A stretch of DNA of 64,000 nt, taken from contig NC_134470.1 in NCBI RefSeq assembly GCF_964194025.1, forward strand, positions 59,272,001 to 59,336,000, in the 5' to 3' direction. The first letter of the stretch is position 1. Every line of letters starts with the position of its first letter. Position numbers and translations under genes: made by a program. This DNA is from Convolutriloba macropyga (Eukaryota). Shown here piece after piece: positions 1 through 64,000 of the stretch. Under the pieces are notes generated by a model. The model was not told where the DNA came from and made no database searches. It saw nothing but the letters and a program-made list of their open reading frames with translations.

Positions 1-97
1 ACAACTAACATTTCCGAAACAAAACTTCTAACTTCAGTAACAAAATTTTGGTCACGTCAAAAGGAATCAGTTTTGATTTACTTTTGTACATTTACAG

Positions 98-227
98 GGA
101 ATTCTGTGTGAAAAAAGTGGTAAGAGAGGACAACTTCACAGCTCTGATTCAGAGAGAACACTTTGCAAGTCTCCAGTCACACATCATTGTGGACCTGATT
201 CGCAGACATAAACACGTCAATAACCAG
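98..227 (+). CDS. LZTR1: LZTR1 internal exon (end of first BACK domain); gene begins upstream of the window
   Basis: Acceptor tttacAG ends at 97 and donor GTattt starts at 228. Translation EFCVKKVVREDNFTALIQREHFASLQSHIIVDLIRRHKHVNNQ resembles recalled human LZTR1 [36 protein letters not shown]. Confidence 0.88.
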
Positions 228-362
228 GTATTTAATTGCTCTGAGACGAAATTTAGCAATTATAGTCCCATTTTATGCGATTTTTAATAATGCGATTTTT
301 TGTACTACCGACCTTTCGTCTTAGTTTTTTCGTCTAACCACCAATTTTTTGTCCGGCTTCAG

Positions 363-605
363 GTGCAATATGGGCCCCCATCGTCACCTCAAAGTTCCTG
401 GACGACTGCTGCTCAAGCTGCCACGGGTGATCAGCAATACACTGCACACTCGCCCACTTCACAACTGGCATCTTTTTCATTAGGTACAAATCAGCAGTCC
501 TACCAGCAACAGTGTACGATGCCACAACAGGATAATCACTTGGAAGAGGGCACTCTAGCTTTGGATCTGTTCAATTTACTCCAGATCAGCTATGCTCCTC
601 AACGG
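363..605 (+). CDS. LZTR1: LZTR1 exon (Q/S/T-rich linker plus start of BTB2)
   Basis: Acceptor cttcAG at 361-362 and donor GTaaac at 606, phase 0/0, compatible with both neighbouring exons. EEGTLALDLFNLL corresponds to LZTR1 IGTSLIQDMKAYL. Confidence 0.8.
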
Positions 606-822
606 GTAAACCTAATATCAATCTAAACAAATCAGCTTTCAGCTCTTTATCTTGCATATGTTCGCTGCGAAACTAGCTCGGATTACATTGTAAATGAAGC
701 GCAAACTTTTAAGGTTCACAAATAAATAAATGCGAATTTGCTCCTAGAGTTATCAATTGCATGACTAAACATTTCATTTCGCATAATATACAAACGCTAC
801 AGGACATCGGACCAAGGTTATC

Positions 823-2621
823 ATTGCTCTCAAACGAAGTGTGCAGCAATTATATTAGTCTCCTGTGGTCTTTTTTAATGCGACTAGCCGTAGTGATACA
901 AAACGCACTAACAATCTGTCGTTTTAGTTAATCGGTTGTTTTTATTACGAGATTTAAAAGCATTATTTTTGAGAAGCAATGAAATTTGTTCTCACATGCT
1001 AATATCTGGGACCACAGTAACTTAGGAATATAAATTGAATTTGCTACTGTGTTTCTTTCTCCATGCCTTTGAACAAACTGCATTATTTTAAGTAATATTT
1101 TCAAATCAAAGCAATTGTGGATTCATACAGGACCTAATAACAGAAAGATGAAACGGCAGATTAATGGGGCATCAATATTCCTTTTTTGTCAGAAACATAA
1201 TAACTCGTAATGATTCTTTCGCACAATCGAAGCGTCCTGTGAAAGTAGGCTAAATAAATAAAATTATACTGAAATTTTAAAAATTCCTAAAATTTTTGAA
1301 TAACTGAGCAAATAAGCTAAACTGTTTTAAGAGATGATTTGAAACAACATGTTTTTCTTGGAAAGCCCCGCATCAACGGAAAAATTGCCCTCTAATGCTT
1401 GTATTACCTATCACCCGATTTCCTCAGCTAGCATTCAATAATGTAACTCAGATGTGTCAACTGAGGATGACTCACTTTCATTCAAGGGAGCTTTTGCTAA
1501 TTATAGAATTTATGCAAATTCCTCTAATTAAAATTAAAACACCACAGAAAAACTTTTTAAATCATGTTCTTTCGTTGTTACTTTGGGACTACAAAGAGTT
1601 TTTGAAACCCTTGTGTATTGGCTTTTGAGTTATGTTGATGAGAATGTCACAACTGAAACTGAAAGTGTAGTGAAAACTCAGTTGATAGATGTAATTTTTT
1701 AATGTTGATTTGCTGCTTGTTTACATACGGCGTTTTTTATTGATTTTAAATTTTTGGTGGAGTTAATGTGTTGGTCCTTTTTTATGCCACACATTTGCAT
1801 GACCGATTTGACTTTTCGAGTGACTTTTGCGCGCCTGACTCTTTTCGTTTTGCGTGATCTAAATTTCTCTCATTCAAAGGTGTCAGAAGCTTAAATCAAT
1901 TGGCGACAGTTCACTACTACAATTCAAATGAAAAGTGCGCCAGGGTTAGTGTGATTTTTTATAGCTGCGATGCTGTAAGCTGAGCAGAGCTATATTGCGG
2001 TTTTTTGTTTCGTCGTCTGACGCTTTTTCGTTTCACATTTGTTCACAAAGCAAAGCTGAAAAGGTCAAATTTTCTGAATTACTTCTTCCTCTCACTAACG
2101 GCTTTTGTGCGCGTGACGTCATTTCGCACTCTCTATCAAAAGTTTTTTTGCGTTATTAGAGTTTGATCACAGGTGAAATGACTTTTGCACTTTAAAACTA
2201 AGTTTATTTCGAATTCATATAAGGTCAAAGCAACTCATATGTGTAATAAAGGTCTCTAGTGAAAAGGGCTTCTGCGCAATGATTTTTAACAAGCTTTATT
2301 AATTTTTCGCTGTGTTTTTTTCATACCTTTTTGAGCGGCGTCAAAAATTTTTTCAACTTATATCTGCATCTGTTTCTATCTCTATTATACGGCACTCAAG
2401 TCTATTCTTTCGCAGCTATTCCGGCAATTTGCCGGCTTTGTTTTTCACTTTAAATTTCATTAGTGATTATAGTGGTATATAATAACCTCTAATGACGCCC
2501 TTTGAAGAAACCTTTGCTATTGAAGTTATCCCTCCCCCGACTGAAGCAGGCTGCAATAGATTAGTGCTACCACTAGTCGTTCGAGAGCAATTCTTCCGAC
2601 GTTAGTCGGTTATGTTTATTT
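823..2621 (+). mobile_element. Helentron-associated non-autonomous element (HINE/DINE-1-like), family 1
   Basis: 5' subTIR attgctctcaaacga (823-837) followed by partial IR agcaat. 3' subTIR tcgttcgagagcaat (2577-2591), then hairpin ccgac-gtta-gtcgg (2596-2609) and a T-rich end. No TSD. Confidence 0.7.
1955..2445 (+). mobile_element. HINE family 2 element nested in a family 1 copy
   Basis: subTIRs atagctgcga (1961-1970) and tcgcagctat (2410-2419), 3' hairpin ccggcaa-t-ttgccgg (2421-2435). Inserted in a T-run; the empty site is visible in the paralogous copy at ~4665-4690. Confidence 0.78.
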
Positions 2622-4479
2622 CGTCTCGATCATTTTGAAATATGTATGGTTTTAAGTTAAGAGTTTTATTGCACCACTCTTCAATTCTTTTCCAGAGATC
2701 TACCGGGTATGTTTTTAATTTGTTTTTGCACATTCTTCTGATGACTTTTAGCTCTCGAAACGGGATAACAGCTACAGCTCGACGGGCAATAAATTGCAAT
2801 AGAGGCCCTGAGCTGTCTATTGTAGTATGTTAGGTGCTTTAAATACTAAGTGCTTTGCTGGGAATGTTGAGGTATATTTTTTGGTAATGTAAACTTAATG
2901 CAAAAGTTTTAGTGAATTTTGCCATTTTTAAAAAAATTTTTGAACATTTTGTTTGAGGTTTTTTGTTTATGGGCGGATAAACATTTTTCAGGGCTAGCAC
3001 ATTGGTTAACGTTCTCGAAGATATGGTTCAATAATTTTGAAGATTTTTTCCGTAAATTTAACTTTTTTCACCAAATTTTGCCATTTCAACTTTCGTGAAA
3101 TTTTTAGACCTTCTTCAAGTTCCTTGGTCTTTAAAAGTCAATGGATTGTTTTGGGCTTGAATGTGGTTTGCTGGATTGTTTTTGGCTTCAACTAATTTGT
3201 TTGTAAAGATTTTAGTATCCAAATCTGAACAAGTTTTCACTAATGTTTGCCATTTTGTTCACGTTTTGGTGAAATTTTTGTCCTCTTGAGTAAGGGCCAA
3301 TGAATCGTTTTATGGTCTTGGTTACTTGATAGTTTTTTGCGAATGCGAAGAAGTTTTGAAGACATTGATATCAGGAAGTTTGGCAGCTTTCCATCAAAGT
3401 TTGGCATATTTTCAAGTTCGTGTTTAGTGGCCAAGGTTTAAGATAGAAAAATAGATAGTTAAATAGTTAAAAACAGTTAAATAGTTTTGAAAATACTGAA
3501 ATTGGGAATTTTGGCAACCTTTCATTAAAATCTGCCACTTTTTGCAAGTTCTTTTCTGAAAATTCTAAAAATTTTTCTTTTTCGTGTTTGTCATATTTAG
3601 GGGCCAATGATGCTGTTTGCAAGCTTGTGATTGTGTTATTGAGTAAATTTTACCAGTATTATTTTGATGTTTGAGGACAGTTTTAGTGAAACAACTTAAT
3701 GAAGATATTAAAATCGGGAATTTTAGCTATTTTTTTAATCTTTAGGGCCAAAAAATGTTATTTGCCAGCTCGCGATTGTCAATGGGTATATTCATCTAGT
3801 ATAAAATTGTTTTTGACATTGGTTGCAGTCATTTATTGTTTTTGCTGGTAAAGTTGTTATTTATTGTTAATTTTGGCTAATTTATACTTTTTTTCGTTTT
3901 TGCCTCTATTGGTATTGATATGCGTAAAGATTTTTGCTTGTCTGCAAGTTAGTTATTTTGTGTATTTTAGCATCGGTTAATTGGTTTTCATGACATTAAT
4001 ATGAATAATTTAGCGAAGTTTGCAACGATCTTGATACTTTTGTCAAGTTTTTGAAATGTTTTAAGTCATTTTCAATTTGTCTGAGCTGTAGTCACCAATG
4101 AAGATTTTTTGAGCTTTTTGCTGCCTTTGAATGTAATTAATAGAATTACAACTTTAGTTTTGAGGTCATTGACATCAATCATCAAGAAGCTGTTTTGAAT
4201 TTCCTGTATTTTTGCTAGTTTTTTTGCATGTTTCTGCCCGTTTATCAAGCGTACTTTGTTTTCGGTTCCAATTTTTTTAACTTTCCCACTGAAATTTTAG
4301 ATTGAAAACCATGCTATTCAACACGGTTATCCTGAAAGTTATCATGAACGCCGTTATTGTTTTACTCCACTTCTGTGAAACTAAGGTTTCTTTGATTCAT
4401 ATTGTTCATTTGTTCTGCTGGTCAGATAGTGGATTGTTCGTTTTTAAGTGCTCCTGAACGAAGTTCATAGCAATTATTG

Positions 4480-4872
4480 TAAACGCGTGTGTCTTTTTTA
4501 TGCAAAATTTTTGCTTGACAATTTTGACTTTTCGAGTGACTTTTACGCCCTTGATTTTTTGTGTTTCACGTGATCTAAAATTCTCTCTCAATAACAATTT
4601 CAAGAAGCTGAACTCAATTGGTGGCAATTTAATTCTAAAAGTCAAATGAAAAAAGCGCCGAAACTGGTGCCATTTTTTACTTTAAATCTTAATAGTGGTA
4701 TATGTTAACCTCTAATGTGGTTATTTGAAGCCTACTATTGAACTTCTTAGTCCCATTTAGGCTCCCCCTCCCTCCCTCCCTCCCTCCGACTGAAGCAGTC
4801 TGCAATTTATTTGAGCTCCCACAAGTCGTTCGAGAGCAATTCTTCCGACGTTTAGTCGGTTATGTTTATTCA
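4480..4872 (+). mobile_element. HINE family 1, 3' portion
   Basis: Similar to 1790-1960 plus 2440-2620. Ends gtcgttcgagagcaattcttccgacgtttagtcggttatgtttatt. Confidence 0.7.
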
Positions 4873-7436
4873 ATTCTCATTTCAGGACTTGTCCTGTAAT
4901 GTTTTGTCAAGATTTTTGTTACGACCATATGACATCACAATCACTTCAAATCTGTTTTTTGTTCTTTCATTGATGCAAGTTCAATTCAATTTCCATGGCA
5001 CCCTTAGTGGAGTGAGATTTTTGTTTATTCGCTTGATTAAGTTTTTGGTCACACGTGACTTACCTCACTCTCAAAAATGGCTTCTGCATTCTGCTTCCTC
5101 TCAAATATGACTTCCTCAAGTTTTCGGATTTTTGAAGACTTTTGTCATTTTTAATGGTTCATATTTTTTTTGAAAATTTGTACCTTTTTTCTTTGTCTCT
5201 TTGACATTAGTGGTGAATGAAAAAGGTAGTGAAAATCAAATGATTTTCAATATATTAATATCTTGATTTTGAGCGTTTTTAAATTATGCCAATTTTTTCA
5301 TGTTTTTGAAATATTGCCTTTTGCCTGTTTTTGTTTTATACGACTGGGCATTATTTCTATTTCTCTGCTGATTAGTTGTTCTGTACGGCCTTTCCGTACA
5401 TTATTGCTCTTCTGCTGTTCTGTTCATTATTATGACGAGTTTGAACAAACTATTAGAGTTTCTGGAAAATTTTGTTTAATTTGACAGTTTGTACATGTTT
5501 TCCTGTAGTTGTTTCTTATTACTCACGCAAATGTTCTATTATCAATAAATCTACCTGTTCTTTTGCCCTGGTTTTTGGGATAGGAATTACTGATTTCATT
5601 ACTTTAACAACAAATTAACAAAAGTTTGAATGTTATGATGTTTTTCGCTAAATATGTTGAATTGATCTTGTGAGTCTGGTGAATAAGTCATTAATTTTCT
5701 CATGTTCCTTTCATTTCTCGACTTGTCCTTTCATGTTTTTCACAATCTAAAGCGCACCTGTAACGTCTAAATCCTTTCGATTGTGAGAACAACGAGAGGA
5801 AAAAGTGTAAAAACTGTCAAAAACTTAAACAATAAAAATTTTTCCGAGAACTTCAATTCCAAATTCACCACAATCATTAGACATGAAACAGTTGAAAAAA
5901 GTGGGAACAGATCTTTAAAAGATAACGCACCAGTAACATCTAAATTATGTAGTAAATTGAGCGAAAAAGAGATTGTAAAAGAGAAAAACAAGAATGTTTG
6001 AACCGTGATTTTTTTGAAAAAATTACGTTTAAAGTGGAGTGAGAAATTTGTATTTGAACTCATTCGATTTTTCAAGCAATTTTACACGTGCGCCAATTAC
6101 CTATAATTGCTGTTTTCTCCTTGATTTCGACAACTGGTTTCAAAATTTGATACATGTGTTCTTATAATGCATAGTTGAAAGTTTTATTTTAAGTAGAGTT
6201 AATGGTTCATATGCCTTAGACTCTGTTTCTTTTAATAAAATATCAGTGATTTTTGTTTTTCGTGCTCTTGCAATTTTTCTTGTTGTTATTTTTCCTTATG
6301 ATTGGTTTTACTTCTCTCTAATAAGACGTGTTACAAGTTATCCAATAGTTTCACTTGGTATCTAGAATTATAACGGTTTCTTCTCAACTTGTCCTAAAAC
6401 ATTCAATGTGTTATCTTGTAGTCTCACTAATGAATGTTTTGAGTTTATAGTTGGTGTTTTTCAAGACTTTGAAACTATTTATTTTCTAAAATCTAATAAG
6501 GAGTAACTGTCGTTAATTTGTCGGCTTAAACTTTTACGTTCTTTTTGTCTCTTTTCATCTAACTGAACATCTAATGGTTGATTTATGACCTCTAATTTTG
6601 TATGTTATGCTTTTGTTAACGGTTTTTGATGTAGTTTTGTGTTTTCACTTTGACGCCACTAATTTTTAAAAAGATTGCGTTTTTGCATTTTTTCCAGTTT
6701 CTGATATTGATTTCGACAAGTTTGTTCTATTGTATACTCATTATATGGACGCGCTGCGTTAATGTTTATGTAAAGTGTTGTTTTTTGATATTTTTATTGC
6801 ATTAGATTTTGAAAAAAAATTAACTGTTATTAGGATTTTTTATTTGTCTGTTTCTGCTCGTATAATATTAGTTTCATCTGCTTTGTTTGGTGGTCATAGT
6901 TTGATATTGCTTTAAAAAAGTAAAAATGTTGGTTGTCAGGTCCTTAGTTATTTCATTCCTTCGGATTGTAATTCAGGACTTGTCCTGCTATGTTTTTATA
7001 GTTCGTCCTACCTTTCTATCAAGTTTTTCCTTGTACTTAATCACGACTTTCTTTTATGAAATCTGACTTAGGATTTGAACTTCGCAATGTAGTGAATACG
7101 ATCAAAAGAAATGGGATAAACCGATAAAGGACTGTCATGAAGTCATGGTAAATTAGGTATGTCAGAGTTCGTTAGAGAGATTGCTAGCGGACGTTAGTAT
7201 TAAGCTTGATACCCTTCATTTTAGAAGCTGAATGAATTCTATTTTTTTAAGAATCTAACTAAAACGACACACCAAATTTCAACTCTTTTTGGTACTGAGA
7301 AATTTTTTTGTCAATTTATCTTTTTCTGTTTAAATCCGATTGGCGTCAAGGGGCTCAATGGTAGCTTTTTTCCAGCAACTCGCCTGCTATGTTATTTTCC
7401 TAACTGACCAAATATTTTGCATGTAATCAAATACAG

Positions 7437-7490
7437 GACATTTACTAACTTTTACTGGAAATTCATGACATTTACTAACTTTTACTGTAG
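7437..7490 (+). promoter_or_regulatory. Duplicated branch point and 3' splice site (30-bp period)
   Basis: gacatttactaacttttactg occurs twice, giving perfect TACTAAC at 7443-7449 and 7473-7479. Only the second copy ends in AG. Confidence 0.8.
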
Positions 7491-7752
7491 GTGAATATTG
7501 GACGAAAGGATGACACTGCCATTGCTAGCCGAAGCACAGAAGCTGGATCTCCTGGACAACAATCGAATTTGGATACATTACGAGTAAGTGTGGATGATGC
7601 ACCAAGTGGAACATTGTCTTTCGGAACTACCACTTGTCTTAATGGACCTGATGGCTTAGAAGAATTTGCAGATGTTCAGCTAACATTTGGAGCCAACGTG
7701 CTCATCTATGCACACAGGGCTGTTTTAGCTGCCAGAAGTCAATATTTTCTCA
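7491..7752 (+). CDS. LZTR1: LZTR1 exon (BTB2 N-terminal half)
   Basis: TACTAAC branch point plus ctgtAG acceptor at 7490, GTAAGT donor at 7753. EFADVQLTFGANVLIYAHRAVLAARSQYFL is a BTB motif (LZTR1 [28 protein letters not shown]). Confidence 0.92.
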
Positions 7753-8340
7753 GTAAGTTCTCTCATTGTGATACCCGAGCTACCGATAATGCGATTTGGA
7801 ACTGTTTCCTTTCCCCTCTTGTAGATTATGAACCTCCACGATCGATGTTTTCATCGGATAGTTCAATCTTTTATTGGAATCTACAAAACATTATCAACAC
7901 AAATACAAGCTTTTTTCAGTTACAAGTGGCAATAAAAAAAAATGGTTGTGTGGGAAAAGGAAATGGTGACTTTGTTTTTTTAATTGCTCTCAAACGAAGT
8001 TTGTAGCAATTGTATTAGTCCTGTCGGTCTTGTTTAATGCGATTTTCCGCTTGACCGATCTTTCGTCTGACGCTTTTGGACTTTTCGTCCTCAAAAACGG
8101 GACAAACAGGTTGCGCCCAGCGGGCATTAAGTGCTCTTAGAGCGTTTCAGCTCTGCTGGGCGGGGGGTAAAACTTCCTAGAAATAAATATGGCAAAGTAA
8201 CTGATTTTTATATATTCCGCAAACGAAAATATGGATTTTCAAAGTGGCTCATGAAAGTCAATGGAAGCTAACAGTCATCTTAATAGCAGAGCTCTAACTT
8301 TGCAATTGAAGTTTATCAGACTATTGGGTTGTATTACTTT

Positions 8341-11050
8341 TTAATTGCTCTCAAACGAAGTTTGTAGCAATTATATTTGTCCTGTCGGTCTTTTTTTAAT
8401 GCGATTTTTCGCTTGACCGATTTTTCGTCTGACGCTTTTGACTTTTCGTCCTCAAAAACGGGATGAACAGGTAGCGACCAGCGGGCATTAAGTGCTCTTA
8501 GAGCATTTCAGCTCAAACTGTTTTGGAGACTTATACTTATGGTGTGAAGGGCGGATCTTAGAGGTTGAAGACACCCCCACTGTTGAACCCCCCCGCTATT
8601 GTCCCCCACCCCCCCACCGCGCTCTTGCCCGCCCCAACCCACTGTTGCCCCCCATCAGCTCCCGGTGCAGCCCCCCTCCCCCTTGCTAGCTACTGACGAA
8701 CAACTGCTTGCTAAAAACGCAAATTTATACTATTTTGGAATTTTTTTCAAGCTTTTTGAAAATTGTTTACATTTTTAAATTTTTATCAGCCCTAGGTGTC
8801 AAGGATCCTCCTAATAGGTTACTGCATTGTTTCCAGTGGTAATGGAATGTTTTTAATAGCCGCACAGCGATAGCTGAGGCTATTATTGGCCTTCTCTTGG
8901 TTTTTTTATTCGTCGTCGCGATTTTTGTTACGACCATATGACGTCACAACCACTTCAAAATCTGCTTTTTGTTCATTGGTTCATGCAATTTCAACTGAAA
9001 TGCATGTGTGACGTCATTTTTTGCTCGTAGTAGAGCGAGTTTTTTCGTTCTTTCACGTGATTAAATTTTTGGTCACACTTGACTTACCTCAATCTCAAAT
9101 ATGACTTCCTCAGTTTGATATTGACTTTTATTTACTTTAATTCAAAGATATAAGGTCAAATGGGTATGTGTCACTCTAAATGAAGGTTATTTGAGAGCAG
9201 CTAGTAGAGGCAGCAGAAACTTATACAGATTTTTAATCAAAATATATAACAAATCAGCCTTCAATGAAAAGACGAATTTTTTGGTCTGTCTTTTTTACTG
9301 TTTTTTAAGAGTGCAGATCTACGAAGCTATTGCGGCTATTTTCTGGCAACCCTCCAGCGATGTTCAAGATTTTAACATCACGAATTTAAGCATTTTTTTG
9401 ACAAAGTGTGCAATTTTTTTCAAATTCTTGGACACTATTTTCCCTTGTTGAGGTTTTTCCAGTCCCAGGGGCCTGAAAACATCCTAGGGGGTTTATTAAT
9501 AGGTTAATGACGAATTTTTTTGGCCTTGGCATAGTTTGTCAACTTCTTAATGTCGCAAATTTGAGCAATTTTTTGATAAAACTTGCTCTTTTTCAATTTC
9601 TTTTTTCATCTTTTTCCGTTTTTTTTAGGCTTTTTTCAGTCTCAAGAACCAAGGAACCTCCTCTGGGATTTGGAAATAGGTTATTTATAATTTCTAATTT
9701 AAATGCAATGTCTTGCAAGATTTTAACATCACGAATTTTAAAATTTTTTCCTACAAAACTTGCAATTTTTTTAATTTTATTGTCATTATTCAGGTTTTTT
9801 GAGCATCAAGAATCAGAAAACCTCCGTTATGATTTGATTATAAGTTACTAAAAAATTTTTGTTCGTCATTGGTTATTTTTCAACTTTTTAATCATAAGTT
9901 TTAAGAATTTGTTTTATAAAACTTTGCAACTTTGAATTTTTTTTTCATTGTTTAGGTTTCTCTAGCCTCAAGAGCCACGGAACTTCCTCTAGGGTTTGAT
10001 AATATTTTACTGCATAATTTATAGATGTAATGGAATGTTCTTCAAGATTTTAATAACAAGAATTTTAACTATGTTTTTCAAATATTTGCAATTTTTTCAT
10101 GTTTTTGAATTTTTTCCGGCAGCAAAGGCCCTGTAACCTCCAAGATTTGATATTAAGCGGCTGCATAGTTTCTAGAATTAATGGGATGGTGATCAATATT
10201 TTTATGACTCCATTTTTGTAATTTTTGGATCAAATTTAAATTTTTTTCGAATTTTTTGGAAAATTTTTATGTACCAAGTGTATGGATCTTTATGAGCCTG
10301 TGACAATATTTCGGGCTTGGGATAGGGATACCGAATAGCCTCTCAAGACAATGAAATGGTTCTTAAAATTTTATTATCTTGAATTTTAGCAAGATTTTGT
10401 TGAAATTATTAAAATTTCGTCCTTTTCTGAGTATAACGACTATTATTGGCCAACGAAACTTTTCAAGACTCGGCGACGGGTTACTTGACAGAAATTTTAA
10501 AACAAAAAATTGTTTTGAACTTTTTTTACCGTGAATTTGAAAACTTTTTTAATTTTGCCTTTTTCAGTTTTTTCTATCAAGGCTAGAAAATTTATTTACT
10601 ATCAAGGCTAGAAAATTTCTGTTCCCGTTGTATCTCTCTCCATTTCTTTTTCCCGTTTTATCTCTCTCTCTCTCTCTCTTTCCTTCTTTTTGTTGAGGCC
10701 GCACTTCAGCGGCGGTTATGTGGCGTAATGTCATCATCTCTGATCCTCATTAACAATGAGTTATTGTAGAATAGTTTTTTATCATAAATGACCTAACAGT
10801 CACTTTTTAGGAAATCTTTATTAATTGCTCTCGAAATCAATTTGTAGCAAATATATTAATCCTGTTTGTCTCTTTTATGCAATGTTTTGCTTGGTTGTTT
10901 TTTCGTCTCACCAATTTGTTTTTCGTCTTCAGAAACGGGATAAAAAGGTAGCACCCAGAGGTCACTAAACCGTGGCTAGCTGCTGACCAAGGCAACCGCT
11001 CGCCGGTCGTTTGAGAGCAATTCGCCCGACGTTATTCGGTTATGTTTATG
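8341..11050 (+). mobile_element. Long HINE family 1 copy with central degenerate ~150-bp tandem array (preceded by a truncated 5' end at ~7981-8160)
   Basis: 5' subTIR at 8343, C-rich tract, repeated 'aagattttaacatcacgaattttagcaattttt' units, 3' subTIR 11007-11022 and hairpin 11026-11039. Colinear with 13146-15090. An extra 5' end occurs at ~10823. Confidence 0.72.
8852..9364 (+). mobile_element. HINE family 2 element nested in the 8341-11050 copy
   Basis: subTIRs aatagccgca (8855-8864) and tgcggctatt (9331-9340), then hairpin ctgg...ccag. Interrupts the gaatgtttttcaagatt motif that is intact at ~14020-14035. Confidence 0.72.
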
Positions 11051-12330
11051 TAATTGGGCTCTTTATGCAGTTTTTGCAAATTCTTTGCTCGCAAAATCTA
11101 TACGAATTTCAAGACAATTTTTCGTCTGCTCGGGCGTTTCTGAAAGAGTAAGTATTTCTGTATTATTTCTGCGAAGCTGTAAGCTAAGCGGAGCTATATT
11201 GCGGTGCTCTTGGTTTTCTATGACTCGAAGAGGAAGAGGAGTATTGGTTTTTTAAGGTTTTTTTTAATCGGAAGTACTATTCGTTCGGACGGCGTTTTGA
11301 CCTAAAAAAGAAAGAGAAAATTTGTTGTGATTCAATCAGTGAATGGCTTTTTGACATTGAAAAGTGTTTTTTTTACAGAATGCCGCATATAGATAACCAT
11401 TTTTAGCCGTCTCTTCGTCCAATCGGCCCACTTCATTCGCTTATAATTTAGTTTTTTGTAGGTATAATTTTAAATAGAAACTGTATTAATATGTGAACCT
11501 CTGAAATTGATACCACAAACGTGATTTTGATATTCTAATAATGCGTTTTGAATTCCAAATGAGCACATATTCACTATTTTTATCTTTTTTAGCTTTTTTA
11601 AATTAAGTTTTTTTTGGATCTTAAAGCGGATTTTTTTTTTTCATTTTTCACAATTCGGTGCATATGGCAATTTACCTTATGTGAGGTATTTTTGTTTTGT
11701 AGCAAGGTACCCATGTTTGGCCTAGTTTCTTTTGTCTAATTTTTCTCAGTTTTTTTGGGTTTAATTACTTGAAAATCTTTTTGTGCGCTTTTGGAAAAGC
11801 GCCCAAAAAGCAATTTTGAAAAGGAATTGACAATTATATTGTAAAATATTTTTGTTTCCAATCTTTGAACCATGTTTCTACATTGTAATCTATACAGGAA
11901 GATGGCTGTCTATTTTTATACTAAATAAGGAAATGTAATTGTTCTTCTCTTCTTTTTCAGTTTAATTTTTAGCTTTCAAAAATCAATAACAAGTCTTTTC
12001 GTTTTTCATGTATTTTCGTATCTGTCCTCATTCTCTGCATTCTAGCTTGTATCAGTCTATCATTTTCCTGAGACCTATGGTTCTAATCAGCTCTGCTTTT
12101 ATTGGTTTTTAAAAATAGTGTTTTAAGCATTTTTTGGGTTCTTTAGATTTATACTTCGTCTAACTCTACTCCTTTTGTTTGCACTCTTTATAATTTTTTC
12201 TCTGTCTAATTCAGTAGCAAAAAGCGCAGGTGTTAAGCAAAGAAACTTTAAGTGAAAGCTATTGGTGTAAAAAAACGAAAGCAATTCAGCTACGTGATAA
12301 ATCTAAAAAGCTGCAGAACTAATACCCATT

Positions 12331-15158
12331 ATTAATAGCCGCCCTCATCTTCTCAGCCGACTTTTATAGTGCTTATATTTATTACATTTCAATGAATATT
12401 CATGATTTTTGAAATCAAATTGGATTACTGATTTTGGTAACACCGGAACAGGAAGTGGAGCGGAAAAGCGAGTGGTGTTGTGGCGTGAAATTGTTTGCTC
12501 GAATTTTAAAGTAGAGTGAGAAAATGGCGTTTGAACGAATATTCGCTTTTCAGCTAGTGGTTTTTTGATCATATGCGGCATTTTGTTATCAATTTTTACT
12601 GTTTTTCCTTTTTTTTAAACTTATCTTTTTCCGGATGGTTTTCGCAAACCATTCATATTCCATCCCACGTCTAGTTTTTTGTTTAATCGATGAAATGTTT
12701 TTGAATTGTAAGCCAGGACACATCCTGCTACATTTTTTTACTTCGTCGAACAAAAATTGGTTTCATTTGAGCTCATTGTGCCGCTGTTTCAACATTTTGC
12801 GAAACATCTTTTTGACTTCTCTGGTCGAGTTTCGCTCATCTCTCATTCTGTTCAAAATGCTTTTATACAGGAGTTGCTCAACAAAACATTTCAAAATGAA
12901 CAGAATCAGTATATAAAAAACGAAATCAGAAATAGAAACGGGATAAACCCAGCAAAGCCCAAGTTTAGATGCCCATTACTTGCACTTTGTTCTTATAAGT
13001 CTTAGTTACCATCCCTCATGCCTATTGGTATTGATACCGGCTTTTGTATCCTCTCACTATGAAACAGGAGTATGTTCAACTACGAAATGACATCAATGTA
13101 GTCTGCACTTTTAAACTGTTTTTTTTTTCCTTTTTTCTCGTTATTTTATTGCTCTCAAACGTGGTTTGTGGTAATTATATTAGTCTTCTCGGTCTTTTTT
13201 TAATGCGATTTTTCGCTTGACCGATTTTTTGTAGGACGCTTGTGACTTTTCGTCCTCAAAAACGGGATAAACAGGTACCGCCCAGCGGGCATTAAGAGCT
13301 CTTAGAGCCTGCCTTTCAGCTCTGTTTCAGCTAAAACTGTTTTGGAGACTTATACTTCTGCTGTGAAGGGCGGTTCTTAGAGTTTGAAGACACCCCCACT
13401 GTTGACCCTCCTCCACTATTGCCCCCAACCGCGCTGTTCCCCCAACACCACTTTTGCTCACCCCCACTCACCTCCCTCCCAATCAGATCCCTGATGCACC
13501 CCCCTCCCCCGTGGCTACGTTCGAACAACCGATTGCTAAAAACACGCAATTTTTTCGAGCTTTTTGAAAATTTTTGTTATTTTTTGAGATCTTTCAGCCC
13601 TGGGTGTCAAGAAACTTCCTCATGGGTTTTATAGTAGGTTGCTGCATAGTTTCGAGTGATAGTGGAATGGTTTCAACATTTTAACATCACGAATTTTAGC
13701 AATTTTTTTGACAAAACGTGCAAATCTTTTCAATTTTTTGAACCTTTATTTTTCATTATTCAGTTTTCATTTTTCTCTCTAGACGCAGGGGCCAGAAAAC
13801 GTCCTTTGGGGTTTGATAATAAATTACTGAAAAATTTTTATTCGCCATGGTATAGCTTTCAATTTTTTAACATGACAAATTTTAGCGATTTTTTCGATCA
13901 ATTTTTTTTCAAGTTTTTCAAAACTTTTTGTCGATTTGCAGGTTTCTCAAGCCTCCAAAGCCGTTTAACTTCCTCTAGGGATTCACAATAGGTTACTGTA
14001 TAGTTTTTAAATGTAATGGAATGTTTTTCAAGATTTGAACATCACGAATTTTAGCATTTTTTAAAATAAAACTTGCATTTTTTTGACATTTATTTTCATT
14101 ATTCGAGTTTTTGAGCACTATAGAAAATATCCGTTAGGGTTTGATAATAAGCCACTGGAAAATCGTTTTTGGCCATGGATTAGTTTTCAACTTTATTTAT
14201 CTCAATTTTTAGCAGTTTTTTATGCTACTTGCATTTTTTTTGAAGTTTTTTTGTCATTTTTTTAGGGTTCTGCAGCCTCAAGAGCCACATATTGTCCTCC
14301 AGGGTTTGATTTTCGGTTACTGCATAGCTTCTTGATGTAATGAAATGTTTTTCAAGATTTTAATATCACCAATTTTTTTTAAAAAAATGCAATATTTTCA
14401 AGTTTTGAATCGTTTTAAATTTTCTCATTTTCTCCGGCACCAGGGTCCTAGGGACCTCCTCCAGGGTTTGATGATAAGCTGTCACATAATTTTTGAATTT
14501 AACGGAATGGTTATCAATATTTTAACGACTCCAGCGTTAGCAATTTTTTGATAAAATTTAATTTTTCAAATTTTCGGAAAATTATTATGTTCCAAGTTTA
14601 TGGATCTTTATGTGCCATTGAAACTATTTAAATTTCGAAATAGGGATACTGGATAGTCTCTTGAGACACTGAAGTTGTTTTGAAGATTTTATTATCTTGA
14701 ATTATAGCAAAATTTGCGATTGTTTTCAAAATTTTTGAAGTTTTTAAAAAATTTTTGTCCTTTTCTGAGTTTAACGATCATTACTGGCCACTGAAGCTTT
14801 TCAAGTCTTGCAGATGGATTACCTGACATCCAGAGACAAAAAATGGTTTTAAAGATTTTCATTGCGAAATGTGGAAGCTCTTCTTTTAAATTGTGCAATT
14901 TTTTGCAAATTTTTAAAATATCAGTTTTTTATCAGTTGACTTCTATACTAACAAAGCTAGAAAACTATTAGTTGCACAGTGGAACCAAACTATAGCCAGC
15001 CTCACTAAACCGTGGCTAGCTACTGACGAAGCCAACCGCTCGCCAGTCGTTGGAGATCAATTCGCCCGACGTTAGTCGGTAATGTATCGATTCTCTCAAT
15101 CACAAGCGTGGTTATGGAATCAACGGCGGCTATTTTCCAGCAATCTGCCGGTTTTATT
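12331..15158 (+). mobile_element. HINE family 2-type element enclosing a family 1 copy
   Basis: subTIRs aatagccgcc (12334-12343) and ggcggctatt (15125-15134), followed by imperfect hairpin ccagcaatctgccgg and a T-rich end. Confidence 0.55.
13146..15090 (+). mobile_element. Long HINE family 1 copy with central ~150-bp tandem array
   Basis: 5' subTIR attgctctcaaacg (13148-13161), 3' subTIR 15047-15062, hairpin ccgacgttagtcgg (15066-15079). Paralogous to 8341-11050. Confidence 0.75.
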
Positions 15159-15538
15159 AATAATAATTAATAATTGTGGTTTCTGCGTAATCGCAGTGGA
15201 ACAGCATTAGGCCTACAGTAGCCTGTTTTCAGCTGCCCTTTTGCTTATTCCCCACATTTCAGACTGATCTTTTCATGAGCAGCATTGCTCTTTTTTTGGT
15301 GACTTTACTTTATAGGGTATATGTCAATTAGGTTTTTGAAGTAATTTAAAGTTTATTTGGTCTGGTGGCTATTGGTTTCACAGAACAAATCTACCCAGAA
15401 ATGCTCGTATTATTTGAGAGAAAACTGAATTTAATCTCTTTCTTTTCTATCTACGTTTAAACACTGATCGAGGCTTTATCTAAGTCCGCTCTTTCAATCA
15501 AATCTAAATTGAATTAACAGGTGTTTTCTTTCTTTAAG

Positions 15539-15901
15539 GTCTGTTTGACTTCAATTCCGCGTCCTCCAAGCAGCAGTCTAATTCTCAAACAACCAACACT
15601 CCAACTGAAGTAATACCGAGCTCCAACAATAATCAGACGTATTTTCACAGTAGTAAAGTTTCGCCGTCTGTAGCATTAACTCCGATTGCTTTGGGCTGTG
15701 ACGAAAATGGTTCTCTGAAAATGGCACGTGTGAAAATAGACGATATTGTTGGCACCAGGCAAGCTCTGGAATCGTTCCTGAGATTTGTCTACTCTGGCCA
15801 TACGCTGATGCCACCCGAGGACTCTCTTTTCCTCCTTCGGACACCCTCCTTTTATGGACTGACCAATGATAGGCTCGCCCATATTTGTCAGAAGAACCTA
15901 G
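15539..15901 (+). CDS. LZTR1: LZTR1 exon (BTB2 C-terminal half)
   Basis: Acceptor tttaAG at 15538; the phase-1 join gives YFL-S-LFDF and the frame is open throughout. RQALESFLRFVYSGHTLMPPEDSLFL...YGLTNDRLAHICQKNL matches LZTR1 [26 protein letters not shown]...YGFYNNRLQAYCKQNL. Donor GTaaac at 15902. Confidence 0.92.
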
Positions 15902-16193
15902 GTAAACCACCAATTTGTCACAGTTTGGGATCTCTCTGATACCGCAGTTACAATCTTTTTGCCGTCACATAGCAAATCATGTGCCTGGTAGGGGGAGGGG
16001 GTGGGTGGTGGTTGTCAATGATAGCATACCAACTAACCCACTAACAAAACATTTAGCAGTGATGGAGTTGACTCGAAAATAAGAATAAGTGGAACTATAC
16101 GTACAACCATTCTATGGCACTCAACTTTTTCCATTTTATTTTATTTATTTGTTGAGGCATCATACTACCTAAAGTAGAATCAATTGAATTTTG

Positions 16194-16356
16194 GGATCTT
16201 TTCCGTTTGTGCCCCCCCCCAGCTTAGTGGGTGCATATTATTTGCAACCCCCAGATGCACGTGCAATATTTTTACATAATGATTTACTATGTAATGACAC
16301 GTGCTCTGTAACTGGGGGGAGCATAACGTACTGGGGGGCACAAACGGAAAAGATCC
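16194..16356. mobile_element. MITE family A (Merlin-like), in the last LZTR1 intron
   Basis: 24-bp TIR GGATCTTTTCCGTTTGTGCCCCCC at both ends. Perfect 8-bp TSD gaattttg (16186-16193 and 16357-16364). Confidence 0.93.
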
Positions 16357-16396
16357 GAATTTTGCCTTTTTTGAAAATAGGTTGTTTGTTTTGTAG

Positions 16397-16665
16397 AAAC
16401 AAATATCACAACTGAGACTGTTCTCCGTGTCTACATAACAGTGGACTCGATTCCCCACTACAGTGATTTCAGAGACAGGTGTCTGCACTTCATTGTAGAC
16501 CATTTTGTGGAGTTGGGCCAATCAGAGGACAGAAGACTCCTCAGCCAATCACAGCTGTGTGAGGTGTGGGAAGCGTATTGTGTGAAGAAAATGAGCATGT
16601 CAGCGCAGCCTGTTTATCACCATCCTTATTTCCATCAGTACCAACAACAGCAAAATCAGAATTAG
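16397..16665 (+). CDS. LZTR1: LZTR1 terminal coding exon (BACK2 plus Q/H-rich tail)
   Basis: Acceptor ttgtAG at 16396; the phase-1 join gives E-TNITTETVLRVY...FRDRCLHFIVDHF...RLLSQSQL, matching LZTR1 EMNVTVQNVLQIL...MKRHCLHIIVHQF...RSLSQQLL. Stop TAG at 16663-16665. Confidence 0.92.
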
Positions 16666-17825
16666 ATGTTTTGGATTGCTGATCAGAGTCAATACAAAAA
16701 AAAACGTTTTTGAATCATGAGTCTGTACACCAATAATATTAGAATTATGGAATTATGGACAAAAAGTTGGATCAGGACGGCAGAGCTTTGAAGTCGAATA
16801 TATGTGAACGGCAGCCTCTCAGATTTCTTTCAAAGGACTGAGTTCTCGTGGCTTATGAATTGTTTAAGTGAAAAAGTAGCGATCATTATTAAGCCTAGAA
16901 CTTATTTTTCAAATGTACATTAATATTTAATATTGGTTGCATGAGAGGAACGGAAATATGAGCTAATGGTGCGATCAATAACAGATGCTATTGAAGAAGC
17001 TAGGGGATGCAACTTTTGAAGGAATATTGGAAATATGAAGTTCCTTCGAGATGAGTTGGTGACGTGACAATATTTAGCAGTTCGAGCAAGGTTTTGGGTG
17101 GGACAACTATCGTTGATCTTAGATTTTTTATTGAAAAAGAAACCCTCAAGAGCAATCAGTAATGCCCTTTGATTTTGATCAATATTTTTTCCACTCATAG
17201 CATAAAATCAAGAATTGATCTCTTCATTTTGCCGTTCGGAGAAGCCTCATTTAAATTCTCATCTGATCGACACGTGACTTGGCAATGTGTGGACTGGAGA
17301 GGAAAATTTCTATTTTAATGGAAGCTATTTGAGAGCAGTAAAGCATTCGGCTGCCTTTGTACAAACTATAACTATTGCAAGGATAAGTGATACGTGATGC
17401 TGCTAAACCACCTGAAACTGATATCAATTATTCTCGCTTTACGGGTCAAATCTTATTTGGAAGATGAATTTTTTCTTATAAATAAACACGTTCTTCTGAG
17501 AAGAATAATACTATTTTTCTGTTTTCCTTGCAATTTCAAAATATTAAGTTGCGTTGTAGATTAGTTTGATGTATAAATTGAAATCATGCTTTTAATTTAA
17601 TTTACAGCATCTTTGTTGTTGAATTTCGAAAAACTTTTCAATATTATAAATCCAATGAGAAAAAAAATGTAAACTCCAAGTACGAGCGCGCAATTTTTTA
17701 AGAACTTCGACACAAACAAACAAACTGACAAATTTTCAATTTGTCAATGCCAACTAACAACAGCTGCAATTGGGTGAGAGCGTTCTGTTAATTTCTAAAA
17801 GCCGCAAAATAGGTGCACCTCTCAT

Positions 17826-18290
17826 TAATTGCTCTCAGACAAAGTTTGTAGCAATTCTGTTAGTCATGCGGTTTGTTATGCGATTATACGTTGGGCTGAT
17901 TTTTGATCAGAACCTTTTGACTGTTCGCTCTCAAAAACGGGGGATAATCAGAAAACGTACGGTGGGGATTAAGTTCTCAGAGCTTTTAGATTCTTTAGAC
18001 TAATCTAAAGTATCCGATTCAGCGAAACTGTGTTGGGTCATATGGCGTAGAAGCAGGTTCTAAAGAATTGACCACCACTTCACGCCCCTCCTTCAATTCG
18101 TTCCCTCCCCTACATGAGCCTCAGTTCACTCCCATCCCCACTCCCTTCATTTAGTTCCAACCGTAACAGCGTGCTTGACCCCTCTCGTCGCCTCCCGCGA
18201 CGACTCTTCAGTTAGGCTAAAGCTAGCCTGCCTAAACGTAGCTAGCTACTGACGAAGCCAACGCTCGCCATTTGTTTGAGAGCAAATTTT
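17826..18290 (+). mobile_element. Short HINE family 1 copy without the central array
   Basis: aattgctctcagacaa ... ttgtttgagagcaaatt termini. Shares internal blocks (ctcaaaaacggg, gctagctactgacgaagccaa) with the long copies. Confidence 0.68.
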
Positions 18291-18833
18291 CAGCCGCCCT
18301 AAGTTGATTGTTTGTTAGTTTCGTTAAAAGAAATAACATTTTAAAACTCTTAATTGATTATAAACGTTAGTGGCGGTGCAGCAGTGTTTTAACCTGATAA
18401 CGTTCGTCGGATTCAAAAATTATCTGTTGCAAGTGTACTTTTTTCAAAACAAATGTTAGTTCCTGCAACTTTTTCATTATGTGGTTAACTTTACAAAGAA
18501 GCTCTAGAGTTTTCTAAGAACCTCCATAATTTTCTTTAAAGATTGTAACTAGAATCTTTATAACCAAATGTCATAACGGTTTTCTCTAAATAGTAACGAA
18601 AGCCTATCAGTGGCAGGCTGATGTATTTCAGGAAAACCAATTTTATATGAAAAAGTAACACATTTAGTTCAAGAGTTTTGCGGTTTTAACCAACAGACGT
18701 TAACAGCAGTTTTTGTGAAGATCGGCTTTTTAATTTCCTAACGAAATGAAAACTTCTATATTGTGGTTTTGCAAGATTAAAGTTTTAAATTTTTTTTGAC
18801 AATGCTCAAAATTTTGTTTTACAATTTAAGATA

Positions 18834-19640
18834 CACTTTAGTACCAAAAAGTTACGTACACCAATAGAATTTTTAAAAAGCAGCAAAGATGTCAAATAAT
18901 ATAACTTGATGAGTTCAAATCAGCTTTCTAGTAACGTGAAGCTATGCTTTTTTTCCAATATAGTGTAGACAGTTTGTAAAGTTTTCAGACAATTATCAAA
19001 AAGAAATCAGAGTCAAGTTTTCGACAATATTTCTTCCAATTTTTCCAAATGTTCTCTTGGTTTCCGTAATTCTTGCTTCACAATTGCTGTTTATGTTTAA
19101 TTGGATTTACATGGGGTCTATTTGCTGACCATTCCAGTATCTCCGGCTCCTCTTCTTTGAAGAATTGGATGAAAATTTCTGCACAGAAGCATGATCTTGA
19201 AGGCCCTTTAGATTGTTTGATCATCTATCAAACAGTTTTCGCCCATCTGATGTATTGTACCTCACGAGCTAAGTGACTGCTTGTGCAAAATGTTGCCCAG
19301 AAAACTTTTCATTTCTCCGAATAACCCGAACAATTGCTTCGCTAGAGATGCCCTGAGCTTACACTTTTGCTGTAGTTTGCATGCATACTGTGTACTAGAT
19401 CTTAATTTTATGTTAAATTGCTCTCGTTTTTTTTACTCTCACAATTGGACATTACCAATTTTAACAGCGTGGTAAACAGTTAATTAACAAAGCAGATTAA
19501 CCTTCTTTTCTGTGTAAGGAGAGAAATTGTTCAAACTTTCCTCTCTACCATCACGCTTTAGCGCCAATCAAACGTTTTGCGCAAAAGTAACGCTTAAAGC
19601 GCACAAATTGTGCTTTACGTAGCTTTTGGTACCATAGTTT
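18834..19640 (-). mobile_element. Internally deleted, decayed Tc1-like DNA transposon
   Basis: Minus strand encodes FIQFFKEEEPEILEWSANRPHVNPIKH (motif at 19100-19140), resembling the Tc1 DDE motif LEWPANSPDLNPIEN. TIR TA|cactttagtaccaaaaagttacgta at 18834 and degenerate inverted copy tacgtagcttttggtaccatagttt|TA ending 19640. Confidence 0.72.
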
Positions 19641-20461
19641 TATGAAAGTCGGAAGTGGTTCCAATTAGATTAATTTGGAGGGTTGGAACAAAAAGTAATA
19701 GTTGGATAGCTTTAACTTCGTCACGCTTTTCTTTGGTAAGATGGAGACCGTCAGTTAAAATTGGAATGAACGTCATCCAATCAGCACTGCTTTTGTTTCG
19801 AAACTTAATTCTCAAAATCAATGGTGCAAAAAAATTACGCGAAAAATATTCTAAGTTTTGCAGTACTTTTAACTCTGAAAATTTATCAAATTGAACCGAC
19901 TATCATACCCTAAGACATTATTTTTGTTGCAAGTGTTGCCGTTTTTTTCTAGCCTTCTTGGGGTCATTTAGCAGACACTCACACAAAATTACAGTTCTGG
20001 ATTCATTAAATGAATATTAGCTGCACATTATATTGGCAGAACAGTAACTGAAATGAACATGGTTTCATTTTTGTCTTGGCTCAACATACCAGAATATCTA
20101 AAACTGTCGTGGGGGAGGTTCTATTAGAGTTCTTCTTGAAAAGATTTCTTCTTTGAGGTCCTCTTTTCTGAGCACATTTCAGTTTACAGACGCAGGTGAA
20201 TACCATGCGTCAAAATAGCAATGACACGAGTCAATTAACTGTCAATTAACAATTCTTTTTCTGCCAGATACCACAGATAAACTCTACAGAGTTCAAGTAC
20301 TAGAAAACTGCGATCGGTACACCAAAATAAGATATTTTGGTTGGGGTCAGAGCACGACGCTTGGTTCAATTCCAAATCAATTTGGGAGTATTCAAAATAC
20401 AAAGAGCAGTTGTGCAGCCGTCGGAAAATTAACACACCTCTCAAATAAAATAGACAAGCTA

Positions 20462-23190
20462 TTGATCTCCTGTGGTTCCACTGATTCCAGTCAGTTGAAT
20501 AACTCATTTTTTGAACGTGTTGATCTCTCAATAAAGTCCGAGAGTAACAAATTGCCAGAAGTGTTGACAATATTGAGTTCGTACGTGCCAACTTGTCGCT
20601 TTGTTCATATCAAATTCAGAGCAAGATGGTCTCAATTGATATCAGGTATTCTTGAATGTGTTGAGGCTCCAGACAACGAGACAAACTGGCAAAAACTTTT
20701 TGCGGTTTCAAAATGCGTTCTACGTGCTTGTATCCGCGGAGGCAAAAAGCAAAAGCGCAATCAAGACCAACGTCTCGCAGAACGTTTCGATCGTTGGAAC
20801 GCCGGTGAATATGGGAAGGTTTGGTCAAAAGCTGTCTCATTGAAACAGTCAGAAAGACAGACAACTAATAGCATTGAAGAATTATCGGTCAGAGCGAAAA
20901 AGTTGTGCCTTCATGGCCAATTTGGCAGAGCTGCTAAATTTTAGCTTCTGAAGGTCTCGCACCCGATAACAAAGCTACATTCAAAGCACTGGAAAAGTTA
21001 CACCCGAAAGAACCGTTACCTGTTGTCAGTTTACCTGACGATACTGCATCCAATGCGTTCCAATTTAGTGAAAACGTAGTTTATGAACAACTGAAGACAT
21101 TCAGCGAGCACACTGCAGCCGGTCCCTCTAAGATGTTTCCAGAACATCTTCAGCACGCAGTAGACTGCACTGCACCTGATCGGTCCAAGTTTGCCCTGGA
21201 AGCGATAAAGTTATAAACATTAGTAGCAGGGGACTTTTTCCTGCTTTTATTTCCAAAGCACTCTGCTGCGCTTCATTCACGTCTTTATCCAAAAAGAAAG
21301 GTGGGGTGCGTCCGATAGCAGTTGGTGAAGTGTTGCGACGCCTTATAGCAAAACGCTTGGTAAGTGAAGCTGAATCAGGAGCAATTGAGCTATTTGATAA
21401 TTTGCAATTGGGGTCGACATTAGCGAAGGCCCTGAAGCAATCATTCATTCATCAAAAACTACATACAATAACATAGTTAGTGCTCAGACGGACGAAGGCG
21501 TGCTTCAAATTGATTTCCAAAACGCTTTTAACTCAGTCAAGCGTTCACATTTATTAAAAGCAACTTATGAATTTATGCCTGGAATTGCCGCCTTCACCAA
21601 TTGTTGCTACTTCCCAGCACACAACACTCTTTTATAACAATTCAATTGTTCAAAGTGAATCGGGTGTTCAGCAGGGTGATCCTCTGGGACCGTTATTGTT
21701 CTTGACGTTATGGCCAATCATACAGAAGATCAAGACTTCAGTTCCGGGTTTGTTACAGTACACCTGGTACTTAGATGATGGGTTTAATGCTGGGTCTGAA
21801 GATTGAAATCCTAGCCAATGAAGGCCATGAGAGAGGCCTAATCTTGAGAAAAGACAAATGTGAGCTGTGGTCAATTAAAGATTTACCCTCCGTTGATCCA
21901 GTTAAAAGGAATTTGGGAAATGGTTTTGAAGTTCTTGGTGCTGTATTTGGTTCAAAAGACTTTGTCGCTTCTTGTTTGTAGAGGAGAGTTCAAAAAGTTT
22001 TATCTATGCTGGACAATTTACATCACCTCAACGATCCTCAATGTGCATTGGGTATCCATCGTTACTGTTTGGCAACTCCGAAAATTGCATACTCTTTACG
22101 AACTAACACTCCATCAAACGAGATGCTCAAAGTATTGAAAAGTTTTTATGACGGCCAAAGAGAAGTGTTAGATCAAACTGGCTGAATTATTGATGATGAC
22201 GCATGGAAACATTCTTCCTTACCTATCGGTTTGTCGGGACTTGGCGTCAGACAGTCACAAGAACAATACAAAAGTGCGTTTGTGGTCTCAATTTTAGCCT
22301 CAGAGGAGCTGGTCAACAAAATAACAAGTAGACGTTGCTCAGAAAGTGACACTTTTAAATAGTTACACCAGAGTCTGGAACCGTTCAAACTACTTTCGCA
22401 CACACAAAAGAAGATCCAAGAAGCACTTGATAAAGAAAAACTTGCTGCCCTAAAAAGAAATCAAACGGCAACCAGGGAAAAAGCAAGACTCCAATCACTA
22501 TGCCTGCCTCATTCCGGCGCGTGCCTTGCCGCGCCTCCATTTCCTGCTATAGGTCTACACCTTTCGGCTGAGGAATTTCAAGTCAGTGTCAAGTACAGGC
22601 TCGGGATCGTGGTTTATGATCAAGAAAAAAAATGTCCCTATTGCAAGTCTGGTACATTGGACACATTTGGTGACCATGCAGTTGCCTGCCATGGAGGGGG
22701 AGATGCAATTTCAAGGCACGATAGATTTCGCGATGGCATGGCTTCCGCTTGTTCAGCAGCTAATTTGTCTCCAGTAATTGAAAATTGCAATCTCATTGCG
22801 GAAAACAACTCACGCCCAGGAGACGTTTTTCTGCCTTCTTGGAAATCTGGCCAATCAGCTGCTCTAGACATAACCGTGACTTCCTCTCTGCAACCGAACA
22901 TTATTTCTCATGCGGCAGAGAAGTCTCGCTATGCAATTGAAGCTGCTGAAGATCGAAAATATGCTCAGTATGAAAATAGCTGTGCTCAACAAGGAATTTT
23001 GTTCGTCCCTCTGGCAATCGAAGTTTTGGGCGGTCTGTCGAGGACTCTGAAGAAGGCCTTACTGCGCATGTCGTTGTTAGCTGATAGCAGAAAATATCAG
23101 TCAGTGGGGCAATCCATTGCCTTCAACAGAGCAGTTCAGTCACTTTCTGTTGTCATCGTACGAGGATCAGCTAATATGCTGTTGTCGTGA
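20462..23190 (+). mobile_element. Decayed CRE-clade-like non-LTR retrotransposon ORF (reverse transcriptase, CCHC knuckle, restriction-like endonuclease); several frameshifts and stops
   Basis: Motifs in order: GGVRPIAVGEVLRRL, QIDFQNAFNS, GVQQGDPLGPLLF, WYLDDG, LPIGLSGLG, CPYC...DTFGDHAVAC, RHD, RPGDVFLPSW...ALDITV, RKYAQY, FVPLAIEVLGG. These are split over several frames and the element ends were not resolved. Confidence 0.9.
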
Positions 23191-23607
23191 GCCCTGTAGT
23201 TGAACGCGGCAATTAGTTGAACTTGTCTGATAATCAGCGACCCGATTGTGTGGGACGCAATGTGAAAATAACTTTTCCTAGATGCTTGTGTTGAGCTGAA
23301 TCAATCCCTTGATGAATTAGAAACAACCCCGAATTTTTATTGAAATCACCCAATGAGAAGGGTGTCTTTTCGTAAGCAATGTCATCCAACAGTACGGTAC
23401 TTGAGCCCAGTTCGTTAACGCAAGGAGTTAAAAGGCTGAGGGAGAGAGGAAGAAACGTCAGAGATCGGAGAAAACTTTAAGATTGGCAATAAGAAATAAT
23501 CAGCAAACATTTAAATTTTAGATCAATATAAACCAAGATTATTTGATAATGGAGACCACGCAGATTGCAAGTTTAATAATCGCAAAAAATTATGACCAAT
23601 TGCAGCC

Positions 23608-24013
23608 TGTTATACTTTTTTGTATTGAATACTTTAGGATTCGCGTTGCGAAAACTTGTTTCAATAATATGATAGGAATTGCTAGGCGAATACACAACTA
23701 CTTGTGTATTACGAATTCTGATTATTGGAAACGCGGTGCGAATCCGTTGCTAAATTTACCTTAAGATTATGAGGAGCGTTTGCAGAGTAACTTGAATTCA
23801 GATTGACTAAATGAAATTATGATTACTTATGATAAACTAGTATGAACAAAATATGAAATAATTTAGTAGACTAACGGGAATATTAATATAGGTGAATAAA
23901 TAGAAGTCATAACTTTTAGTTATAAAACACATGATATAATTATAGATATAGAGGGTAAATAATTTAGTACACATAGAGGTTTCGATATATAATAGGTATC
24001 CATACGTATCACA
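23608..24013 (-). repeat. 3' LTR
   Basis: TG...CA termini. Identical to 30105-30510 except 4 substitutions. Preceded on the minus strand by PPT ACGAGGGAAA (24014-24023). Confidence 0.96.
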
Positions 24014-24535
24014 TTTCCCTCGTGACAAAAAAATCTTAATGTATTTACAATTTTTTAAATCAACACAAAACATGTAGCCGAGTGGGATGAACATAACTTA
24101 ACTCAAAGTTGTAGAAGTACTACGAATGTGAAATTTAAGAATAATTAACGATGGAAATTTTAGCATATGCGAGGCTTATACATCTGAGAACTTTCAATTG
24201 CACATGGGTTGTGTGTGTTAATGAATGTAAATTATCACCACTTGACGGATAATTACAGCACATAAAGTTCTCAATGTTTAATAATTTTGGAATCGCAAAG
24301 CGAATACGCTTCAAAATTCTCAACATGGAAACTGCGTACATTAAACGGAATAAATTTAGCGCACACACAGTAATGAATGGATTCGCAGGGCGAATACTTG
24401 AATCAATGTAAAACTGACAATAGGAGAGCAAATGTTATAAATTAAAACAAGGTTAACATTAATTTTAGATTAAAGAAGTGGAAACAAGATTAAATAAATG
24501 AATGGAGTTTATGACAGTTTTGTTGAGTTTTTAAC

Positions 24536-27500
24536 TTAATTTTCATTTTCTGCATCCCAAACAGATAGTTCTCTCTCTTGTTCATATTCATGGTATCGAA
24601 CTCTTGAATCTGGTGGCGAAACTTGGCCAATTTGAATTTCCGGTCTTGGGGGAGATGGGATTCTTGAATGTTCCGCACTTTGAATCATGGCTACTACTGT
24701 ATTCGCGGTTGCTGCATCTTGCTTCTCTTTTTTCGATTTGCGTTTTTTCTGTTTGCCGGAACTGGTAGAGGTCAGGGAACTGGTAGGCGAAATATCCGCG
24801 TCTCTGAAACCGTAAAATTGGGGCCGATTTCGTTTTCGGGTTCCTTGTTGTTTTTGTGGGTCGGGATGTGTGTCTTTAGTCTGCTGGTTTTGAGAGGAAG
24901 ACAGTTGCGGAGCGGGTACTATTGATATCAATTGTTGTTCCTGAACTGTCGCGTTATCATTGTCATTGATTGGAGCTGCATTTCGACGACGTTTGGGCTG
25001 TGGTTTTGTAGGTTTACGTACAGTGAGGGCTCTAGAAACGTTTGAATTGACTGAGAAAACAACTGAAGTGGTGTCTCGATGCCGATGTCGAATTTTGATT
25101 TCCCCTCGCTTTTGATTTTTAATGTCGTTGCTGTGCTTGGCAATCTTTATTATCAGTTGTGTGTTCATAAGGCGCAGGACGCCTTTGTGCGTACGTCCAG
25201 AGATTTGTAGATCTTTCAGCCTTGGTGCCAAACTTTGCCAGATCACTATCTCTGACTTTGACTGGCGTTCGCCCCGGTTCGTTAATTATGGTTGTCGTGG
25301 GGGAGGATTTAGTGACGAATGAGCCGGGTTTTAAAACTTCGTAAAGCCCAGCAAGCTGTCGTTTCGCCCTCTTTTTGTTTGGCAGTTTTCTGGCTAGCTT
25401 CACACTTAATGATTTTTCTGTTCTTGGAATGGGGTTCGTGAGCTTGGGGTGGATTTTGAACCGCGATTCCTTATCGTCTGAGTCTCGGTATCGGAGGCCT
25501 GCGTCTTGTTGTGCCTTATTCATTGCCGTCTCAATTTCCAGATCGCTTCTCTCCGGATTGACCCATCCAGCATCATCGAGGTATTTGGCTACAGGAACTG
25601 TATCAGCATCTAAATAGTGATTAATAATTTTTTCATATGTTAAATTTAAACTTGATGGACATGTGCTAATATTGCGCAAAGGAGTATTCACCAGACGACC
25701 AAAATGAGCTTCGAACGGAGTTATCTGTGTTGTTTTCTGTCTTGTTATTCGTAAGTCAAAAATTATCTGTTTAATTGCTTTAGATGTTGAAAATGAATCT
25801 TTATTTTCAGTTTTCATACAGGATAACCGCCGTTTAATTGTCTGTATCATTCGCTCCACTAATCCAATTGCTCTATGGTCTCCGACTGGCGCGTCGAGAA
25901 TGTTAATATTATTTTCATTACAGTAGTTTGTAACTTGTTTACCTACTAAACAAGTGGCTTGATCTAGACGGATGGTTCGCGGGATTCCATGAGTATAAGC
26001 ATAATCGCGGAGAAATTTTACCACATTTGTCCCATTTGCATGTTCAAAAATTCGAGCTGTTGGATACTTTGAATAACTATCTATACATGCCAAAAAGTAA
26101 ATATCTTTATCTTTATCATTTGTTATCGGGCCCCCAAAGTCAATTTGAATTTCTTCATTTGGTTCTTAACAAGCCTTGTGAGGATACCATTTAGATTTTG
26201 GTATAATAGGTTTCAAATTCTTACCAATATCTCTACACGGACCACAGTCTGATGCTTTGGCTAGAATCTCTATGCATATATGGCCACCATGCATACTGAG
26301 ATAATGAAATCATGCCCCAACTACCAGGGTGGGTCATGTGTATGGATTCCAGTACCGCTTCCTTTATCGAATTGGGTATAGCGACGCGCTCATCCACACA
26401 CAAGCAACCGGACCTCATGTGAAGGTCCTTCCAGAACGAATATATATAGGGGCTAACTTCATTACAGCGGTTCTCGTCATCTTGGAGGACACAATCTCTA
26501 ATTTCTTTTAATACTGCGTCCTTACTTGTTAAGACGGCTAAGAAGGATTTTGTAAATAGTTGGTTTAAGTTACTTTCAAAAATTTCCTCTTTGGACAATT
26601 CAATGTCTTGGATTTCGGGTGATGATGAAATTGGGTTGTGAATGTTAGGGCTCGTACTAGTTGTCGCTATAGGGGTTGATTGGGTGCGGAAAATTACTTT
26701 GGGAGCAGTAGTAGGAGTTGGGGGGTTAGATTGAGGCACTTCTTTTGCGGACATTGTTATGTGGTTCACTTTATTTTCTGCTTTTGCGGCTGAATTACAA
26801 TTAAAATTATTTGACTGGATTCGTGATGCGGATGCGGTAGTGTTTTGAATCAATTGATTTGCAAGGCAATTAAAGTTGGAAATGAATTCAGAATTGTAAT
26901 TGTTTACTTGTGCTCGAGGAATGAGTGGATTAATTGAGGCATTTGAGTTATTCGTGCTAATTTTAGCAGGTTTGCAACCGTGGACGCGCGTCTTGTTTAC
27001 TTGTTGGTTATAATTACTGGTTATGTGCCGCTTTTGGAAAGGAATTTTATTCGCGTGACTAAATAAAGATGTAATTGCGTCGCGAATACGGGAAATTGTT
27101 GCTACCATGAATTCCTCGTCGTATTGATTGACACTTTTAGCGTTTTGATTTGGTTGACGCGAAATATAATCAACTAAGCCCATTCTAGTGCCAGGAAAAT
27201 GTTCGATGTTAAAATCAAATGGTAACAAACGATCAATCCATCGTGTTAATCTACTGTTGTAGGATTTATTAGAACGGTGTGATTTTAGGACTGAAAGAAG
27301 TGCTCTGTGGTCTGTTAAAACTGTGAAAGTCTTCCCAAATAGATAATATTTAAAATATTCAATGGCCCACACCACCCCAAGTAATTCGAGTTCATTTATA
27401 CTATAGCGTTCTTCATTGCTATTAAGAAAACGAGATGCAAAAGCTACTGTTTTCCACCCTTCACAATCTAATTGTTCAAGCGCAGCGCCTAAACCTTGGC

Positions 27501-30105
27501 GAGATGCATCGCATTTGATTCGCGTTTCCAGTGTTGGATTAAAATGAGTGTTTTCCGTAGCATTTGCAATAACAGTTTTGATGTGTTCAAAATGTAATTG
27601 ATGAGTTTCATTCCAAATAAATTTTTCGTTTTTCTTTAATAATGGCCGAAGAGGATGGCATATTTTGGCAAGATTGGGTATAAATTTGCTTAAATGATGA
27701 ACACTACCTAAGAATGACCGTAATTGTTTCAATGTTTTTGGAGCTTTGATTTCCCTAATTGCCGCTGTTTTAGATTCTATAGGTTTAACACCACTTTGTG
27801 AGAAAGTGAAACCAAGCCAATTTATTTGATGTTTTGCGAAATGACATTTGCTTAAATTAATTCGAAGGTTATCTGATTCGAGTTTTTGGAGGCATTTGTA
27901 CACGTATTTGAGGTGCGATTCCTTGGTGCCTTTGCTAACTACAATTATGTCATCCAGAAAACAGTATGTGTTAGTCAGCCCAACCAATGTGTAATCCATT
28001 GCCTTTTGAAACTCGGCCGGCATATCCGTAAGGCCATAAAATCCCGTTTTAAAACGATATGTACCAGTTGCATCGCCGCAAATGATATTAAAATTACAAT
28101 GACGTGCGGTATCCGGATGCAGTTTTAATTGACTATAGGCATATTTTAGATCAATCGTTGAAAAGTAGACATTATCTCCTAGGTTTGAATTATTAATATG
28201 TTGTGAGATTGAATCGATAAGACTATCTATATTTGGCATTTGGTACTTGTTTTTGTGGATCGTTTTATTTAATATTTTCGAATCAAGAGCTAACTTTACA
28301 GATTTGTCCATTTTGACCGTAATTACAATGGGAGAAATGTAGTTTTTATCCGAACATTTTTGTAGTTTTTCGATGTGTCCTTGTTAAGAAAGTTTCTTTA
28401 GCTCAGCAGATACTTTGTCTAGTAAGTTTATAGGAACACGACGGCCTTTTTGGTGGGATGGAGTATAATGTTTGTGGAATTTTGAACGAACTGTATGTAC
28501 TTTGGACTTACCAATTCTGGAGATTAGATCGGGATAATCAATAGCAATCTGTTTTTTGATTGGGCAATATTCTTGATCTACCTGATTGATTGTTACATGG
28601 TTACTTGATTGATGTATTGAGAGTCCAAGAGCTGGAAACAAATCTCTACCCAATAGAGAACGATGTCCGTCTGCCACTACTTGAATTTCTATTGGATTTG
28701 CGTACCAATTGCTGCTTTGAATTGAAGTTTGAAGAATGCCCACCGTATGAATAGGTTCGTTTGAAAATGTTTTCAATTGTTTAGGATTCGCTTCGCGTAT
28801 CCACTTCGATTTTGAATCATGGGAAATGATGGAGTTTGCCAAGGATTCGTTTATTATTGTGCATACGCTGCCCGAATCCACCAAAACTTTTGTTGATGTT
28901 TTACCGAAAATTACGGGAAGATTGATTGCATCCACTGAAGTTGTGGAATCTGTTGAAGATACTGCTGCTACACAATTATCTTCATCTGAAGAATAGTTTG
29001 ACTCTAAATCAGGATCAAAATTAGCCGAAATTTGATTGACATCTTCATTTTGATCGTCTTTTTCTACGTTATTGACCCGCGGTTTAGGTTTTGGGTAGGA
29101 ATTGGGATCTTTAGGTTTGCGGCAAACCTTTGCGAAGTGGTTTTCAATACCACAGTTATTGCATCTTTTTCCCCGAGCGGGACATTTATTCCGGTGGTCA
29201 GAGGTCCAATTAGATCCACAGAAATGACAGTTTGTTGGCTTTTTCCGTGCTGTTGTATTCATATTGGAGAAAGGGGTAGTATTTGCGATGCGCATCCGTT
29301 GTACTTGGTTAACAGTTGAATGTGACTCGGTTTTACTTGCTTTCATTTTTAGTTGATTGAGCGTACCCATCTCGATATTAATCGCTATTGCCAATGCTTT
29401 TTCCGGGTCTACTGTTTCTTTAAGGAGCTCCTTTTGAATGTCTTCATTTTGCATGATCGCGATAAAGACATCCCGGATGATCGTGTCTCCTTTATCTCCA
29501 AGGTCACAGTTTTCCGAAAGTTCTTTGAGATGTCCATAGAACTTCTCAATAGGTTCTCCCTTTTGCTGTTTTCGGGTGAGGAAGAGGTATCTATCGAAGG
29601 TTATATTGTGGATCCGAATGAAGGTTGTATTGAGAATATCCCAAAGATCCTTCGTTGAAATTGTTTCAAGATTGACGGTCGAATTCTTTGAGTTGAATAC
29701 GCGCCGACCTTCCATGCCTAAGCTCAAGTACATCAAAGAAGATGCTTTCCGATCACATAACTTCCACGGTTTATCACCGCAAAGTATGCCAACTGCTGTA
29801 ACACGTTGACATGGATTCTTCCACGCTGTTTTTGCTTGTTCATTGCGGGTACGTCGGTCTCGCTCTGATTGTGCCGTCGGGTTGTCAACTGCATCTTCAT
29901 ATGCTGGTTCAGGAGGTAAGAGGACATGGTCTGGAGGGTCCAATAAGAGGAGGTCCACTTCATTTCCTTCTCGGGCGAGAATTGCGAGTTTCAATTGTAT
30001 TCTCCAAAACTCCCAGCGAATTGGGGGTTCTAGTGTTGCCTTTTCCCAAAGGGGTTGAATTCCAAGTGGGGATTTGCCGCTGTCCTCTGTCGCTGACTGC
30101 GCCAT
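24536..30105 (-). pseudogene. gag-pol polyprotein, originally a single ORF, now disrupted
   Basis: ATG at 30105 (MAQSATED). Tandem knuckles CHFCG...H...CPARGKRCNNCGIENHFAKVC, protease VLVDSGS, RT CFLDDII, RNase H CDAS/ELE/TDH, integrase HMTH...CGPC plus core. In-frame TAA at 28384-28386 and 26166-26168; frameshifts near 26268 and ~25155. Confidence 0.93.
30090..30104 (-). promoter_or_regulatory. Primer-binding site, probably tRNA-Ser type
   Basis: TGGCGCAGTCAGCGA abuts the 5' LTR and is complementary to a 3' end ...GACTGCGCCA typical of metazoan tRNA-Ser. Confidence 0.75.
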
Positions 30106-30510
30106 TTTATACTTTATTGTATTGAATACTTTAGGATTCGCGTTGCGAATACTTGTTTCAAGAATATGATAGGAATTGCTAGGCGAATACACAACTACTT
30201 GTGTATTACGAATTCTGATTATTGGAAACGCGGTGCGAATCCGTTGCTAAATTTACCTTAAGATTATGAGGAGCGTTTGCAGAGTAACTTGAATTCAGAT
30301 TGACTAAATGAAATTATGATTACTTATGATAAACTAGTATGAACAAAATATGAAATAATTTAGTAGACTAACGGGAATATTAATATAGGTGAATAAATAG
30401 AAGTCATAACTTTTAGTTATAAAACACATGATATAATTATAGATATAGAGGGTAAATAATTTAGTACACATAGAGGTTTCGATATATAATAGGTATCCAT
30501 ACGTATCACA
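30105..30510 (-). repeat. 5' LTR
   Basis: Direct repeat of 23608-24013. Begins TGTGATACG and ends ...TATAAAA (CA changed to AA) immediately before the PBS. Confidence 0.96.
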
Positions 30511-31002
30511 CAGCCCAAAAACTACATTTCTTTTAATATTTTTTCCGTGAAACCCCACTCTTACATCGTCTTTGGAGACTAATTTGGACACGCATTAAGC
30601 CGTAAAACATACAGATTTGCCAGCAAAACTTACACTTCAGGACTTTTTTGAACACTGACGACAGCTTCAATGATCGTACAACCAATTTAGAAGTTTTTTC
30701 AGAGCCATCCTATGGGTAAGTTATAATCTGCTATTTGTCTCTTTAATCCGGTATTAGAAATACAAACGACTGTATACAATTAATAGCCAATTAGTCTTTC
30801 TTTTATTTCTGCCTAATTGATGCGTTGTTACCATTTTTCGTGGAAAACAGTGACTGAAAAATTCGAATAAATTTTGTCGAACAAAATGAACCTTCTGTGG
30901 CGTAATGCGAGAAAAAGTCATTAGATCGGTTTCAGGATAATGTCCCTCTTTAATGTCTTAAATTAAAACAGCCAACGTATAAACTAAATTTGCGCAAATT
31001 TG

Positions 31003-31491
31003 TTAAACTAAAATGTCAGGTATCAAATACAATATGAAAAGAACAAATAAAGACAAACCAAATGCGGCAATTAAGAAATAAACAGAAATTCCGACAGACA
31101 AATTAGCTTGATAATAATCATAAACAGTTGTTGCGATCCAAGCAATTATCATCAGTAGAATGTTCTGGAATATTGCTAAACATAACCCAACCACAAATCT
31201 GGCGATAAACTTTGGACCAATTTTCGAAACTGTTAGTGCCATTACTACGCATAGAGATGTTGTTACGCCTTGCGTAAATATCAGCAATGCTGTGCATGCT
31301 ATGAGTTTGCGTTTCTTTAGACTTTCCACGTTTTTTGCTGGTTTTACTGGCGGAATTTTGGGTGGTGGAAAGAGGAAGTTGTTGGGTTCTTCGATATCTT
31401 TTGGGCAACAATCATATAACGCGTAGTACGTTGTTCCGGACTTTATGAAGTAAGGCAAGTAAACCAGAGATTCGGCAATCAAAATCACAAA
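31003..31491 (-). CDS. Terminal exon of a claudin/PMP22/EMP-like tetraspan membrane protein
   Basis: Pyrimidine-rich acceptor ttccttcttacAG directly before 31491. 162 sense codons, three and a half hydrophobic helices, YALYDCC after TM1 (GLW..C-like) and VGISVYFLIAAFGLS opening TM4 (G.S.Y motif). Confidence 0.65.
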   Translation of the reverse strand, partial: FVILIAESLVYLPYFIKSGTTYYALYDCCPKDIEEPNNFLFPPPKIPPVKPAKNVESLKKRKLIACTALLIFTQGVTTSLCVVMALTVSKIGPKFIARFVVGLCLAIFQNILLMIIAWIATTVYDYYQANLSVGISVYFLIAAFGLSLFVLFILYLIPDILV

Positions 31492-32684
31492 CTGTAAGAA
31501 GGAACTGTTTCACATTTTTCACTTTTCATTTAGGTGAAATATATAATTTATTAGGTCGGTTCCCATTATTGCTGGCAGCGCTAAAAAATCTAACCCATTG
31601 AACGGTAAATTAATTTAAAGTGATTACAGATTTCCTCCAGTTAATGCCAGCATTATATAAAGTATATATACTCCATAGTGGGGGCTATAATTTGGGGAGG
31701 GGCTATGGTTGGGAAAAAAGTGTTGATTTTACTGGAAAAATGAAGAGCACTCGTTTGTGAAAGCAAAACATTTTATTTTCACTTTTTTAATAATTTTTGT
31801 ATTTGTCAATGTCCAAAAAATAGTACAATCAAAGCTTTTGGGCTACAGTTGATGATAAAGGAAGATTGCAAAGCCAAAAAAATCCTTCAGGAAGCTATAC
31901 ACGAGACAGAAACCGAATGACAGAAACTAGACATTGTCGCAATGCTAAATTTGTATTATCATAAAAACAAATTGATTTTTAAAAAGTTGCGCTAAACTAA
32001 TTTAAACGAAGCGGATTTCAGGCTCTTAAATATTGACTCCATCTTTAAAGTGATTTATCACTTTTTTAAATTTTTTTGAATAGAAAATTATGTCGGAAAA
32101 TTTCGAATTTCGCTCTTTTCTGATCGTTTCACACTTAGTACACCTCGACAAAAAATTGAAAAGTCTATCCTATTTCACCCCAAGTGATTTATGGGACCTC
32201 GAATTACAAAACTTGTATTGTCATGTAGCACGTTACCATGAAAAAATAGAAACTGTGACTATAGTTGCAAGTGCTTCTGACGGTAGGATTAAGAATATAT
32301 CATTATCAAATTTTTCGACCTTTTTCGATTTTACCCCCTCCAAAAATTTATGCACCCCCCATTGCAGAGCAAGTGCCATTAAAAAGTAAATCATTATGTA
32401 AAAATATTTCGAGTGCTGTAGGGAGGCTTAAATAATATGCACCTACTAAAATAAAAGCACAAACGGAAAAGATCCAAACTTTTAGACGGAATTGTTAGTA
32501 AACAATTATTCCGAACTGCTTTCCTAACTAAACTAGTAATATATTGAATTAAAAGTCCGATTCTCTAAAGTGACGAAACATAGGTTATCTCCAGTAGCCT
32601 GAAAAATTTAGTAATTGAACATAAACGAGAAACAATTAGAATTCGACCACTGCGGTTACTAAAATGATCTATTTTTGCAAATAC

Positions 32685-32753
32685 AATATGTTCTGCTATT
32701 ATGCACACGCTGATAGGCAGGCGTATGCGCACCCGAAGACTTCGAAATTTCAT
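32685..32753 (-). CDS. Candidate first coding exon of the tetraspan gene
   Basis: ATG-MKFRSLRVRIRLPISVCIIAEHI followed by a GTattt donor, phase 0. The join to FVILIAESLVYLPYF completes a basic N-terminus and TM1. Confidence 0.45.
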
Positions 32754-32863
32754 TGCTGAATTTAACGATCTCAGAAAGTTAGAAAAACTTAATTGATAAA
32801 AGTTTCAGAGACATGCTTTCCTTTAAAAATAAAGACAAACAGAAAAATTAGCACACTTTTTTT

Positions 32864-33024
32864 GGATCTTTTCCGTTTGTGCCCCCCCAGCTTAGTGGGC
32901 GCAAATTATTTGCACCCCCCAGACGCACGTGCAATATTTTTACATAATGATTTACTATGTAATGGCACGTGCTCTGTAACTGGGGGGCGCATAACGTACT
33001 GGGGGGCACAAACGGAAAAGATCC
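32864..33024. mobile_element. MITE family A
   Basis: Same TIR and internal sequence as 16194-16356; 8-bp TSD cttttttt. Confidence 0.93.
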
Positions 33025-33579
33025 CTTTTTTTATAATTATTGTCCGTCCTTTATGTTTTCCTTCTTCTTAAGGGTATATTTCGGTGAAACGCTTTTTCAT
33101 GGTCAATTTTCAACGCCCCCTCTTTTATTGTTGAACTGATGCTTCAAATTTTTTATTTGTTTCGGAGAGAAATCAACCACGCAGGTATTCATATTAATGT
33201 TCCTTGAAATATGTAACCATATTACTCTCATGCTATGTTGCTGTTAAAAATTTGCGTCAGCAGTGCTTTTTTCATTGTTTTTATAATTATTATTTTTGTT
33301 ATTAAAATTATTGAGTACTGTCCTCTTGAGAAAATGATTAAATGTACTCACCTTAGTTTTACATGTTCACACATTGCATTTTCTATAGGTTTAGCTGAAA
33401 TCGATATACAGCTTTAGTGACTCTGATGAAGTCAATGAGAACATTTGGCATTAACTGCAAACCAAGTAGTAGTAGAGATGCAAGCTAGAATTTAGAAGTG
33501 ACTTCAACGAGGGTCTCATAACCTTGCGTGAAACAGGAACTTGCAATTTTGAAATCTGACAATGTGTATAAGAAAACTT

Positions 33580-33742
33580 GGATCTTTTCCGTTTGTGCCC
33601 CCCAGCTTAGTGGGTGCATATCATTTGCAACCCCCAGATGAACGTGCAATATTTTTACATAATGATTTACTATGTAATGACACGTGCTCTGTAACTGGGG
33701 GAGCATAACGTACTGGGGGGGGGGCACAAACGGAAAAGATCC
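33580..33742. mobile_element. MITE family A
   Basis: Same TIR; 8-bp TSD gaaaactt (33572-33579 and 33743-33750). Confidence 0.93.
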
Positions 33743-33826
33743 GAAAACTTGTATTGTACAATTTGACACTGCAATGATCTGGCATTTGAGGACTTACGCG
33801 TCCGTTTTCATTTTGACAAAAATATG

Positions 33827-33986
33827 GGATCTATTCTGTCCCCCCTCCTCTCCTGACCCAGTTTAGTAGGCATATAACTTTTAGGCCCCCAGACGCACGC
33901 GCCAGTTTTTACATAGTAATCTGCCATATGACAACACACAAAATGTATTTGGGGCATGAAAACACTGAGGGCCGAAACATAGATCC
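33827..33986. mobile_element. MITE related to family A (diverged subfamily)
   Basis: ggatctattctgtccccc ... gggccgaaacatagatcc termini; interior similar to family A (gcatataacttt...ccccagacgcacg). Confidence 0.6.
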
Positions 33987-34242
33987 GAGTTATGTTTTCT
34001 CAAGTCATCCAATGCGTCCAAAACCATTTGTTGAAGAAAAAGTGAGAAACATTTAATATCTCATGAAGTTTTGAAGAAAAAGACTTCACTGGTACATGTT
34101 TAAGATTTTGGTCTTTCCAAAAAAAATTAAGGGAAATTTTCAATTTTTCGACTTTTTGTCTGTGACTAAAAATATATGAAACGATATTTTGGATTTCTTT
34201 TGTCGCTTTTGTCGGCTCTAAACACCAGATCATTGTTTTTTG

Positions 34243-34355
34243 GGGTCTTTCCCATCATTGCCCCCATGAAATTATAACCCCCATTATGGGATATTTACCA
34301 TGATGGGGTATAGGTATCTGACCACTAGGCTGGGGGTCTAAAATGGGAAAGACCC
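34243..34355. mobile_element. MITE family B (GGGTCTTTCCCATTATAGCCCC-type TIR); related copy at ~35128-35272
   Basis: gggtctttcccat ... atgggaaagaccc inverted ends; interior shared with 63131-63251. Confidence 0.75.
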
Positions 34356-34908
34356 GTTTTCAATAAAACCTTCTGACAACAAAACTGGAAATAACGGCAA
34401 TTCAATAAGTGTCCGTGTCAGGAAACTTTTAAATGCAATGCTAAAGCTTAAACCTAATTATGCACAACACATAATAGAGAAAAAAATCCAGAAAAAAATG
34501 TTTATTTTTCCAGCGTTAGAAGTTACATACAAGGTAATGCTGACTTGCTCTCGCTTTTCAATTAAATTACCCATAGCTTGTTGTCATACTGTCTTGTTTT
34601 TCGCTGGTTGTTTAAAATTTTTTTCAATGCTTCGTTGCAACTAGAATTATTTCTTAAGTGCTTAAACAGGTCACTGTTAATTGCTGATGAAAACTGATTC
34701 AAGGCGTCACTCGACTAGGCTATATAAGCCTTCTGATGTCCTCTCAAATTTAAGTGATGTGTTTGTATTAATAAAAATAACATGTCCTTAGATTTGAAAA
34801 CCGAATTTATTATTATTAATTATTTATTCGGTATCTTTAGTTGTCTGCGTCGTTTTTAAACTCAGTAAAAGCGTCATAAATGTCAGGAATGGTTTCAATA
34901 TTTTTTTT

Positions 34909-35071
34909 GGATCTTTTCCCTTTCTGCCCCCCAGTACTTTATGCTCCCCCAATTACAGAGCACGTGTCATTACATGGTAAATCATAATTTAAAAATATGG
35001 CACGTGCGTCGGGGGGTGCAAATAATATGCACTCACTAAGCTTGGGGGGGGGGCACAAAGGGAAAAGATCC
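34909..35071. mobile_element. MITE family A, inverted and more diverged (another degenerate copy at ~32316-32475)
   Basis: ggatcttttccctttctgcccccc ... gggcacaaagggaaaagatcc; the interior is the reverse complement of the other copies. Confidence 0.85.
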
Positions 35072-36844
35072 AATTTTTTGCAGTGTTATTACACTACTAC
35101 AGCAACTAGTTGTGTTTTAGCATATAAGGGTAGTTCCCATTATAGCCCCCCATGAAATTACAGCCCCCCCCCCCCCAATATGGTATTTTAACCACGATTG
35201 AAGGCTTTACGTAATTTGTCCATCAAACTGGGGTGTGTTTGGGCGGGGGGGGGGGTATAATGGGAAAGCCCCACATGCAATAGCTATCAATGGTCGCAAA
35301 TACAATGCGCATCCCCCGCGTTTTGTGGGCATATAACTTTTTCGCCCCAGGTAAACTTCTATTTTTACACAGTAACGTGCTATATGACTACACATAATTT
35401 GGCACGGGGGTGATCAAAAACAGTGTAGGGGTACAGAATATATCCAATAAAAGCTGCATAAAAGATTGATGATCTGATGGTTATAAAAGAAACAGATCCT
35501 GAAGAAGCATCATAGAGATAGTAAAAAATTTGTTGAGAATCAATTTCTGACTGTATTCAACAGTCAACTGTTGCTCATTCGCATCTTGTTTCACGGTAGA
35601 TTTGATCTCACTGCCATTCTTGTCATTGGATTTTCGTTTTGTCCTTGCCATAAAATTTGGTTTCTACATTCAGTGAAAAACTTGCAGCAAATGAACATGG
35701 AGAATAGTTTTAGAACAAATACCACGTACACAAAAACAGTTCGCACGTGCTTCGAAGACACCAAAAGTATGTTTACAAGAACAGGTTTGACAAAGTGCGC
35801 CCTATGTAATGATTCGTCAAAACATAACTTCCGCTGTCTAACTCTCAACAGTAACTGGAACGATTCGTAAGAAAGTTGACCCCTTATAGTAGCAGGTAGC
35901 AGGCTAGTACATATTTACGTACGAGGGAGAGAGGGGGGGGGGGGGGGTTGGGGAGTAATGACCGAAGCGCCTACCCGGGTTGTTTTATTGACATGTCAGT
36001 AGTTTTTGTGAAAAGCATCATTGCATATACTATGCTCCAATGCCCAATTTAGTGTGGGCACAAACGGAAAAGATCCAAAAATTCATGGAAACTGCTTTGA
36101 AATTATGTATCTATCATGAAAACTAAAATTCAACTATAAGCCTTATGCTCCCTCATATTGAGATTTCTAGATGTTCTTAATGTTTTTTTTCTCATTCGAA
36201 AGCATTCCAACGTGGATTTTGCCTTGCAATCTGTTGTTGAACAAACTAACGTTTTATCTCTTCACCTCTTTCAAATATGATTTCCTGTATTTGATAAATA
36301 TATTCGAACAAGCGTAAACTTTCAGTCGATAGAGGACCTCTATAAATATAGACTACCCGAGTGACAAAATATTTGATTTTTAGTTAGTTCCCTTTAATCA
36401 TCGATAGAAATTGTCACGTTGGGAAAATTAAGCAATTCCCAAGCTCCAACAACTAGATTTTTTTTCTGAATTTAAAAATTTTCAAAAATTAGTATAACGT
36501 TCAAGCATCCCATTTGTGAAGTTTTTCTTAATTAATTTTTTAGTACAATTTTTGTTTCAGGAAGAGTTTATTAAATGTCAATTTAAGCTAAGCAACGCTG
36601 GAGCTCATTCGAGCAAAACATTTTATTTTCTGGCAAGCTCTTTTTGCATTTTGTCAAAGCTTCCAGACTCAAAGCTAAGATAAAAATAATTGCTTAATGA
36701 ACATGAGACATCTTCCGAGTAGTATAAAAAATCATAAATTTTTGTTACAATTTCAATGCATAACTATATAAGATCTCCTGACATCTCCAGTGCATAGTTA
36801 TATACGACATGCTCGCATTTTTAGCGAACAATTATGTAACATAC

Positions 36845-39800
36845 AACACCGATCAGCCATCAGTAGTTTTCCTCCTTTCTTTTTTCGGAATGCGGCATGC
36901 AGAATGAGGAAAGGAAAAAATGTTGAAAACTGCAAGACCAGTAATACTATGTGTAGAGTATTATTAGGTAAAATTGTCTTGTCGATATTTGGTTGCATAT
37001 AAGACCTCAACCCGAACAGGGTGTAAGGCCCTATTATCGGTCTAATACTAATAGGTGATCAATAGAAAACTGACCAAGGCCTGTGCTAAGCTTGTTCAGG
37101 CATTACATGAGTTAACAATAAAACCGAGAGGTCTTAGAGAGCCCTCTAGAGGGGAAAAGAGTACTAGAAGGAAAAAAATCTGACGTTAACATATTTTAAT
37201 CAGGAGTAAATTTCGACGAGAAGTATTACTTGAGATCTTTCGGTGTTCCCTAATTTCACAAATCAACTGCTGAATTTTTTTTGGATTGCTAGTGTTTTGG
37301 ATTCAAAACTCTATGTAATCAGCAACTCGTCTTTTATCTCATCGCTTCTCATTATAGTCTTTTTTAGAGAACAAGACTGTTTACCAACGAATCAGCACCT
37401 TATTTAAAGCTTCTTTTAATGCCACCGCAATGCTATGGTTGCAACAACTCACCAAAAAGTGGCGGCACATTCCCCTATTATGCAGTTGCTGGAAGAATCT
37501 CACATTCTCTCATTTCTGAAACGTCCGGGCGAGGTTTTGACGATAAAAACGCAAAGTTATGAATGATTGGCATTGACTGCGTTCAATTTGTGTGAAATCT
37601 ACGCTTGAGGCGTTGATAAACCCGTATTTTTGTCTGAAAGCAATAATTTTACGTATTTTTGCATTTAGCGTAAGTCTTATCTTATTTTGCGTTTAATTTT
37701 GCGTTTCCAGTCAAAAATTTTGTATAATTGTGCCTTGAATTTAACGTTGTTCCTACATCATTTTGGATTTCTAAGCGTACATCTTACCTAATTTTGCGTT
37801 GATTTTAGCTTTAGTCTCAAATATCATGGCGTTGAAAATAGTGTAGATCTTACATAATTTTGCGCTACTAAGCTCAGATCTTAGATAATTCTGAATTGAA
37901 TTTGGAGTTTATCTTAAATTTATCTTTAAAATTTATCTTAAGTTTATCTTTGGCTTTTAATTTAGCGTCGATCTTACATAATTTTGACTTTCTAAGAGCA
38001 GATCTTGCATAACATTGGCGTTTCTAAAAGTAGACATTACATACTTTCAACCTTGATATTTTGAGATATCATCTTAATTTTTTAGCGGTAGTGAGGTGGG
38101 GGTGGTATTTGTATTTGAAGTTGGACACCCTATCGAGTTGTGTCTGTGGGGTGGGGAGTGGGGGTGGTTTTGATAGGTGGGTATTCGTAAACAAAAAAAT
38201 ATTTGATTCCGAAAACTGAAAAAATGATTTTTTTGCCAGTAGGGGACCAGATTTCTTTGTCCGGTGTATGCCTGTGCCACTGATCAGTAAAAATTGGAAA
38301 AACAACTTCAGTATATCTTTCTATAGACAAAAAACAAGATTTTGAACAAAATTGAACAGAACAGGCAAAAAAACATTTTCCGACTCTAGAGCCAGCAAAT
38401 GATCATGTCTAATTTGAGAAATTTTTTTAAACAATATTTCAATTTATCCGAATTTTTCAAAATTAATCCACCTACCCTCCTTCTTCTCTCTCACACACAC
38501 TACACACACACACACACACTCACACACACACACACTCACACACACACACAACACACAAGCACCCGCCCTTGTCTTGCCCGACCCAATTGCAAATACACAC
38601 CACCTACCTTCCTACCTACCCACGCCTCGCCACAATCCCCTCCTCCCTATCAGAACAAGACACCACAAAAGTAGAGCCTCACACTTACACTTAAACCTTA
38701 ACCAACATAGCACCACCCACAGCTCATCTCCCAAACGTACTACACCTCCCCCCGCAAGCTTCCCCAAAACCTACCTATTACGCTACCCCCTCCCCATCCT
38801 ACCTGCCTACACCGGGCTTTCTAACTCGAAACCAAAACATGTTCCATGGCTTTGTTAGGCTGGTTTTTTTCATAGCTTAAAATTGAAACTTTAAACTTTG
38901 GAAGATCAAAGCTATTTTATGCGCAAAATATGTAGGATGGAAGCTTAAACTTGACCGTTGAATTTGTGATCTTTGTTTCAAAACTCTTAAATTTTATAAA
39001 ATATACGCTTAGGAACGCAAAAATCAATCTAAAATCAACGCTAGATTCATCGCAAAATTATGTAAGATCTAAGCTTTAAAATGCAAAATTACGTAAGTTC
39101 TACGCTTATGAATGCAAAGTTATGTGAAATAAGCTGACAACTTGACGTTTCTCTTCAGGTAAGTAACGTGCAGAGACAATCTTTTTTTGCGAGTTCCCAT
39201 CCTCCTAAGTCAAGCAAAATGAGTACTCCGCCTGACACACCTGATTCGATGAATTGTCTGACCAAACTAACACTCGCACCTAAACAAATAAAAAACTGTT
39301 AAACCTGGGACTACATTGCGCGAGAGTGCGTTTAGGCATGAATATCGGTGCGATATCAAAGACGAGAAACAAATGACTCTGACGACACGATAGACGATCA
39401 AAGGTGAACCATTTTTCAGGTACTCAAAAAATTTGTGTCGACACATTTCACTCTCGTTGACCAGAATCAACACTCGGAGTCCTTATTTCAAAAAAACTAG
39501 AAAAACAGCTATAATAACAAGCAATTGTGATTTAGCATGGTTTGGTTGTGCTAGTGGTAAAAATCGCCGCAGACCAAGTTTAGTACAGTTTCGAAAAAAT
39601 AATCTGATTGTACAAAACCGGATTTCTACTAAAGGTCTAAGGAGAAAATGTAAAAGGGTAGATTTTCAAACCTCTTAAACTACAGCGAGTAGAGTTGTCC
39701 AAAATATCCAAGATATTGTGAGCCAAATCCCAGAAGACAAAATCTAAAAAATCTCTCCAGTGGTTCGTCTAGTATCGGCAATGGACTCCTCTTTTCTCTA

Positions 39801-40800
39801 TAAAGTCGAACTTGGAAAATTTTCCCTGAATGAAACGTTATTAATAATCTATAATTCTGAGAACAATACGTAATTCTGAGAACGGAAAAATAGAAAAGAG
39901 AAATAAAGATGCTTAAACTTGACCGTTGAATTTGTAATCTACGCTTCAAAACTCCAAAACTTAAAATCTACGATTATTTGATGGTGCAATGGTGATTTAG
40001 CATGGTTTGGTTATCGTTTAGAGCAAAGGACTCCAATTCTCCAATTCGACTGTAAGGCCAAGCCCACGAGAACAGAAAAACCATTGTTGGAGCTTGAGGT
40101 TATTAGCCAGATTTAAAAAATAAATTGCCAGCAGATGAGTCATAAGAAAATAGAGCACAAAAATTTGATGCGGAAAATAGGTTCTTCGAACACGTCTAGC
40201 ATTGGACTCCGAGTGCAACTTTAACCTCCAAAAATCCAAATTTATTTGCGTTGTGCACTCAACTAACAGAAATTGCCGCATCTTTTTCGTGGAATTTCAC
40301 TGACGCAATACTGACTGCATTTCCTTTTCAGTCAACAAAATTTAACGAACAATCATATTTGTGCGCTAGCTGTAAAAATCGCCGTAGACAAAGTTTAGTA
40401 TAGTTTCCAAGAATCGGCTGATTCATGAAAATTGAATTACTACTACAGCCTTTAGAAGAAAATCTAAGTTGTTAGATTTTCAACTCTCTACAACTACATC
40501 GAGTAACGTGGCCCAAAATTTACAAGATATTGCGAGCCAAATCTCAGAAGACTAAATCTTAGTAATCTCTCCAGTGGTTTGTCTGGTGTCGGCAGTGGAC
40601 TCATGTTTTCCCTATAAGGTCGAACTTAGAAAATCTTGATCGGTTGATACGCCTTTAAGAACAATCTAACAAGCTGAGAACAACCAAAAATAGCGCAGAG
40701 AAATAAAGAAGATAGAAACGTTCTGTTTATTAATTATAACTAGCTATTTGTAAGTTCGAAAATTTTGATTCATATTTAACCGGCCAATAGGTACTCATTC
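36845..40800 (+). repeat. Composite repeat block, copy 1 (leader plus two deleted/partial units of the 1.6-kb repeat)
   Basis: Colinear with 41757-53130 from caccgat(c/t)agccatcag to the shared tail gaagatagaa...tactcat. Confidence 0.85.
38492..38550. repeat. (CA)n microsatellite
   Basis: Interrupted CA run. Confidence 0.9.
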
Positions 40801-41416
40801 TCTGTAATTTTGCTTGTTTTATTGAATTTGTTTTGTTTACATATAAAAAATTGGGATCAAAAACAATGTGGAATGTCATAGTTGAAAACCTTATTTAATC
40901 ATTTGTTGTAGTTACCCTACATTCTAGCTCATATTTATTTCCTCATTGTTTCATCTAGATTTTTAGTCAGTGACTTGCCTAACATTTAAATATTTCTCAG
41001 TTAGCAAATTTTGTTCTCTGCAAAATAACTGATCATTCAGTTGAATATTCATTTCTAGTTCATTCTACTAACTTTGACTTTTCCTTGACGGTTGTTAAAT
41101 TTACTCGTAGCAAATTTTGCTTGCTTCTATAGGCAACAGATTTTCAATTGTAGGTTTTGGCTGCCAAAATAAATCACAAGTATAGTAAAAGCAAGTTCGC
41201 TAATTCTTAGACCCGTACCGCAATTTTTCAGGTGGCAATTTACTCCATCTTTCAAACTGCGCTTTGACTTTGGGTTGCATTTAGTTTGGTGTTTTCGATG
41301 GTTTCTGGTGGTTTACATTCAATACCTGTCTGGATGAAGGCAAAAGGATTGGTTTGGTTGGGATTTTGGTTGTCTATTTGAGGAACACAGATAGAGAAAG
41401 AAACGAAGAAGGAGAA

Positions 41417-41417
<1 letters not shown>

Positions 41418-41449
<32 letters not shown>
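41418..41449. repeat. (GA)n microsatellite
   Basis: GA run. Confidence 0.9.
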
Positions 41450-41454
<5 letters not shown>

Positions 41455-43714
41455 AAGATGAAACCTCAGTGCACCTCCGGCAGGCAGACCAGACCCCCTT
41501 TCAGAGGAAAAGCAGCTGGCTGGTGCATTGAGATCACAAAAGCTTTGTGTGCGGTTTGGTTGCAGTTTTCGCTTTATAATGAGGCGGGTATTTTAGCCCT
41601 TGCTGTGTTGAGTGGTTGTTCCCAAACGGGAAGAGAGTGTGGGACCAGTATCAAGGCCTCAACATGATTCTCACGATCATACTGCCCTCCCTTTTGGTAC
41701 CTTGGGGTTATAGATCAGCCTCAGGCAAGACTGATTCATGTGGTCAGTAAAGTCTTCCACACCGATTAGCCATCAGTTGTTTTCATTCTTTCTTTCTTCT
41801 GACTCTGGAGTGCTAGAATGATTGAAGAAGGAACGTTGATGAAAACTGCAAGAAAAGTAATCCCATGTGTAGGTTAATTTTAGGGGAAAATGTCTTGTCG
41901 ATATTTGGTTGCATTTAAGACTTCAACACCAAACAGGGTGTAAGGCCCTAATATCGGCATAATACTAATCGGTGAGCGAAAACTGACCAGGGCCTGTGGT
42001 AAGCTTGGTCAGGAACTACATGAGTTAGCAGTAAGATCGAAGGGTCTTAGAGAGCCCTCTAGAGTGGAAACATTGGTAGAAGAAAAAAATCTGACGTTAA
42101 CATAGCTTAATCAGGAGTAAAATTCTACCCGAATCCTTACTTAAGTTTATTCGGTGTTCCTTAATTTCACAAATCAATTGCTGAATCATTTTAGATTGGC
42201 AATGTGCTGGATTTAAAACTCCACAAATCAGGTTCAAATGTGTTATATTCAAAACTCCTGTAATCAGCATCTGGTCTTTTATCTCATCGCTTCTCAGTAA
42301 AGTCTTTTTTTTTCAGAGAACAAAACTGATTACCAAAGAATGAGCACCTTATTTAAGGCTTTTTTAATGCCACAGAATAGCTCTTGTTGAAACAGCTCAC
42401 TAAAAAATTTACCAATTTGTTGCGGTACATTCTTTTGTTATGCAGTTGCTGGAACGAACTCACATAATTATGAAATATCCGGGCGAGGTTTTAACGTTAA
42501 AGAACGCAAAATCATGAATGATTGGCATTGATTGTGTTCAATTTAAGCAAAATCTACGCTTGAGGAGTTGATAAATGCGTATTTTAGCGTTGATTATAGC
42601 GTTAACCTCAAATATCTTAGCGTTGCATTTAGTTTGGATCTTTCATAACTTGGCGCTACTAAACGCAGATCTTACGCAATTCTGAGTTGAATTTAGAATT
42701 GATTTTAAAAATTTTGGCAATTAATTTAGCGTTTCTCTTACAAAATTTTGAAGTTCAATGAGCAGCTCTTACTTAATTTTGGCGTTTCTAAATGTAGACG
42801 TTAAATAATTTCAACGTTGATAGTTTAAGATGTCCTCTTAATTTCCTAGCGGTTAGGTTTGAGTTGATCTTACATCGATTCAACTTTTAGATTCTTCGCT
42901 AAGAAGAATAGAAAAAGCATCTGTCTAAAATGAATATAGAATCAGAGTTTTAGGGAGGTTGATAAGGTCTGTGGCTGGAGCTTCGGTATTCGTAAACAAA
43001 AAAATTTGACTCAGAGAACTAAAAAAAAATTATTTGGCAGTCGGGGAACTGATTTTTTTGTCCAGTGTATGCTTTTGTCACTGATCAGTAAGTGTTTGAA
43101 AAACCACTTACCATTTACAGTAAATCTTGCTCTAGAAAAAGATAGGATTCCGAATCAGTTTGAACAGAATAGGCACAATACATTTTCTGACTCTAGAGCC
43201 CACAAAAATATCAAGTCCTTTTGAAAAAAATTTCATAAACAATATTTCCTTTTATTCTAACTTCCCAAAATGTATTCACCTACCCTCGTTCTTCTCTCCC
43301 ACACACACACACAAACACACGCAACAAACAAGTAAGCGCCCTTATCTTGCCCAACTCAATTACAAATACCTACGACCTACCTCACTATCTACAGACGCTT
43401 CACCTCAGTCCCCTCCTCCATATCAGATCAAGATACCTCTAAATTAGAGCCTCAAACTAACACTTACAACCTAAACCACATCTCACCGCCCCCAGCTTAT
43501 GTCCCAAACGTACTATATCTCCCACGGCAAGCTTCCCCAAATATAGCTAACAAGTTAACTTCTCCCCAGGCTACCTGGCTATAGCGGGCTTTTCAACTCA
43601 AAACCAAAATTGTTCTTTAGCATTTTCAGGACAGAATTTTTATTCATAGCGCAAATCTTAAACGTTAAGTTTTGGAAGATCAAAGCTACTTTATGCGCTA
43701 AAATATGTAGGATG

Positions 43715-46700
43715 GAAGCTTAAACTTGACCGTTGAATTTCTGATCTACGCTTCAAAACTCCAAAATTTTATAAGATCTACTATTAGAAACGCAAAAATC
43801 AATCTAAGATCAAAGCTAGATTCAACTTAAAATTATGTAAACTCTACATTTAATGAAGCTATAGAAAGTGAATTAATATTCGAATTTATCAAGAGTGCAG
43901 CAATTAGGCGACAAGCATGCAGGAGGTCAGTGATTCGAGTCTCACAAAAAGAATACTAAAGGTAGAAAAAATGTGAAACAGCAAAACGTTGAATCAAAAA
44001 ATTTTGCTGCATTTGAAAACGCAAATTTATGTAAGATTTACGCTTTAAGATGCAAAATTACGTAAGTTCTACACTTATGAATGCACAGTTATCTGAAATA
44101 AGTTGACAACTTGACGTTTCTCTTCAAGTAACGTTCAGATAAAATCTTTTTGCGAGTTTCAATCCTCCTAAGTCAAGCAAATTGAGTAATCCGCCTCACG
44201 CACCTGATTCGATGAATTGTCTGACCAAACTAACACTCGCACCTATACAAATAAAAAACTGGTAAACCTGGGACTACATTGCGCGAGAGTGCGTTTAAGG
44301 ATATTTATTCGTGCGATAACAAAGACCAGAAAAGAATGACTCTGGCGACCCGATAGACGATCTAAGGTAAACCATTTTTCATTTACTCAAAAAATTTGTG
44401 TCCACATTTTTCACTCACTGAAATAGCAGTTCAACTGAAACTAGAGAAAATAGAAGAAGCTAAAAAACGGTCCAAAACGAATTTTTATGGGTAAAGTAAA
44501 ATTTTAGTTCCTTGCCATATTGTGACCAGAACCAACACTCAGAGTCCTTATTTCAAAAAAACTAGAAAAACAGCTATACTAACAAGCAATTGTGGTTTAG
44601 CATGGTTTGGTTATCGTGAAGAGAAAAAACTCCAATTCTCCAAAAAAACAATACGTTGTAGGGCCAGGCCCTAGAGAATAGAAATACCATTGGCATTGAA
44701 ATTGAAATCCAGATTTAGAAATTTCTTTGCCATCAGATGATTCAAAAACTAGAGCACAAAAAATTGATGCAGAAAACAGGTTCCTTCCAACGAGTCTAGC
44801 ATTAGAAGCCTAGTGAACGTTTAACTTGCCAAAAAGCCAAATTTTTCTGCGTTGCATACTCAACCTCTGGAATTTGCCGCATATATTTCGTGAAACTATA
44901 ATGGTTGCTTCAGTTCCATCTCAACGATTGGCAAATCCATACGAAAAACTGACTGCATTTCCTCTACAGTCACTAAATTTAATGAACAATAATCATCTTG
45001 TTGTGCTAGTGGTAGAAATCGTCGCAGACCAAATTTAGTACAATTTCGATAAAATAATCTGATTGTACAAAACCGGATTTCTACTAAAGATCTAAGGAGA
45101 AAATGTAAAAGGGTAGATTTTCAAACCTCTTAAACTACAGCGAGTAGAGTTGTCCAAAATATCCAAGACATTGTGAGCCAAATCCCAGAAGACAAAATCT
45201 TAAAAATCTCTCCAGTGGTTCGTCTAGTGTCGGCAATGGACTCCTGTTTTCTCTATAAAGTCGAATTGGAAAATCTTCCTTGTATGAAACGTTATTAACA
45301 ATCTATAAACGAAAACAACGGAAAAATAGAGAAGAGAATTAATGAAGATTAAACTTGACCGTTGAATTTGTGATCTACGCTTTCAAACTCCAAAACTTTT
45401 TAAAATCTACGATTAGAAACGCAAAAATCAATCTAAGATCAACGCTAGATTCAACTGAAAATTAAGTAAGCTCTACGCTTATTGAAGCTATAAAAAGTGA
45501 ATTAATATTCAAATTTATCAAGAGTGCAGTAATTAGGTGACAAGCATGCAGGAGGTCAGTGATTCGAGTCTCACAAAAAAAAAACTAAACGTAGAAAAAA
45601 TGTGACAGCAAAACGTTGAATCAAAAAAATTTTGCTGCATTAAAAAACGCAAATTTATGTAAGATTTACGCTTTAAGATGCCAAATTACGTAAGTTCTAC
45701 GCTTATGAATGCACAGTTATGTGAAATAAGCTGACAACTTGACGTTTCTCTTCAAGTAACGTTCAGAAAAAAAATCATTTTTGCGAGTTTCAATCCTCCT
45801 AAGTCAAGCAAAATGAGTACTCCGCCTCACGCACCTGATTCGATGAATTGTCTGACCAAACTAACACTCGCACCTATACAAATAAAAAAACTGTTAAACT
45901 TGGGACTACATCGCGCGAGAGTGCGTTTAAGCATGAATATCGGTGCGATATCAAACACGAGAACAGAATGACTCTGACGACACGAAAGACGGTCCAAAGT
46001 GAACCATTTTTCAGGTACTCAAAAAATTTGTGTCCACACTTTTCACTCTCTGAAATAGCAGATCAACTGAAACTAGCCAAATAGACGAAGCTAAAAAACT
46101 GTCCAAAACAAATTTTTATGGGTAAAGTAAAATTTTAGTTCCTTGCCATATTGTGACCAGAACCAACACTCAGAGTCCTTATTAAAAAAACTAGAAAAAC
46201 AGCTATAATAACAAGCAGTTGTGATTTAGCATGGTTTGGTTATCGTGAAGAGCAAAAACTCCAATTCTCCAATTCGACAATACGTTGTAGGGCAGGCCCT
46301 CGAGAATAGAAATACCATTGGCATTGAAATTGAAATCCAGATTTAGAAATTTATTTGCCATCAAATGAGTAATAAAAAATAGAGCGCAAAAAATTAGTGC
46401 AAAAAACAGGTTTCTTCCAACGAGTCTAGTATTGGACGCCTAGTGGACGTTTAACTTCGCAAAAAGCCAAATTTTTCTGCGTTGCATACTCAACCTCTGG
46501 AATTTGCCGCATATATTTCGTGAAACTATAATGGTTGCTTCAGTTCCATCTCAACGATTGGCAAATCCATACGAAAAACTGACTGCATTTCCTTTACAGT
46601 CACTAAAATTAATGAACAATAATCGTCTTGTTGTGCTAGTGATAAAAATCGCCGCAGACCAAGTTTAGTACAATTTCGAGAAAATAATCTGATTGTACAA

Positions 46701-49700
46701 AACCGGACTTCTACTAAAGCTCTAAGGAGAAAATGTAACCGGGTAGATTTTCAAACCTCTTAAACTACAGCGAGTACAGTTGTCCAATATATCCAAGATA
46801 TTGTGAGCAAAATCCCAGAAGACAAAATCTTAAAAAGCTCTCCAATTGTTCGCCTAGTGTCGGCAATGGACTCTTGTTTTCTCTTTAAAGTCGAACTTTG
46901 AAAATCTTCCTTGTATGAAACGTTACTAACCATCTATAAATCTGAGAACAACGGAAAAATAATGAAGCTCACAACTTGACCGTTGAATTTGTGATCTACG
47001 CTTCAAAACTCCAAAACTTTATAAAATCTATGATTAGAAACGCAAAAATCAATCTGAGATCAACGCTAGATTCAACTTAAAATTAAGTAAGCTATACGCT
47101 TATTGAATTTATAAAAAGTGAATTAATATTCGACTTTATCAAGAGTGCAGTAATTAGGTGACAAGCATGCAGGAGGTCAGTGGTTCGAGTCTCACACACA
47201 GAAGACTAAAGGAAGAAAAAATGTGACAGCGAAATGTTGAAACTACAAATGTTTGCTGCATTTAGAAACGCAATATTATGTAAGATTTACGCTTTAAAAC
47301 GCAAAATTACGTAAGTTCTACGCTTATGAATGCACAGTTATGTGAAATAAGCTGACAACTTGACGTTTCTATTCAAGTAACGTTCAGAAAAAATCTTATC
47401 TTTTGCGAGTTTCAAACCTCCTAAGTCAAACAAAATGAGTACTCCGCCTCACGTACCTGATTCGATGAATTGTCTGACCAAACTAACACCCGCACCTATA
47501 CAAATAAAAAACTGGTAAACCTGGGACTACATTGCGCGAGAGTGCGTTTAAGCACGAAAATTGGTGCGATATCAAACACGAGAACAGAATGACTCTGACG
47601 ACACGAAAGACACTTTTCACTCTCTGAAATAGCAGATCAACTGAAACTAGCCAAATAGACGAAGCTAAAAAACGGTCCAAAACGAATTTTTATGGGTAAT
47701 GTAAAATTTTAGTTCCTGGCCATAGTGTGACCAGAACCAACACACAGAGTCCTTATTCAAAAAAATAACTAGAAAAACAGCTATAATAACAAGCAATTGT
47801 GATTTAGCATGGTTTGGTTATCGTGAAGAGCAAAAACTCAAATTCTCCAATTCGACAAAACGTTGAACGGCAGGCCCTCGAGAATAGAAATACCATTGGC
47901 ATTGAAATTGAAATCCAGATTTAGATATTTATTTGCCATCAAATGAGTAACAATAAATAGAGCACAAAAAATTAATGCAGAAAACAGGTTTCTTCCAACG
48001 AGTCTAGTATTGGACGCCTAGTGGACGTTTAACTTCCAAAAAGCCAAATTTATCTGCGTTGCAAATTCAACCTCTGGAATTTGCCGCATATATTTCGTGA
48101 AACTATAATGGTTGCTTCAGTTCCATCTCAACCGTCGGCAAATCAATACGAAAAACTGACTGCATTTCCTCTACAGTCACTAAAATTAATGAACAATAAT
48201 CGTCTTGTTGTGCTAGTGATAAAAATCGCCGCAAACCAAGTTTAGTACAATTTCGAGAAAATAATCTGATTGTACGAAACCGGACTTCTACTAAAGCTCT
48301 CAGGAGAAAATGTAAACGGGTAGATTTTCAAACCTCTTAAACTACAGCGAGTACATTTGTCCAATATATCCAAGATATTGTGAGCAAAATCCCAGAAGAC
48401 AAAATCTTAAAAATCTCTCCAATTGTTCGTCTAGTGTCGGCAATGGACTCCTGTTTTCTCTTTAAAGTCGAACTTTGAAAATCTTCCTTGTATGAAACGT
48501 TACTAACCATCTATAAATCTGAGAACAACGGAAAAATAATGAAGCTTAAAACTTGACCGTTGAATTTGTGATCTACGCTTCAAAACTCCAAAACTTTTTA
48601 AAATCTACCAGTAGAAACGCAAAAATCAATCTAAGATCAACGCTAGATTCAACTTAAAATTAAGTAAGCTCTACGCTTATTGAAGCTATAAAAAGTGAAT
48701 TAATATTCGACTTTATCAAGAGTGAAGTAATTAGGTGACAAGCATGCAGGAGGTCAGTGGTTCGAGTCTCACATACAGAAGACTAAAGGAAGAAAAAATA
48801 TGACAGCAAAATGTTGAAACTACAAATTTTTGCTGCATTTAGAAACGCAATATTATGTAAGATTTACGCTTTTAATTGCAAAATTACGTAAGTTCTACAA
48901 TTATGAATGCACAGTTATGTGAAATAAGCTGACAACTTGACGCTTCTATTCAAGTAACGTTCAGAAAAAACCTTTTTTTTGCGAGTTTCAAACCTCATAA
49001 TTCAAGCAAAATGAGTACTCCGCCTCACGTACCTGATTCGATGAATTGTCTGACCAAAATAACACTCGCACCTATACAAATAAAAAACTGTTAAACCTGG
49101 GACTACATTGCGCGAGAGTGCGTTTAAGCACGAAAATCGGTGCGATATCAAAGACGAGAACAGAATGACTCTGACGACACGAAAGGCGGTGCAAAGTGAA
49201 CCATTTTTCAGGTACTCAAAAAATTTGTGTCCACACTTTTCACTCTCTGAAATAGAAGATCAACTGAAACTAGCCAAATAGAAGAAGCTAAAAAACGGTC
49301 CCAAACGAATTTTTATGGGTAATGTAAAATTTAGTTCCTTGCCATTATGTGACCAGAACCAACACTCAGAGTCCTTATTCAAAAAAATACTAGAAAAACA
49401 GCCATAATAACAAGCAATTGTGATTTAGCATGGTTTGGTTATATTGAAGAGCAAAAACTCCAATTCTCCAATTCGACAATACGTTGTAGGGGCAGGCCCT
49501 CGGGAATAGAAATACCATTGGCATTGAAATTTAAATCCAGATTTAGAAATTTATTTGCCATCAGATGAGTCATAAAAAATAGAGCACAAAAAACTGATGC
49601 AGAAAACAGGTTTCTTCCAACAAGTCTAGTATTGGACGCCTAGTGGGTGTTTAACTTCCCAAAAAGCCAAATTTATCTGCGTTGCAAACTGATTCTCCGG

Positions 49701-52700
49701 AATTTACCACAAAAATTTCGTGAAAATATAATGGTTGCTTCAGTTCCATGTCAACAGTTGGCAAATCCATACGAAAAACTGACTGCATTTCCTCTGCAGT
49801 CACTAAATTTAATGAACAGTAATCATCTTGTTGTGCTAGTAGTAAAAATCGCCGCAGACCACGTTTGGTACAATTTCGAAAAAATAATCTGATTGTACAA
49901 AACGGAATTTCTACTAAAGGTCTCAGGAAAAAATGTAAAAGGGTAGATTTTCAAACCATTTAAACTACAGCGAGTACAGTTGTCCAAAAAATCCAGCTTA
50001 TTTTGAGCCAAATCCCAGAAGACAAAGTTTTAAAAATCTCTCCAGTGGTTCGTCTAGTATCGGCAATGGACTCCTCTTTTCTCTATAAAGTCGAACTTGG
50101 AAAATTTTCCTTGTATGAAACGTTATTAACAATCTATAAACCTGAGAACAACGGAAAAATTGAGCAGAGAAATAATGAAGCTTAAACTTGACCGTTGAAT
50201 TTGTAATCTACGCTTCAAAATTCCAAATCGAGTAATCTAGTAGTAAGTCAAGCAAAATGAGTACTCCGCCTCACGTACCTGATTCGATGAACTGTCTGAC
50301 CAAACTAACACTCGCACCTATACAAATAAAAAACTGTTAAACCTGGGACTACATTGCGCGAGAGTGCGTTTAAGCACGAAAATTGGTGCGATATCAAAGA
50401 CGAGAACAGAATGACTCTGACGACACGAAAGGCGGTCCCAAGTGAACCATTTTTCAGGTAATCAAAAAATTTGTGTCCACACTTTTCACTCTCTGAAATA
50501 GCAGATCTACTGAAACTAGCCAAACAGAAGAAGCTAAAAAACGGTCCAAAACGAATTTTTATGGGTAATGTAAAATTTTAGTTCCTTGCCATAGTGTGAC
50601 CAGAATCAAAACTCGGAGACCTTTTTTAAAAAAAACCTAGAAAAACAGCTATAATAACAGGCAATTGTGATTTAGCATGGTTTGTTGATCGTGAAGAGCA
50701 AAACCTCCAATTCTCCAAGTCGACAATACGTTGTAGGGCCAGAACACAGAGAAAAGAAAAACCATTGGCCCTGAGAGAAATTCAGGTTTAGAAATTTCTT
50801 TGCCATCAGATGAGTCATAAAAAAAATAGAGAACAAGAAATTGATGCAGAAAACAGGTCTCTTCCAACGAGTCTAGTATTGGACGCCTAGTGGACGTTTA
50901 AGTTCCCAAAAAGCCAAATTTATCTGCATTGTAAACTCAACCTCTAGAATATGCCGCATCTGTTTCGTGAAACTATAATGGTTGCTTCAGTTCCATCTCA
51001 ACCGTCGGCAAATCAATACGAAAAACTGACTGCATTTCCTCTACAGTCACTAAAATTAATGAACAATAATCGTCTTGTTGTGCTAGTGATAAAAATCGCC
51101 GCAGACCAAGTTTAGTACAATTTCGAGAAAATAATCTGATTGTACAAAACCGGACTTCTACTAAAGCTCTAAGGAGAAAATGTAAACTGGTAGATTTTCA
51201 AACCTCTTAAACTACAGCGAGTACAGTTGTCCAATATATCCAAGATATTGTGAGCAAAATCCCAGAAGACAAAATCTTAAAAATCTCTCCAATTGTTCGT
51301 CTAGTGTCGGCAATGGACTCCTGTTTTCTCTTTAAAGTCCAACTTTGAAAATCTTCCTTGTATGAAACGTTACTAACCATCTATAAATCTGAGAACAACG
51401 GAAAAAAAATGAAGCTTAAAACTTGACCGTTGAATTTGTGATCTACGCTTCACAACTCCAAAACTTTATAAAATCTACCAGTAGAAACGCAAAAGTCAAT
51501 CTAAGATCAACGCTAGATTCAACTTAAAATTAAGTAAGCTCTACGCTTATTGAAGCTATAAAAAGTGAATTAATATTCGACTTTATCAAGAGTGCAGTAA
51601 TTAGGTGACAAGCATGCAGGAGGTCAGTGGTTCGAGTCTCACATACAGAAGACTAAAGGAAGAAAAAATGTAACAGCAAAATAATGAATTAACAAACTTT
51701 TGCTGCATTTAAAATTCAAATTTATGTAAGATTTACGCTTTAAAATGCAAAATCACGTAAGTTCTACGCTTATGAAAGCACAATTGTGTAAAATAAGCTG
51801 ACAACTTGACGTTTCTCTTCAAGTAACGTGCAGAAAAAATCTTTTTTTGCGAGTTTCAATCCTCCTAAGTCAAGCCAAAAGAGTACTCCGCCTCATGCAT
51901 CTGATTCGATGAATTGTCTGACCAAACTAACACTCGCGCCTATACAAATAAACAAACTGTTGAACTTGGGACTACATTGCGGGAGAGTGCGTTTAAGCAT
52001 GAAAATTGTTGCGATATCAAAGACGAGAACAGAATGACTGACGACACGGGAAACGATCTAAGGTGAGCCACTTTTCAGGTACTCAAAAAATTTGTGTAGA
52101 CACATTTCACTCTCTAAAATAGCAGTTCAACGAAAACTAGCCAGATTGAAGAAGCTAAAAAGCTGTCCAAAACGAATTTTTTTAGATAATGTAAAATTTT
52201 AGTTCCTTGCCATAGTGTGACCAGAATCAAAACTCGGAGTCCTTATTTTAAAAACCTTGAAAAACAGCTATAGTAACAGGCAATTGTGATTTAGCATGGT
52301 TTGGTTATCGTGAACAGCAAAACCTCCAACTCTCCAATTCGACAATACGTTGTAGGGCCAGGCCCTCGAGAAAAGAAAAACCATTGGCCCTGAGAGAAAT
52401 TCAGATTTAGAAATTTCTTTGCCATCAGATGAGTCATAAAAAAATAGAGAACAAAAAATTGATGCAGAAAACAGGTTTCTTCCAACGAGTCTAGTATTGG
52501 ACGCCTATGGACGTTTATGTTCCCAAAAAGCCAAATTTATCTGCATTGTAAACTCAACCTCTAGAATATGCCGCATCTATTTCGTGAAATTATAATGGTT
52601 TCTTTAGTTCCATCTCAACCGTCGGCAAATCAATACAAAAAACTGACTGCAATTCCTCTATAGTCACCAAATTTAATGAACAAAAATCATCTTTGTGTGC

Positions 52701-53045
52701 TGGTGGTAAAAATCACCGCAGACCAAGTTTAGTACAATTTCGAAAAAATAATCTAATTGTACAAAATCGAATTTCTGCTAACGCTCTAAGGAGAAAATGT
52801 AACAGGGTAGATTTTCAAATCTCTAAGACTACAGCGAGTAAAGTTGTCGAAAATATCCAAGATAATGTGAGCCAAATCCCAGAAGACAAAATCTTAATAA
52901 TCTCTCCAGTGGTTCCTCTGGTGTCGGCAATGTACTCCGGTTTTCTCTATAAAGTTGAACTTGGAAAATCTTCCTTGTATGAAACGTTATTAACAATCTA
53001 TAAATCTCAGAACAACGGAAAATTAGAGCAGAGAAAAAATGAAGA
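43715..53045 (+). repeat. Tandem array of about 6 units of ~1.6 kb inside composite block copy 2 (41757-53130)
   Basis: Marker gaagcttaaacttgaccgttgaattt (with minor variants) recurs at ~43717, 45345, 46965, 48541, 50180 and 51411. Unit 5 carries a ~400-bp deletion. Confidence 0.95.
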
Positions 53046-53199
53046 TAGAATCTGTTTGTTAATTATTACTAGCTATCCGGAAGTTCAAAAATTCTAATTC
53101 ATGTTTACCTGGACAAACGTTACTCATCCCCAGTTGAGAGGTCAAATTTATTAAAAGACTTAAAAATTCGGCATGGGGGGTAGTTTCCCTACCTTAAAT

Positions 53200-53865
53200 A
53201 CACGGTCGACTCTCTTAGTAACGTCGACCTAAAGTCTTTTCATAAGTCGGTCAACGGTAATTTCATATCCAATATAGGTCGACTCTAGGGTCTTTTTATA
53301 CCCGGATAACGGTCGACCCATAGTCTTTTCATAGATGATACCGTCGACCTAAAGTTTTTCATAAGTCGACCAATGGTCTTTTCATATCCAGTACGGTTGA
53401 CCTAAAGCCTACTTCATAGATCTTTTTTACCAAATATTTGGTGCATTTTTAGGGGTTCATGGGTTCTTTAAATCCCAGTGTTGAGCACTCCGTATGTACA
53501 GAGATAAAATCAAATGCACTAGAAACATCTCAATAATGTAAAATAGAAGGACAATATGTTGGCTGGAACAAAGATTTTTAAAAAAGAAATTTTGTCCTTG
53601 GCCAAATGTTTTTGTCAACTGAAGCAAAACCATTCACACTTGCAACTACATTATATGCAAAAACGCATCAGCTAAAACCCAAGGTCGACCAGTGCCATAT
53701 CGGTTGACTTAAAGTAGTTCATGACCATATCGGTCGACCTAAAGTCCACCATGACCATATCAGTTGACCTAAAGTGGAGCATGACCATTAGGGTCGACCT
53801 AAACCCGGCCAAGACTATTAGGGTCGACCAAAAATCATTTCATAGCCAACATTGGTCGACCACTT
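53200..53865 (+). repeat. GTCGAC-core minisatellite (~30-bp period), two clusters
   Basis: ggtcgacctaaag-type units at 53205-53405 and in 30-bp phase at 53703-53830. Confidence 0.8.
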
Positions 53866-55619
53866 GTGTTGTGTTCCTCTTGCGCAATCCTGTCCTGTAT
53901 CAGATGAATATTAAAGAGATCTTCATATGCAGGAAGGTCAACAGCAGCAAGCGACGCTTTTAGTCAGTTTAGTATTCTCTTAGCTCCCTGATATTGTGTT
54001 CTTGACGTTTGAGAAGAGTTTTGCTCTTATGGTTTCCCCATTTATCTAAGCTTATGTAGTGTTCTGTGATGTAGTTGGTAGCAAAGATTAACGTGAATCT
54101 TCACTCTTAAGGATTGATCCCAGAACTCGTCTGCAATATCGACAACAATTTCTCTGGAAATTTTGACAGCTCTTTTTTTTCGCGCTCCTTTACAATCAAT
54201 CGGCAATTGAGCATTTACATGGTATCCAAAAAATGTTTATCACGATCGGATAGATCCGTGAAGAAATTAAGCAGGTTTACCATGCTTTCAAAATTACTGC
54301 GATTTTCAGGGTTTCATTTCTGCGTTATGAGTGAGGTCAATCAACAGCAGTGTGGCTATAGCATACACTGGCATGGCAATATGATCTCCCTGCCGAATAC
54401 AGCAGGTCGGTTGGGGCTGTGTAAAAATTTTAAGCGAATATTCAAAGCAGTACAAACTTTTTTTGTCTTCAAGAGATAAATGTCGATTGAAGCATTTGAA
54501 TGCTTTTCTGGCTTCTACCAGGATTCCTGCTTCACTTTTGGGACTACTGCTTCGCCATAGGCAGACCGCATTGAATCTACAGCATATTTAAACCCACTCT
54601 TTTCGCTTAAGCAGAGCTGGCCTCCGAGAAACTGAAAAACATTTGCAATGCTTTTTTTTTGACGCACTACCCAACAGTACGGCGCGAGACGTCTCCCAAT
54701 CAGTTTTTCTAACCCGAGGGTTTTTGTTGAGTGATATGAACCAAACTGCTTTTTGTGCTGCCAAATGTTTATCAGAATTTTATGATTTTTCTGATGGCAA
54801 TTTTGTATAACGTTTCCCCAAAACTGACTGAGTCCTCAATTCATCATATCAGAATACTTTTCCATTCGTTTGCGTCTAAATTTGAAGGACTGTGATTGCC
54901 ATGAGTTTACATCGCAGTTTTTCCAATTGCCCTTGGGCTGACGTTTTGAAATATATATGGTATGGAAAGGAATTGAAAGATTGAGGGCCATAATAGTATT
55001 TTGGATTGTCCTGAGAGAGTTATGGCTGTTTTTCATGGAATAGTGCAATTAAAGTTTTTCATCGGAGTTATCCGTCTGTGAGTAGATCCCTGATGAGGGT
55101 TTTACTGTTTAGAATTTAATTGTTTTCGATCTTTTTTCTATTTCTGTGAAATTGTCGATTTCTTTCAGGTTATCCCTTTCTGTGCTGGAGTTTCTTTCAC
55201 AAAGCTTAAATTGCAGGGACAAAAAAACACAAAGCACAAAATCATTTTACGTGTAAAAGTTTTTAGATATTAAATAAAAGAATCGGTCCCAGTCATCAGC
55301 TGACATTTTGAGAAAAATTTGCAATCACTAAAATCTGCAATTACAATAACGGCTTTAAACCTTCGAAAGGGGTTTTGCGAGAGAACGTTGTAAACGTCTC
55401 TTAAGGTAGCAGAACCGTATGAGTGAGTGCAAGACTTCACAGCTCTGGCTCCTTGTACGAGTCTCTCCCACACCACCTTGACATCCACTCTCACTCCAAG
55501 TCGCAGCTGTTTATTTGCTCTTAAACTCATAGGATTTGAAAACGCAAATAAATAAATTTGAACTATATAGATTTATTACTTTTTCAAAAATGAAAACAAT
55601 ACCTATTTTTAAGAACGGT

Positions 55620-58270
55620 ACGTTCTATGGTAGGAGGTTATTGTCTCTGGTGTTTGGGAAACAACGTCAAGAAAAGGAGACATCATCATTAGAGACATTT
55701 ATTTAATTTTATCAGATATTTATAAATAAACTATTATTAAGTTTATTGCAACAATTGGAGATACCTGCATTTGATAGTTTTCACTGTATTGATTGTTTTT
55801 TCAAACAATGGATTAAACAGATGAAAACGCCTAGCTCAGTAACAACGCTTTAGATGACATAAACGAAGTATGCGGATTATTGCTTTTCTGCTCCATAGTA
55901 GCTGCCTGGCACTCCAAAACAGATACCTTACCTTTCCTCATTTCACAACACTTCACTTTTCGAAATATTCTGACTGTTTCAAACTTCAACGCAAAAAAAT
56001 TTTTTTGTTGAGATTGTTGAGCCAATTCTTGCATGATAAAGCAAATTCCTCTGCGGGATACTGAAAAAAACAAATTGAGTTATCATCTCATTTGACGCAG
56101 ACGCTGTAATGAAATTATCTTTTGTGAATTATAAATGTTCTTTTAATGAATTGTTTTTCAAAAAAGGAAAAGTCTTCCTACTGTCTGCTGGTTGACAGAA
56201 AAGACAAGTTAAGAAACTTACCACCTTCAACGCAAACCTTACATAGTCTCATTAATAAGTTGAGTCGATAGACTTAGCGAAGAAAATTTGTTTGGTGTGC
56301 GGTTTATAGCAGTGAATATTTTTCACCCTTTAAACGCATTCACATGTGTTTTTACATCTTTTTTCCTATAATTTCTGCGATGAAGATATTTGGTAATTCT
56401 TGTGGTAAGTATTGGTAGGATTTGCGATTTTAGGAGAAAACTTTTTTAATCGCTAAAACTTGCAATTCTTAAAAAAATTTCACCATTTCACTTTACTTTT
56501 TACTTTTTCACGCAATTTTTAACGTTCACAATCAGGCTTGGGCTGCAGTTTTGCCTTTTTTACTTATGCAATGCTCCAAAAAAGTGGAGCGCTCTCTTTG
56601 CGTGCTGGCCGACAAAAGTGCTGAAGCAACTGGCCTGCCGTCAAAGCCCTCTGCGCAAATAGAGGACAGCATTCTGGTTGACAGAAACGACGATTTAAGA
56701 AATTCAACACTTTCGACTCGAATCTTACATAGTCTCATCAATAAGTTGAGTCGAAAGACCTAGCGATAAAACTTTGTTGGGTCTGCGGTTTTTAACGGTA
56801 GATTTTTTTCACCGCTTTAAATGCCTCCACATATGTTTTTGCATCTTTTTTCCAACTAATTTCCGCGATGAGGATATTTGGAATTTTCACTGGTGAATTT
56901 TTGTGAGATTTGAGATTTCTAGGAGTAAATTTTTTTCAAGGCCTTAAACGCTAAAAATTGTAAAATTTACGACTCTTCACCGCCTTCACTTTAATTCTTA
57001 CTTTTTTACTCAACTTTCTTCAACGTGCAGGACCCAGCTTGGGCTACAGTTTTGCCGTTTTTATTTACGCAATTCTCCAAAAATTCGCTATTCTGAATCA
57101 GTTTATCAATCTGATTTAGCTAAATGTTTTGCAATTGTCTTTGCATGCACTGGTGGAGCTGTGCCATCAGCTTTAGGAGCACTGAAACAACGGGCGGCAT
57201 CAAAGCTTGCTGTGTGAAAAGAGGACAACTACGCTGACATCATATAAAATCTAATGATAGATTCAGCTTTGCTCCAAAATTGTTGGTGCTTCAATGTGAG
57301 CTGCGGTTGGGGAGCTGCGGTACCTACTATGGTTGAAGGTTATTGTCTCTGGTGTTTCTGAGCCAACGTCAAGAAATGCAGACATCATCATTAGAGACAT
57401 TTATTTATTTTTATCAGATATTTTTAAATAAAGTTTATATTGTTAAGTTTATCGCAACAATTGGAGATACCTGCATTTGATTCAGGTTTTCACTGTATTG
57501 ATTGTGTTTTCAAAATTCAATGCGAAAAAGGTTTTTTTTCGTTGAAATTGTTGAGGCAATTCTTGCATGATAAAGAAAATGCTTCTGCGGGATAGTTAAA
57601 AAAATTGAATTATCATCTCATTTGACGCAGACAGTGTAATGAAATTATCTTTTGTGATCTATATATGTTTAATGAATTGTTTTTCAAAAAAGAAAAATCT
57701 TCCAACTGTCTGCTTGTTGAGAGAAAAGACAATTTAAGGAACTTACCTTCTTCAACTCAAACCTTACATAGTGTCATTAATAAGTTGAGTCGATAGACTT
57801 AGCGACCAAACTTTGTTTGGTTTGCAGTTTTGAGCGGTGATTTTTTCCCACCGCTTTAAACACATTCACCTGTATTTTTGCATCTTTTTCCCAATAATTT
57901 TGGCGATGAAGGTATTTGTTAATTTTAGTTGCAATTGTTTCAACTTTTCACCGCCTTCAATTTAATTCTTACATTTTCACGCATTTCTAACGATCACAAC
58001 CCAGCTCGGGTTACAGCTTTATCGTTTTTTTTATGCAATGCTCCAACAATTTCGCTATTCTGGATAATTTTATCAACCTGATTCAGCTAATTGTTGTCCA
58101 AATGTTTTTGCATGCGCTGTCGGAGCTGGCCTATCAACTTCAAAAAGGCTGAAACAACTGGCATCAGAGCTTTCTGAGCAAAAAGAGGACAGCTCCATCC
58201 GTTGCATTCGAGGCTCAAGGACATTGAGGCGGTGAAAAATTGTTGATGCTACAATGTGAGCTGCGGTTAG
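55620..58270 (+). repeat. Diverged tandem duplication (55620-57310 and 57320-58270) with an internal ~480-bp sub-duplication
   Basis: aggttattgtctctggtgttt...gacatcatcattagagacattt at ~55635 and ~57337; aatgtgagctgcggtt at ~57293 and ~58253; ttacatagtctcat at 56239 and 56725. Confidence 0.85.
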
Positions 58271-58949
58271 GGAGGTTGTTAGTTTGACTCACGTACTTTG
58301 GCGTTTAGCTGTTTGTGTTTTAATTCTCTCTATCTTTTGTTTTACATTTTTTCAGCTGATGTTTGTGTACCCTTTTATCTTTTTATTGATAGATTTGAGC
58401 AATATAAAGTGCTTTATGAAGACGTAGTATTGAGAGGGCCTCGGATCAGCCAATATTCAGCCAGTGATGGGTAGGGGCATTTCTTAATGTAGCTTTTGTT
58501 TTTATTTGACAAATTAGAATTGGCACAGGATCCATATTATGGTGGTTATCAAAGGCATCATCAGTTCCTATTACACTAATTCAAGACAAATGCAGATATC
58601 ATTTGTCTCCAAACTCCTTGAAAATCAATTTTTAGTTCAGAACAACTTCCAACCCATGATGGGCAGTTCAGAAATCCTGTATTTTTGTTTCACTGAGAAC
58701 CTCTCATTTTTCGTTATTTTTTCTGAAAACAAAAGGAAATTTCTTGAAATCACACTGTGGATTTGAAATCTTGAACGTGTCTGTGGATTGAGGACAAGGC
58801 TGCTTTTATAAGTTCAAAAGAAGCATTTCAAAGAAAAGGTAACACCTACTGAGCTTGGCTCATTGCTTCAGAAAATATAATCAAGTCATGAGGTTATTTA
58901 AAAGGTTACGGTCAACGAACAATGCGGAGCAAATATAAGTCTCAACTTA

Positions 58950-61536
58950 TGTAGAAAAAAGTTTTTTATTTTAATAAAACTCGATTGGATATCAGCGAAA
59001 TTGAACAGGCTTCATTGGAGTGGGTTTCTTGTTGGGTTGAGTATTAGGTCAGGAATAACAAAATTGGTAGCTGCTGCTTTTGTAAACGTATTATCGGGAG
59101 AAGAAAGCGAAAACGGATGAAGCAAATATGCCTAATTTTTCGGCTGATGAGAAAATGTGCCTCTAAGATATTTGACGTATAGTGTCATCAAAATGTTCAA
59201 ATTTTCCTCAGTACTACTACTACCATTTTAACCACCCAAATTGGTGAAAACGGGTACATAAAAATAAGGAAAGATTTGTCCCTACTTAGGAAGAATTCAA
59301 CGAATTACTGAAGACTTGGAGTAGAATCAAAAGTTTTTGATTTACAGGATTGTGATCATCTGATCAAAATCAGTGGAAAAAATACAGATTACTAAGTACA
59401 CTGTCTAATGAACTTCAAACTAGACTGGCAATTGTAAAAAGTCATGAAATTGCTGGTTCAATTGCAATAGGAGGATCAAAGAATGGAAATTGCTGTCAAT
59501 TGAGCATGTAATTTGGGTTGAAATGAGTATCAGGAAAAACTTTTGATCAAGAGACACTGACTTAATTTTTCAAAATTCGAACAGTTTAATTAAAGCTTGC
59601 AGCTTACCAAAGCTGATTGTAGCAAAGGGTAAACAGAACACGATTGTCAATGTACAAATTTTCATGCTGAAAGACTTTTTTCGTTCGGTATTTTTTCGAA
59701 AGCATATGTTCAGTAAAGACGACATCATCGTAGGGATCCCGCCTTTGACAACTTTGGCATCCGAAAGAGAGGAGTGCTAAACATTTTCTCCAACGTACAT
59801 AACAGTTGAGAGGATTGAGTAGTTTACTGCTCTTTTTTTTCAAAAAGTCCAAAACTAATCAGCTTGTAACATAAACTGCTAAAATATGTCAAAATACAGG
59901 AGACTATACATAAAAAGAAGAACCGACAAAACGCTGAACATTACAGACCAGTTTCACTATTAAACAATGAAACAAAATCTTCAATAACTTTTTTTCACTG
60001 CTCTCTAAAAAAATTTCCGCCGATTTTTCGAGAGAATCAAAATGATTTTGTAAAAAGGGATCAATCCAAATTAGCATGTCTTTCTTCCTAAAAGGAATCT
60101 ATGAATCATTAGAGAAAGTTGCTAACAATGAAATGGTTGTTTTTTAAAAAGATTTATCAGAACTTCTGACAATGGATCTCACTTAGAGCTAGGTGGCTGC
60201 ATGCTTAGATTATTTAAACGACAGAAAACCGTTTGTTGTAGAAAAAAGTTCTTTATTTTAAGGCAAATAATGAAAATTCGATCGGATATCAGCAAAATTG
60301 AACAAGCTTTATTGGAGTGGGTTTTTTGTTGAGTTGAGTATTAGGTCGGTAATAACAAAATTGGTAGCTGCTGCTTTTTTAAACGTATATTCAAGAGAAG
60401 AAAGCGAAAACGGGTGAAGCAAATATGCCCAATTTTCCGGCTGTGGAGAAATTGTGTCTCAAATAATTTTGACGAATGGTGTCATCAAAATGTTCAAATT
60501 TTCCTCAGTACTACTACTACTACCATTTTCAACACACAAATTGGTGAAAACGGGTACTTAAAAATAAGGAAAGATTTTTCCCTACTTAAGAGGAATTCAA
60601 CGAATTACTGAAGACTTGGAGTAAAATCAAAAGTTTTTGAATTAGAGGATTGTGATCATTTGATCAAAATCAGTTGAAACAATACAGATTACAAAGTACA
60701 CTGTCTAATGAACTTCAAATTAGACTGGAAATTGTGAAAAGTCATGAAATTGCTGGTTCAATTGCAATAGGAGGATCAAAGAATGGAAATTGCTGTCACC
60801 TGAGCATGTAATTTGGGTTGAAATGAGTATCAGGAAAAACTTTTGATCAAGAGACACGGACTTAATTTTTCAAAATTCGAACAATTTAATTAAAGCTTGC
60901 AGCTTACCAAAGCTGATTGTAGCAAAGGGTAAACAGAACACGAGTGTCAATGTACAAATTTTCATGCTGAAAGACTTTTTTCGTTGGGTATTTTTTCCAA
61001 AGCATATGTTCAGTAAAGACGACATCATCGTAGGGATCCCGCCTTTGACAACTTTGGCATCTGAAAGAGAGGAATGCTAATAATTTTCTCCAACTTACAT
61101 AACAGTTGAGAGGATTGAGTAGTTTACTGCTCATTTTTTTCAAAAAGTCCAAAACTAATCAGCTTGTAACATAAACTGCTAAAATATGTCAAAATACAGG
61201 AGACTATACATAAAAAAAAGAACCGACAAAACGCTGAACATTACAGACCAGTTTCACTATTAAACAATGAAACAAAATCTTCAATAACTTTTTTTCACTG
61301 CTCTCTAAAAAAATTTCCGCAGATTTTTCGAGAGAATCAAAATGATTTTGTAAACAGGGATCAATCCAAATTAGCATGTCTTTCTTCCTAAAAGGAATCT
61401 ATGAATCATTAGAGAAAGTTGCTAACAATGAAATGGTTGCTTTTTAAAAAGATTTATCAGAACTTCTGACAATGGATCTCACTTAGAGCTAGGTGGCTGC
61501 ATGCTTAGATTATTTAAACAACAAAAAACTGTTTGT
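58950..61536 (+). repeat. Recent ~1.3-kb tandem duplication (58950-60237 and 60238-61536)
   Basis: Near-identical colinear copies, e.g. duplicated minus-strand ORFs 59604-59852 and 60904-61152. Confidence 0.95.
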
Positions 61537-62938
61537 TCATTGTGACAACGTTAGCTCAACTGTACGATCTGTGATCTCTTCCAAGTGCTATATCACACGG
61601 CTCACTGCTGGGTCTGATTTGGTTTCGCATCTTCATAAAAGATTCACCAGAAGTTCTTCTATTTGCTGACCGTTCTTGTTTCTGCTGGTATAAAGTTTTT
61701 AAGCAATAGCAGAAACTTGTGGAAAATTGTACTTAATTGGGATTGTATTGAATGTTGGGCTAGTGAAAATAAATGAAACTAACCATGGACAAGTTTGCAC
61801 AACTGACATTCAGATGGGCTAAAAAGAAATTCACTTTGTTGAGACAGATACTGGATTCAGTGAAAATAGTCAATGATCTACGCCTTTTCGTATCAGCAGA
61901 CCTAAAATTGAAATTCATACATTAGAGAGAGACTGAAAATGCCGAGTATAACTTTTGAGTTTAAACGTGTGTTCTAATTTGAATTTTTTCAAGCTCCTTC
62001 TTTACAAGTCTTTGGTACTGCCTTTGAAGCTATACGACTTAAATTGTAAAGCGTTCAATCATTCTGAAACAGTTTCGAGAAAATTCAAAAGAAGGTAGTC
62101 AAATGGATAACTGGAAAGTATAATTTAGCGAATAGCTTAAACTAGACTACAGCGAATGGTTAAGTTTTTAAACATCTAACCGTTGCCAATGCTTATCGAT
62201 CGAAAGGGCCTTCTCTTTGTTTCGAAACTGAGGCCTGAGAAAATTGAAATGGTTGAGATGCAAGTAACATAAAATTCAGATACACGGAAGCATCGAACTG
62301 GAAAAAAATTAAGATTGAAAAAGGCGCGAACTGAATTTGTTTTCAAAACTTGTAGTATTGCGATTAAAATAAATTAATTTATTGATTTCTATAAATGCAG
62401 AGGTTTAAAACAAAGAATTGTGCAATTGATGGGCAATTTTTTAATTAAAGTTTCTCGGAAAACAATGTCTGCACGAGCAATTGGATTGCGATTGTAGAGT
62501 GCAGAAACAATCTGGGATCTTGTCCCTGCTTTCAGCAACTCCACGACAAGAACAAAAACAAATACATCGTCCAACTCCTCAAGCTAAAGAGATGCTTGTG
62601 AACATTTATAAGAATATTTTAAAGTTCGGGAAAACTTCAATATTCAACAAACTTAATCTCGTAAATTTGTCGTTACTTCAAAAAGCGTAACCATAGTTGC
62701 CATAATTGTTTTCGTAAAAGTTTTACGGCCAATCCCCTAAACCTCCTAAGAACTGTTTCTCAACCAGGACCCAGAAGAAAACAAAGGCGAGAAAATGTCT
62801 ACCGTCAGGAAAAACCTGCTTGGAAATTAGTTTTCGTCAGTGCTCGGCCATTTTATAGAGCATTCATTATAGAGGTTCTTCAAATCATTGTGAGCAAATC
62901 TTGCCGGTATGATTTTCACTGTTGCATTTGACGGTCAT

Positions 62939-62997
<59 letters not shown>
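62939..62997. repeat. (TA)n microsatellite
   Basis: TA run with one interruption. Confidence 0.95.
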
Positions 62998-62999
<2 letters not shown>

Positions 63000-63130
63000 T
63001 TTTTCATGTTATGCAGATATTTTGTTTGTTTTGTCCATGAAAGGGCTTTACTTATGTGGATATTGCAATTTAACTTTCTAGTTGCTCTCAATCGAACTGG
63101 AAGCAATTATCGTAAACGTAACGGTCTTTT

Positions 63131-63251
63131 GGGTCGTTCCAATTATAGCCCCATGAAATGATAGCCCACATTATGGGATATTTACCATAATTGGGGGGGG
63201 GCTAAGTTGATCTGACCACTAAGCTGGAGGGGGCTATAATTGAAAAGGCTC
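63131..63251. mobile_element. MITE family B
   Basis: Degenerate 22-bp TIRs; perfect 8-bp TSD ggtctttt (63123-63130 and 63252-63259). Confidence 0.85.
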
Positions 63252-63287
63252 GGTCTTTTTTATGCAAAGTTTTGTGCTTGATCGTTT

Positions 63288-63418
63288 GGGTCTTTCCCAT
63301 TATAGCCGCCCCAGCTGATTGGTCAGATAACCTATAGCCCCCCAAATCATGGTAATTATACCATAATGGGGGGGCTATAATATCATGGGGGGAGGGGTGG
63401 CTATAATGGGAAAGAACC
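63288..63418. mobile_element. MITE family B, opposite orientation
   Basis: gggtctttcccattatagcc ... ggctataatgggaaagaacc; TSD gatcgttt / gaccgttt (7 of 8 match). Confidence 0.82.
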
Positions 63419-63424
63419 GACCGT

Positions 63425-63755
63425 TTTGACTTTTAAGTGACGCAAATTTTATTTCTTTTGCAGCTCCTAAATTTCTCTCTCATTCATAAGTGTCAGCAGT
63501 TGAACACAAATGGCGGGCAATTCACTAATAACTGTCAAATGATACTTAACAAATTGGCATATTTTTTTACTCTAAATTTTAGTGGTTATAGTGATTTGTA
63601 TTAACCTCTCAGTAATGACAACAATCGAATTCCCCCTATAGTGAATTTAATTACCCCACCCCCCCCCCCCCCGACTGAAACAGATTGTTACAGATGCGAG
63701 CTCCCACAAAACGCTCGGGATGTTAGTGTAGTCTCTATTCTTCCAACGTTAGTGT
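63425..63755 (+). mobile_element. Degenerate HINE family 1 3' portion
   Basis: Similar to 1810-1960 plus 2440-2610 and to 4520-4860 (ctaaatttctctc, ccccgactgaa, ttcttcc(a/g)acgttagt). Confidence 0.6.
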
Positions 63756-64000
63756 AGTTTCATGTTAACACATAAGTTTGCGGTTTCTGATATTTTATCT
63801 CCCGAACTTGAGGCTTTACGTAAATTGAAAAATTATCGAATTCGGTTTGAGTAGAATTTTTTTCTGGGTATTGTTGTTGCTGTTGTTGCAGTTGATTCCC
63901 AGGCTAGCCAGAGGGATCTCTGCCGTTCATTCAAATTTTTTTCCGTCTGAGTCTGCACTTCTGACAGTCACAGGCAAACTACCACGTACAGGGATCCAAT

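Follow-up and report, generated by a model that had tools for sequence, protein, structure and literature searches.

Transposons can supply splice signals within introns that already exist, as antisense Alu copies do by providing a pyrimidine tract and a 3′ splice site. Transposon-created introns, or introners, including Helitron-derived ones, have also been documented (Gozashti et al., 2022, PMC9860276; Gozashti et al., 2025, PMC12130899). HINEs are non-autonomous Helentrons, insertion into TT without target-site duplication being part of their definition, and they carry subterminal inverted repeats, an inverted repeat nested at the 5′ end, a 3′ stem-loop and boundary T-strings of variable number that are part of the element itself (Thomas et al., 2014, PMC4067079). 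Here we describe a short intron in the genome of Convolutriloba macropyga, almost entirely made of HINE sequence, which looked like an animal case of a rolling-circle element making an intron; three relatives show otherwise. Our data argue strongly that it is an old intron into whose 5′ end a HINE inserted and which was then probably collapsed by deletion.

The DNA analysed (hereafter the window) is a stretch of 64,000 nucleotides, G000:C3:59272001-59336000, of the 1.18 Gb genome of this animal, and positions given without a contig are those of the window. An LZTR1-like gene lies on its + strand, with further exon pieces upstream of the window in L031 and L032. The parts of the gene that concern us are the following.

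98-227, 363-605, 7491-7752, about 15727-15900 and about 16393-16566, + strand: LZTR1-like exon pieces in the window, from translations and homology.
98-227, + strand: coding exon for the end of the first BTB-BACK unit, translation EFCVKK...RRHKHVNNQ, from homology to LZTR1-type proteins, with an orthologous exon in relatives B and D.
228-362, + strand: GT..AG intron of 135 nt, phase 0, flanked by the open in-frame pieces 98-227 and 363-605.
363-605, + strand: coding exon of 81 codons (243 nt, phase 0-0), a Q/S/T/P-rich linker, whose start VQ..SPQSS and LEEGTLALDLF are common to relatives B, D and C.
606-7490, + strand: following intron of 6.9 kb, with donor GTAAAC (its GT at 606-607) and no counterpart in B, C and D.
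7491-7752, + strand: coding exon that completes the linker and opens the second BTB domain, from exon homology and comparison with relatives.

A 100-residue exon piece matches 72 proteins, including a fish protein of 787 aa with PF24981 (Beta-prop_ATRN-LZTR1) among its precomputed Pfam hits, and tblastn places the exons for the propeller end, BTB1, BACK1, BTB2 and BACK2 in that order over about 35 kb. Homology to LZTR1 proteins, together with this predicted order of a Kelch beta-propeller followed by two BTB-BACK units, indicates an LZTR1 architecture; the label LZTR1-like is based on homology and domain order. The first base of exon 98-227 finishes an AGG codon started in the preceding exon. 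Every intron seen in the gene is kilobases long, except the 135-nt intron at 228-362.

Both junctions of this intron read CAG|GT, as the original prediction had stated. Read through without splicing, the sequence has an in-frame stop at 285-287, and a 227 to 363 splice holds the frame in phase 0. The public sequencing runs that hold the locus are four DNA runs only, from two samples, and they contain two alleles of 213-354. A second allele is supplied by L068, a contig of 410 kb in a different assembly of this species, about 97% identical. No intron-less or spliced allele was found among the four DNA runs (two samples) and L068, the HINE-bearing intron being present in both haplotypes, in the two samples and in that contig. 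Compared with the window, L068 shows no difference in exon 98-227, two substitutions in exon 363-605 (one synonymous, one I/V) and four substitutions plus two indels in the intron; indels are thus confined to the intron, with none in the two exons. In substitutions this gives 2 differences per 373 exon nucleotides versus 4 per 135 intron nucleotides, with a one-sided P of about 0.05 by a binomial estimate. The predicted 227/363 junction is based on the reading frame, conservation in relatives and the lower polymorphism of the exons, and the relatives give stronger support than the polymorphism contrast. Within the intron, position 324 is polymorphic (G/T) in three of the four DNA runs and L068, and one of the alleles loses the AG at 323-324, the only other AG in the 3′ half.

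The repeat that fills the intron is abundant: a 33-mer of the family 5′ end has 5094 genomic matches at no more than one mismatch, versus 0 for a control. Complete copies measure 270-470 bp. They begin with T[T/G/A][T/A]TT-AATTGCTCTCAAACGA, the partner AGCAATT following after a few bases, and they end with TCGTTTGAGAGCAATT, then the palindrome CCGACGTTAGTCGG, then TTATGTT; as read from the sequence letters, the palindrome CCGACGTTAGTCGG directly follows the 3′ subterminal repeat, which matches the 3′ stem-loop expected of a HINE. In a sample of 100 flanks collected without bias, the T-string starts 5 nt ahead of AATTGC, with T in about 95% of copies, while the base upstream of it is random. 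Both subterminal repeats were found in 15 of 30 sampled copies, 225-600 nt apart (1,359 nt in one copy). For about half of the 30 sampled 5′ ends, the 3′ end of the element is missing within 1.4 kb, and the end-points of profile alignments are widely scattered; 3′-truncated copies are therefore common. Judged by this anatomy, which agrees with the published description (Thomas et al., 2014, PMC4067079), the Helentron/HINE-type label proposed at the outset is supported. The family also forms regular tandem arrays, at G000:C2:11683951-11691901 (period about 1 kb), G000:C1:28003220-28012065 (period 1.9 kb) and G000:C15:2890759-2893488 (period 0.8-1.1 kb), which resemble the satellite-like arrays borne by Helentron derivatives of the Pacific oyster (PMC7492417). 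Over the gene and its surroundings (L031, L032 and window 1-18400), all 19 HINE profile hits are in sense orientation relative to the gene (+ strand).

The copy inside the intron can be delimited as follows.

229-354, + strand: diverged, 3′-truncated HINE copy in sense orientation, from blastn, nhmmer and a shuffle test.

A blastn search of the genome with the 135-nt intron matched more than 40 copies at 72-89% identity, the matches beginning at query 1-6 or at an internal block and fading at about 107-127. With a profile built from 22 copies, nhmmer aligned window 221-354 to profile positions 32-165 (78.7 bits, E=2.5e-23). In a shuffle test on local alignments, the head of the intron (228-323) scored 88 versus 18.2±2.8, a value reached by none of 1000 shuffles, and the score of the tail (324-362), which is owed to GTTTTTTCGTCT at 324-335, was reached by 12 of 1000; the last 23 nt of the intron are marginal (41/1000), and the first 58 nt of exon 363-605 showed no similarity to the HINE. 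The earlier claim that the intron is almost wholly a HINE 5′ end thus holds for 229-354, and the claim that similarity runs up to the AG and stops there is not supported at that precision, as the profile alignment ends at 354 and what follows is marginal.

The fragment retains the T-string, then the 5′ subterminal inverted repeat at 234-249, the short inverted repeat AGCAATT that pairs with it at 255-261, and internal sequence of ~90 nt. Neither in 228-362 nor in the exon after it is there a 3′ subterminal repeat or a 3′ hairpin. It therefore has one of the two element termini and is a fragment, no mobile unit. The first T of the HINE is window 229, the T of the donor GT, or 230 if 229 is the host half of the TT target; it had been placed 3 bp past the GT, a position that the unbiased flanks correct. 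In a first, query-biased set of copies a GT appeared upstream of the element, which suggested that the whole donor GT might be part of it; the unbiased flanks conserve the T only, and this possibility was rejected. With the T-string starting at 229, a single host G is followed in the intron by about 126 nt of HINE, and the origin of the last 8 nt is uncertain. Its body is certainly derived from the family, and the last 8-20 nt, acceptor included, are not assignable to the HINE.

Whether the HINE made this intron or entered it is answered by relatives of C. macropyga. Relatives B, C and D are three related species with genomic contigs in public assemblies, found by word searches with ORFs around the exons, and the junctions compare as follows.

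Relative B (L069): exon end ...DLIRRHKQ, CAT AAA CAA|GTGAGT; intron 10178-11395, 1218 nt; acceptor TTTTAG|GTGCAATCAG.
Relative D (L074): exon end CAA|GTTGGT; intron 3521-3907, 387 nt; acceptor TTAAAG|GTGCAATCGG.
Relative C (L075): upstream exon off the 665-nt contig; intron >72 nt; acceptor CACTAG|GTACAATTCG.
C. macropyga: CAG|GTATTT; intron 228-362, 135 nt; acceptor CTTCAG|GTGCAATATG.

The downstream exon starts with GTGCAAT or GTACAAT in relatives B, D and C. The peptide starts are VQSVAPASPQSS in B and D, VQFVAPSSPQ in C and VQYGPPSSPQSS in C. macropyga, LEEGTLALDLF is found in all four, and in B, C and D the VQ... coding piece is in frame with the second BTB domain. Because the peptide starts and LEEGTLALDLF are common to the four species, we regard 363-605 as a genuine conserved coding exon. 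The opposite view, that 228-362 is not an intron of a functional transcript, either because 363-605 is no real exon or because the gene copy is dead, could draw on the absence of a Pfam match to 363-605 and of a counterpart in fish LZTR1. It is very improbable, given that B, C and D have the homologous piece in frame, its start and LEEGTLALDLF included, that all examined exons are open and that polymorphism is lower in exons than in the intron. Two other origins for 363-605 were considered and rejected: derivation from the rest of the HINE, as it has no similarity to the full-length profile or consensus, and birth as a new cassette exon through a HINE acceptor, as B, C and D have homologous coding sequence.

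Since B, C and D all have an intron before the VQ exon, the acceptor position is ancestral. The HINE family is absent from their loci, with 0 nhmmer hits at E<=1 in the sequence available (three overlapping stretches of 20 kb, and 8.3, 0.8 and 0.7 kb). The relatives having the intron without the HINE, the HINE is a lineage-specific arrival and the intron is not transposon-made. The position of the intron in orthologues, which the original prediction had singled out as informative, thus refutes intron creation, one of the two origins that it had offered. There is no intron at the 227/363 site in fish LZTR1 (L034), where the nearest one lies in the linker in phase 1, nor in flatworm LZTR1 (L035); the intron is therefore old only within the clade of these four species. 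Four other homologues lie on contigs without introns across the matching span, and a scan of JGI metagenomes for further relatives found none. The relatives are distant, their exon DNA being about 70-74% identical and their introns unalignable with that of C. macropyga or with one another.

The introner-like alternative deserves to be set out, as much of what is seen in C. macropyga by itself would suit it. The HINE would have entered a continuous exon and been spliced out, with a donor made of a host G and the element T and with an element-borne acceptor. An intron made of nearly nothing but element sequence, CAG|GT at both junctions, a first element T that is the T of the donor GT, the lack of an intron at this site in fish and flatworm, and the existence of Helitron-type introners in other eukaryotes (PMC12130899) are all in keeping with it. 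However, B, C and D have the intron with the same acceptor and without the HINE, the copy is 3′-truncated and hence has no element 3′ junction, and the family consensus has no AG. Genome-wide sampling points the same way: among 40 AGG|T junctions between host and HINE, an upstream flank that is open, GC-richer and coding in appearance was seen in 1-2 at most, none matches Pfam and the two best candidates are likewise without a Pfam hit; relative to 20 GAG|T controls, the 40 junctions show a slight excess in GC and ORFs that is explained by nested HINE ends and a microsatellite. We consider creation of this intron by the HINE to be highly unlikely.

We therefore return to an old intron overwritten by a HINE, a reading built on the identity and truncation of the HINE copy, its absence from the relatives' loci and the conserved acceptor position. 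A spliceosomal intron would already have been present in the common ancestor of C. macropyga and relatives B, C and D. After the split, a HINE in sense orientation would have inserted at the extreme 5′ end of this intron, its T-string starting at the T of the current donor GT. At least one deletion would then have removed the 3′ part of the HINE and nearly all of the original intron, the simplest such deletion running from inside the HINE (after ...TTTTGTCC) to 0-8 nt before the old acceptor. The remnant would be nearly all HINE (about 126 nt), with 1 host G in front of it and no more than 8 nt of possibly original sequence between it and the unchanged acceptor. Collapse by deletion, rather than an insertion that was truncated from the outset, is our inference from this arrangement. 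An old intron can shed all of its original sequence and still hold its position.

Gene structure differs between these species at other places as well. The intron at 605|606 is missing from all three relatives, and that at L032 540|541 from B and D. Two introns around the BTB1 exon are missing in relative C (L033, L075) compared with C. macropyga, and relative B has one intron inside BTB1 that is absent from C. macropyga. The coding span measures about 35 kb in C. macropyga versus about 9.5 kb in B, which has no HINE at the locus, a contrast in line with HINEs having strongly reshaped the C. macropyga genome. The 6.9-kb intron also varies within the species: at window ~1887, L068 carries about 7.4 kb of extra DNA (L068:11622-19021), from another haplotype or individual, with ORFs matching PF00078 (RVT_1) and PF00665 (rve) and a second copy of window 581-1609. 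This extra DNA is a structural polymorphism inside the gene.

At the donor side, the comparison with relatives reveals a change in the exon.

216-227, + strand: last 12 nt of exon 98-227, GTC AAT AAC CAG, missing from the exons of B and D by junction comparison.

The exon ends CAT AAA CAC GTC AAT AAC CAG|GT in C. macropyga and CAT AAA CAA|GT in B and D, and is thus 12 nt longer in C. macropyga. Two routes to these nucleotides appear about equally plausible from the sequences at hand: either the donor moved downstream, or the exon gained four codons and the HINE landed at +2/+3 of a donor that was already there. Both routes leave HINE letters at donor positions +2/+3 to +6. If the donor was relocated, which would be a variant of the old-intron history, the ancestral donor was CA(A/C)|GT, 12 nt upstream (215|216), and the HINE landed 13-14 nt into the intron, where the junction CAG|G+T became a new in-frame donor, the old one decaying to GTCAAT, which now codes V-N. 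B and D do end in CAT AAA CAA followed by GTGAGT or GTTGGT at the place matching GTCAAT, and GTCAAT retains the G, T, A and T of GTGAGT. An insertion of four codons before the conserved ...CA(A/G)|GT boundary fits equally, however, and the intron-poor homologue P0013 reads RRKHKSV, so that the ancestor may already have coded a V behind HK[H/S], which seems to favour the codon-insertion route slightly. The comparison is made on 6-9 nucleotides, and, Helentrons inserting into TT, the T could be the host T of a GT that already existed. Relocation is a serious candidate to which we give somewhat less than even weight.

At the acceptor side, the features are these.

334-338, + strand: CTAAC, branch-point-like, 25 nt before the acceptor and in HINE-derived sequence, read from the letters; the family consensus is CTGAC.
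339-362, + strand: pyrimidine-rich tract and acceptor CAG, of which 339-354 fall in the profile alignment and the last 8 nt, GGCTTCAG, outside it.
10819-11050, + strand: short complete HINE copy of the same family that carries CAG where the consensus is CAA, and with which the intron tail had originally been compared.

The family 5′ end had been proposed as a ready-made pyrimidine tract plus AG, which the consensus contradicts: at the place matching the AG it reads CAA, the exact 22-mer occurring in 2847 copies with CAA versus 108 with CAG. The HINE family is thus one transition short of an acceptor, not a ready-made one. Of the second origin that had been offered, an old intron with an element-borne 3′ splice site, the old intron stands, as does a location of CTAAC and the tract in HINE sequence; the element-borne splice site itself does not, since the acceptor has not moved and its AG is not assignable to the element. 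Because its position relative to the exon is unchanged, the acceptor never shifted onto an element AG. The letters of donor positions +2/+3 to +6, of CTAAC and of the pyrimidine tract are element-derived, and they would serve today as splice signals; on the strength of these letters, a HINE origin is probable for both the branch site and the pyrimidine tract in use.

A second donor of this gene also has a HINE beside it. The preceding intron runs from L032 540|541 to window 97|98 (about 9.6 kb, phase 2), its exon ending ...CTTAG and the intron starting GTTGG, and it has no counterpart in B and D; a fish intron lies 1 nt from the L032 540|541 site, in phase 0 versus phase 2. From +6 on, the preceding intron runs into an old, diverged and nearly full-length HINE of the same family (L032 546-914 in profile register; from intron start to the end of the HINE, G000:C3:59262541-59262914). 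Read depth shows the last 97 nt of the preceding intron to be single-copy, so it is no whole-element introner either. In about 38 kb with 12 sense 5′ ends and six donors, two ends lie within 6 nt of a donor, for which we estimate a chance probability of about 6e-5. A third HINE 5′ fragment, at window 812-885 (817-885), is preceded by a donor-like CCAAG|G and lies 210 nt into the 6.9-kb intron, where there is no known exon end.

These arrangements raise the idea that new or relocated 5′ splice sites have arisen repeatedly from HINE 5′ ends in the C. macropyga genome. If so, a T-string beside ...AG|G would give a usable GT and donors would migrate to HINE junctions, which would account for the 12-nt extension, for the HINE near the preceding donor and for the third copy after AAG|GT 590 nt downstream. 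Genome-wide, no preference for a donor-like AGG|T was seen (AGG|T 155, GAG|T 217, GGA|T 81), and a target preference for AGG|T is ruled out by these counts together with the random upstream base in the 100 flanks. We hold a recurrent role of HINE ends as donors to be unlikely; the donor-adjacent ends in two consecutive introns are the sole part of this work that might lead to something new.

How the intron at 228-362 relates to the systems described before can now be stated. The family resembles HINEs/DINE-1 (Thomas et al., 2014, PMC4067079) in its subterminal inverted repeats of about 16 nt, the short inverted repeat nested in the 5′ one, the 3′ stem-loop, the variable T-strings, its non-coding nature, its thousands of copies and its tandem arrays; the copy in the intron differs in retaining the 5′ third of the element only. 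With introners (Gozashti et al., 2022, PMC9860276; Gozashti et al., 2025, PMC12130899) the intron shares a sequence that is nearly all high-copy element and a donor that is completed where the element begins; the known introner sources include rolling-circle elements (PMC12130899). The differences are that the C. macropyga intron predates the element, that the copy is a fragment, that the consensus has no acceptor AG and that recurrent whole-element introns were not seen among the 40 sampled AGG|T junctions. Introners are absent from relatives that lack the element, whereas B, C and D have this intron; introner elements supply both splice sites, whereas here the donor T is element-derived, the acceptor sits at the ancestral boundary and the consensus reads CAA. 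Because the intron is older than the element, the defining test of an introner goes against it. An introner-like look in one genome can hide an old intron secondarily overwritten by a repeat, which is a caution for introner scans based on a single genome.

There is also a likeness to antisense Alu copies: in both, a T-rich part of a repeat gives letters of splice signals upstream of an acceptor, here those of the branch site and the pyrimidine tract. The C. macropyga intron differs in that no new exon arose and the acceptor is unmoved, the repeat replacing the old signals after the intron collapsed. The overwriting of the interior and of the splice-signal letters of an existing intron by a repeat is a known kind of event, for which the repeat here is a HINE.
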